Assembly: GCA_965112735.1 (NCBI GenBank)
Contig: OZ218954.1
Span: 1,612,001-1,676,000, forward strand
Origin: Phaeosaccion multiseriatum
Lineage: Eukaryota > Protista > Ochrophyta, other classes
Direction: 5' to 3'
DNA length: 64,000 bases
Part shown: in pieces, positions 1 through 64,000 of the stretch
Numbering within the stretch: the stretch's first letter is position 1
How the letters are laid out: each line of letters begins with the position of its first letter
The notes under the pieces: model-generated
The model's input: the letters and a program-made list of their open reading frames with translations, nothing else
Told to the model about the DNA's origin: nothing
Databases searched by the model: none
Position numbers and translations under genes: made by a program

Positions 1-213
1 CGGCAATTCTCCATCTCCACTGCCCACCAAGCTCCAGCAGCAATTTCCGTGTAACAGCAACATCCGTACTGCTGCCACACTCGAAAGCCATGCCCGCTGT
101 AAGGCACCGCTCCCGGCAAACTCAAAGCTACCGAGCTGCTGCCTGAGCCTCTTGGCCAAGGTCAGCTGCCTTCGGGATTCTTTGGGGTTGTAAAGAGTCA
201 CGTTGCTCTCCAC
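1..213 (-). CDS. possible exon of an unidentified gene truncated by the left window edge
   Basis: On the minus strand an acceptor-like CCTAG at 214-218 is followed by a stop-free frame (VESNVTLYNPKESRRQLTLAKRLRQQLGSFEF...) to the edge. No recognisable domain; upstream exons unresolved. Confidence 0.25.
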   Translation of the reverse strand, partial: MESNVTLYNPKESRRQLTLAKRLRQQLGSFEFAGSGALQRAWLSSVAAVRMLLLHGNCCWSLVGSGDGELP

Positions 214-650
214 CTAGGATAGGAGTAGCCGCATGGACAAGGTAATAGCAACCCCAAAGCCAGCCTGGCAGCCAGCCTTGTCTCTATTAGCTTTATCCGT
301 GAGCCATCCTAAACGACCAACCTGCTGGGAGGTGAGTGAGAAACGGGCCACGCACCGTTTCTCACCGTATTTGCCTGGGCCTGGGCCATTGACATAATAC
401 TGACTTTCAACACTGCTGCCGCTTTGGGGGTTATTGCGGCTGCGTCTCTCGACGAATAGCATCCAGGTCCGTTTTCAGAGTACATGAGTGCCTCGGGTAC
501 GGTGCCAAACCGCGTGGACAGAGCCTTGCGTGAGGGGGGGCTGAGCGTCGACGGGAATAGAGCGCTCTATCGCTCAAGGAGAGCTGGACGGGATAACGGG
601 ACCGATCGGAGCTTCAAATTCCCCTTACTCTTAGCATCTCTAGCGCCATC

Positions 651-2824
651 ATGAGGACATTAGGCCCCGTTTCCTTGGCTGGACAGGGTACTGGGCAAGG
701 TGTCGCCCCTTCGAGCTTGTCTGCTCTTCATGTGGCTGTCTTTCAAGAAAGGCTGGTGAGGACCAATAGACAGCGCCGAAACTTCAGCTTAGAGTGCTTT
801 CTATCCAAACCAACACCATTGTGATCCCTTGAGCAGGATAAGTTGCAGGACCTACTGGAGCGAAGCGGCGAGCTGGACATTGATGGCCGCGATACCTTCG
901 GACAAACACCACTCTTCTTGGCCTGCTATAAGGTACAAGCTCCTCTACCTGTCTCTCCTCCTCATTCTTCCCTCTGCCCCCATCTGGATGTCAACTCGCT
1001 CGTTGGTACTTCTTCTGCTGCTGCTGCGCTTCTGCTCGTCTCGTGCTCTTTCTCCAGAGCTCCAAGGATATGGTGTCCCTGCTGGTGAAGCACGGCGCCT
1101 CCCTGTCGCTCAAGGACTGCAACGGAAACTCGCTGCTGCATGTGAGTTGTGGAGTCGGTGCTGTGGAGATGGTATCCCTGCTGCTCGATCTCTCTCAGCA
1201 GCGTGCGGGTGTCGGGGAGGGGAAAGAGCCCGTCGACTTGAGGGTCTTGCTGAGGGAAAAAAACAAGGAGGGAAAGACTGCGCTGGATGTCGCAAAGGTG
1301 GGTGAGAACGTCGAGAAGACTCGCTAAGTCAAGCTGATGCTGCTGTGCTGCTGGTGCTACTGCGGTGATTTCCACCCTTTCAGAGGGGTGCAACTCGGGT
1401 TCGTGATTTCTTGCTGATGACTAGGGGGCAGTCGCGCGTAGAGGAACCGTGTGTGAAAGGGTGACAGGTGCTGAAGGAGATAGGCGAGGACAAGGAACGA
1501 GTTGCAGGGGCTCTCCGGTTGAGGTGACTTTCCCCAGCGGCTTGGGCTATGCTACGAGGGGGCGCCTCTGTAAGAATGCACCGAAGGTGCTACTTTAGAC
1601 GGATCCCTGTGGCTACCTACCTTGCTCCTCCTCCTCCTCCTCCTCCTCCTCCTCCTCCTCCTCGTCGTCGTGGTCGCTCCTCTCAATCACCCTCCGTTCT
1701 CTTACTCCACAGAACCACTGTCCGGCTTACAACAGGGCTTCTATGGTTGGTCTCATCGGAGACGCGTTAAGAGACTGGGTACGTCTCAGGGACAGCTTTC
1801 TTGATGGTGATGACGCGGTTCAAGGCGGACCCATTCGCCGCCTTACCATACCACTGTTCCCGTCGACGCTCAGTCGCCTCTTTCGCAAGGCTCTGTCCAC
1901 GATACTTGGCACCATACCCGAGGCGCTCATGGCCTAAGAGAAGCGCTCACTCCTGCCTTCTCTCCGCGCTCATCGTTCCCTGCCCTGCCCAGCCCCTTGC
2001 CGAGAAAGCCGATACTGCGGCGTCACTTTCGTCGGCGGTTGCTTCTTCTCCCGGCGTCGAGAATGCCTCGCTGCTGACGAATCTAACGGCCCAGATATCG
2101 GCCTTGAGCTCTGGACTCGGAACTTTGAAGGCGGACCTCGATGCTTCTCGACGGGAGACGCAGCCGCAACAGCCCCCAGAGCAGCAGCAGCAGCAGATGG
2201 AGGGGCGTGCAGGCGGGCCAAGTCTTAGCGCAGCAGATGAGAGCCTGCTGGCCCTCATGCGGTGCAAAATGGTCATGGCTGACGAGCAGAAGGTGCGTGA
2301 GAGAGGAGTCCAATGAACAGCTCAATCTGTTCTAGCAGAGTGCCAAATGGGTTACAGCAACACCAGAGCAAGCTCCCAGTGGCAGGAAATGAATGGTCAC
2401 GCATTTCGCAGCGTCGAATACTGGAATCTTACTCCCATACCGTCGTGTGTGCTTGTGCCTGCTCCATCAGGTGTTGATCGATAGAGTGCAAGCGGCAGTG
2501 CAGCGCCTGGAGGATCGATTGGGTGGGATGGAGAAGAGAATTGCCCAACTGGAGAGGAAAGGTCAAGAAGTTCCGGCGCAGTTTGGTGACCGAGGAGAAG
2601 GGAATCACAGTGGCAGAGCCCAAGCACCTCCCCCCACGCCTCCCAACACTACCAGTGGTGCTGCTGCTGGATCGCCCCTCCCCGCCCCCATGAGGGCCAT
2701 GCCGGCTTTCATGACGGCCGACACCAGCGTGCCCAGACCTCCTCTCTTCTCAGAGCCACCCCGCGGGGGCGACACCGGAGCTGAAGGCGGCATGAGAGTA
2801 TTCGGACTCCCACGGCCTTCATGA
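651..2824 (+). CDS. ankyrin-repeat protein with C-terminal coiled coil (~386 aa, 6 exons)
   Basis: Exons 651-755, 837-932, 1058-1297, 1713-1778, 1993-2292 and 2471-2824 join in frame at GT-AG introns, all phase 0. Ankyrin motifs: SALHVAV, GQTPLFLAC, GNSLLHVSC, GKTALDVAK..MVGLI. Heptad region VQRLEDRLGGMEKRIAQLE. Confidence 0.75.
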
Positions 2825-2866
2825 GATACAATTGATGTATTCCCATTTTTTTTTTTTGTTTTTTTA

Positions 2867-3106
2867 CACTCGATTTGCGTAAATTTAATCATCGCCCAAA
2901 TCGCCCGTTTTTTAAGGGGGAGTACTCTTGCAGAAATGCTGACAAGTAGGGAAGGGAAAGAGCGATGAAAGCCGAAAGACTCTGGATCGATAGGCATCCC
3001 AAAGAGCTACACGAAGAGCTATAGCGCTTCTCCCACCGACGTCTTGCTGAGCTCTCCCAAAACTCGAAAAATTCAAAAATCGAGCGATTCTTACGCAAAT
3101 CGAGTG
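2867..3106. mobile_element. non-autonomous DNA transposon (MITE), CACT-terminated, CMC/EnSpm-like
   Basis: Perfect 16-bp terminal inverted repeats CACTCGATTTGCGTAA (2867-2882) and TTACGCAAATCGAGTG (3091-3106). Identical 3-bp flanks TTA (2864-2866, 3107-3109). Interior is more AT-rich than the neighbouring exons and has no transposase ORF. Confidence 0.75.
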
Positions 3107-3331
3107 TTAAAATCAAAGTACGTACAAAATGTGTTGGGAGCCTGGGAGCGCTTCCAGTCGTCAGTCTGTTGTGCTATCCTTGGCAGATGACAGGCTGGTG
3201 GTGTGAGATCGTCCATCTGTAAAGTCCATCCTTTGGCCTGAACCTAGGCGCCCGAGGCGAGAAGGAAGGGGAAGCCTCCACAGAGCCCCCACCCGCTGAA
3301 TGCGACATAGACGTGCAGAGCACACTTGGCG

Positions 3332-4764
3332 CTAACTAATGACGCAGCAGCTGTTGGTCTTCTTGGCCTGTTTGTAGAACATTTTGGACTGCCGACTGAG
3401 GTCGTCTGACCGGTCCACCAACTCGTCCAGCTTCACTCCCCGTTCAAGTAAGCCATCAATGGTTTGGTGCAAAGTGTCTGTAGTTTCATCCAGGTCCCTC
3501 TGGATCTTCGTAATGCTATCTGCCTTGGCTGGGTCCTGATAGTCGACGATTGCCTGCTCATGCAACGGGGGGAGGGTGTGTGGAGTGAAGAGAGAGAGAG
3601 AGAGAGAGAGGGAGGAGGAAAGGGGGACAGAAGAGAAGAGCACTCAATCAGAAGCAGCTCTACTTGCACAGCAAAGGACAAGTCCGCGAGGGGCTTACAC
3701 GACAGGCAATCACAGTACGCTCACATACACTTGGCTTTGTGCACGGAGGCAAAGAAGCGTATTAAGGTCCATCGACTCCTCGTGCCACACGAACTACCTC
3801 CAGTGACGACACAACTCGCGCCCTGAGAAAGAGGACAGCAGCATCCGCACCATCCACGCACACACAATCAAGTATCATATGTGTAAATAATGGATTCACC
3901 CACCTTGTCCAACGGGGGAAAGGCCACTGCCTCATTTCGAATCTCTGTCTGCCACCGCACCGCCTCACTGTACTGATCTAGGAGCTGCGTGAGCATCACA
4001 AAGGCGACGCGTGGGGGATACTCCATGTCAGATGTGACCGTGCCCTGCAGAAAAAGGGGGGGGTGAAGATGAATGGAGAAATGATACGGGGAAGGTATTT
4101 GAGTGCGAGCGTGGCGCGCGCGTGAGAGACAGAGAAAAACAAGAAGAGGGAAGGGGTGAAGAAATCGATCGAAGGGGCTGCTGCTCCCAAGAAAGAGGGA
4201 GAGAGGGGGAGTAGAGGAGAGACCCGTTCCAAGAGGGTGTAAACAGTCTCTGCTTTGATGGCGAGGGTCTTTGAGACGGGGCGAGCAACCAGGGCAGGAA
4301 GGAAGACGCCACAACCATTACTTCGAGTAGGACGTAGAAGCGGCGGACGCTCTTACCGCCAAGCCGTCGTGCCTCATGTACACGTGCACATTGTAGTCCT
4401 CGTGCTGCACACTTTGTCTCATGCCTGGTTGCGTCCGCTTCACGATGGTCTTGCTGAAAAACGTTGCCATCTCTTTTATCCTGCAGAGGACGCGGGATGA
4501 AAGAGAGCATAGCAAGCGTCAGCGTCTCGCCTGCCTCAGCACAGAGCCCTGTTCCGGTAAGATGTCTGTCCTTAATTCGTCAGCGGAGCTATCGGAAAGG
4601 AAAGTGGGGCGGGCGACTCAGCCATATGGAGGCTACTGGTGAGTGGGTACTTACCCTTGCCGTTGGAAGAAGCCATAGGACGAGAGATCAGTCGCCTGGG
4701 ACATCATCACCGGGTCCGACGTGTCGCGATTGTATCGCAGTACGCCGATCGCCACAATCTTCAT
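3332..4764 (-). CDS. YKT6: R-SNARE YKT6 (longin + SNARE + CAAX), 198 aa
   Basis: Exons 4764-4655, 4480-4357, 4044-3904 and 3553-3332 give 198 aa. Motifs [65 protein letters not shown] and C-terminal CCVIS. Confidence 0.97.
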
Positions 4765-5145
4765 AGCGGCCGCGGCTGCAGGTGCTGCTACTAGTACTGC
4801 TGCTTCTGCTGCTGCTGATACAGAGAAAGAAGGTACTAAAAGTCTCAAAGGACGAGCCGCCCTGCTCTCTCCCCCGTCCTTCTAATCGCTAATCTAACGA
4901 CTGATTTGCTCCTCTCCAAAAACCCTCAACGGACTCCTCGAGGTGCCGGAAGTGGGACGCCAAAAAGAGAGGGCAAGAGAAAGAAGAAGTGGGCACGATT
5001 CTAGGAAGTGTGTGGTAAGAGGAAGGGAAGATGGTCTTCAGCACGGTCGGAGAGTTGAGATGACACCCCGGGGCAGAAATCTCGTTGACTTATGCTCCCT
5101 GTTCTTAGCAGCAGCATCAGGGATATCCATCAGGACAGCATTAAC

Positions 5146-5300
5146 ATGGCGGCTGCTGAGCATGGCGCCGACAGAGCGCCTGGGGAAGGCCTATGGGAGG
5201 AAATGACTCTGAGAGAGAGGCGGCAAGCGGGTGAGCCGGGTTGGGGGTGGAGTAGAGCAGGACAACAGTCTTCGTGCTTCTGATGTGCTAGCTTACCTTG

Positions 5301-5338
<38 letters not shown>

Positions 5339-7281
5339 CTGCCTCCTCTGCCCCCCTTATTTTCTTTAAGCACATCGGAGCGGGCTGCTTCTCAGCGATT
5401 GGGAAGCGCAGCAACAGCTCGACGATGCTCTGAAGGAGAGCAAAAGTGACGCCAATCAGGCGTCCATCGGCCAACAGCTGGAGGAATATCAGCAGCAGCA
5501 ACGCCTGTCGCAGGCCCAAATTAGTCAGCTGCGTTCGGTTCACTCCGTGGGTGAAGGAGAGGCAAAGGGCGAGGAAGACGAGGGAAGCACTCCTTCGGCA
5601 CATGGAATCTCTAAGGGGACTTGTGACAAGGAGGAGAGGGGAGGCGACTGGATTGGGAGAGAGGAGGATGAGGATGAGCAGCAGGAGGAGGAGGAAGATG
5701 ATGAAGTCGTTCCTCTCCGCAGGATAAACCAAGAGGATTACTTATTGCCCGCCCTGGAGCGGCTGGAGATTTCATCTTCTTCACTAGGAGGACTGGAGGA
5801 AAGCGATGGGCAGATGAGGCGGAAAAGTGAAGGAAAAGAGGAGGAAGAGGGGGAGGAGGAGAAGAAGAAAAAGGAGGAGGAGGGGGAGGAGGAGGAGGAG
5901 GAGGAGGAGGAGGAAGAGCGCGTTGACATCCTCATGACGCTGTCCGACGACGTTTTGTCCCGTCTGGTGTCTATGCTGGATGGTGATAGCGTGATCCAGC
6001 TGGGACAGGCAAGCAAGCATTGGAGCTTCGCCAGGGAGGAGAGGATTTTCGCCGTGCTGTGCCAGCGGGTGTATCTTGCGCAAACGGAGAAGAAGACTCT
6101 TAGTGTGCGTCGGTGGAGGTCCTGGAGGAACATGTACAGCAGCCGACCTCGATTAAGAACCAACGGCTTTTATATCCTCAAAGTGAGTGAGTGGGTGGAA
6201 GAGAGGGGGTATGTGGGTGGGTGAATTGCATAGGGTGGGAGGATGGCAGGAAGGGAATTAGTGAGTGAGAGGAAGGTAGCTCCAAAGTAAGTGAGGGTGG
6301 ATGGGAAAGTGAGTGAGGGAGTGGGTGGGTAAGTGAGTGGGTGCGCTGAGTGAGCACTCGTCCAAGCGGCTTTGTGAACGTTGCGAAGTACACATGATTG
6401 TTGAGGGGGGAGGCCTCCCTCTCTCCAGCTTCCTGTAGGAGCATAGACGGTATCTGAGTCTGTGCAGGGGGTGCTCGTATCAGGGTTTGTTGTTCTGTGG
6501 ACTCTCTGTCGTACCCTGATTCACTTATCTACATGCATTTCCTAGCGCCGTGCAACGAGGGCAAGCCACCCATCTGTTCTCATGCCACCCCCCACCCCCC
6601 CCCCCAACCCCTCCCCCAAATTCAACACTGACCGCTTCTGTTGCCGCAGGTGGAGTACATCAAGACACCCGTCCGCGATATGACTTCCACCTACACCCCT
6701 GGACAGATACTTCGTGTGGTGTACTACCGATACTTTCGCTTCTTCAGTGATGGTCGGGTGGCATACGCTCTGATGCACCACGGGCCCAAAGAAGCGGTGC
6801 GTCTGTTCGGCAGCCCTGACTCTGACAAGATTGTTTGGGGCACTTATACCATCAGGAAGAGCGTCGTAACCTGCGAGGTGAGGGCAAGGGAGGATTTCCA
6901 AGGAGGGAAGAGAGGTATAGGGCTGTGGGCTGGAGAGAGACATTAGATTGATGAACGACCTCCGGAAATGCCCGAGAAGAAACCGGTCAGAGGGGTGTTG
7001 TTGCTGCTGGCCACCTTCTCGTCCTTACTTCTCACTCGTGCTCTTGCGTCCAACTGCATGTGTTGTTCCTTCCTTCTTCCTGTCGGCTGCAGATACCCGC
7101 GAGTTATGCGCTGATTGGTTTTACGATGGAGCTGACCAACGGTGCTCGAGGTCATTTCAACACTCTCTTCTTGGAGAGGCACACCACTATGTCCCATACC
7201 GACCCTGACCAGGCAAGCGTATCCCTCCGCATCAAGGCTGGAGAAGACGTATTCCAATTCAAGAGAGTGTGGAGCTTCTGA
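5146..7281 (+). CDS. FBXO9: F-box only protein 9-like (FBXO9/Pof7/Hrt3 family)
   Basis: Exons 5146-5230, 5371-6182, 6650-6877 and 7093-7281. F-box-like segment ILMTLSDDVLSRLVSMLD...LGQASKHW. Family motifs RPRLRTNGFYI and VYYRYFRFFSDG. Confidence 0.85.
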
Positions 7282-7903
7282 GGCGGGGGTTGCGGAGCGA
7301 CTGCGCAATCCATTCATTCCGTGGTGGAGCACAGCGAGGTGGAGCGAGAGACCCAAAGTCACCGGCAAATCTCCGACAAACGTACTTACAGCTTGCAGAT
7401 AGTAATTAGTGTTTTGATACCTTCTGAAGTACTTCGAGAAAAGGCGATAGGGGGCCAACCAATTCACGCACTCCACCGTTTCTGAACACTCTTTCTGCTC
7501 ATCAAGAGCCCCACCGCCCCTTGTGAGTGGGGGATGGACGCATGTCTTCTCCTGAGCTACGCCAGCACCCACACCAACACCGGGCAACGTCGGGGGGGGG
7601 GGGAGAAGGATAGAGGACAAGCGTTTTTCGTTGTTTAAAAGGGGCACACCCTGTGCTGCGCGATCTTGCTTCCTTCTCCGCCCCATCCACCAGGCTGAGG
7701 AGGAGGGGGAGCCTCCGTTTCCTCACCTTGTCTGCCCCATTCTTGCGCAGTACTACCCCACACACCTCTTTTCCCTGCCCCCGTCTCCTCCTGCTCCGCC
7801 TCCGTCTCCTCCCCCTCCTTTGCCTTCTTCTCTTCCTCGCCGGCGATCAGGATCGGCGGTCGCTCCGCTCCTCCCCCGCCTCCTCCTGTGACCTCTCTTC
7901 TGT

Positions 7904-10503
7904 TCAACCAAGCGGGGGACATCGTGGTTGCTGACGGAGAGGAGCACCAGAGCTGTGAACTCCAAGCCGTTGGAACACTGCCAGCGCCACTACCACCACC
8001 ACTGACACTGCTGTTGCCACTGCTGCTGCTGCTTCTGCTGCTGCCACTGCTGCCCCTGTACTCGTCGCTCTACTTGACGTTGACTCTGCCAGGCTGAAGC
8101 TCGGTCTGCCTGAGCTGCCGCTTTCAAGGAGGACAGTGTCTGTCTCCTTCTCGCAGGGGTCGGGGCGGGGGCGGAAAGGAGCAAGACGGGGCCCACTCGA
8201 GGGAGCCCCAAGCTTGTCCCTCCATCCCCCTCCCCAAGGCGCGCAATGAATCACATTACGATGTTCTTGACGCCCTTCCTGCTTCTTCTGCTGCTGCTGC
8301 TGCGGCTCGAACTTCCGTGCGACACCCCTCGGCAGACCTTCCCTACTCTGAGCTCCATCCTCCATCATCGGGTTGTTGCCGCTGCTGCTACCACTACACC
8401 TGCCACCACATGTGTTGCTCAGAACGTCTGTGGCGGATGAAAGGGTTCTCTGGTCACAAAGGCGACTCCTCTGAGCACTCCTTCCCCTCGATGCCTGCTC
8501 TAGCTTGCTCATAGCCCCGCCTCCAGCCCTTTCTGATGCCCTTGCCCATGTACCGGTCCTCCCCCTTCTCCTGCGCTCACATCGATGTCCCGCGTTTTGT
8601 CGTCGCTCCTTCCCCTGCTCCTCCTCCTGCTCCTCCTCCTTCTTTTCCTCCTCCCCCCCCTCCTCCTCTTCCTGCTCAACGAGGGGGAGCTCTCTCTCTC
8701 CAAGAATAGTCTCTCTCCCCCTCTTTTTGCCCTCCTTCAGCGACCCCCTTCCTCCTCCTCCTCCTCCTCCTCCTCCTCCTCCTCCTCCTCCTCCTCCTCC
8801 TCCTCCTCCTCCTCCTCCTCCTCCTCCTGCTCCCGCCCCAGCTTTGTCGCTTTTGACCCTGTACCCGTGGGGCGGTGCAGGCAGTGTGGGCGTGCAGAAC
8901 TGCTCGAGAGTGCACGCGTAGAGCCGTTGAACGGTGCAAACAATGACGTATCTGGAAGGAGGCGGACAAAGAGAGTCACGTGTAGAGATGTGGGTGTATC
9001 ACAAAGGAGAGAGAGGGCGGGGGAGGGAGAGAGAGGGGGACATCGAGGGAAAGAGAGGGGAGACAGGAGAGACAGAAGGAACGGACCAGCCAAGAGAGTG
9101 GGAAGAAGAGACGGAGAGATACGGCACGAAGAACGCCGAGTACGAAGGAGGGGATCGGGGAAAGAAGCGATGGGCGAGGGAAAGAGGCAATGAGACGCTC
9201 AACAACGATGCATACCCGATGGCAAGTCTGCCTTCACGAGCACCCACAAGGAATGCTTAAGCACCTGTGTTTTCGAGTACACACACACACACATACACAC
9301 ACACACCTGGGTAGGGTAAGCCTGCCCCTCTGTATGCTTCCTTCGCGGCGACACTCGACTCTCCAGGACCCACAGGGAATTCGATGCGCAGTGACGTGCC
9401 GCAGGTGGTGAGCAACTCGACAGTGGGCAAGCTTGGGAGGGGGAGGGGGAGGGGGGAGAGGGAGATTAGAGGCAGGGCAGGGCAGGGCAGGGGGCGGAGG
9501 GAGGGGGAGGGGAGGGAGCGGAGGGAGCGGAGGGAGAGCCGGGCAGGGGAGGGGGAGCGGTGAGGAAGGGGTGAGGGGAGAAGAGAAGGAGCGATCCCCC
9601 ATCCGTCCCTCGCTGCTAAACTCGTTCTTTTCCCATTGCGGTTGCGACTTTTGTGTCGAACCTGAAAGGGCGCGAGGAGTCTCTTCTTAGTGATGACTGC
9701 GGCGGCAGTCTGAGAGAGGATCACCAGTAAGCCCGCGAGAGCGAGCGCCCACCCCATTCCCCCGATGAGCAGGCCGCAGAGGAAGTGTACACCGCCGGTG
9801 AAGGTCAGAAGGGCACAGAATAAGAGAATCGCTGCTAAGCGCCACGGCCTGGGTGAGAGAATGATTTAGGAGTTGAGCGTGAGAGAGAAGGGGGGGAGGG
9901 GGTGGAAGGGGAGGGGAGGGGAGGGGGTGGAAGGGGGGAAGGAAACCGCACACATACACACACACAGAGAGAGAGAGAGAGGCAAAGCTCTTCTCACCAG
10001 CTTCCTCGCCATTCCTTGTTAATCTCGCGTAGCTCTGTTGGGGCGCGGAGTGGACGAGAGGCAGATGCGACGGAGGGTCAAGGACAGCCAATATGACCAA
10101 GAAAGAGAGAAGATGCGACCTAAGAGAGATGCTGTCTCCAGGAGTTGCTTCCTCTGGGGCCTTGAACCGCACCTTTGTGGAAAACCGTTTCGGAAATCTT
10201 GCCCTTTAAGAGTGAGGGCAATGCGGCAGCTTCGTCGATATGTCCTAGTAAATTGCCAAAGTGAAGTACCGCACAGCGTGGTGCGCTGTGCGCTATCTCA
10301 AATACTCGGAGAGAAGAGTCGCTGCTGCTGCCACTGCCACTGCAAGTGCTGCTGCAGCCGCTATTTGTAGTGCTTCCTCCTTCCTCCCTGACCAATACGC
10401 TAGTGTGCCCACTGCGGTCGAGCTGCATACGGTCGATGAAAGCAACATCTGAAGCCATGGAATGGGCCAAACGCGTCTCCTCTTGACTTAACATGATCGA
10501 CAT
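7904..10503 (-). CDS. hypothetical two-TM membrane protein with Erf4/GOLGA7-like N-terminal motif and long low-complexity tail
   Basis: Five exons join in frame (approx. 10503-10173, 10033-9997, 9848-9662, 9433-9307, 8951-7904), giving LPSLLKGKISETVFHKELREINKEW, two hydrophobic helices (WRLAAILLFCALLTFTGG..., WALALAGLLVILSQTAAAVI), then RVAHHLRHVT..WRVE..RYVIVCTV. Start codon and 3' end are uncertain. Confidence 0.55.
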
Positions 10504-10857
10504 CCCCCAACAAAAGTCACTGCTGCTACCTCCCCGATGAAATGGCGCCTTTTTCATATCGTAATGGAGGTGACAAGGAGAGAAGGAGAGGAGGGTGGTG
10601 GATTTGATTAGTTTGTGGTGGTCGCATTGGTGCAAGAGCGACTCCTACCTCTGGGTTTCAGACTTTTGTCACTGTTTGCCACTCCATTCCCTCTTCATCA
10701 TGCATAGAAGGAACGCAGCTGGATATCAAAAAAAGGAAAGGTAACGTTCTGTGAGTTTTCGGAAATGGACCACCAACACGCACACGAGTCTCCTCTTTTT
10801 TTTTTTTTTTTGTTGCGTGTTGAAAATCTACCTCCCACTCAGCCTCCTCCCCCCTTC

Positions 10858-12552
10858 ATGGCTTCCCTTCGTCTTCTGGTGCTCGTTCCTTCCTTGGGGC
10901 TCCTTCTTCTTTCGCACCAATGCCTCTGCGTAGGTGGGAGGGAGTTGAGGGCCGAAAGAGAGGCAGCGGCAGCAGATAAGAGAGAGAGAGAGAGAAGTCT
11001 CCTTTGCTTCCTCTCGTAGCGAACACGTGGGCGTTTCAAGATGCTACGCGGGAGGCCTTCGAGGTACTGACGACGTGTAGCAGTGGCAGCCGTAGTGGCA
11101 TGAGTATCGGCGGGGCCTCTCCTTCATCCTGTCTCCTCGACAGTGTGGAGCGGGGCTGCTCTGTGTGTGAGCGGGAGAGGTGCGACGGTAGCGTGGGTTA
11201 TGGTGGACACCCGAGCTCCAGCGGCGAGGTTACGCTGGACGCAATGATCATGGATGGGCCAAGCCATAGCGTTGGGGCGGTGGGCTTTCTGCGAGGAATT
11301 AAGGAGGCTATTTCAGGTACGCCCTTGACTTGCTGGGAGAGAGATTCCGTCCGGATGGCGGATGGGTGGATCTGGGCGGCCCAACTCACTTAGCGCTAGA
11401 CCCATACTCCTCAAGACCAAGACCAAAGAGAAGAATCTAATGGACGCCAACAATACGCCTCGTTGTGTCTATCCCCCCTTTCGTGCCCCTCTTTGACGTG
11501 CTCGCCGCCTCTCTCAACCCCTGCTCTGTGTTGTGCAGTGGCTCGAGCGGTACTGGAGCACTCATCGCACACAATGCTCGCTGGGGAAGGAGCCGCCGAT
11601 TTTGCACGAATGTTGGGCTTCGAGGTAAACCCCCGAGTCGGCGTGCATTTCCCCACGTTTTTGTAGGCCTCGCCTGGTCGGTTGTACTCCTCCTCTCCCC
11701 TTGATTCGTTTACTACAGCTGCACTCCTTCTCCTCTCCCGCTCCCATTCCTTCTGTACTACCCTTTGCCGTTTGCGTCTGTGCCTCAGACGGTTCCGTTA
11801 GAGACAGATACCTCCGTCAAGCAGTACGAGGAGTGGATAGCCAAGGAGTGTCAGCCCAACTACTTCCGAGGCTTCGATGCTGCCTCCGAGTCGTGTCCGC
11901 CTTACCGTCCATCCACTCTTGTGAATCAAGGCCATGGCAGCAGAAGTAGCAGCGGAGGAGGAGGAGGAGGAGGAGGAGGAGGAGGAGGAGGAGGAGAGCT
12001 CGACGGGAGCAGGTGGAAGCATGAGGCTCCTCTGCTCGATAGGGATTTGGCCCGGCTTCTCATCGACAGCGGAAACCACGATACAATCGGAATCATCGCT
12101 GTGGATCATGCAGGTGAGGGGGGTACACAACCATGCCGTCTCGGAAATGCCCATGCCATGCTCTTCCTCCCTCCCTCCCTCCCTCCCTCCGCCCATATGC
12201 CCCTTCATTGCCGACGCGCTCTCCTTTCTGTACGAATGATTTTAAAGGTAACGTTGCCTGTGGCACCTCGACAAACGGTGCCAATCACAAGATCCAGGGT
12301 AGAGTGGGCGATGCTGCCGTCGCAGGTGTGTGTGTGTGTGTGTCTCTTCACTGTGTCCCTGCCCTGTTTCGGTTTCAGTTTCATAGTCCTGGAATCAATA
12401 CCGGCAAGAGACGGGATATCGATATCGAACGCATCCGTGCCTCTCCGTGCCAACCCTGCTATTTTTTACACCACGTACAACCACATGCCGCCACGGAAAC
12501 GAACCCTTCCATCTCAGCTTCCCCATGTTCGTGGCTCCCTGATCCTTTCCCT

Positions 12553-12585
<33 letters not shown>

Positions 12586-13645
12586 CTCTCTCTCTATCTA
12601 TCTGTCTATCTCTCTCTCTCTCTCTCTCCCTCTCTCTCGCATTTTCTCTCCGCCCTCCCCCCGTTTCTCTCTCTCTTCTGCGCATGCCCGGTACCCCCCT
12701 CGTCCCTCTCTCCCTATCTTCCTCCTAATGTCCTTGGATATATCCCTTTCACAACCTTCCTGCCTTACGTAAGGCGCGGGCTGCTACGCGGACAACGAAG
12801 TGGGGGCCGCCGCCGCCACCGGAGACGGTGACGTCATGATGCGCTTCCTGCCCTCTTTCAGTGCTGTTCAGCACATGCGGACGGGAGAGGTGAGTGGTGT
12901 GGATTGGGGCCGCAGCGAGGGCCACAGGAGAGGCCAGAGCAAGCCTTTTTTTGTCTATAGTAAAGCAATCGCTCGCTTGGGCAGGGAGCAGGGGGGGGGG
13001 CTGTCTTTCCTGCCCTTGCTCTTGTTCTTGCTCTTGCTGCTGCTGCTAATTTTTGTGGTGGTGGTGCTCCTGCTCTTGCTGGTGCAGCTGGTGCTGCCCT
13101 TGCTGCCTCTCCCGCCTCTACCTCTGGGCACTCATGTTCGCTACTGACGCCCGAGAGACCGCTCCTGCCTGGTGCTGCTGCTGCTGCTGGTGCTACGATA
13201 TTCACAGGACCCCGAAACCGCATGTGCTTTAGCTCTTTGCTCTGTTCTGCGCTTCTCCCCGGCCTTTTCGGGAGCCCTGTTGTGCGTTACCTCTGGCGGT
13301 GAGGTGGGGGCGGCTCGACATCAGTATGGCACCTTTAAGTACTCATATGTAAGGGCGACGGAGGCCAGGAGCAGCAGCAGCAGGAGCAGTAGCAGCGCCG
13401 CGGGACTGGGGGAAGCCTTGGCGATCAGTGAAGAGCTGTGTCGCACAATGGGAGGAGCAGGTCGCAGGAGTAGCGGCAACCCTAGTAAGAGGAGTAGTGG
13501 TAGGAGTGGTGGCAGTGGTGGTGGTAGCACAGATGGTAGTGGTGGTGGCAGTGGTGGTAGCAGCAGTAGTCGTAGTAGGCATGACTCTTCATCTACGGCC
13601 AAGGCCCAGGCTCAAGCGTATGCCCGACCCGTCCAGGTTACCTGA
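10858..13645 (+). CDS. AGA: N(4)-(beta-N-acetylglucosaminyl)-L-asparaginase (aspartylglucosaminidase)
   Basis: Signal peptide [18 protein letters not shown]. Motifs [19 protein letters not shown]...[18 protein letters not shown], autoproteolysis site [22 protein letters not shown] and [14 protein letters not shown]. Exons ..11316, 11539-11624, 11789-12113, 12248-12325, 12774-12889, 13208-13645. The 5' frame needs an intron or a repeat correction (see findings). Confidence 0.95.
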
Positions 13646-13659
13646 GGCGTGCGGTGATG

Positions 13660-13896
13660 ATGTATGTATGAATGTATGTATGCATGTATGAATGTATATA
13701 TGTGTGTTTGTATGTATGTATGTATGTATGTATGTATGTATGTATGTATGTATGTATGTATGTATGTATGTATGTATGTATGTATGTATCTATGTATGTA
13801 TGTATGTATGTATGTATGTATGTATGTATGTGTGTATGTATGTATGTATGTATGTGTGTATGTATGTATGTATGTATGTATGTGTGTATGTATGTA
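13660..13896. repeat. (TATG)n microsatellite between convergent genes
   Basis: Directly visible tetranucleotide array. Confidence 0.95.
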
Positions 13897-14196
13897 GGTG
13901 GAAGTAAGAAAGAGGGTGAGTACCGTAGGCCATTTCAATGAAGTCATCGTGCGTATCTTATTGAGTGTGAATGGCCCTCCTCCACTCTAACTTTCAGTCA
14001 TTGTATTGACTTCTAACATTGGCCGTAACAAGCTGGTCCCAGAGCACACAGCTCATCTTTGTTACAGCGTTCGTCTATAAAGACCTGTGGTATTTGACAA
14101 GTGCTGTAGACCATGAACAATAGAATACCATCCCCTCTTGCGTGATTCGTGTGGCCCCCCACCAGGCCCTGCCGCTGTGCCTTACGTATGTATGCC

Positions 14197-14484
14197 TTAC
14201 GTAGCGCACTTGGCCTTAGCTCTCTCCACCTCGTGCTCATGCTGCAGCGGCACACGCACCCACAGAGGAGAGAAGGACTGCCCTTCTCGATGGAGCTTTT
14301 TGCAGAGGAACGTGCCCACTCTTGGGTACCCCGCCAGTACATTGTCCACACCGCTGCGAGAGAGATGATAAATCTCACACGTTGACGAGGCTCGCACCTC
14401 CACCGTCCAGGAGAGAGGCACGTCGGTGGGCAGTAGCACCGCGGCCTCGGCAAAGTAGCTGTCCTCTTGCAGTGACTGCTTCTG

Positions 14485-14523
<39 letters not shown>

Positions 14524-16388
14524 GTGGTGGTGGTGGTGGTGGTGGTGGTGGTGGTGGTGATGGTGGTGGTGATGATGACGATGGGTGGCGTCCTCGACCC
14601 CCGGGGGTCTATCGGCAGAATGAGCCACGACCGATCCGCGCGTAATGAAGGACATGTCCCTGGTCGGCACCTTTTGAGGCGTTGATGCATTGAGACGTGG
14701 AGTCAGCGGCCAGGCCCAGTCAGTCAGTCAGTCGGCCAGTCAGTCCATCGGCCAGTGAATCCGTCAAATAGTAGGCAAGGCCAAGAATTGGGAAGGGGAG
14801 AGCGAGGAGCTGTTACGTTCGAGGAGCAGTGGAGTGTGAAGAGCGGAGGAGAGAGGCAACACCACTTCTTTCCTTGCTTCCTTTCTTCCTTCCCGCCTAC
14901 CCCTCCCTCGACTTCGATTTCTCTTCACTATTTAGCAGCTGCCCTCCCTTCCCTTCATCTTTCCCTTCCCTTCCTGTCCGCCGTACCATTGGTGATAGGA
15001 TGGTTTCTCGCTCCACGTACAGCGCCGGCTGGAGGAAAGGAATGATGACGGTGAGGAAGCCGGACACAGTCGCCTCCACGGAGCAAAGCAGAGGGACGTG
15101 AGGAATCATCCGGCGGGCGAGATGGATCTGAAGAGAGCAAGGAGTCCAGCCGGAGGGGGCGGGGGGTAGAAGGAAGCAGTGCATGGAGGGAGGATAGGGG
15201 ATGAGGCGAGCCGGCATTGACATGGGCAGTCTGTGTATTCGTATGATAGTGTTGTTTGTCACCATCCGTCCGTCGCTCGGTTCTCTCCACGGCCTTACAC
15301 GGACAGCCACTCTGTCTCTCTCTCAGAGTATACACAGTCACACACACACATACACACATACACACATACACATATGCACACACGCACGCACACACACCCA
15401 CACACATACACACACAATCTCTCCCCTACCTGTACGGGCGTTCGGAGGAAGGCTGGCAGTCCATCGAGGAGCTTGGCTTGGGAGAAGACGCTGTTGACGG
15501 TGAGAGAGTGCTTGTAGTGGCAAATCACGCTGCGCTCCTGCTCCGGTCCCAAGGGAAGGTCGCTGAGGTACTCGTTCACGTAGCGTCTGAGGGAGTGGGT
15601 GAGTGAGTGAGTGAGAGCGAAGCGTAAAGTACGAAGGGCAACGGGCAAAGAGCCAAAGCACTGGGGGATGGCAGTGGAGGGGTTAGGGGCCTGGGTCGAA
15701 GCAAGCGAAGAAAGATGATGCGAATGACGCACATTTGGCTTTTCCTTGCACGCCGGGCGGGGTCGCGATTGAGCACGATATCCACGAGGTTTCCGACGAC
15801 CCATGCGAACAGGCTTGTACCAAGCACCTGACTGGCCATGCCGACCATCATCTCAGAGGCGTTGTCGCGCGTAGGGCCAATGTCTCCGTATCCAACTGAG
15901 GCACAGGTAGGTAGGTAAGTAGGTAGGATAGAAGGAGGAAGAAGGAGGAGGAAGGTAGATAGGTAGGCAGTAGGAGGTAGGCACGTAGGTGGGTAGGTAG
16001 GTAGGTAAGTGGGTAGGCAGGTAGGTAGGCAAGTAGGTAGGTGGGTAGGAAGGTGGGTATAGGTAGGTAGGTAGGTAGGTAGGTAGGTAGGTAGGTAGGT
16101 AGGTAGGTAGGTAGGTAGGTAGGTAGGTAGGTAGGTAGGTAGGGAAGTAGGTACGTAGGTAGGTAGGTGGGAGGTTGGTAGGCGCGTAGGTAGGTAGGTA
16201 GATGGGTAGGTAGGTAGGCAGGTAGGCAAGTAGGTAGGTGGGTAGGAAGGTGGGTAAGTAGGTAGGTAGGCAGGTACGTACGTACGTACGTAGGTAGGTA
16301 GGTTGGTAGGTAGGTAGGAAGAAGGAGATAGGCAGGGAGGTGCATGTAGGTACTACTACTACTACTACTGCTACTACTACTACTATTT

Positions 16389-16421
<33 letters not shown>

Positions 16422-16647
16422 CTACTACTTTGCTACTTGCCTGTGGTCATGGTGGTGAGTGCCCAGTACACCGCCGCAACGTACTTGTTCCACTTGGAGT
16501 CGTCCTGCAGACAGTCAGTGAAGTCATCGTCGCTGGTGCAGTAGCTCGCCACCCAGTTGGTCTGCGTGGATCGAAGCAGGTGCAATCGAGGGTATATGGG
16601 CATATTGTCAAGCCCAGGAAGGAAGGAAGGAAGGAAGGAAGGAAGGA

Positions 16648-16701
<54 letters not shown>

Positions 16702-16951
16702 TCAGTCAGTCAGTCCGTCAGTCAAGTCACTCTCTCAAATCAACTCCCCACTCCCTGACTCACTCTCTCTCTCTCACACACGGGGAGATAGACGCACAAA
16801 CCACCACGACACTCATCCACACTCGTAAACACACTCACTCACTCACTCACTCACTCACTCACTCAGTCACTCAGTCACTCACTCACTCACTCACTTACTC
16901 ACTCACTCACTCACTCACTCACAGACACACACTCTCTTAAACACACACATA

Positions 16952-17008
<57 letters not shown>

Positions 17009-20000
17009 ACACACCTCTCCATAGTTGCCGACCGCGAACCACGCACACGCATTGAGATGCGCCGCGAAGAAGATGATGGCCACACACTTGGCCAGACGGG
17101 TGGTGGAGGGGCCGAGAAACACTGCACCCTCGAATCGCTCCAAGACGTCACTCATCTTCATCAATCGCGCGATCTTGACGAGTCTCACGACGCGGAAACC
17201 GCGGATGAGCTTAGTTGAGTGGAGAAGGTGCGCATCGGCGAAGAGCACGGAGAGAATCTGTGCAACAAGACCAGGCGGGTGGGGAGGGTTCCAGAACAAA
17301 GATTGACGTGCTGTTGCGCAGCCAGTTGTGACTGACCACGAAGGACAAAGACAAACTCTCACCTGCTGAAGTGGTAGGGTGCTGGCGAGGTCGAGGAGGA
17401 AAGTGCGCTTGAGATAATGCCGAGCGACTCTCTTTGGGGACACCACGAGCACGCCACTCTCCTTGCGGTAGGCCGTCCTGAGAGCGCGGGCAGCACGCAC
17501 GCACACACACAAACAGTGAGGCACGCAGAGCAAGGGGGAGAGAGAGTGGGGCGGGGGGGAGAGAGGAAGAGCGGGAGAGTATCGCAGAGGAGGGGCAAGA
17601 GTGTGAGCGAGGCAAGGAGCATTAGGAATCAGGGCATGCCTTCGTTCCGTCTGTGCACATGTATGTGCGGTCCGAAACACGACTCAGTCCTTCATTCTTA
17701 GGGAGGGGGGCATTTCTTTGTGTCTTTTGGTAGGAAAGCTATCTCGAGAGAGAAGAGAACGAGCGCCGAATCGTGACGCTTCCCCCTCTTCCCCTCTCCT
17801 CCCCTCCCCAGTGGTCACCACCCTTCCAGCTTTTACTTACCTGAAGCTGACGATCATATCACATAGGAAGGTTCCGTCGATGATCCAGTTCAGCCTGGCC
17901 CATGCTCCGGTGGGCGGTTCATTGAATGCCAAGCGGTAGGTGACCTCGATGACACTCCAGATGATGAGGATAGACATGAAGACATCCCAGCTGATCTTAG
18001 GAACACTCTCGGGGTGGATCATACGCTCCTGAATAAAATGATTGAGTTATTGAGTGAGTTGATGGGTTGATTGAATGATTGATGGATTGGTCGATCGGGC
18101 GGGAGATGGAAGAAGCAAACAGGGCGGGGCAGGGCAAAGCAAAGCAAAGCGCAGAGTCAGCCCGGCGAGACCAGTACATGCGGCGAGTCAGTCAAACGAA
18201 GGGGGTGGCCAATTTGCTACTTTCACGCCGCAGGGAGGGCTACGTTGGCCTCAAGGGTCAAGGTTTGTTGGGCAGCGGTGCAGCTGGTATGTGCCTGCCA
18301 GTCGTGTGACAGCAGTTGGCATGTGCCTACTCGCACACACACACACACGCACATACATGCCAGTAGCGTGGATGGTAGTTGGCAGTGCCAGTGGCGTGAC
18401 ACGATGGCACGTACCCGTTTGAAGAGCTCCGGCGCTCGGGCGGCCTTCGAGTAATACTGCCCCGCTCCGATGCTTTCTGTATCATCATCATCGCTGTCCT
18501 CAGACTCAGACTCAGACTCAGACTCAGACTCCCCCACCTCAATGCGTTGGTTCTTCGCCTGCGACCATCGGCGCTCCGTTGGCTGTTGCTTCAGCGATGA
18601 AGACTGTGGCCCACTACTCTCCTTCCCCCTCCTACTCCTCTTGCGAGTCCTTCTCTCTCCGTCTTGCTCGTACTTGCTGGGCCGGTGACCTTTTCCTCCT
18701 CCTCTTCCTCCCCTCCCCCCTCCTCCCTCCTCCACACCCCAGCTTTCCTCATCCTCTCCCTCCTCGTAGGCAAACCCCTCCCAAGGCTTCCCACCGCGAC
18801 CTCCATCAACAGAGCCCTTCCTCCCTGAACGCCCTGCAGAAGAGGCTCCTCCAACGTAGCCTCGTGTACCAAACAATCCCCTTAGGCGTCCCACCATCCC
18901 GCCCCACCTGCTGCTGCTGCTGCTGCTGCTGTTGCTGCTTGTGGAGATGATCCTGGCTGCTGCTGTCTCATCCGCGTGCGAAGAATACGCCGGCGATGGC
19001 GGGCGGGGGCTCACCCCGAACGTCTTGGCAGTATCTAAACGATACTCAACCCCCGACAGCTCATCGCGGTCATCCCTGGCCGCTTGGGTCTGAGCTTGCT
19101 CTTTCTGAAACGCCAAAAGTGTCCGACGGTGCAGCACGGCTTCCCTCCTGAAGGCTTGAAGCTCGTCAGGCCACCCCCTGGAAAGGATCTGCAGCAAAGA
19201 CCCCTTTGCAACGCATACGCACTCCGTCGTGGTCAAGGCAACGGCCGAGTAGCTTGATTGCATCTCCAGAAACAAGTCGTGGCCCAGCGGATAGTCGCAC
19301 CCCACCTCCTTCCATGGCAACTGCTTCTGCTTCTGCTTTTGCTTCTCATTGTGCCACCGCATGTCTGCTTCCTCTTCCTCTTCCTGCCCCTCCTCCTCCT
19401 CCTCCTCCTCCTCCTCCTCCTCCTCCTCCTCCTCCTCCTCCTCCTCCTCCTCCTCCTCCTTCTCCTCCTCGTCGTCGTCTTCGTCATCCTCCCGCTGCTG
19501 CTGCTGCTGTCGCTCCCCCTCCTCTTCCTCCTCTTCCTCCTGAAATCTCCTCGTCAGTACCAACCTGCTCCCGTCGGTCATCGCAACAGGAGAGGCAGTG
19601 CGCTCCCCCCTGGGTTGCCCCTCCCGGGGTGGAGGAGGAGGTAAAGAGGAGTCTGAATCGGAAGACGACGACGACGTCACAAAGAGCTGTACCCTCCCTG
19701 CTAACACGAGATACCACTGCGTCAACACGCCACCCTGTACCACCATCAGCTCGCCTGCGGGGGCGAAGCAGGGAGAGAGCTCAGCAAGGAGAGCCACCAC
19801 GAAGGATGGGGGCAAGGAAGAGAGACGCTTGGAATGGGATAGCACGGATTCGTGCTCGGCCAGCATCTAAGGGAGGGAGGGGAGGGAGGGGAGGGAGGGG
19901 AGGGAGGCAGGCAGGGAGGGAGGGAGGCAGGCAGGCAGGGAGGGAGGGAGGGAGGGAGGGAGGGAGGGAGGGAGGGAGGGAGGGAGGGAGGGGCGGTGAG

Positions 20001-22831
20001 TATGACCGCCAAGCGTGCAATGTCCATGCCGGATCTCAACCAAAGTATGCTCGGCGCGTGTGTGCGTGCGTCACCCCACCAAGCGACACACCCACCACTG
20101 AGAGCGCGGGCAGCGCTGGCAAGGCCCCCTGAATCTGCCTGGAGTCGAAGGCCGTGGAGTGCTTGTAGATGTACGTGTACTGTCTCCGGACGCGATCTGC
20201 CAGTTGGGGGGGGAAGGCGCGCTCGAAGATCCACTCCTTCACGGCGCTGACGCGATCGCGCTGAATAGCGTCCGACACACTGAAGTTCTCCGCGATGCTT
20301 GTGACGTTACCCACGATGTAACCAAAGCAGGAGGCGCCGATGAGCATAGCAAGTATACACATGCCTCTCTCCAGAGAGTTGCTGACGTTGATGTCTCCAT
20401 ACCCCACGGTGGTCATGGTGGTGAAGGCCCAGTAGAGAGAGGCAAGGTAGCGGTGACTCACACTCTCGTCCTCAATGCCGTAGTACGAGAGCCAAGTGAT
20501 GGTGTCCGAGCCCTTGATGATGGCCATGTAGTGCCATGTGCAGCCCATGAGGTGGGCTACGAAGCAAAGCGACACGAACATTTGCAGGAGGCTGGAAGTG
20601 GAGGGGTGGATCCACGGTTTCGACGGTTTCCTCTCGTCATGCGACTGTGTGTGGGGGCGAAAGTAAACGGAGAAGGGACCAGTGTAGAGCAAGAGAAGAG
20701 CGAGGGGGAGGAGGATGGAGAGAGAAAGAGAGAGAGAGAGAGACGGAGGAGAGGAGAGAAGTGGGGCGGGCATGGGGAGTGACCAAGGAGAGGAGAGGAG
20801 AGGAGCAGGGTGGGCGCGAGGAGGAGCAAGGAGCGTCAGGGACAGCGAGGGGTAACATGAGAGAGGGAAGGCTCTTCGACAGTTGCAAGAGGTTGGAGCG
20901 GGCTGCGTCAACCGCCGCATAGGGGTTCTTCTCCGCGATTGCGAATGAGGACGGCGTTGTTGACTTAGCACACAACCATACGATACCCATTGACTGACTG
21001 CTGTATATCCATATGACTGACTGCTGTGCGTACCTCCATCATCTGAGAGAGCTTGATGAGACGGGCCAATCGCACCAAGCGCAGCACCCGCAGCAGCCGC
21101 GTGAAGGCCAGGAGCTCCGTCTCGGCTTCTCCAGGGGAGGAGCTCCGCTCACCACTCACGGCCGTGAGGCTGATGGCAAGGGTGACGCACTCCTCGAAGG
21201 GGACAGTGCTAAGGAGGTCCATGAAGAACCAGCCTCGAAGGTACCTTAAGGGGGGGGGGGGGGCAGCAGGGTCAGGATCGGAGGTCGGATGCGCCGTATT
21301 AGAGTGATGCGGCGGCAGTACATGAAAGGAAGGATGGGGAGGTGGTCCCCGTATGGAGGAGCGAACTACAACAGGCACATCTCTGCTTCTCCCTCTGTCC
21401 CTCTCCCCTCCCTACCTCGTGCTCTCCCTCGTCTTTCTTCGTCTCTCCCTCTCCCCCTTTTCCCTCCCCCCCTCCCCCCCAACTCTTCTCTCTCTATCTC
21501 TCTCTCTCCATTGCTCACCTCTGGGCGATGCGTTTTCCGTCAGTTACAATGGTCCCCTGTCGGTCGAAGTACACCGTTCGAAAAGTGACAATCATATCTG
21601 TCAAAAACAGCAGATCCACGATGAAGTCGAAGACAATCTCCCCCGTTTTGTTTGTGGTAATATCAAACCCCACCCTCAGCGGCACCGACAAGCAGCTATA
21701 GATGATGAGCAAACCCACAAAAACGTCCCACAAGAGCTTCTCCGGCTGGTGCGGGTGAAGCATCATCGCGGAAAGCTTGTTTTGTGGCCCACTGTCGCTG
21801 CTGCTCCTGCTTCTGCGCTTCTTCCACGTGTTGCGCCTCGTAGGAGGGGATGGAAGAGGTACCACCGCTGCATCCGCATCTCCTCCTGCATCAACAACGG
21901 AGTCGAACCCTTCGACGGGCGTGGCCATGGTGCCTCCTATTCTCGGACTCCAGCGGCCCTTTGCACAAGGAGTAGGACTACCAGAAGCGGGCACAGCAGC
22001 AGCCGCAGTAGCAGCAATAGGATGGGGCACAGCCATGTAATGAAAGAGCTGCCCGCGGCTCTCAAGCGCCTGCTGCAGCTTACTGCCCAAGTCCAGCCTT
22101 CCCTGGTCTACCGCGTTGGTAGCAGCAGCAGCAGTTGGGGACATAGCAGAGGCTCCTCCCGCTGTCTCCTCGAAGAAAGAGCTGGGGCTGCCTGCAGCAG
22201 AGCAAATGGGTACTCTCATGGAGCTGGAAGCGGCTGCCACTGAAGCTAAGCTTGCCGGCGCCATCTGACTTGCCTCCCCGACCCACCCATTCTGTTGTGT
22301 TCCGCCACGTGTTCTTCCCCGCCTTCTCAGTCTTGTCTTCCTGCCCGAAGTGGGGCCTATCATTAGTAGTTCGCCTATCCCGGAGAGAGCAGCGCCACCC
22401 CAACCTTCATCTTCTTCTTTGCTGCTGTCCTGTGCAGAATCTTTGTCGCGCCAGTGATGATGACGATGACCATGCAATGACGGCGCTATAAGCTCCTCCC
22501 GAACCTCCTCATTCAAGGCCTGACGTTCCTCCTGGGTGAGCGGAAAGTCGTCTCCGAGAAGGGTGCTGTGCCCCATCCCACCAAATATCTCGTCTGCACC
22601 AAGGCTAGCCCCCTGATCCTCCCCACCGAGCAGCAACGAGCTCCGAATCTCACCAGTCCCGCGACGGTGGCTGCCTTCGTGCACACCTCCTGCGTTTAGA
22701 ATGCAACCCTCTCCATGGGTGTTGCGATCCCCCATGCCGCTGGCCATGTGGTCATCGTCGTCGAACACCGAGGCCCGCCGCCTCCGTGAGGCCTGCCGAG
22801 CCAGCTTCTGCAGCATGACCTGTCGAGCCAT
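14197..22831 (-). CDS. tandem two-repeat voltage-gated K+ channel of the CNBD/EAG-HCN-CNG superfamily (~1708 aa, 12 exons)
   Basis: Exons 22831-21519, 21244-21034, 20644-20096, 19866-18415, 18028-17841, 17477-17363, 17257-17015, 16561-16441, 15895-15733, 15586-15430, 15127-14987 and 14670-14197 join in frame. Two S1 starts (HP..KLLWD, HP..KISWD), two S4 segments (RLLRVLRLVRLARLIK, KLIRGFRVVRLVKIARLMK), two pores (YWAFTTMTTVGYGD, YWALTTMTTVGYGD), and two C-linker/CNBD-fold regions. Confidence 0.93.
15906..17014. repeat. intronic compound microsatellites (TAGG, CTA, GGAA/GGCA, CACT, CA) in the channel gene
   Basis: Visible arrays flanking the small pore exon 16441-16561. Confidence 0.9.
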
Positions 22832-23054
22832 GGCTCCCCCAGCCCCTGCAATTAACTAACTAACATTCACCCAGCTACTCCAAAAGTAAGAATTACAAGA
22901 ATCCGACGGCGAAAAGTAACGCTTATGTTTCCACGACGGGATGGGCCCATACCTTTCCCCCCCCCTTCCATCCCCTTCTCGAACTCTTTCATCCTCCCCC
23001 ATTTATTTTTTATTTTCCTCCCAGACTGCGGTGCGTGAATAAGGAGAGTACCTA
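22832..23054. promoter_or_regulatory. probable bidirectional promoter (channel / FES1)
   Basis: 223 bp between divergent ATGs. Specific elements not identified. Confidence 0.45.
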
Positions 23055-25080
23055 ATGGCTGCTCCGGAATGGCTGGGTCTGCTAAAATGGAGCTTGGCTC
23101 ATGCCGAGGAAGGAAGGATGCCCAAACCGATGAGCGAGGAGGACAAGGAATGGCTGACTTCTGTGATGAAGGCCACTGTGCGGGACCACGCGAAGGCTTT
23201 GACAGACGCGTTCGAGTCCCTGGTCGACTACAACCGCAGCGAAGCAGGGGCGGAGGCGGAGGAGGGAGGAGAAGCGACCGAGGCGACGGAGAGGATACTC
23301 TTCATCCTCGACGACCTGGAGGTGCTGCCCTTGTTCGGAGGTGACGCTGCTTCCTCTTAAAAAGCCCTGACTTCACTTTCTCTCTCCTCTTCTCTTCTTC
23401 AATCTGCACAGGATGTCGTTTGTCAGGTAGACATGGCCCAGGCCTTTGTGAAAATTGGTAAGTACGGCGCTTGCTTGGCGAAACGCCCGCCAGCCACCTC
23501 GAGCACCCATCCGTCTTTCGTAGCCTCGCCTCATCTTACGCTGCTGATGACTCTAATGCGCTCTCCGATGCCCCAGGTGGACCGGGATGTTTGCTGGAGT
23601 TGGTCGCGTCTCCCGACCCGACAAAGCCGGAGGAGCCGCGGTGTGCTGCGGCCCTGGTGATTGCGACACTCTGTCAGGTGCGTCTCTTTCTCTCTCTTCT
23701 ATTCTCTCCATTTCGATCTCTCGCTGTGTCTCTCTCCTCCCCTTCCCCACACACACGCACACACACACCAGTACGAACAAGACCCCAAACTTGCCTCTTC
23801 TCCTCTCTCTCTCCGTGTCTCTCTCTCAGTCTCTCTCTCTACATGTCTCTCTCTCTTCTCTCTCTCTGTGTGTGTCTCTCTCTGTCGATCTTTCTTCATC
23901 AGAACAACCCCCCGGCCCAAGAAGGCTTCCTCCGAGCCGGCGCCCTGAAGCTCCTCCGAAGCATCGTCAGCGGCGCCACAGCAGCCCAGCCCCAAGCAGC
24001 CCCGCAGCTGAGCAGTGAGAAGCTCCGCACCAAGTGCCTCGGAGCCCTGTCCGCGCTTGTGAGAGGCCTGCCGGAAGCGGAGGCTCAGCTGTGTGGGGGG
24101 GGAGGAGGCGGAGGAGGGGGGGGTGCAGTAGCAGTAGGAGGAGGGGCAGGAGAAGGAGGAGGAGAAGGAGATGAGAAGGAGGCCGCAGCGGGGCAGCAGA
24201 GTAGAGCGATGTGGGGCGTGCTGGCCGCGTTGGCTGAGCCGACAGCCTCCGCCGTAACCCCTCTGCAGCGAAAACTCATATTCCTCATGAAGGTGAGTGG
24301 TTGTCTCCCGAGTGAGAGTCTGTCTGCAGTGTGGCTACGCTTTTGGGGCTGTCAGGTGCTGCGCGTTCGCTCTCTGGACTATCTAACTGCCTTTATCCAC
24401 CTTCCTCCCTTTGGACGAGGACTAGGCTTTTGCTACGTTCGGCATCTCATGTCCCAACACGGTGTTTCCCCCTCCCCTCTCAGTGCGCCGATGACGCTCA
24501 TCGTCAAATCCCCATGCATCTCTCTGCCTTCGTTGGTCGTGTTTTGCCTTGCCTTGTGTTTGTTTGTTCCATCCGTCCTTCCTAGGCGCTCATCGGTCCG
24601 GCCGAGACGGGGGACGAACCGGAGCAGCAGGAGAGGAAGGAGCAACAGCGCGGGCGACTACTTTACTTCCTCCCCTACCTCCCTCCAGTGGCGAATAGTT
24701 TGCTATTCGAGGATGACACGGAGGGCGATACGAGTAGCACCAGCGAGGAGGAGGGCAGAGTCATGCTGGCTATCGAGCGATTAGATGCGAGAGAAAGCGC
24801 TCTGCAGCTGCTCCTCGCGTGTGCCCGAGTCGATGGCTCAGTAGTACGAGACGGACTACAAGGAGGAGGAGGAGGAGGAGGAGGAGGCGGGGGATTAAAA
24901 GAGGAGTACAAGGGGGTCGGGGCAGTCATGGAACAGGCGCGGAGCAAGAGATTGAGTATTCTGAATCGACTCGTTGGAGAGGGCGACGAGCAGGCCAGGG
25001 ACAACGCTCGAGTGGAGCTGAGCCTCTGGAAAGCGTGGGATAGTGCGATCAGTACTAGTAGTAGTAGATCTTCTGTTTGA
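23055..25080 (+). CDS. FES1: Hsp70 nucleotide exchange factor FES1/HspBP1
   Basis: Exons 23055-23321, 23412-23457, 23577-23677, 23903-24292 and 24586-25080. Motifs WLGLLKWSL, MSEEDKEWL, DDLEDVVCQVDMAQAFVKIGG, IATLCQNNPPAQ and KCLGALSALVR. Confidence 0.9.
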
Positions 25081-25142
25081 TCATGTTTGAAAACATAGTG
25101 CGCACGGATTGGGGAGGAGCAGGAGGAGGAGGAAGAGGTTTG

Positions 25143-25333
25143 AGGAGGGAAGAAACTGAATAGTCATGATGTGAATTATGATGTGATTTGTGTATCATGT
25201 TCTTGCTATGATGTGATATGTATAGTGATACAGCGATGCTGACAGTGTGATGTGATCCGATCATGAGTTAGCAGCGTATGATGCGATACACATGATGTGA
25301 TACATGATGTGATGCATCACGTCGTATCATGAT
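25143..25333. repeat. degenerate ATGATGTG-type satellite downstream of FES1
   Basis: Repeated ATGATGTGAT / ATGATGCGAT variants. Confidence 0.6.
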
Positions 25334-26097
25334 TCTCTCGTGTGCTCCGTTGTTTAATACACTACGCGCCACAACCTTCGACCCCCCCACTGGATGGCGC
25401 AGAGCATAGCCCTCTTGCGCTCTACTCGTTTCTCCCCTCTGCTGCTGTCCGCACTCAACGACTTCTCACTTCTCCCCCCCCCGGGGAGGGGAAACCCGCT
25501 CCCCCCCACCCCCCCACCTGCCTCTACGAGTTAAAGAAGAGGCCGCAGGACGTCCCAAGTAGATGAAATAAAAGCCCTTCTGCCCTGCTTCCTGATGCAC
25601 AAGCGCAGTGGGCATGAACAACTAGTCTTTGCTACCTGAAACAGCGAAACGTTTGATTTTGGGCCGTTTATTCGTTTGGACGTGTCAACAGGCTATACGT
25701 GTTACTAACCGAACGGAAGTGCTCGAGTCCACGCGTACAGGCCAGGGCCCAGCAGAGGGGCCAGAGGGCCCCTTAAGGCCACCACCAGCCAGCATTGAAC
25801 ACCTCACAAATGGCGACGCCGACGTTTCAAGGAAATTTGACTTTGAGTTATTCGCACTCCACTCTCCATTAAATTTCTCATCCCAGAGCTGGAGAGCAGC
25901 GATTAACCGCAGGATCAGAAGCAGAAGTACCTCGCATGAGCCGCCATAATAGGTGGAAGGTCTGTGAATGATCAGGCGGGCTTTGCAGCCTCTTTTGCTA
26001 GGCTGATGGAGGCTTAATTCACCTTTGCACGTATTAGGCGTGGACAAGGAGACGACCAAAGTTGGCCCTCTTCATCCTGCCTGCTTCTCCTTCTGCT

Positions 26098-26159
<62 letters not shown>

Positions 26160-26226
26160 TTAGCGGTCTCGTACTGCAACACGCTTGGTAGCTCTTTACA
26201 GTGTTGAGGAGGCCAGGAGAGCGAAG

Positions 26227-28607
26227 ATGGTCTTCAAGCGCAAAAGCTCGAGTGCCCAGAAGGAGGCGTATGGGATGAAGTCGGATGACATCGATGGCAA
26301 TAAAGTCCTCGACAAGTATGGCCGCAGTGCCGTTGACAGCAAGATCAGCTCCGTGGAGAAGGAAATAGTCAAGAGCGACCTGAAGGTCACAAAGAAGGTG
26401 AGGCAGATGACACTCATCCTTCCTCCGGTTGCACTGTCTTTCTTCCAATGCATTAGCAGTACTAGTACAGTGCTGATTGTCCCGCCCCGAGTGCTCCTCC
26501 CGAAGTCAAGACTAAGAGGAATGCGGCAGAGAAGGCCTGGGGATTGGATTGAAGCCCACCTTACTTTTTTGCTGCTTGTGTGTACCCTTTCCCCTACTTT
26601 ATAGACGGAATCAATCACTTCTAAAGTCGAAAAGAAGAAGAAGAATGAAATTGCTCGGCTGGACGGGCAGGGGGGGAGCAGCCTAAGGAGCGGGGATGAG
26701 GACGACGACGACGACGATGAGGCGGAGCAGCCTGTTGACATGAGAGAGGGGCTCATGAAGAAATCTCCAGAGGAGGTGAGGGCAGAACCAGGAAACAGGA
26801 GGGGGAGAGGAGAGGAGGGGGCGATGAGGGGAGGAGAGGAGAGGAGAGGAGAGGAGAGGAGAGGAGAGGAGAGGAGAGGAGAGGAGAGGAGAAGAGAGGA
26901 GGAGAGGAGAGGGGAGGAAGATGACAGGGATGGACCTGCCTCGCGCCCTTTCTTCCCTTCGACAATTGATATATGTCTCTCTTTTCGGATGGTCTCTCCC
27001 ATGGACTGGTCTTTCCTCGGATGGTCCTCTCATGCAGACCTCGCATTGTTCCGGAGCACGCACACATACACACAAGTATGCACGTGTATCAACGGCCACA
27101 CGCCCCCCCCCGCCACTCCTACTCGAGGGTTGTCCGTAAACCCAGCTGCTGCTGCTGCTGCTGCTGCTCAGCTCAACCCCGACCTTGCCCTCCCCTCCCC
27201 TCCGGTCCCTCCCCCTCGCTTCCCCCCCCCTTCCCCCCAATGCCACTGTCCATGCCCCAAATGTCGGCATCCATCAAGGTGTTCGCACTCTTCGACACTG
27301 ACTCCTCCGGCGTCATTGACTTTGACGAGTTCCGAGCAATGCTTCCACAGCTCGGCATTCGAATGAGCATGCCCAAAGCCCTCCGTTACTTCCGCATGGT
27401 AGACACCGACGGCTCCGGAGAGATTGGCCTGGACGAGTTCAAAGTAGCGCTGTTTGCTGTGGATCCCAGCAGTGGAAACCCAGTGGGGTTTGCGCCGTCT
27501 GCGCTGCTCACGCCTCTCGACGCCTTTGAGATGTTTGATGAAGACGGCTCCGGCGACATTGATGAGGATGAGTTCTTTTTCTTGCTGCAGTACCTTGGCG
27601 TGGAGGTGACGGAAGAGAAGATGGAAAAGCTCTTTTCAAAGTACGACACGGACGGATCGGGCTCCATCGGATACGAAGAGTTTAAAAAGTGCTGGGTGAG
27701 TGCAGTGGAGGGGAGCGGAGTGGGTGTATGGAGGGTGATTGGACAGTGATTGGACAGAGATTGAAGTGGGGTGGGGAGTGGAGTGGTACGAGGACAGACG
27801 GAGCCACAGCTTCGCTGCCCCCTCTGTGTCTCCAAGTGGCGGTGACTGGCTTCTCTCTTCCTCTCGGCGCTCTTCTGTCTCTCTCTCTCTCTCTCCTTGT
27901 CTACCCCCGGATTCTCCTCCCTTCATTCCCCAATGCCCTTGCTCTGCCACCCAACCCACACACCCACACACGCGCTCTGACACACACATACACGCACCCA
28001 CACCGCCAGGTTCGCCTGGCCAACGTGAAGAAAGAGCTGACAGATCGAGGCATCAAGATCCCTAAACTCGCCACCAAGATGGTGCTCGCGGGCATGCTAG
28101 AAGAGGTAAGGGACACACACGGACACACACATACATAATATATATGAAAACCGCACACACAGGCACACACAGGCACACACGTACACACACACACACACAC
28201 ACATAGACACACACACCGGCCTATGCCGATTTATCCTTATGATATGCCGCTGCACTGCCTGTGCCTATACGCCTGCAGATTCTGGACCGCGAGGAAGCCA
28301 TCGAGCGGCGGGCCATGGCAGAGGCAGAGAGGTGGGCCAAGTGGCAAGCGCTCATCGCCATCAAAAAGAAAGCTCACATGAGGTGAGGGGAGGGCAGTGA
28401 AACGAACGGAGGGAGAAAGAGGGGGGGGGGAGAGGGGGGGGGAGAGGGAGACGGGGAGAGAAAGTGGGAGACAGGGAGACAGAGACACGAGAGAGAGAGA
28501 GAGGGAGAAGGCGGAGGAGGGAGAGAGAAGGAGGCTCAGAGAAGAGGGAGAAGGAGGTACAGAGAAGAGGAGAGAGGGGCCGAGAGAGAGAGACAGAGAG
28601 AGAGAGA

Positions 28608-28649
<42 letters not shown>

Positions 28650-31600
28650 GCAATGGCAAGGACCTCGTTTCGATGGGGCTCAAGCTGTGCGCTGATGTGT
28701 GTGCGTGTATGCGTGTGCGTGTGTGCGTGTGTCCCCCCTGTCTACAGGTGCAGGCTAGTGGCGGAGAGAGAGCTGAAGAACGCGCTGGATGGGGCGGGAT
28801 CGGTCTACTTGTTTGGCTCAGGCGCCTTTGGAGAATTCGACGCAGACATCAGAATGAGTGTGAGTCTCCAGGGGGGGGGGATGGGGGAAAGGGTTCTCAG
28901 GCCCCATGTCGAAAGCGCGACCCCCTCTGAACCCTTCCTCGGGATATATCCTAAATACCCACACACGCACGCACACACACATGCACACACAAACGCACAC
29001 ACACACATGCACACACAAACGCACACACGCACACACGCACGCACACACGCACACACATATGCACACACAAACGCACACACGCACACGCACACACGCGTGC
29101 GCACACACACACATACACACACACGTGCACACACACACACATACACACACGTACACACACATACACACACATACACACACATACACACACGTACACACAC
29201 ACACACACACATACACACACACACACGTACACACACACACACACACATACACACACACAGGACATGAGGCAGGGCCGGCACCAGTACCAGCACTTTGACC
29301 GCCTTCGAAGTATGTGGACAAGAAGAGTGCATCCCCCAAAGAAGGGCGAGCCCGGGTACATTGGACACAGCCTGCTGGCAGGGGCCGGTGCTGATGGTGC
29401 AGCAGGAGGGGGCGCAGAGGGACAGGCACCGGAGGACGAACAGGGGGGCGCAGGTACGAGAGATAAAGGGAGGCAAGGATGAGGCGGACTGATCGAGGAG
29501 AGGACGAGCCCGACGTCCTAGCAGCGACAGCACAAGTAGAGGAATAAGGGTAGTCAAGTCCAGTCCTGTCGAGCCGAGCCCCCCCTGGTGCAAAACTCGA
29601 CTCCTCTTGGACGCTCTGTTCCTCTTGGACGCTCTGTTCCTCTTGGACGCTCTGTTCCTCTTGGACGCTCTGTTCCTCTTGGACTCGGAGGGAGGCCGTG
29701 GCGCCCCCCCCCTCGTCTCTTTGGCCTTTATCGCGCTGTCTGTCGCTCTTCTCCTTCTCCCCGACCTGTCGAAACTGTCGAAACTGTCCAAACTGTCGCA
29801 ACTGTCGTGCGCAGGGCCGCTAGAAGAGAGTACTTTGACCACGAACTGACTGTGCGAGTGTGTGCGTGTGCATGTGTGCGTGTGCATGTGTATGTGTGTC
29901 TGTGTATGTGTATTTGTGTGTGTGTGCGTGTGGTATGTATATATGTTGTGTGTGTGTTTATACGTGCTACCATCTGCTTGCACGGACCGACCTTCTGTGG
30001 TGGGGGGTATCTCACAGACGAGGAAGACGACGACGAAGGCGATAGTAAGTCTGTGTCAGAGGCAAACGCAGTGGCTGTGAGTCTCGACCCCGAGTTGGAC
30101 TCTGAGGACAGTCCTTTCAAAGACCTCAGAGTGGCCAGAACCACCGTCGGGCTCTGGGGACGCAGGATTAGTCAGGTGGGTGAGGGAGGGAGGGAGGGAG
30201 GGAGGGAGGGAGGGAGGGAGGGAGGGAGGGAGGGAGGGAGGGAGGGAGGGAGGGAGGGAGGGAGGGAGGGAGGGAGGGGGGAGGGAGGGGGGAGGGAGGG
30301 GGGGAGGGAGGGGGGGAGGGAGGGAGGGAGGGGGGAGGGAGGGGGGGAGGGAGGGAGGGAGGGAAAAGGGAGCAGCCAGTGTCTACGCTACTGCCACTAA
30401 GCTATGCTGCTGCAATGCTGCTGCGGATGACCAACAGGTGTGTCTCAGTGCCGGAGTGGCCTTTGCACTATCTGAGCTTGGAGAGGTAATGACGTGGGGA
30501 GGCAAGAGCCATTGGTGGCATCAAATGCCGCAGGAGTCCTTCTGGCAGGTGAGGTGGTACACAGAGAGGGAGGGAGAGAGAGGGAGAGGGAGAGGGAGAG
30601 GGAGAGAGCGAGAAAGAGGTATACAGGCAGAAGCAGAGAGAAAGATCAGAGGGAGAGAGAGTGTCCATCCATGTGCGGATCTATTCATCCCTCTTTCCCT
30701 GTATCTTTTCCTAATCTACCTACCTACCCGGTCGCCAGACGCACTGGCGCGGAGAGACGACGGAGCGAAGTCGACTGCTGCTGCAGACCGTCACAAAGAA
30801 TGAGCCGGACGAAGAGGATGTGGACTTTGAGGATGAGGAGCAGCTTGAGGAGAAGGAGGTGGAGAAACTCAGGTAAGGAAAGGAGGGAAGGAGGGAGGGA
30901 AGGAGGGATGGAGGGAGGGAGGGAGGGAGGGAGAGAGGGAGGGAGGGAGGGAGGGAGGGAGGGAGGGAAGGAGGGAGGGAGGGAGGGAGGGAGGGAGGGA
31001 GGGAAGGAGGGAGGGAGGGAGGGAGGGAGGGAGGGAAGGAAGGAGGGAGGGAGGGAGGGAGGGAGGGAGGGAGGGAGGGAGGGAGGGAGGGAGGGAGGGA
31101 GGGAGGGAGGGAGGGAGGGAGGGAGGGAGGGAGGGAGGGAGGGAGGGAGGGAGGGAGGGAGGGAGGGAGGGAGGGAGGGAGGGAGGGAGGGAGGGAGGGA
31201 GGGAGGGAGGGAGGGAGGGAGGGAGGGAGGGAGGGAGGGAGGGAGGGAGGGGAGGGGAGGGAGGGAGGGGAGGGAGGGAGGGAGGGAGGGAGGGAGGGAG
31301 GGAGGGAGGGAGGGAGGGAGGGAGGAAGGGAGGGAGGGGAGGAGGGAGGAAGGGAGGGAGGGGAGGAGGGAGGAAGGGAGGGAGGGGAGGAGGGAGGGAG
31401 TGGGGACAGAAACCCACACGCGCGATACATGTACGGCATGAACCCAGGCACACCCCCACGCACGCACGCACGCACGCCCCCCCACACGCACACACAGGAC
31501 CCTCACGGAGTACTACGGTGTGTGGCGACCTCCTCCCACCTCTTTGCGGCTCAAGTTCATCGAGTCGGAGCTGTTACCTAAGATTAAGTACGATCAAGTA

Positions 31601-32631
31601 CGCTTCAGTCTCGAGTGTCGGGGAAAGTACCCGGAAGACAAGAACTTGAGGGAGTTATTGGACTTGCTGTTTGAGGACATTGGGTTGGAGAAGAGGGTGC
31701 TGGGGGCAAGGGTGCACCGTCACATTCAGCAGTTGGAGCAGGAGGTGCTGCACTTTTTGAAGAAAAACAAGACCACCATGGCCAAGGTGAGGAGAGGGAG
31801 GAAGGGAGGGGAGAGAGGGGAGGGAGGAGAGGGAAAGAGGGTGGGCGTGCGTACTTTTCCGCGGAGGGAGGAAGGAGGAGAAAGAGAGAGGGAAGGCCCG
31901 GCCCAGGGTTACTAAATGATCATATCTCTATGTCTCCGCAGACCTGACCTTCCCTTCTCTCTCTCTCTCGTCGCCTCTCTTTCTTCCTCTCGCGCCCCTC
32001 TCTCCCATCCCTCTTCTCCTCTCCCGTCCTCCTCCCTTTCCTGTATGCCTCCATCAGACGCTGCGTCTGGAGGTGGAGGAAATGTGGCGGCCTCTGCGAG
32101 AGATTCAAGCCGAGGATGAGGCAAGGAAGGCGGCCAAAGACGCGGCAGCAAAGCAACAAAAGTACTTTGAAGCTGAGCAGCAATACGCTAAGTGGAGGTG
32201 AGAGTGAGAACCGAACGAGAGAAGAGAGGAAAGAGGAGCCTTAGCCACGTAACCGTCACGTAACCTTCACGCAACCCTCATATGATATTGGCTCCCAGAC
32301 TCTCAGGAAGCAGAGGCCTCATCGTCTTTCCCATACACCTCTTTCGTAGTACACCCACGAATAGCACAAAATAAACCCTTGCGTAGTCCACCTTCTCGTT
32401 CTCTTTCACCTCTTCTCACCTCTCCTCCTCCCTTCCGGATGACCTCAATCTTGCCCTTCGTTGGTCTGTCCCGTCTCTCTCGTCACTATGGTCTGTATGC
32501 TTCTACACCCTCTTTCCCTCTTGTCTGTACGCCTCTTAATGCTGTGTCTCTCCATAGAAATCGTATCCGCGAGGCGAGGTCCGAGGTGGTGCCCGGCCCT
32601 CCTGTGCCAAGGAAACGGTACGTAACATTAC

Positions 32632-32662
<31 letters not shown>

Positions 32663-35600
32663 GGGGTGGGTGTATGTGTGCATGTTTGCGAGTGTGTGCG
32701 CGTTTGTGTTTGTATCTCTGAAGGCCCCTTACCCCCCCTCCTCTCCCCCTCCTCGCTCTCTGTGCAGGGGCGAGCGAGCCATCCCGGTTTCCGGCATGAC
32801 ATCCCGCGGCCCCAAGAGCTACACTCCTCGTGGTTCACAGGTGGCGACGACCTTGGCCGCAGGAAGCAGTCACGCCATGCTCGTACACTCGTCTGGAGCG
32901 CTCTACACATGGTGAGAAGTAGTCGGAGAGTTAGGGCAGTGCAGTTTCGGATCATGGATGTGCAGTTTCGGATCATGGATGTGCAGATTCGGGATGGTGC
33001 ATGTCGCTTCCCTTTTCTACGTGATGACGTCACCTCCTAACCCTCCTCCTCCTCCTCCTCTTCCTCCTCCTCTCCCCTTACAGGGGCACGGGGGTAAGCG
33101 GGCGCCTCGGCCTGGACCTGAATGGGGGTCTCCAGGCAGACAACCCCCAAGCAGACACAGAGAAGTGAGTGCGATGGAGGCATACGGAAGCGAGGTCTTT
33201 GCGTTGAGCGGTGCTCCTAATGCAGCATCACCACCTCATCATTCCACTCTATCGCCCCCCCCACTAACTTCCTGACTCATTCACCCACTCACTCACTCAC
33301 TCACTCACTCACTCACTCACTCACTCACTCACTCACTCACTCACTCACTCACTCACTCACTCACTCACGCACTCACTCACTCACTCACTCACTCACTCAC
33401 TCACTCACCCACTCACTCACTCACTCACCCACCCACCCACTCACTCACTCACTCACTCACTCACTCACTCACTCACTCACTCACTCACTCACTCACTCAC
33501 TCACTCACTCACTCACTCACTCACTCACTCACTCACTCACTCAATCAATCACTCACTCACTCACTCACTCACTCACTCACTCACTCACTCACTCACTCAC
33601 TCACTCACTCACTCACTCACTCACTCACTCACCCACTCACTCACTCACTCACCCACCCACTCACTCACTCACTCACTCACCCACTCACTCACTCACTCAC
33701 TCACTCACTCACTCACTCAATCAATCACTCACTCACTACTCACTCACTCACTCACTCAATCACCCACTCACTCACTCACTCACTCACTCACTCACTATTC
33801 ACTCACTCACTCACTCACTCACTCACTCACTCACCCACTCACTCACTCACTCACTCACTCACTCACTCACTCACTCACTCACTCACTCACTCACTCACTC
33901 ACTCACTCACTCAATCAATCACTCACTCACTACTCACTCACTCACTCACTCACTCACTCACTCACTCACTCACTCACGCACTCACTCACTCACCCACTCA
34001 CTCACTCACTCACCCACCCACTCACTCACTCACTCACTCACTCACTCACTCACTCACTCACTCACTCACTCACTCACTCACTCACTCACTCACTCAATCA
34101 ATCACTCACTCACTACTCACTCACTCACTCACTCAATCACCCACTCACTCACTCACTCACTCACTCACTCACTATTCACTCACTCACTCACTCACTCACT
34201 CACTCACTCACTCACTCACTCACTCACTCACCCACTCACTCACTCACTCACTCACCACCCCCCTGATAACCCCGGTGTACCACCACCCTCTCTCTCATCT
34301 ACCCCTCCTCCCTCATCCCCCCCCCCTCTCTCTCCACAGCGCCACCCTGGTGAGTGCTCTGTCGGGCCGACCTGTGCAAAAGGTGTCTGCGGGCTACAAC
34401 CACTCCGCCGCATTAACCATCGGTGGGCATCTGTACATGTGGGGGAGCTGCGGGACGGGCAAGCTGGGGGTTGGCGAGTGTGACCCAGACACGTACAGTA
34501 GGTCAGTCAGTCCTTCCATCCGTCCATCAGTCAATGAGTCGGTCTATCAGTCAGTCTATCAGTCGTCCGTTCTTTGCGGTGTTGGGGGGGTTGTGGGACT
34601 CATCACTCCTGACCCTCACTCTGACCCTGACCCTGGCCCTGACCCTGACCCTGGCCCTGACCCTGACCCTGGCCCTGACCCTGTCCCTGACCCTGACCCT
34701 GACCCTGATCCTGATCCTTCTCCTGACCCCGACCCTGCCCCTGACCCTGACGCTGACCCCGACCTGACCCCGACCTGATCCTAGTCCTTACCCTGACCCT
34801 GATCCTAGTCCTTACCCTGACCCTGATCCTAGTCCTTACCCTGACGCCTCGATCCTGCCCCTGTCCCCGCCTCCGCAGCATTCCTTTGCGTGTTCGAATC
34901 CGTGGACCTTCAGCGCGGTTACGCGTCGCCTCTGTGAGCTGCGGTGCCGGCCACTCAGCCTGTGTATCAATGGACGGAATGCTCTTCGTGTGGGGATGTG
35001 GTGATGGTACGTACCGCGTGGGGAAGACATCGTCGCCTCCCTCCCTCCCCCCTTCCCCCTCTCCCTCCCTCTCCCTCCCTCTCCCTTTCCGTCTCTCCGC
35101 CTCCCTCCATCCCTCACCTCACCTCTCGTCCCCCTTCCCTTTCGCCTCGCCCCCCTTTCCTCTCTCCTCGTCCTCCTTCCTTTTTCTCCTCGTGTCTTCT
35201 CTCTCCCTCCCTCTCTCTTTCTCTCTCTCTCCCACTTTCTTCCTCCCTCCCTCCCTCCCTCCCCTTCTCTCTCTCTGTGCGTGTATGTATCTATCGTATC
35301 TTCCTTCTCGGTCTCCTCCCCTCCCCTCCCCTCCCCTCTCCTCTCCCTGTCTTGCCAGGCGGAAGGCTCGGTCTCGGTGCGCGTCGAATGAAGCCCGCCT
35401 GGGAACCGCAGCTCGTCGAAGCCTTTAAGGGCAAGAGAGTGCAGGAGGTCAGTACAATCACTACCACCACCACCACCACCACCACCACCACCACCACCAC
35501 CACCATCACCACCATCATCATCACCATCGCCATCATCATCACGACCACCACCATCACTATCACCTTCACCACCACTACCACCACCACCACCACCGCCACG

Positions 35601-38600
35601 AAGCCTATCATCCACTGCCGCCCCCTACAGTTTTCAGTTTTCAATTCCCAAAGCTTCTGTGCCAACTACTACCCTACCATCTCTACCATCTACTGCCATC
35701 CCTCACCCCACTTCTACCACCACCAACCCGCCACCATACCACCAACAGGTGAGCTGCGGAACTGCGCACACTCTCGTGGCGCTCGCTATGGTGGAGCAGT
35801 GGATTGGAGAGGGGGCTGAGAAGACCCTCACCCCCGTCGGCGGAGAACTATTCCAGGCTGGATCAGCAGCCGTGCTAGGTCGTTTCTGTCCTGCTTTTGA
35901 GCACGTGCAGGAATTGGAGGACCAACCGGTGCGGCAGGTGTCGGCAGGGTATGGACATTCGGCGGTGTTGAGTGCCGAGGGTGAAGTGTACACATGGGGC
36001 GATAACAAGTTCGGGTGCTTGGCCCAGCCCCAAGAAATGCGCTTTGTGCACGCGCCCACACTTGTCCGGTGTCTGTACACAAGGTGAGGGGAGGGCGGGG
36101 GCGAGGGAGGGAGGGACGGGGCGAGGGAGGGAAGGAAGGAGGGAGGGAGGGAGGGAGGGAGGGAGGGAGGGAGGGAGGGAGGGAGGGAGGGAAGGAGGGA
36201 AGGAGGGAAGGAGGGAAGGAGGGAAGGAGGGAGGGAGGGAGGGAGGGAGGGAGGGAGGGAGGGAGGGAGGGAGGGAGGGAGGGAGGGAGGGAGGGAGGGA
36301 GGGAGCGAGTGAGTGGGTAAGTGAGCGAGCGAGTGAGTGAGGGGGGGAGTGAGGTCTCTCTTCTGTCTCTCTGTCTCTGTGTGTGTGCGGGTGCTCATTA
36401 CTCCTTCGACCCTCTGCGTCTACCCCGTTTAAACGTCTCGTCCTCCCGGCGAATCTCTCTCTGCCCCTCTCTCCCTTTCTCACTCTACACACAACTCTAC
36501 GACCAACACGACACCCACAGACCCATCAACTTGGCTCTGCACAAACCCTGCCGGCAGAGCAGCGTGTACAATGGCCTGACTGCCGAAATTGCCGTGGATG
36601 GGGACTGTCGAGGCAGCCACCTCAAGCGCTGCCAGTGTACTCAACAAGACCCCCAAGCGTGGTGGGAGGTGAGCGGTGTATATCAGCGGGCACTGAGAGT
36701 GAAACGGAACCACGGAAACGGAACATCGACAAGCGGAGCACAGCTTCTTAGCATGCCTTCTCTTCCGACTTGATGTTCTATACTTTCTCTTGTATCTCAC
36801 TCAAACGTTCGCACGTCCTCACTCACTCGAACGCTCGCATGCACGCATATTCTTTCCGATTAACCTATGTTATATTCCGACCTACACCACTCCAGGTGGA
36901 CTTGGGGGGCGTCACCCAAATCTCCAAGATTTGCGTGTGGAACCGCACGGACGAGCCCACTGACCTGACGCTGGACAGGTCCTTCTACAGCTCCAGGCTC
37001 ATCCCGTTCTGGATTATGCTCAGGTCCATCAGGCCGACAGGCTGACAGGCTGACAGGCAGAACTTTATCTGTGTGTCCTCTGGTGTTTGTGTGTGTAGTG
37101 TATGTGTGTGTGGTGTTTGTTTGTGTGTGTGTGTGCCCGTGTTGTGGTCTAATGGCCTTGCCTCCCCTCCCCTCCCCTCCCCTCCTCTCCCCTCCTCTCC
37201 CCTCCCCTCCCCTCTCGTCCCCTCCCCTCTCCTCCCCTCCCCTCCCCTCTCCTCCCCTCGCCTCCCCTCCCCTCCCCTCCCCCCCCCTCCCTCCCCTCCC
37301 CTCCCCTTCCCTCCCCTTCCCTCCCCTCGCCTCCTCCCCCCTCCCCTCCCCTCCCCTCCCCTCGCCTCTCCTCTCCTCTCCTCCCCTCCCCTCCCCTCCC
37401 CTCCCATCTGCTGCCATCCCCAGTGACAAGCCCTTCAGCGATGAGATCGGCGGAGAGTCTCTGCGTATCGCTCTGGAGGCAAGTGCCGCAAGGATGAAGT
37501 TCACCGTAGAGAAGCGCTGCTCCTCGTGGCTGCCTCCTGAGGGGACGCTGGCCAGATACGTGCGGGTGCAAATAGAAGGTGAGGATAGATGACAGCGCAT
37601 GGAGCATAAGTAGCAATAGCATCAGCAGGAGAAGGAGAAGGAGGAGAAGGGGGAGCAACCATATTAGACCTATCAGTGTTTTATGTCACCCACCCCCCTT
37701 CTCCTTCCATTTGTCACCTCTCCTCTCCTGGGTCATCATCATCATCCTCCTCCTCCTCCTCCTCCTCCTCCTCCTCCTCCTCCTCCTCCTCCTCCTCCTC
37801 CTCCTCCTCCTCCTCCTCCTCCTCCTCCTCCTCCTCCTCCTCCTCCTCCCCCTCCTCCTTCTCCTCCTCCTCCTCCTCCTCCTCCTCCTCCTCCTCCTCA
37901 TCCTCGTCCTCGTCCTGGTCCTCGTCCTCCTCCTCCTCCTCCACCACCACCACCACCTCCCCCTCCTCCTCCTCCTCCTCCTCCTCCTCCTCCTCCTTCT
38001 CGTTGTTGTACGTCCATCATCATCGTCATCATCATCACCATCCTCACTATTCTTCTCCGGCGGCAGGTTTCCAATACCTCCATATCGCCCAAGTAGAGGT
38101 ATACGGCACCTTTGGCTCTCGCCGCAGCCCGGGCCGAGTAAGTGCCATCACAGCTGGCAAGTACGCCACTGCTGCTGTTGTGTCCGGTGCGAGGGACCCC
38201 GGGGACCTGGAGCTTGCCTACAAGCGAGCCATCATGGCGGACCCTTTCAACGCCGAGATACTTCGACAGGTGGGTGGGTGGGCGTGTGGGTGGGTGGGTC
38301 GGTGGGTGTGTGTATGTGTATATGTATATAATATAATATGTGTGTGTGTGTGTGTGTGTGTGTGAGTGTGCTGCTGTGCAGCTGTACTGTCCGCTCTATC
38401 ACTCGCTCTACCCTCTACCCCCCCCCCCCCCCTGCGCTTCCCCCTCTCTGAATGAGTTGGTGCTCTGCTCCCGTCCCCTTCATCCCCTTGTGGCCAGTTG
38501 GAGTCGTTCATTCCCGCCTACGACAAGCACGGCAACGGCGAGCACATCATCAACTGCATGATATGTCACGGCAGCGCCTTGTGTGAGCTCTGCGACCTCA

Positions 38601-38885
38601 AGCATGAGTACAGGGATGAACTCAAATCTCTACCTCTCGGCCCAGGCGGGCGCTTAAGACGGCTCGACAGCATGGCAGATGTGCGTATGAGGAGGGAAGA
38701 TGGGTAGAGGGACGAGGGAGGGAGGGAAAGGGGACAGGGCTTATCCATTTAGAGTCATATGGAGCGTCACATGATCGCGCTCGCTGTGCGGCAGCTCCTG
38801 CTACGCCCCGATTGACGTCGGAATCTCTGCTCCATCACACCCACGCGTCCACACACACATACGCGCCCATACTCACTCCCCCCCC

Positions 38886-38980
<95 letters not shown>

Positions 38981-39131
38981 CCACACACACAGTTTCTGTA
39001 CGAGGCAGCCAAGCCTGAGCTTCATATCCGAGAGCGGAAGGGCGGTAAGAAGAAAAAGAAGAGAGCGGGAGTGAAGGAACTGACGCAAGGCCTGGCCAAT
39101 ACATTCAAGAAGGTCAAGGCCCTTGCAGGTA

Positions 39132-39197
<66 letters not shown>

Positions 39198-40063
39198 GAG
39201 GGAGGGAGGGAGGGAGGGAGGGAGGGAGGGAGGGAGGGAGGGAGGGAGGGAGGGAGGGAGGGAGGGAGGGAGGGAGGGAGGGAGGGAGGGAGGGAGGGAG
39301 GGAGGGAGGGAGGGAGGGACGGACGGAGGGACGGAGGGAGGGAGGGAGGGAGGTAGGGAGGGAGGGAGGGAGGGAGGGAGGGAGGGAGGGAGGGAGGGAG
39401 GGAGGGAGGGAGGGAGGGAGGGAGGGACGGAGGGAGGGAGGGAGGGAGGGGGGAAGGAGGGAGGGAGGGAGGGACGGAGATAGAGAGACAAGGAGAGAGG
39501 GAGGGGGGTACATAGGGAGGGAGAGAGAGAGGGAGGGAGGGAGGGAGGGGGGGAGGGAGAGAGGGAGGGAGGGAGGGAGACGGGTAAAGGGTAAGAGAGC
39601 AGCGAAATGATCCCGACGCATAGCCCGCTTTCACTCACCGACATATGTGATGCATCCCTGTTTTGTCTTGCCTGTCCTCCCTCGATGTGTCTCAGTGGGT
39701 GATGGCGAGGAAGGCAGCGAGGAAGATTCCGAGGACGGCAGCGAATCCGGCAGTTACGAGGAGGGCAGCGAGTCGGAGGATGAGGAGGGAGACGGCGGGT
39801 GGGGGGGAGGGGGAGGCGGACAGAGCGGTAGCAGCAGCGACGGTAGTAGCGACGGTACTGATGGCGATAGCGATGATGGTACTGGGGAAAGTGACAGCGA
39901 CAATGACGACGAGAGCAAGAGTAACAGCTCCAGCAGCGGGGGGGGCAGCGCTACTTTCGACGATGAGGCATCAAGCTCGGTGGCTTCTTCCGTGGCTAAG
40001 GGTGCCAAAAGAACAAGCAGCACAAAGACAAAGACCAGGAGATTCAGTTTCACAAAGCGTTGA
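26227..40063 (+). CDS. large multidomain protein: 4 EF-hands, coiled coil, RCC1 repeats, F-type lectin/F5-8C domain, CxxC-CxxC, acidic tail (>25 exons)
   Basis: EF loops [36 protein letters not shown] and [15 protein letters not shown]1 blades [64 protein letters not shown] and [17 protein letters not shown]. Lectin-fold motifs [58 protein letters not shown]. Exons join in frame at GT-AG sites. Confidence 0.88.
29604..29683. repeat. 18-bp intronic minisatellite (CTCTTGGACGCTCTGTTC) x ~4.5
   Basis: Visible tandem copies inside intron 29454-30018. Confidence 0.85.
30880..31398 (+). repeat. (GGGA)n intronic array; similar arrays at 30183-30363, 36088-36304, 39198-39475
   Basis: Visible arrays at or shortly after splice donors. 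Confidence 0.95.
33274..34256. repeat. ~1-kb (CACT)n intronic satellite
   Basis: Visible array filling most of intron 33164-34339. Confidence 0.97.
34603..34845. repeat. (CCCTGA)n hexamer array (TCAGGG on the other strand) with 24-bp higher-order unit
   Basis: GACCCT hexamers, followed by CCTGATCCTAGTCCTTACCCTGAC x3. Confidence 0.85.
37161..37997. repeat. intronic (CCCCT)n and (CCT)n arrays in two consecutive introns
   Basis: Visible at 37161-37405 and 37745-37997. Confidence 0.9.
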
Positions 40064-40681
40064 CACAAAATCGAAGAACGCAGTATGTATTGGAAATCGC
40101 TGTGACGACTTACAACTCGTTCTTTTCATTACAATTCGCTCTTATACAGACTTTTCAAGACGGATTTTACAGGCCACGCCTGCCCAGCAATGTAGGCAGA
40201 CAGAGGGAGGACCAGATTGGGGTGTGGCAGCGTGCTCCCACTTTGATGCACAAACACACACACACACACACGCAAACACAAACATACACACACCAAGGAG
40301 CGGAGCGTCTGCATGTCTCCCTCTCCTCTCCACTCTCATACCCCCCCCCCCCCCCGCCTTGTCCAAGAACGAGCCCTTTTCCCTCCCTCGCTTCCTTCTC
40401 CTTCTCTTCTCGATGGAAAGCAACACGCCGACACGCCGGTGCTCTCCGATATCCGCCACTCTCCCGTTCTGCCGCCCTCCTCACGCACCCCCCCCACCAC
40501 TGACACCTTTGTATTGTGGTCGCGTGGCCGCGCGTGACTGCATCGCTGCATCGCTGCACCGTCACATCAGTGTAATATCCGTGATTACTGCTGCACCATC
40601 AGTGGTTTCTGCTGACCATCCGTGGTTTCTGCTGCACCATCGGTAGATTTCTGCTGACCATCAGTAGTGTCTGCTGCACCC

Positions 40682-40967
40682 TCAATGGTTTCTGCTGACG
40701 ACTTTGAAGGCCAAGTTGACGAGCGCATCCCGCTCGGCGCTCGGAGCAAGCTTCATCACAGCGTCAATGGCAAGTTCGGCCTTTGATAACAGGGGCGGGA
40801 GGAGCCGAAGCAGAAGGGGGAAGCGGGGAGGGGGGACTTATGTGCTGTAATCAAGGGAGAAGGCCATCCCATTCTGAGCCCGGAAGAGGGGACTGGCGAT
40901 ACTGAGACCGGCCTGGGAGTGTCAGGGGACGGGGATCGACCTTGCGAGATCTCTGTCTGTCTATCTA

Positions 40968-41014
<47 letters not shown>

Positions 41015-41732
41015 CATCTCTCTCTCTCTTCTCTCTCTCTCTCTCACTGACCTGCACATGTGCGATGTTCTTGGTCCTCTCGATGCCATCGCTGGCCCTT
41101 ACCGCTGCCAGAGCCTCGTCCACGTCCCCGGGGGCGTTAAACTTGCGCGAAATGAGCTCCTGCAAGTGTGGCTGCTCCTCAGCCGCAAGGAGAACAGGGG
41201 CAGTCGCCAGGCCTTCCTTCAGGTCGTTCAGAGCAGGCTTACCTGTGGAAAGGATATGGGATAGATACGGCAGGGAAGGGCCCCATTAGTTGCCGCTCTT
41301 TCATTCCCCACCAAGGCATTACGCTCCACTATGCTCCACTGCGCTCCCCCGCTGTTCCTCGCTCCTGTCCTCCTCGTCGCTCTTCCTCGCTTCTGTTCTC
41401 CTCCTCCTCCTCCTCCTCCTCCTCCTCCTCCTCCTCCTCCTCCTCCTGCATCTCCTCCTCCTCCCCCTCCTTCTCCTCCTCCCTTCACCCACCTAGACTG
41501 AGGGTACTCCCCTCGAAGTCCAGCACGTCGTCCACGAGTTGGAAGGCAAGCCCTACTCTCTTGCCGTACTCATGAGCGATGGTCTGTACGTCCTGCCCGT
41601 GATCCCCCAGCACCGTCACGGCCTTGCAGCTGTTGGCCATGAGGCTGCCGGTCTTGTAGTAGTTCTGTCGGGACGCCAACAGGGACAGTAGCAAATACAA
41701 CAGTAAACAACAGCACCACCACCACCACCAAC

Positions 41733-41763
<31 letters not shown>

Positions 41764-44240
41764 GCACCACCACCACCAACAACAACAACAACACCACCAC
41801 CAACAACAACAAGATGAAAAAACATGAGCGGCAACGGGGGAGGAACCACCCATCCAGACACCATCGCGGTGCACTCTTATCCCCCCCCCCCCCGTATCCC
41901 TTTCTCCGTCTCTCTTCCGTCCATACACGCGTCCTCCCCCTTCCACCCCTCCCATGTACCCGCGCCCCTCCACACTCTTCCCCTCTTCCCCTTCCCCTTC
42001 CGCCCCTCAATATGCCTCCATCTGCGTCCTCCTCCGTAGATGCCCCCTCCTCCTTCCGCGTTTCCCATGTGCCTCCATCTGCCCCCTTCCATATGCCTAC
42101 ACCCTCACCTTGCGTACGTAGTGCTCGAAGGCTCCCATACCATCCCCCATATTGATGGGCCTTATCTGCAGCACCTCTCCCTTGACGAGGTGCTCGATGA
42201 CCAGAGACATGAGTTCGGTGCTCTCGTGTGAGCGTAAGCGAGCAAGGCTCACGGAAGCTCGTGCGAGGAGGAAGTCGCCGGCCAAAATTGCGAGCTGACA
42301 GACAGACAGACAGACAGACAGGGAGAGAGGGAGAGAAGAGAGACAGAGAGAGGGAGAGAGAGAGAGAGAGAGAGAGAGGGATGAAGGGGAATGAGAGGGC
42401 CACGGAGAAGGAACCCAACATGGGCAAGGGAACGAACCCAACAAGGGCAAGGGAACGAACCCAACAAGGGCAAGGGAACGAACCCAAGAAGGGCAAGGCA
42501 ACGAACGATAGACAGGGAAAGCCTTGGCTGGCTGGGACGCCTAGATGCGTATTATGTTCCTCTCCTCTTAGTCCCTCCCCCCCCCCGCTCGCCCGCCCGC
42601 GCACATCTGGACCCCCGCCCTTTCCCTTCCATTGACCGAAACGCACACACGCATGCACGCACGCACACACGCATGTACGCACGCACACACGCATGCACGC
42701 ACGCACGCACGCACGCACCTTATTCCCAAACATCTTGTTGATGGAAGGGACTCCTCTCCGCGTGTCTGCCTTATCAATCACATCGTCATGGAAGAGAGAG
42801 GCCGTGTGGATCATCTCCGTAATCTCTGCAAGGCGCCGCTGTCCAGCTACCTGAAGCTCTGAGGTTGCCTCATCTTTTTGGCGATTACACGCATGGGCCA
42901 TCAGCATCACCATCGTGGGCCGAACCTTTTTGCCGTGGGAGGAGAGGGAGCAGTCCGTGAGCAGAAGTGACAGGAGCAACACGAAGGGGAGGGAGGAATT
43001 TTAAATGACTCACAGGAATCAACATAAGAATACGTATGGGGAGGGAGGAATCTAATGACCAACAGGAATCAACCTATAGGAATCAGCCTAAGAAATGCAT
43101 GTGGGGGAGGGAGGAGGCATGAGGTGGGGGCGGTAAGGGCCAACGTGACGATAGTGACTGATGCGCCTGGCACGGCCAACCCTTCGACTACCTGCCTGGA
43201 TGACTCACTCACATACTTACTGGCTGACTGGCAGACCGACTGACTGAATGACAGACTCTCCGACTAACCCTCCGCCTGCCACTGACTGACTGATTGACTG
43301 ACTGACTGACTGACTGACTGACTGGCTGACTGACCTTCTTCCCCAGGTCCACATCGAAGAAGTATTTGGCGGCTGCAGCGAGGACGGGATGGTCGGTGCC
43401 CAGCAGTTCCTGCCATAGAGGCATATGGGTGGGTAGGTAGGAGAGGGGGGCATCAAAGCAAGGCGACACTCATGGAGTCGCAGGCGCAGGCGAGTTGGGG
43501 CGACGTCACGAGCGTCAAGGCCTCGATAGCAGCAGCAAAGGCGAGGGAAGGTGATACATACTACGACTTCAAAACTTATCAATGCTGGAGAGAAGACTTT
43601 CCCTAGTTGGGCCCTACTACCTACTTCAAGAGCCAATCACGACATACTCAAAAGAAAAGGGCCCCTCTCCCACGCGCCCACGCACCTTGATGCCGTCGGA
43701 CAAGGCGCCAATCTCGGACTTGACAAGCAGGAAGGGGTCTGCATCCACGCTGGCGCCGTAGTTGCGCTGTAGGTAACGGGTGGTGGGCCTTTGCGAGGGG
43801 TCAATGTCGTACAGAAAGTCGTCTGTGCTATTGATGCACGTCAAGTCCTGAGCAGAGGAGATGGAGTGTGAGACCGGGATGGATGAGATGCGATACGATG
43901 ATAAATGCGGCTTGTGGACTTACAAAACTCGTTGTGCGTGCAATTGCTGAAATTATGTAAGCTTGCAATGCTCTCTTGTTTCAACGCCGCTCGCCCTTCC
44001 CTCTCCCTACGTATCCCCCCTCATAGCGGTAAGAACTCCTCGGTTTGTCCGTCCACACACACACACTCACCACAAGGCTGTCGCCGCTGCTGGACTTTGC
44101 ATATTTGCTTCCTCCCGGTCCGTACTCGTAGATACGCTGTATGCTTTCTCTGGCCACCCTTTCCTTGATTGAGTCCGCAAGGAAACTCAAGCTTCTCTTA
44201 CTGCCGCCCCGCTCACTCACACTGCTACTACTCCCGCTTC

Positions 44241-44280
<40 letters not shown>

Positions 44281-44646
44281 ACTGCCACCGCTGCTCCTCC
44301 ATGTATTGCTGCTATGGCTGCTGCCAGAGGATGCTGTGCGAGGCCCTGACCAGAGACTCTGCTGCTGCTGCTGCTGCTGCTGCACGACTTTCCCACTCGT
44401 CACCTGGGTCCTAAGCGCGGCAGTATTCACCTCAGCGCCTCCACCGCCGCCGCCGCCGCTGCTGCTGCTGCTGCTGCTGCTCCTGCTACTGCTCCTCTCC
44501 CATCGGCAGGCTCTCTGCTGCTGAAAATCCCCATTCCCACCTCTCACCCCACCAGCTATTCCTGCAGCCCCTCTCCCAACTGCAGTGCCCTTTTCCGTCG
44601 ATGCCAATGCAGCGAAGCTCCGTCTCAAGCCCAACCCCACCCTCAT
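40682..44646 (-). CDS. COQ1: trans-long-chain polyprenyl (solanesyl/decaprenyl) diphosphate synthase, probably mitochondrial
   Basis: Eight exons join in frame. Motifs GKKVRP, RRLAEITEMIHTASLFHDDVID...RRG (first DDxxD), GNKLAILAGDFLLARAS, YYKTGSLMANSC, GLAFQLVDDVLD (second DDxxD) and GKPALNDLKEGLATAPVL. Arg/Ser-rich N-terminus MRVGLGLRRSFAALAS. Confidence 0.93.
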
Positions 44647-44903
44647 GTCTCACTGAGCTGGCAGCACAAGTTCTCAAGCCGATGCGCACTCTGACGGCTC
44701 CAGACTTCTGTTGCACTTCTGCCTGTCTGTGTAGTGCGGCTTGTACACAGCCTATTTACTCTAGAAAAATTTGTTCTTCCTCTCTTATCCTTGTTTTGCG
44801 ACCCACCCTCCCCCTCTTGGTTGGAATGATTCGAAACATGTGCTCTCGGAGACCGACGCTGGCAATGAGGAGTAAGAAAAAATAAGGAAAAGGGGGAGAA
44901 AGG

Positions 44904-45144
44904 ATGGCAGAGGAGGATACCAGATACGATAGCAGAGAGGATGCTGCAGGTGCTGCAGCAGCACAATCGGCCACTCCAGTAGCGCCGAGCCCGTGGACCC
45001 CCCCTCCTTTGTCCGAGCAACCCTTTCACCCCACAGCTGAGATGAGGGCGTGGATGGATAGGAAACCGAAGACTGAGGAGGAGCTCGCAATGGCAGCGAA
45101 AGTCAGCGACTGCGTATTTTCTCTGAAAGGCATGGGGGTAAGAG

Positions 45145-45186
<42 letters not shown>

Positions 45187-45354
45187 TTCTCTCCCTCCCT
45201 CTCTCCCTCTTCCTCCCTCAGTTCCCTCATCTTCGCCCTCCTTGCCTTCCCTTCCGTTACCTTCCTCCTACCCCATTTTATCTCTCTTTAGTGTGCTATC
45301 CTTCTTTCCCCCTCCCTCCCTCCCTCCCTCCCTCCCTCCCTCCCTCCCTCCCTC

Positions 45355-45392
<38 letters not shown>

Positions 45393-45693
45393 TCCTCAAT
45401 TCCCTCGCCTTCTCCCTCATTCCCTCCCTACCCTTCCTCCTCCCTCGCTCGCCTCACTTCAGTATACTATCGTTGGCGTGGCGATTGGAACATTCATGGC
45501 CGTGAGGCAAAAGAATCATTGGCCAATGGTGACGGCTGGAGCCATTGGCACAGGCCTCGACATGTTCGATGCTTTCAAGTATCGATGTAGACCAGACATT
45601 GACGCGTGGGAGAACTACAAACTGGAGCGTATGAGGCGGGAGTTTGCCGGGGGGGGGCTACGGGAGGAGCGAGAAACACCAACGTCTCCGTAG
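44904..45693 (+). CDS. small hypothetical protein (154 aa) with two Gly-rich TM helices flanked by cysteines
   Basis: Exons 44904-45137 and 45463-45693 join in phase 0: ...SDCVFSLKGMGYTIVGVAIGTFMAVRQKNHWPMVTAGAIGTGLDMFDAFKYRCRPDIDAWENYKLE... Confidence 0.75.
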
Positions 45694-46567
45694 ATGGGTA
45701 CCTGGCACTGGCTCCCTGTGTGTATGTTACATCAACCCCCTGATACAATCTGTCTGCCATCTTCGGTGTTCGTCTCTGCGCACGGCCGGGAGGGGTGGAG
45801 GTCTGCTATAAGCTTCTGGTGGCATTGGTAGCGTGTGCTTCTGCTGCAGGTCAATGTGCATATTGTATTTTACATCGTGTGCGCATCTTTTGTGTACTTT
45901 TTTTAGCAGTCCACCCCGCCCCACCCTCATTCCCTCATTTGGCTGTTGCGTATTTCTCTATAGCTATGCCAAAAAATTGTCGGGTGGCGCTACCGTACCT
46001 GCCCATATATCTTTTTCGAACGGGGAGGTAATACCTGATAGCGCGCCGAGTGACGCCGAGAATAACTGGTAGCGTGCCGGCGATAGTTTAGAGTGTGCTG
46101 GCTACAATAGCGGCGCTCAACACAGGTCAGGTGTCGGCTCCATGCACGCCTAGCGGCCTTGGTTCTAGGCCGTAGGCCTCCGGCCGTAGGCCTCCGGCCG
46201 TCCCAGACCGCTCACTTTCCAGTCTTAGGCGGCCTCGCCGCGAGCGAGCGCGCGTGCCTGGGGGCACAGATGGCAGCAGACAACGGCCGGTAGGCACGCA
46301 CTCCTCCTGCAGCAGGCGGTCCTAGCTAGATAGCGGAAACCAGAGCAAGACCGCAACGACCCGTTCTAGGCCGCTTTGACGGCAGTAGGCGGAGGCTCTC
46401 TCGACTCTCTCGAGGTCGGTCAGCGGCATGACAGCCGACAGGTGATCCGCCGTCGGAAGCCTGAGAAAGAAGAAAAAACGAAACTGTATTCTACTCAATC
46501 ACGACCAAGAGGAACTGCATTTTCCACGTGATGGAGAGGCACGCGGCGACCAGGAAGTATCGTTAGC

Positions 46568-49500
46568 ATGTCAGTCCAGAATAATGAGCTTTGCACTCAT
46601 GGAGAGCATCTGGAGGCGCGGTGGCAGGCCGTAGAGATCGTGTTGTCGTATGTTGTGGTACGTCACCGGCAGCTACAAAGACGAAAGCATTTAGGAGAGG
46701 GCAGGGAGGAAACAGACAGTCTTCTCTGCCTCCTGCCTTCGCTCTTTGGGTGAACCTCTCGCCCTCTCGCTCCCCTCACTCACTGCCTCGTACCGCATTC
46801 TTTGTTCTGCAGGTGGTCTATGGGGCCTTGGGAGCGGTTGTGGTGCTTGACCACGTCCGCCTGTCGAGCGGCGGACTGAGCGTAAGGGCTGGGTTGTTCA
46901 AGTACCCATTTACCTTTGCAGCTACAAGTCTCGGGTCCACCATCTGGGCCATGCATTTTTGTGAGTACAGGAGGCAGGAGTAGTCATGGGCTGGGTCGTC
47001 AGGTTTTCATGGAGAGATTGTAGAGCTGAGTAGCCTGGAGTGTCTTATAGGCTTTTCCCCTTTGTCACAGCCTCTCCGCGAGCAAGGTGTTCTTCACCTC
47101 CTCCTCCTGGCTCCCACCTCCCTCCCTCCCTCCCTCCCTCCCTCCTTCGCCCTCTTCGCACCCATCGACATAGGGTTCAAACGCTCTATTTCTCCTCTGC
47201 TGCTCACCTCTACTGCTCCACTTTGGCCCTGCCCCCTCTGACCTCCTTGCTTCAGTGGGAATGAATGCTTTGCATCTCAGCAGCGCAAGCACGGGTGAAG
47301 AGGTGCCTCACCCCTTCAACCTGTGGATAACGCTGTTCAGTCTTGTCGCGTGCTGTGTGAGCATCAGGGTGGGCTTTGTGTATGGGCTGAAGGACAAGTA
47401 CTTCGGCAACCACCGGGGAATGCATCTAAAGGTGCGATAGGGAGGGAGGGCTCACGTTGGTTGATAGCGTTCGGCTTCGACGTATGAGCGAGCCCTGTCC
47501 AAACCGGGTATAGCCATGGCAGAGAAAGGGAAATTGAGCAGTCAGTCCAGGGTGAACCAACAGATTCCCCAACATTCTGGACGTCGTAAAGGGCATTCTT
47601 ACCTCCTCTTCACTTTCCCTTCTACTGCCTTGTACCTATCCGAATGACAGCGCTTCCTGCTGGCCAAATACAGCTCAGATATCAAAGGTCTGCGCTCTCA
47701 TAGGAATGCGCTGGTGAGTGAGTGAGTGAGTGAGTGGGTGAGTGAGGGGGTGGGTGAGTGAGTGAGTGAGTTGAGTGGGTGAGTGAGTGAGAAAGTGAGT
47801 GAGAGTGTGTGAGTGAGTGAGTGAGTGAGTGAGTGAGTGAGTGAGTGAGTGAGAGTAATGGGTGGTTGGTTGGGTGAGTGAGTGAGTGAGTGAGTGAGTG
47901 AGTGAGTGAGTGAGTGAGTGAGTGAGTGAGTGAGTGAGTGAGTGAGTGAGTGAGTGAGTGAGTGAGTGAGTGAGTGAGTGAGTGAGTGAGTTGAGTGGGT
48001 GAGTGGATGAGTGGGTGAGTGAGTGAGTGAGTGAGTTGAGTGGGTGAGTGAGTGAGTGAGTGAGTGAGTGAGTGAGTGAGTGAGTGAGTGAGTGAGTGAG
48101 TGAGTGAGTGAGTGAGTGAGTGAGTGAGTGAGTGAGTGAGTGAGTGAGTGAGTGAGTGCGTGAGTGAGTGAGTGAGTGCGTGAGTGAGTGAGTGAGTGAG
48201 TGAGTGAGTGAGTGAGTGAGTGAGTGAGTGAGTGAGTGAGTGAGCTATACTGTAGAGCGAGTGAGTGAGTGAGTGAGTGAGTGAGTGAGTGAGTGATTGA
48301 TTGAGTGAGTGAGTGAGTGAGTGAGTGAGTGAGTGAGTGAGTGAGTGAGTGAGTGAGTGAGTGAGTGAGTGAGTGAGTGAGTGAGTGAGTGAGTGAGTGA
48401 GTGAGTGAGTGAGTGAGTGAGTGAGTGAGTGAGTGAGTGAGTGAGTGAGTGAGTGAGTGAGTGAGCTATACTGTAGAGCGTTTCTTGTCCGGTAGATGTC
48501 GTGTGGTAACGTCATACACGTACTAGCGTGGAAGTATACTGCGACATGCTTCTCAATGATGTCGTATTTAACTGAGGAGGGAAGAAGAGAAAGGCAGAGC
48601 TCTATTAAACCCGCGTCCATCGCCCTTCTGTGTCTCTCGCTACCCTCCGCAGATCATGGCTTACTTCAGCCACTTGGAATTCATCGCGGGATCAGCCGTT
48701 CTCATCGCACTAGGAGTCCTCGTCATGCATTTCTCAGGTGAAGTGTCTCGTCAACAACGTGCTGCTGTTGCCTCTCCTCTGCTGTGCTCGCCGCTTTCTC
48801 TTCCTTTTGCTCAAGTGTAGTAGAGGTGGCCTCAGTCACACGGGGAGCCGTGCTTATCCCTCCTGGTGCCATGCTCTCCATGCTGTCGTTGCGACCTTCT
48901 GGCCGGGTAGTTGCTTCTTGCTTGTTTATACCCACCTCCAGGACTGGCCCATTGCCACTGCTTTGCGGCACACCATCCCCTCATGATTACTCACTCCTCT
49001 CTGTATCTCTCTCGCAATGTCTCTCTCTTCCTCCTCCGTCTATCTCGTCATCTCCCCCCCCTCTCTCTCCATCTCTCCTATCTGTCCCCCTTGTTACCTG
49101 CTCAGGCATGGCGTCCATGGCAGGCTCATTGAAACTGCATTGGAACTACAGCATCGTGGCTCTGAGTGTGGTGATTGCGCTGGTGGTGGCGCTGGCGGGC
49201 ATGTGGATCATGTATCGTCTCTTGGTTTGGAAACCCACCCTGGAGCTGCTAAGGCTAGCCAGCGCTTTAGTCATCGGCCTCGCGGGTACGTCGTACTCAT
49301 ATCTCTGAGCAGTCAGGAAAAATTTGGCAGCTGCTTCTCTACCATCGTCATGTCTTTCTTCTCTTCTCTTGTGCTCGTTCGGCTCAATTCTCTCGCGCCG
49401 CGTGCATTTTCCCTCCTCGAAGGGGAGCGATGCAATGCTCTGCTCTTGGGGAGCGAAGCAACTAACTGATGTCACTCTGATGTCACTCATTGACGAGCTA

Positions 49501-50837
49501 CCCGCGCTCGACTCGCGCTCATCATCGCGCCTCTGGCTACCTACCACTTGGCTCACTCTTTTGCTTCTTTGCCTCTCTCTGCCCCCCTCATCTCTTCAAC
49601 TCGCGCTGCGGGTTAACTTGCTTCGGGTGCATTGGACTGGCGGCTTGGCTGATTGGCTGATTGGCTGATTGGCTGATTGGCTGATTGGCTGATTGGCTGA
49701 TTGCTACGCCACACACATGCACGCCCACACGCACGCACGCCCCCATGCACAGCCTGCTCCATGCACTACGTCGGTATGTTCGCCGTGTCCTACACCTGCG
49801 ATGCCTCCGGGGAGGGTTGGCTGTACAACTCCTTCCTCTGGGAGGGAGGTATGGAATTTGACTTTGTCCTGGTCACACTCTCGCTCAACATGGCCATTGC
49901 GGCCATTCTAAGTGTGGCCATTGATCTCCGGCGCAACTTTCTCGGCCTGTCCGATACGAACTTTCAAACTGTGGCTGCCAAAATGCGTTCGCACCAAGCC
50001 TCCGCGAACCCTTCCAGCCCCCGGCTTCAGCAGATGGCGAAGCATGTGGTGGTGCTTGGGGCCAATTTGAGGTCTTGGAGCGCTGCGGCGAAGGCTGCCA
50101 CAGAGCAACTGCGAAGGGGGAGCAAGTCAAAGGTTGTGCCTTGTTGCACGGAGGAGGCGGAGGAGGAGGGGCGGGGGCAAGAGGGAGTTCAACAAGAACA
50201 ACAACAAGAAGAACAAGGAGGAGGAGGAGGAGGAGAAGAAGGAGGAGGAGGAGGAGGAGGAGGAGGAGGAGGAGGAGGAGGAGGAGGAGGAGGAGGAGGA
50301 GGAGGAGGAGGAGGAGGAGGAGGAGGAGGAGGAGGAGGAGGAGGAGGAGGAGGAGGAGGAGGAGGAGGAGGAGGAGGAGGAGGAGGAGGAGGAGGAGGAG
50401 GAGGAGGAGGAGGAGGAGGAGGAGGAGGAGGAGGAGGAGGAGGAGGAGGAGGAGGAGGAGGAGGAGGAGGAGGAGGAGGAGGAGGAGGAGGAGGAGGAGG
50501 AGGAGGAGGAGGAGGAGGAGGAGGAGGAGGAGGAGGAGGAGGAGGAGGAGGAGGAGGAGGAGGAGGAGGAGGAGGAGGAGGAGGAGGAGGAGGAGGAGGA
50601 GGAGGAGGAGGAGGAGGAGGAGGAGGAGGAGGAGGAGGAGGAGGAGGAGGAGGAGGAGGAGGAGGAGGAGGAGGAGGAGGAGGAGGAGGAGGAGGAGGAG
50701 GAGGAGGAGGAGGAGGAGGAGGAGAGGGAGGGGCGAATATAGAAGAGCCATCACGGGAAGGCGAAGGGGAAAAAACGAAAAATACGTCACTCATGACGGC
50801 CAATGAGAGTCTCCCCATGCCCTTGTGCGGAGAATGA
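46568..50837 (+). CDS. stand-alone MHYT-domain integral membrane sensor protein (7 exons)
   Basis: Exons 46568-46657, 46813-46960, 47256-47431, 47651-47713, 48653-48737, 49106-49286 and 49753-50837 join in frame. Three MHYT-type repeats IWAMHFLGMNAL, VLVMHFSGMASM and ACSMHYVGMFAV, each with flanking helices (EIVLSYVVVVYGA, WITLFSLVACCV, YSIVALSVVIALVVA). Confidence 0.88.
47714..48464 (+). repeat. (GAGT)n array beginning at the splice donor of MHYT intron 4
   Basis: The intron starts GTGAGTGAGTGAGT... and continues ~750 bp. Confidence 0.97.
50217..50723 (+). repeat. (GGA)n trinucleotide expansion, ~161 uninterrupted units (50241-50723), in frame as poly-Gly
   Basis: Visible array inside the last MHYT exon. 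Confidence 0.95.
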
Positions 50838-50869
50838 CTTGGAGCTCGAGTCCTGCGGTCACTGTACCG

Positions 50870-50912
50870 CACATACACGCAAACGCACACGCCAATACAC
50901 ACGCGCAAACAC

Positions 50913-50994
<82 letters not shown>

Positions 50995-51091
50995 ACACAT
51001 ACACACACACATTCACACGCACACACACACGCACACACACACACACACATTCACACGCACACACACACGCACACACACATACACACACACA

Positions 51092-51154
<63 letters not shown>

Positions 51155-51172
51155 ACACACATGCATGCACAC
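50870..51172. repeat. (CA)n array 3' of the MHYT gene
   Basis: Visible array. Confidence 0.95.
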
Positions 51173-51732
51173 GCTGACTGAGTCAGCTGTTGGTTGTAAC
51201 CTCCTACCCTGGGTTAAATCTACGTGAGGAGAGGGGGGAGAGGTCAACACATACCAAAAGTAGGCAAAGCCTTGCACATTTTTTTAATAAAAAAAAAAAA
51301 AAAAAAAAAGTATGATTGCCTTTATATACACACTCTTGTCTGTGCGCGATTGTCGTTCTTTCGCAAGTCTGCGGTCAGGCGATCCCCTACCGACTCGACA
51401 CGGGGCGTCCGCCAAGCCGGCGGGTCCCTCAGTGGAACCGCTCCTTGCTCCTGCCCCTCTCACCCTGCGCGCTTCACCAGCACTGGCCAACACGCGTCTT
51501 CTTTATCTTCTCCTCAATAATTCTGCCCACCAATCGTCCCTTCTCTCTCTATCTGTCTGCCCCTGAAGCATATACATCCACGTGCAAAGGGAGCAAGGAG
51601 AGGTGGAGTGCGCGACGACAAACACAAGTCACCACATCTCCATCCCTCAGCACACATCATGACTGCCAATGCCAACAACTGTCATCTTGTGTCGAGGTGT
51701 GTCAGGCTCGACCGGTCCGAACGCCCCGCCTT

Positions 51733-54700
51733 TCATTCGGGCCGTGGTGCCGTGTACACCCCACGGGTGCTCTTCCATTCCATCATCTCCTCCTCCGATC
51801 GCAACAACACGGATGGCTCCTCAGCCTCCCTCACCGCAGCCGCCTCCTCCCTTGGGTCGAATTCATTGGCTTCCTCGCCCCCCTTGCTGCCCTCCTCTGC
51901 TGGCGGTGAGTTCGGCTGGCGCAATGCCTGTGCTGCCTCCTTTCCGTCACCATCACCACTATCATCACCACCATCACCTTGCTCTTCGCTCGGGGTGTGC
52001 GACTGACTGGCAAAACGCATGGAGAGCTTCCTCCTGCCCGCTCCACTCTTGGCGAGATACGTGTCAAACACCTCAAGCACTTCCTTCCTCGTCAACGCCT
52101 TGTACGAAGCGGCCTTGCGATACCGTCGCGTAAAGTCGTAGGTACGGGAGGAGATGGCACCCCACAGGCGATTGCCCTCGTTGGCCAGGCTGTCCGAGGG
52201 CTGCAGGAGACTATTGATGAGAGTGCCCACGTTCTTCTGGAAGTCCTCCTCCTCGAGGCTGGCGAGCTCCTCCCGGAAGGTGAGCAGCCAGGCTTCGATT
52301 CGATTGTCCAAATAGACTTTGGAGTAGAGTACACGGCGGCGGAGAAATGTTCACAAGCGCAGCGAGAGGGGCGGGAGGGAGGGAAAGAAAGAGTTCTGGC
52401 GTCACAAATGGAAAAAAAAGGGGGGGAGCATTACCCCTTTGAAGCCGCCAATGGCGTCCGGAAATAAGCTTGGTCAGCTTCTCCGATGCCCACCCCCCTC
52501 TCCTCTTCTCTCCACTCCTTGACTCTTCTCCCCGCTTCCCTCCTTTCCTCACCCCTCCTTCCTCCCCCTCTTGTCTCCTTTCCTCGCCTATCCTTTCCTC
52601 TCTGCCTCTCTCCTCTCCTCTCCTCTCCTGCCTCCTCTTCTCTGCTTTACTCTTCTCTCCTTTCCTCTCGTCTTCCCCCTCCCCCCCTCCCCTCTCTTCT
52701 CTCGCTCTTACCTGGGCCGTGATTGGGGCTCTGGACGAGGACAGAGAAGCCCAAGACGCTAGCTGGGACTGGACCTCGCCTAAAGAGGGTCGAAGGAGGA
52801 GGAGAGAGAGAGAGAGAGGGGGGGGCTGGGTGTTGGTACAATGGTACCCATGCAAGAAAAGCTCTGTACTCTCCACTGACGTACTACTTCCACTGACTTA
52901 CTTCTGAAAGGCCCACACAAGATACCCGAGCTGCTCCTCCGTGCGTAATCGGTTGTGAGCTGAAGCCTGCGCCAATCTACCGATAACGTCCAGCGCTGCC
53001 TCCATCTGGAGTCCGGCGTCTCCCGGGCCGATCTGAACAAGGCGAACGGTTAGGCGGAAGAGAAGGTCAGGCATATGGTAAGGCCAATCGTCAAGAGGAG
53101 GAGGAGCGTCAAGAGGAGGAGGAGGAGGAGGAGGAGAAGGAGGAGGGGGTGGAGGAGGAGGAGGAGGAGGAGGACGACGACGAGGAGGAGGAGGAGGAGG
53201 AGGAGGAGGAGGAGGAGGAGGAGGAGGAGGAGGAGGAGGAGGAGGAGGAGGAGGAGGAGGAGGAAGAGGAGGAGGAGGAGGAGGACGAGGAGGAGGAGGA
53301 GGAGGAGGAGGAGGAGGGGGAGGAGGAGGGGGAGGAGGAGGGGGAGGAGGAGGGGGTGGAGGGGGGGAGAGAAGAAGAAGGAGGACGAGGAGGAGGAGGT
53401 GACTCGCACTCGAAGGCCCACGAACGCAAGGGGTACTGGGGTGGGGCTTTCAGACAACCAACTCACCTGTAGGTGCACCTCCGTGGCGGAGTTCTTCTCT
53501 TCGCTGGAAGGGTGCGTCATAGAGAGCACCACAGGCCCTCGTCCCGTCTCCGCATCCTCTTCCTCCGAGGCGCCGCCATTTGTGAGCGGCAACTTGATGG
53601 TGTGTCGAGTGGGCACGAGGGCCTCTGGCAGCACACGGGGAAAGGCGAGCTTTGTCTTGAGTGTGCCCACGAGCTCTTGGGCCTCCTCCTGTGGGTTGGG
53701 TTGGGTTGGGTTGGGTTGGGTTGGGTTGTGTGGCGTTGTGTTGGGTTGGGTTTCGTATTTGATGCACGCAGCCCGCACAACACAACCCGAACCACAACCA
53801 CCCGTGCAGTACGCAAACACGCACACACGCACATACACCCACACGCACGCACGCACGCACGCACGCACGCACCCCAACACGCACGCACCCACCCACCTTT
53901 CCGATATTGCCGTAACTGAACACCTCTAGACGCATCTCGTCGAGTGCCTCTTGGACGATTCTCGCCATGGGACCGGGGCTAAACCTCTCTGGAGAGTTCA
54001 CCACCTCCCAGCAGTCCTCATTGGAGAACACGTCCGCCTCCGTAGCCTGGTGGGAGGGGCGGAGCAGTATTTTTTATTTTCATATACAAACAGGAAGGAG
54101 AAGTAGAAGCAGCACAGCACCAGAAGAAGAGCAGCGGGGGTGAGAGCAGGAGCGAGGGTGGCAGCGAGAGCAGGAGGAGGCAAAAGCAAGCGCGTTAGTA
54201 AGTGTGGAGAGGTACAGGCTGCTGTCCCCTCCCTCCCTCCACCCCTCGCTCGTACCACCAACTCGCTCACCTGTCTAAAGTAGTGCGTGACCATCTCATG
54301 AGGCTGCTTCTTGTCGAACGAAGCGTAAGCTCTTCTCATGCTGTCTCCGCTGTTGGCAAAGCGCGTGAGAAGCATCTTCTCTCGAACACTGAGGTCCTTT
54401 TCGGTCTTCTCTGCGGCGACAGCGTACTCTTGGAGAAGAACGCGGATGTGCTCGAGAACCTTCTCCAGCAGGAGAGGCAGCCTGACAAAACAGTGGGAGG
54501 GATGGGTCAGGAGAGAGGGAGGGAGGGAGGGAAGAGGGTGTGCGTGTGTGGAGTGAGGAGCAGTTTGCGAGACAGGATAGCACAGAGAGAGAGAAGCAGG
54601 ACAGAGAGGCAAAGACGCATAGGAAACAGAGGGAGAGAGTCAGAGAGACATAAGAGTGAGTAGAGGGGAAGCAGGGCCGCCAATACCACATCGAATCCCA

Positions 54701-56030
54701 CGCACACACACACGCTCTCCCTCTCTCACAGATACACACATACACACGCTCGCACACACGCGCATACGCACACATACACACAGACGCCCACAGGCACTCA
54801 CTTGGAGTTCCAGCCAGAGACGGTGATCTGGAAACCCGTGGTGGTAACCTGGACACTATACTGCAGGCCAGCATTAGACGCGTCACTAGTGAACACGTTC
54901 AGGTCGGTCCGGAGCAGCATGGTAAACATATGTGCGAGCATGGCGCTATCAGCGTCTTGGTAGGGCACAGGAGAGGCGATCTTGGCGACCATGAGCGCCT
55001 TGGGCACACTGAAACTGCGATCCATCTTGTGCCAAACTGTTACGCCGCCTTGCTCGGCTACCACTTGGGGAGAAATGAGCAGCGCGATCTTGGCTGCCGT
55101 TGAGCCGAGGGCAAGAGACTCCCCTCCTGCGGTCTCTGCAGAGGATGGAGCGGAAGAGGGGGGGCTGCTAGCAGTGGCAGCGGCGCTGATGACGTCAGCA
55201 GGCACGTCCTGGGGGATTTGCGCGAGGAGAGCTTGGTGGTAGGCCTCCTCCTCTCTCTCGTCCCCTCCTGCATCACCAACAGCTGCATCTTTCCCTGCCG
55301 AGGCCATGATGGCGCTGCGCTCTTCGTCTGCTCTCAGAGTGAAGTCCGAGGGGATAAACGCGTTGGGCTTGGGCAGGCGGAGTTGTGCATCGTCCTGTTT
55401 TGCACTCGCCCATCGCGCCAGCAGCTCTGCCACACCACCGCACACAAGACACCACAAGGACGGAGGGAGTGGAAGGTGTCGTCGTTGGACAAAGGGGATT
55501 GCACAAGCTGTCGCCCACAGGGGAAATGGGCCTCTTATCCTCCTCCCCCCTCACCACCCCACCCGAGGCCTTGCAATATCCCTCACTAAGGTAAGAAGCC
55601 CTTCCTCCACTCCTCACCATTCCACCCCACCCCACCTTCTCGCCCTACCCTTCACCGCTCACCCTGGGGAACCCTCTCGTTTTTGTACCACGTGCCGTAG
55701 AAGGGCTCTGTTTCCCATTTCCCTGTGGTAGAGCCGTATTGTCGAACGTCACGTAAGTAGGAGGGAGGCAGACTCACAGCCATTAGAACACCCGTGAATT
55801 CACTTGAAAGAATAGTCTGATAAATGTGGCCTGTGCCTTCCTTCACCGGCGCAGCACTCTCAAAACTAACACGAAACCCGGAGGACAGGAGGACAGGAGG
55901 ACACAGACCACACAACGCGCCAGAGACCGCAGGCCAGAGGCAGCGAGAGGAAACAAAGTGGACACCGGATACATGGGTAGCAGCAGCAAACTAAAGCAGC
56001 AGCAAAGCATGACATGCATGCATGGCGCCC

Positions 56031-56063
<33 letters not shown>

Positions 56064-57285
56064 TCACACTCACCCTGGCCCATGTCCCTGTCCATCGGCG
56101 CTGGTTCCCCGTCCTTCTCCTCCTGCCGTGCCTGCTTCAGCTCTTGCTCGAGGGAAGGGGGTAGGTGCTTGGTGACCACCTGCACTTGGCAGTTGTCGGG
56201 CACCAAGTGGGACAGGGTGTCACTGAGGCGGCACCCCCATTGGTGGGCGCACGTGGGACGGAGGAGGTGTAGCAGCACGCACGTCCATACACACGTACAG
56301 AGAGAGAGGGATCAGACATATGCAGAGTGGGAGGGAGGGAGGGAGGGAGGGGAGGGACGGAGGGAGGGAGGGAGGGAGGGAGGGAGGGAGGGAGGGAGGG
56401 AGGGAGGGAGGGAGGGGTCAGGGACTTCAAAGAGGTCAGTGGCGCGAGAGAGACGAAGCGTTGCCACGTCCTGCGCCCCAGCACACACACATACACACAC
56501 AAATATACACAAGTATGTATGTATGTACACATCATGTACACGCGCTCTGAGGATGAGTAGGGGGGAGGAAGACAACACACGTGTACTCAAGTCTACTCAC
56601 GTGATAATTTCAGGGTCCCACTGAGGCCAGGAGAAGGGTCCTCGGATGGCCTCTCCAGGGGGGTAGTTGTGCAGGGTCGAGCTGAGCATGCCCGCAGTTC
56701 CGGGGGCCTTGTTCTTGGAGTAGAAGCGGAAACCAAGACGCCCCATCTCCTTCACTGGGTAGGTGGGTTGGTGAGTGGGTTTGGGTGGGTGAATCGCGAC
56801 ACGCGATACCGGCATGCCCGACATTATAACGCCAGTACAGGAGTCGTAAGTAGTACGTCGTAAGTACGTAGAAGTGTGACACACACGCACACACACACAC
56901 ACACATCTGCCCCCCCGGTCGCCCCCCCCACTTCCCTTTCTCCCCTTTCCGTCACGCCCCACAGCTCATAGCCTCAGCACGCACAGCTTCCCCGCCTCGA
57001 AACCTTCGCCCCTCTCCCCTCTCTCCTCTCCCCAAAGAGTATGTAAGAGTACGTAATACGCAGACACACGTACCGTTGTCGTAGATGTACTTCTGCGGGC
57101 CCTTCTCTTTCATGAGGGCGATGTACTGGTACACCGTTTCAATGACGGCATCGACTTGCTCCATCCCTTCCTCCGTCATGCTCAGCGTCAATCGGAAGAG
57201 GTGACAGTCTGTCATCTCAACATCGCTTCCCGTGCCCAGTCTACTGATGAGGCCCTTCCCACTGAGCATCTGCAACGAACAGCGA

Positions 57286-57321
<36 letters not shown>

Positions 57322-58693
57322 AAGCAAAGGGGGAAAGAGGGGTGGGCGAGGGTGAGAGAGGCATACACACCATCAAGACGCAGATCCCTTTCCTTCCCTT
57401 CCTTCTCCGACACTCATCTTTCTCCAGATGGGAGCAAACCAAAGCAAACATTATAGAATACCGTGCCAGTACAATGTCCACACCTCCACGTGTTATGTAG
57501 GTAACGAAATAGCCCGGTACACGGTACCAAACCAAACCAAACCAAACCAAAGACTACGTTACCTCGTGAAGGCTTCCCTCGCCCATGCCAGCCAGCACGT
57601 GCGCGATGTAAGAGAGCGGTTTGGTGAGGGTGAGCTCGTGTTGAGGCGGCAGCGGCCAAGAAAGCACCACCTCTCGTAGTTCCTTGATGGGCTCCACCCA
57701 AATCTTGTTGGCCAGGCGCGAGCTGGGGAAGGCCGGGGTGGGGTACTCGAAGGGCTCTCCTTTGTGGGTGGTCCGTAGCCCCTCGAAGGAGCGCCGCACA
57801 AACTCCTCCAGCTCCTCCACGGGTTCCTTCCCAACCACCGCCAGCTTCATCAACGGCCCACTGTAATACCTCTCGTGGAAGGCGGCAACCTCTGCTCGCA
57901 GCTGAGACACGGAGGTGCCCGGCGGCTTGAGCGTGGCCAGGTTGCCCGTTCCAAAGTTTGAGAAGGGGTGGGCGTGATCCGCGGAGTGCTTTAGTATCTG
58001 GTAGGCCCTCCAGCGGTCCTCCTGCAGATTCATGTTGTGCTCACTGTCAATGGCATTAATCTCTCGCTCGATGGCTCCCTCGGAGAAGAGCGCGGTCTTA
58101 AAGAAGGCACTGAACCTTTCCAGCCCCCCCGAGAGGTAGTCCTTGCTAATGTGGAAGTAATAACACGTGTTTTCCGATGCTGTCCACGCGTTGGAGGCGC
58201 CACCGTGCGTACTTAAGTACTTCTCGTAATCGCCCTCCACGGGGAATTCTTTCGTTCCAAGGAAAAGAAGATGCTCATGGAAGTGTGCGAGCCCGGGCAG
58301 GGTGTCCTGCATATGGCCACACCTTGTGTTCAAGCTGACTGCTGCTAACTCTGTCGTGGGGTCGCTCACGAGCATAGCCCCCAAGCCACTGTCCAGCTCT
58401 ATATACCTGTAGTCCCTATTATCCAGATCCCCCTTCGCCACTACCAGGGAACTGCCTCGCTCTCTCGCGGGTGGCTCTGCCGCTACAGGCGCTCCTGGTG
58501 CTATGTCATTGCCACTTTGCATTGAGGCAAAGAGGCGAGCTTGTCCTCGAAGGCAGGAACCTGAGGGCGCTGCTCCTCCTCTAATCCGCGCAGCAGCAGC
58601 AGGTGGCAGTGCCGCTGCCCTGACATTCATGACGAGCGACCAGCTACGCCTCACCACGCACTGCAGGAGCAGCGCCCGCATGGCAAGCAGCAT
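51733..58693 (-). CDS. IDE: insulysin / insulin-degrading enzyme-like metallopeptidase (M16A), 12 exons
   Basis: Inverted zinc motif LPGLAHFHEHLLFLGT, plus HGGASNAWT, REINAIDSEH, FGTGNLATL, EPFYGTWY, LRLPKPNAFIPSDF, VWHKMDRSFSVPKA, LRTEEQLGYLV and YLDNRIEAWL. Exons join in frame. Start taken at MLLAMRALL (possible targeting peptide). Confidence 0.93.
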
Positions 58694-60167
58694 TTTTTCC
58701 TTTTCTTGACTAATACCATCGTTCCCGCCCATACGCCTGAAAAATTTCATTAGCATAATCGTCTGCCTCTGTCTCTCTTCCTCCTCCCTCCTCCTTCCCC
58801 TCCTCCTTCTCCTCTTTTTCCTCCTCCCCATCCTTCTTCTCCTCCTCCTCCTCCTCCTGCTGCTGCCTCTATCACTGCCTCCTCTTCACTCGACAGAGGA
58901 AGTAGAGGCATGTAGATAGTCGGCATAGAGTAGCGGGAGTAGAGTAGTAGGAGCAGGGGCGGGAGATGGAGCGTGTCGGGGTGTCGGGGTCAGAGGGGCG
59001 GTGCCACAGGATGCATGCCTAACGCGATCAACACCCAAGTGGGTGACCTCATATTGTGTAAGAGTATGTGCGTAAGGGCAGTCTGGTATACCCTATGTAT
59101 ACTCAGTGGGTTGGCCTCGCTTTCTTCCCTCCCACTCCTCTCTGTCTCTCCCTTACCACCTCTCTGTCCTCTCTTGGGTATGGGGCACCCTTCCTAACCT
59201 GGTGTCCGATTCGAGTAGGCCCGCTTGTCCTTGTTGCCCAGGGCGGTTCTTGCTGCCCAGGGCGGTTCCTCCTCTTCCTCCTCCTCCTCCTCCTCCTCCT
59301 CCTCCCTACCCTCTCCCAGCCCTCCTCTGTGCCCACAGAGAGATGCTACTGCTCCACTCCTCCTCGCCGAGAGGCCCCTCTAGACGAAGCCCTTCCTCCC
59401 CCACCCCTCCCTCCGAGTGAGTGAGAGAGCCCATCCACCACCAAGCCAGCGAGGAGCCCTCTCCATCACCGCCGCCACCGCCAAGCCCACAAGCCCCCAA
59501 GTGCTGGAGCAGCTCCGCATCTACCGCGGAGGAAGTCGGCGCCAACAACGCCGTAGGAGCAAAAGACGAGAGCATATTTTGCAATCAAGCCCTGCATGGA
59601 GGGAAGGAGCAATCCTGCCGTCCTGTCCAAGTGTCGCGAGGGCGTGAACCTCACTCACCATGCGAAGGGAGGAAGGAAACAATCGACTCGCCCTCGTCCC
59701 TGCGTCCGAACAAGACCAAAATCGACACACAAGTACCATACCCCCTGAGGTTGCTTGGGGGACCCCCTCCCAAGCCTCGTTACCGGCTGTGCTCGCACGG
59801 CTCAAGGGGGAGAAACTCAAAAGAGACAGAGGGGGGGGGGGAGAGAATGCAGCCAGCTACACCCTGCCAAGGTTCCACCCTCACTTTCCCTTCCCTCCCT
59901 GCCTCCTTGCGCAAGGGCTCGGATTTGGATATTCGAAGGTGTTGTTGTCCTCCCACGGTGACTTGTGGTGCCCTCCGAGGGAAGTGCGTGTCCGCAGCGC
60001 GACGAGACTCTGGCTGCAAGGCCTCCTCGACAGCTGGTGTGGTTGCCCCGCCCTAAAAGTTTCTCGGATGCCCGCCCCGTCAATCGAAACGCCCTTGGCT
60101 TTTCTGTGCGGCGCAGAGAGGAGGGGGCCTGGTGAGCGTGACCGTGCCCAGGCAGAGCTCACACGCC

Positions 60168-60896
60168 TCACATCCACTCCCCCTCGTCGCCCACTCCGTC
60201 CTCAAAGACTTCCGCGTGGATAGCCCTCGCCTGCTCCCTCCGCTCCAGGCGCTCCTCGTACCCCCTTCTCTTCTTCTTGCCTCCCACTCGGCGCACTACC
60301 CTCCCCTGCTGCTCTGGTTGCTGCTGCTGCCTCCTGTACTCCTCCTCCTGCTCCTGCTCCTGCTCCTGTTCCCACCTTCTCCTTGGGTCGGGCTGGCGCA
60401 GATCTTGCCTCAGGATCTCCCTCTCAAACTGCTCGGCAGTGATCGTCCCCATAATTGCCTGGCAGCCCCTGTTAAAGACTGAGTAGGCGCTCAGCTCAGA
60501 AGCGTCCCTGTCGCTGTCGTCGAGGCTCAGGTACACTGCGGCGATCAGAAATACGATGAAAAAAACGAGTCCAAAACCCAGAAGACTGCTCCCCACCCAC
60601 GCCAGCAAAAAGAGGCCGCATCGGAGGTAAACGAGGAGCGGGACCCTCAAGAAGGTCTGCAAGCAGGGCTGGGCGTTGGTCGACACAAAGCTGTACAACA
60701 TGACCAGGTTGGTCTGCACTGCTCGCTGAAAGTTGTAGAGCTCGCTCTTGGTGGGCAGAGAGCAGGGCTTCAGCTCGTAAGCGATCGCGCCCAAGACCGA
60801 GAGCACTCCATCTATGCGCTTCCGTCTACTCGGGGTGGTCCGGTCTCTCCTCGCTCTGCCGGCGTTCCCATCTCGGCCCGGCTGAGTTGGCGGCAT
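60168..60896 (-). CDS. SAYSD1: SAYSvFN domain-containing protein 1, single exon
   Basis: Hydrophobic hairpin GFGLVFFIVFLIAAVYLSL followed by the signature LSAYSVFNRGCQAIMGTITAEQFEREI. Confidence 0.92.
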   Translation of the reverse strand: MPPTQPGRDGNAGRARRDRTTPSRRKRIDGVLSVLGAIAYELKPCSLPTKSELYNFQRAVQTNLVMLYSFVSTNAQPCLQTFLRVPLLVYLRCGLFLLAWVGSSLLGFGLVFFIVFLIAAVYLSLDDSDRDASELSAYSVFNRGCQAIMGTITAEQFEREILRQDLRQPDPRRRWEQEQEQEQEEEYRRQQQQPEQQGRVVRRVGGKKKRRGYEERLERREQARAIHAEVFEDGVGDEGEWM

Positions 60897-61140
60897 GTCT
60901 CTTACGTTTTGTGCCTTCTCTTTCTCTCGGGTCTCTCTCGCTCGCTCTCTCCCCCGTTGTGTCGCACAAAGGGGGGAGGATGGCATTGGACGGGATAATA
61001 CATACCCCCAAGGGGGACATCGTGTCGACCCCTTTCAAAAGGCATATATCAGGGCTCCGGAATGGGGAGGTGGGGAAGGAGTACAGCAAGAGCAGCAGCG
61101 GTAGACACCGAAAGCAGCAGGAGCAGCGGACCAGCGGAGT

Positions 61141-61216
<76 letters not shown>

Positions 61217-61251
61217 GAGAGAGAGAGAGAGAAGAGAGGTGAGAAGGCGAG

Positions 61252-64000
61252 ATGTGGTTCATCAACGATCTCAAGGAGTTCGCCTCAGTGTCCACGGAAA
61301 CGCTAGTCAGCGTAGCTTCGTCCTCGGCGACGGCCATTGGGGACCATGTTGACGCCTTACGGGACCAAGGTGACGGAAGAGGAGGAGGAGGGAGGGGGGG
61401 AGGTAGTGACGATTGGGACGAAGAGGAAGAGAAGGGGCAATCCTCTGCTGAGGAAGGGCGCAGAGGAAGGGGAGCCAGGAGCGGAGGCCGCCACCACGCC
61501 TCGCCCTCGGTAGCTGCACTGGCCAAGCTGCGTGCAGACCCGGCCACATTCTCAAGCGTGAGTATCCTTTTCGTTGACTGTGTGTGGCTTCACGTGTGTG
61601 TGTACATGCGTGTGTGTATGTATGTGTGTGTGCGTTGCTGCTGTGGTGAAATCGTGTGTAGTTCCTTGGCTACTCCCTGTGTTGTGGGGAAATGGGGTCG
61701 GGCGTGCTGGTGCGAGAGGTGTGTGGGTGATGGACCTGAAAGAACGGGCACGTGTATGTACGGATTCTCAAGCTGCTATCTGAGTCCTTCGATTTATCTC
61801 TGCGCCCCCCGCTATTACTCTATGCTTTCTCTCTGTCCGTGTGTGTCACGTCACCAATTGCTCTCCCTCCCTCCCTCCCTCCCCCACAGCCCATCCCTGA
61901 GGCGGAGGAGGCAGCTTACGCCAAATTCTGCCAGGGCTTCAAGCTCGAAGCAAAGACCTCGGAAATCACCACGCTGCTCTCCGACGACCCCTCTCTAGCG
62001 GTCCTTCAGGCAGACCTCGTCTCCCCCTCCCTCACTCATGGCGACTTTTGGACGAGGTACTTTTACAGAGCGGAACGGGTCATCAACCCAAGGCCCTCTG
62101 TGTTGGTGCAGGGGCTGGGGGAGGACGACGATGAGCACGAGGAGCTCTCGTGGGGCGTTGACGACGATGACGACGAGGACAATGGTGGTGGTGATGATGA
62201 AGAGAGTAGTGCTGCCAAGAAGCACGAGGAGGAGGACAAGGAGGGAAGAGATGAAGATGGACCAGCAGAACCCGCTGAGGGGACTGAGGATGAAGGATCA
62301 TCTTGTGGAGCTGGAGCTGGAGCTGCTGTATCGCCTCTGGCAGGGGCGGTATCAGCCGCCCCGGCCTCACCGTCCTCTTCTCGAACAAGTAAGCCAACAA
62401 GAGAAAGATGAGGCTGGAGAGGAGCCCCTATGACCTCTTGAGGTCTGGTTTCTGGTCTTGTACTCGTCAATGTGTGCCCCCTATTCCCCCTTGCTCTCGC
62501 ACGGGGCGCCAACGAACGTCTCTAAGGGCGACACCTCATTGTCGTGCGCTCTCTCATCCGTCCCATCCGACCCCTTTTCTCTCTCCCCACAGAGGGCCAG
62601 TCAGCCGCAGCAGCTCAGGAATCCCACTCTTCTGACGGCCGTGCTGCTGCCGTGGAAGAGTTGCGATCAACGCAACAAGCCCTCGCAAAGAGCAACTCGA
62701 CGGTGGAGGCCCTCACTAAGGCTGCTGCCGCCGCTGCGTTGGAACTGGAGACGGAGCGAGCGGAAAATGAAGAGAAGATGAAGTTGTGGAAAGAGCGGGC
62801 AGAGGTGCGTGGGTGCGTGCGTGCATGCGTGGGGGAAGGGGATGTGTGGGTGGTTGGGCTGGGGAAGGAGGCTCCTTGTCGACACAGCAAATTCCAACTC
62901 GATGGCCGGTGCCGTGATGTGATGCGCTTCGATACCGATCCCGTTTATGGTTTTCGACCTTCAGTGGTAAGGTCACATGAATCGAAAAGTTCAGTATGAA
63001 ATGCAATACGCCTCTCCGTATCATCTGCAGGAGATGAAAGTGCAACGCAACAACTACACCAAAGATGCTGACGTGCTTCGGGAGGAGCTCGAGTGTCTCA
63101 AACAGCAGGTGAGTGAGTGCTTGCGAGAAGAGGGTTTGCTCCGTTCGGTCTCTTTGGAGCATCGTGCGCCCCCCCGATGGGACTTGTCGCGTCGAGTAGA
63201 GGGGCGCTCACTCCTATCTTGTTCCTTCCTTGCTCACTGACTCACTGACTGACTCACTGACTGACTCACTGACTGACTCACTGACTGACTCACTGACTGA
63301 GCGCCTCATCATGTGTCCTTTCTTCCTTGATGCGGAACACTCCATACTCTTATTACTCCGTACTCTATGAAATACACGAGCAGGTAGGCTCCGCGTCAAG
63401 AGGCGGAGGCTTGGAGGCGGGCAGCAGGGAGGGGACTGTCGATGAGCAGGTACGAGCAGCGGGAGGGTGGAGGGAAGGGTAGCTGCGTGTCTGTTTCAGT
63501 CCCATCGGGGCGCGCCCATAGTTCCTGGCCTTTGTACTATTTTTTAATCTTGAGCGTGGTTGGGTGCCCCCGACACCCTCTTTTCAGGTGAAGCGCTTGG
63601 AAGAGGAGCTGAAGGAGGCGAGGGAGATGATCGACCAGGTTAAGGCGGACAGGCACGAGGGTGTCATGGGGGCGCGTGAAGCGGCACAGGAAGCTCTCAT
63701 GACTGCTATGGAACAGGCCGAGGAGGAGAGGGAGGAGGCGGTGGCGGCGGCCTTGGCGGAAGAGCGGGAGAGAAGAGAGCAGGACGTGGAGATGGCAGTA
63801 AAAGAGGCAGTGGATGCAGCAGTGTCGGCGGTGAAAGAGGAGCTGGGGCAGGAGATTGAGCGCCTGCGGATGCGAGAGCGGGAGGTGCAAGAGAGAGCGG
63901 AGAGGGAGAGGGAGGAGGCGCTTTCAGCGATGGAGGTGCAGCACAAGGCGGAGGTAGGGGCATTGCGAACGAAATTGGAGGCCGCCGAAGAGGCAGCTGC
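61252..64000 (+). CDS. BSD-domain protein with long C-terminal coiled coil (truncated by window end)
   Basis: Exons approx. 61252-61557, 61890-62388, 62593-62804, 63031-63108, 63384-63449 and 63588-end. LRADPATFSSP..; BSD core EITTLLSDDPSLAVLQADLVSPSLTHGDFWTRYFYR; E/A/R-rich coiled coil. Confidence 0.85.

Follow-up and report, generated by a model that had tools for sequence, protein, structure and literature searches.

A divergent, intron-containing algal gene predicted to encode a stand-alone seven-helix protein of the MHYT family

Introduction

CoxC of Afipia (Oligotropha) carboxidovorans, an MHYT-LytTR regulator, is the sole MHYT protein with an experimentally shown ligand; its MHYT domain senses CO, a process that requires copper and is antagonised by O2 (PMC11347149). 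Copper-dependent CO sensing by the MHYT domain of this protein was demonstrated as recently as 2024 (PMC11347149). Most members of the family are fused to signalling domains (PMC11347149), and fusions with HK, GGDEF/EAL and PAS domains are also present in the atlas rows retrieved here. The signal of NbdA is still called unknown or debated (bioRxiv 10.64898/2026.03.20.713172), and the designation "gas sensor" is therefore established for one member of the family only.

In eukaryotes, MHYT genes have been annotated in fungi, with 1-9 genes per genome (PMC9048145, PMC3576715, PMC4007546). Examples are AFUA_5G10140 of A. fumigatus ("MHYT domain signaling protein"), PF03707 genes in Fusarium, Neurospora and Aspergillus, and an MHYT histidine kinase in Taphrina, and one fungal MHYT protein appears in a table of integral membrane, candidate receptor proteins of A. 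fumigatus (PMC3576715, PMC9048145, PMC4007546). Here we describe an MHYT gene of a stramenopile alga and compare it with these systems.

Results

The gene model was obtained in a 64-kb stretch of DNA, referred to as the window. On its plus strand, at 46568-50837, seven exons and six GT..AG introns give an in-frame coding sequence of 1827 nt (Table 1), which recovers the three MH(F/Y)xGM repeats and six introns that had been proposed in an earlier, sequence-only reading of this DNA. Motif 1 (MHFLGM, aa 77-82) and motif 2 (MHFSGM, aa 184-189) are cut in phase 1 by introns 2 and 5, respectively, in line with the claim of that reading that two introns interrupt the motif itself, and motif 3 (MHYVGM, aa 251-256) lies wholly in exon 7. 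Only one complete motif can be read without splicing, and the six-frame translation of the window contains just five MH[FY] tripeptides, three of which fall within modelled exons. Where MHYT has its T, at position four of the motif, the algal protein carries L, S and V.

Table 1. Coordinates in the window and predicted content of the main features of the MHYT locus
Feature	Position	Strand	Content
Exon 1	46568..46657	+	Start codon, 18-residue N-terminus ahead of TM1 (predicted extracytosolic), first half of TM1
Exon 2	46813..46960	+	Remainder of TM1, then a cytosolic loop and TM2 as far as M-H-F of motif 1; phase 1 at its end
Intron 2	46961..47255	+	GTGAGT..CTTCAG; splits motif 1 between MHF and LGM; splicing restores the motif
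Exon 3	47256..47431	+	LGM of motif 1, outer loop with 7-residue insert, TM3, beginning of basic cytosolic insert
Exon 4	47651..47713	+	63 nt for 21 basic residues, midway in the cytosolic insert; both boundaries in phase 0; good splice sites
Intron 4	47714..48652	+	Opens with (GTGA)n microsatellite of about 187 copies (47714-48465, about 750 bp), beginning exactly at the donor
Exon 5	48653..48737	+	End of insert and TM4 as far as M-H-F-S of motif 2; phase 1 at its end
Intron 5	48738..49105	+	GTGAAG..GCTCAG; splits motif 2 between MHFS and GM
Exon 6	49106..49285	+	GM of motif 2, TM5, cytosolic loop, most of TM6; best conserved exon
Exon 7, domain part	49753..49925	+	Motif 3 MHYVGM (49761-49778), acidic outer loop, TM7
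Exon 7, cytosolic tail	49926..50837	+	About 90 domain-free residues, acidic/Gln stretch, about 161 Gly, 38 residues, stop codon

The GC content of the core coding sequence by codon position is 0.55/0.41/0.70, and GC3 of the tail ahead of its repeat is 0.71. Four sequencing runs contain the locus, with the introns present in all four; the runs are DNA-like and from one sample, and none is recorded as RNA. The gene structure is supported by homology, as described below, and is predicted at the transcript level. MHYT being mainly a bacterial domain, contamination of the assembly by bacterial DNA could be suspected, but the chance of this is negligible: it is refuted by the six spliceosomal introns, two of them within a motif, and the composition and microsatellites fit the host, the flanking genes are eukaryotic and intron-bearing, and the bacterial and metagenomic relatives are all uninterrupted ORFs. 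The locus is a genuine nuclear gene with introns of a stramenopile alga.

Family membership was judged by the criteria for the MHYT domain (Pfam PF03707, gathering cut-off 21 bits; Galperin et al. 2001). The Pfam check that the sequence-only reading had called for was run on single exons, and both exon 6 (23.8 bits) and exon 7 (22.2 bits) scored above the cut-off. Against single bacterial proteins exon 6 reached up to 31.6 bits, and exon 7 alone gave at most 22.5 bits against true bacterial MHYT proteins. A bacterial 7TM profile, built from 79 bacterial MHYT domains, matched the spliced protein with 127.9 bits (E 1.8e-41, Z=1), compared with 38 bits at most for unspliced ORFs. The profile alignment begins at aa 12 and is colinear, in two pieces parted by an insert, and gap-free over junctions 1, 2, 5 and 6. 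An alignment of 42 bacterial domains has ten invariant columns (W, M, H, M; S; M, H, G, M; H), and at an overall identity of 28% the algal protein retains the residue in each of them. Judged by these sequence comparisons, the algal protein belongs to the MHYT family, with homology that runs colinearly along the whole of the bacterial seven-helix domain. Alignment of exon fragments to bacterial templates for a full-length profile was tried and dropped, since MAFFT puts the fragments on the wrong repeat because of the internal repeats of the domain.

The spliced protein has seven hydrophobic segments and loops of alternating net charge, with the positive loops cytosolic and the motifs on the other face. 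The motifs close hydrophobic segments 2, 4 and 6 at their C-terminal ends, which is the arrangement of the three-repeat MHYT criterion, and the same placement, at the C-termini of helices 2, 4 and 6, is seen in an AlphaFold model (pLDDT 91.4) of L015, a bacterial relative. Hydropathy and loop charges of the algal protein agree with a predicted position of the motifs near the outer membrane face, and its topology would be one with the N-terminus outside, the C-terminus cytosolic and the motifs at extracytosolic helix ends. The six-TM domain assumed earlier has to be replaced by one of seven helices, as described in the literature (PMC11347149) and laid out in the L015 model. A GPCR fold, which is also 7TM with N-out/C-in orientation, was considered and rejected, as the L015 model had no significant match to any solved structure and compared poorly with GPCR chains (Foldseek TM-score <=0.31 with E >=0.1; VIA-align Z <=5.4). 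As far as can be judged from this model, MHYT and GPCR have only helix count and orientation in common. Between repeats 1 and 2 the model contains the expected basic insert, at about aa 122-164, which at least half of the 79 bacterial domains lack.

The bacterial MHYT relatives have at most 30% identity to the algal protein. In a tree built with bacterial relatives, the algal branch has a length of 3.35 versus a median of 0.45 and has no supported bacterial sister; the horizontal acquisition suggested in the sequence-only reading is a conjecture. Word-index protein searches with exon 7 and exon 6 gave no match, and an exhaustive HMMER search with exon 7 gave no genuine match, which rules out close orthologues of the last exon only. 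Three HMMER matches to exon 7 were discarded as spurious, being Ig-repeat or low-complexity proteins aligned to the tail. Exon 7 found no related loci in bacterial genomes and metagenomes, no contigs are on record as encoding its ORF, and tblastn against plasmids gave no match. A small exon-6 alignment retrieved 15 loci from metagenomes, all of them uninterrupted bacterial-type ORFs and none nearer than those of the genome sample. In the ESM Atlas feature search the two clusters nearest to exon 7 were Ascomycota MHYT proteins of 254 and 353 aa, with weak scores (0.80 and 0.76), and exon 6 gave weak matches to generic membrane fragments. When the bacterial L015 model was used for fold searches, the atlas rows included no eukaryotic cluster, and no fold in the PDB matched. 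The gene had been proposed to represent a new eukaryotic sensing system; since fungal MHYT genes are already annotated (PMC9048145, PMC3576715, PMC4007546), it does not establish a new type of system in eukaryotes, and instead adds a highly divergent member to a family with existing fungal annotations.

The long branch and the lack of orthologues in the searches with exons 7 and 6 could also indicate a decaying or silent gene, an unexpressed relic with a microsatellite-overrun tail, or a model that is partly wrong, with mis-called exons (exon 4 and the 3' end). The tract of about 161 Gly in the last exon, encoded by a (GGA)n repeat at 50216-50724, the microsatellite at the donor of intron 4 and the absence of runs recorded as RNA point in the same direction. 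We regard this explanation as distinctly unlikely, however, as the seven-exon ORF is intact, every splice site is canonical and the GC3 bias is strong, and retention of all ten invariant residues at 28% identity is not what neutral decay would give. Exon 4 has no homology support and no counterpart in the 79 bacterial domains, and since it runs from phase 0 to phase 0 the frame survives its skipping; this exon and the poly-Gly tail may perhaps not be part of the real protein.

The claim that no output domain follows the repeats is borne out, as no Pfam domain was found in the cytosolic tail and the next downstream gene, M16 peptidase-like and on the minus strand, is convergent. The 3' end rests on prediction, and eukaryotic models made without RNA are often incomplete, so that exons for an output domain might have been overlooked and the gene would then not be stand-alone. 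This is very improbable. The start of the profile alignment at aa 12 shows that the N-terminus is complete, the upstream plus-strand gene has already stopped at 45693, only (AC)n and an A-run occupy 50838-51732 ahead of the convergent gene, and no good, pyrimidine-rich acceptor was seen 3' of the (GGA)n repeat.

Discussion

Taken together, our data somewhat favour the view that the locus encodes a genuine algal stand-alone seven-helix MHYT protein, a putative copper-based sensor that acts via a separate partner. By analogy with the family, from which alone its function is deduced, it is a reasonable candidate gas or metal sensor. By analogy with CoxC, copper would most likely be held by the Met and His residues within the outer membrane half, and binding of a small molecule (CO, NO or O2) may shift the packing of the helices. 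As a fused output domain is absent, a separately encoded partner would read this change, and it would probably make contact with the cytosolic tail, with the enlarged basic loop that joins helices 3 and 4 on the cytosolic side, or with both. Copper binding, ligand and partner of the algal protein are all proposed by inference. Signalling through a separate partner is a sensible proposal rather than a finding, and has a precedent in Streptomyces, where at three loci a sensor kinase gene (NIT + HATPase_c) lies 58-114 bp downstream of a stand-alone MHYT gene and on its strand.

The protein might instead be a real MHYT protein that does not receive signals, for instance one that binds or handles copper in the membrane, or that serves as an accessory subunit in another membrane complex, with its Met/His sites serving metal chemistry. 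The earlier assumption that MHYT is normally fused to an output domain does not stand in that general form, as 30 of the 94 complete bacterial ORFs sampled are stand-alone; a literature search found no paper giving a function for a stand-alone MHYT protein, and the algal protein has neither an output domain nor a known partner. The prevalence of fusions to signalling domains (HK, GGDEF/EAL, PAS) among family members (PMC11347149) and the sensor kinase gene adjoining the Streptomyces stand-alone copies nevertheless argue for signalling, and we consider a non-receptor role rather unlikely.

It is tempting to speculate that an old MHYT branch exists in eukaryotes outside the fungi, with this gene as its founding example. 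The product would be a copper-based receptor with which a photosynthetic stramenopile senses NO, CO or O2, and it would signal through its eukaryote-specific basic loop and tail to a separate cytosolic partner, for which a NIT-domain kinase is one candidate, in a parallel to the Streptomyces gene pair. In this full form the proposal is unlikely to be correct. NO and oxygen signalling in algae is known physiologically, and to our knowledge no membrane receptor for either has been established in these organisms. A literature search on MHYT in algae or diatoms found no paper, and the eukaryotic members are annotated in fungi, where none has been studied. The algal copy is intact and, for all its extreme divergence, has lost no invariant Met, His or Trp, which makes it a concrete candidate that can be put to the test, with the alga-specific cytosolic loop and tail as possible docking sites of an output partner. 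If the receptor reading is true, the gene provides a candidate gas receptor for algae; if it is silent or non-signalling, its description amounts to routine annotation of a divergent member of a domain family.

Compared with the known systems, NbdA and MucR of Pseudomonas aeruginosa (MHYT-GGDEF-EAL) have the MHYT membrane input in common with the algal protein, which lacks their c-di-GMP enzymes. Pseudomonas MHYT proteins of about 700 aa (L022, L027, L063) are among its best phmmer matches, with 62-65 bits. The fungal MHYT proteins, which are encoded by eukaryotic nuclear genes too, are functionally uncharacterised and belong to another supergroup, and they may have a common origin with the algal gene or stem from separate acquisitions. 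The bacterial stand-alone proteins (among them L015, L042, L106 and L120, and the Streptomyces clade L054/L112/L096) consist of MHYT only, with 250-330 aa and the same seven-helix layout, and score 46-69 bits against the spliced algal protein. They have a loop of about 10 residues at the position of the algal basic insert and no long tail, and the operon pairing of MHYT with a NIT-HATPase_c kinase in Streptomyces is a layout impossible for a eukaryotic gene. CoxC has a fused LytTR DNA-binding output, which the algal protein is without; by layout, the algal protein differs further in its extra basic cytosolic loop of about 40 residues, its long low-complexity tail and the six introns of its gene. 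Both have a seven-helix MHYT domain, N-terminal in CoxC, and three Met/His/Tyr(Phe) motifs, which lie close to the outer membrane face in CoxC and are predicted to do so in the algal protein.

Gene model and family membership

The MHYT gene of the stramenopile Phaeosaccion multiseriatum is modelled with seven exons, and its six introns are all of the GT..AG type (donors in order GTACGT, GTGAGT, GTGCGA, GTGAGT, GTGAAG and GTACGT), giving a spliced, in-frame CDS of 1827 nt with a terminal stop codon at 50837. The three MH(F/Y)xGM repeats proposed in the sequence-only reading, two of them cut by introns, are borne out by this model. Six-frame translation of the 64-kb window yielded only five MH[FY] tripeptides, three of which lie inside the exons of this gene, and motif 3 is the sole motif complete in unspliced sequence. 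On sequence grounds, a spliced three-motif gene is confirmed as lying far beyond chance. The GC content of the core CDS at codon positions 1/2/3 (0.55/0.41/0.70) is as expected for coding sequence of this genome. The locus is contained in four sequencing runs from a single sample, none of them on record as RNA, and the introns, which exclude bacterial contamination as the source of the gene, are present in all four.

Coordinates of the MHYT gene, its motifs and neighbouring or compared features
Feature	Position	Strand	Remarks
ORF pieces	41485-43000	-	FHDDVID..D and LVDDVLD, typical of polyprenyl diphosphate synthase; low-complexity introns between
Small upstream gene	44904-45693	+	two or more exons; no Pfam hit in either exon
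MHYT gene	46568-50837	+	exons 46568-46657, 46813-46960, 47256-47431, 47651-47713, 48653-48737, 49106-49285, 49753-50837
Motif 1	aa 77-82		MHFLGM; cut by intron 2 after MHF, phase 1
Motif 2	aa 184-189		MHFSGM; cut by intron 5 after MHFS, phase 1
Motif 3	aa 251-256		MHYVGM; whole without splicing
(GTGA)n	47714-48465		about 187 copies
TTGGCTGA	49645-49703		7.4 tandem copies, within intron 6
(AGG/GGA)n	50216-50724		about 170 copies, in frame in last exon
(AC)n	50871-51165		about 130 copies, between stop codon and convergent gene
A-run	51287-51309		21 nt
Convergent downstream gene, last exon	51733-52311	-	M16-peptidase-like (M16/insulinase-type)
Streptomyces NIT + HATPase_c genes	L054:4582-7101, L112:3029-5548, L096:2289-4877		about 850 aa; 58-114 bp downstream of MHYT gene

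Pfam was searched exon by exon, and the MHYT family (PF03707, gathering score 21 bits) matched exon 6 alone (59 aa) at 23.8 bits and exon 7 alone at 22.2 bits. For comparison, 120 bacterial MHYT loci were fetched from species-representative genomes by a two-motif DNA pattern and their ORFs extracted; the spliced algal protein matches 118 of 119 of these proteins, with a top score of 65 bits. Against a profile of 79 complete bacterial MHYT domains, with the algal sequence left out, it scores 127.9 bits (E 1.8e-41, one comparison) in two colinear segments (aa 12-121 and aa 169-273), ungapped over junctions 1, 2, 5 and 6, while the top unspliced ORF reaches just 38 bits. The chief argument for this exon structure is that the spliced protein outscores any unspliced ORF on the profile. 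Ten columns are invariant in an alignment of 42 bacterial sequences, and the alga retains every one of them, from motif 1 (W, M, H, M), helix 3 (Ser), motif 2 (M, H, G, M) and motif 3 (H); its overall identity to L015, a stand-alone bacterial relative, is 28% (69/248).

Exon 4, of 63 nt and phase 0 to 0, falls entirely inside a basic insert and has good splice sites; comparison with bacterial MHYT domains gives it no homology support, and the frame is preserved if it is skipped. That the gene is silent, or the model partly wrong, we regard as distinctly improbable. A (GTGA)n microsatellite begins exactly at intron 4, its first base being that of the GT donor, and the donor consensus GTGAGT is therefore repeated hundreds of times.

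Protein architecture and stand-alone status

Seven hydrophobic segments were found in the algal protein (aa 19-42, 60-82, 99-121, 165-189, 200-224, 233-256 and 283-305), in agreement with the seven helices described for the MHYT domain (PMC11347149). A confident AlphaFold model of L015 (3980-4738; m2b1219740af3; pLDDT 91.4, pTM 0.88) also has seven helices, of which 2, 4 and 6 carry the motifs at their C-terminal ends, and short strands within the outer loops. It gave no significant match to solved structures (Foldseek E >= 0.1; VIA-align Z <= 6.1), and literature and structure searches found no solved MHYT structure, which suggests that this fold has yet to be solved by experiment.

From the loop charges, the acidic N-terminus and the loops after the motifs are predicted to be outside, with the tail and the basic loops on the cytosolic side. 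The basic insert described earlier between repeats 1 and 2 is present in the spliced model at about aa 122-164, between helices 3 and 4, where the bacterial loop has about 10 residues. The algal protein further differs from the bacterial ones in two small inserts in outer loops and in an extra tail of about 300 residues. This tail includes about 161 consecutive Gly, as would be encoded by the (GGA)n repeat. The poly-Gly run may be genuine, or else the modelled 3' end or the assembly of the repeat may be at fault.

The profile alignment starts at aa 12, which indicates that nothing is missing at the N-terminus; no Pfam domain was found in the C-terminal tail, and no pyrimidine-rich or plausible acceptor was found 3' of the (GGA)n repeat that could splice it out. 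The upstream gene on the same strand stops at 45693. Downstream, (AC)n and the A-run occupy most of the space up to the convergent gene, whose last exon scores near threshold against PF22456 (PqqF-like C-terminal lobe; 26.4 bits, cut-off 27.5). The complete N-terminus, the bounded flanks and the lack of an acceptor past the repeat make a hidden output domain unlikely, and the original statement that none follows the MHYT region holds.

Relatives and origin

Word-index protein searches with exon 7 and with exon 6 gave no matches, and pattern scans of bacterial genomes and metagenomes with exon 7 gave no loci. An exhaustive search with exon 7 among 1.84 billion representatives gave three matches, all of them spurious alignments to the low-complexity tail. 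An exon-6 alignment scan of metagenomes returned 15 loci, all uninterrupted bacterial-type ORFs, which score 44-70 bits against the spliced algal protein and do not improve on the genome sample. Since exon 7 by itself stays at or below 22.5 bits even with genuine MHYT proteins, the blank searches exclude close orthologues (roughly at least 40% identity in the last exon) but leave room for distant ones.

In a maximum-likelihood tree of the algal protein and the 79 bacterial domains, the algal end branch measures 3.35 substitutions per site, compared with a median of 0.45. The highest identity is 30%, and the algal protein belongs to no supported set. The very long branch and the lack of a supported set thus give no sign of recent transfer from any sampled lineage.

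Possible function and comparison with known MHYT systems

Family membership, from which alone a function can be proposed, makes the algal protein a reasonable candidate for a gas or metal sensor. The best-supported reading is that it may sense a small molecule with the help of copper and would hand the signal to a separately encoded partner through the tail, through the enlarged loop in the cytosol, or through both. A copper-binding role without signalling seems to us rather unlikely. Three Streptomyces loci offer a precedent for a separate partner: next to a stand-alone MHYT gene (257-289 aa), and in the same orientation, comes a gene whose product combines NIT (nitrate/nitrite sensing) and HATPase_c domains. 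This looks like a conserved pairing of MHYT with a nitrate/nitrite sensor kinase; for the alga it would be a lead only. At three Micromonosporaceae loci (L023, L061 and L072) the stand-alone MHYT gene shares its strand with a DEAD/DSHCT (HelY-like) helicase gene and lies just 3' of it.

MHYT was defined in bacteria, and 30 of the 94 complete ORFs in our bacterial sample have at most 330 aa. A study of 2024 showed that CoxC, the MHYT-LytTR regulator of Afipia (Oligotropha) carboxidovorans, responds to CO, that the response depends on copper and that O2 is an antagonist; according to this study, more than 2000 species, several fungi among them, have MHYT, whether as the sole domain of a protein or in a fusion (PMC11347149). 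Filamentous fungi have 1-9 PF03707 genes (PMC9048145), a review on receptor-mediated signalling includes AFUA_5G10140 of A. fumigatus, annotated as 'MHYT domain signaling protein', among the integral membrane proteins tabulated in its appendix (PMC3576715), and an MHYT histidine kinase is present in Taphrina (PMC4007546). Our literature search found no paper on MHYT in algae or diatoms. The short bacterial ORFs and the fungal genes mean that neither a stand-alone nor a eukaryotic MHYT is new, and the interpretation given in the sequence-only reading is supported in part. New in comparison with the known systems is that this MHYT gene comes from an alga, is rich in introns and has diverged very far.
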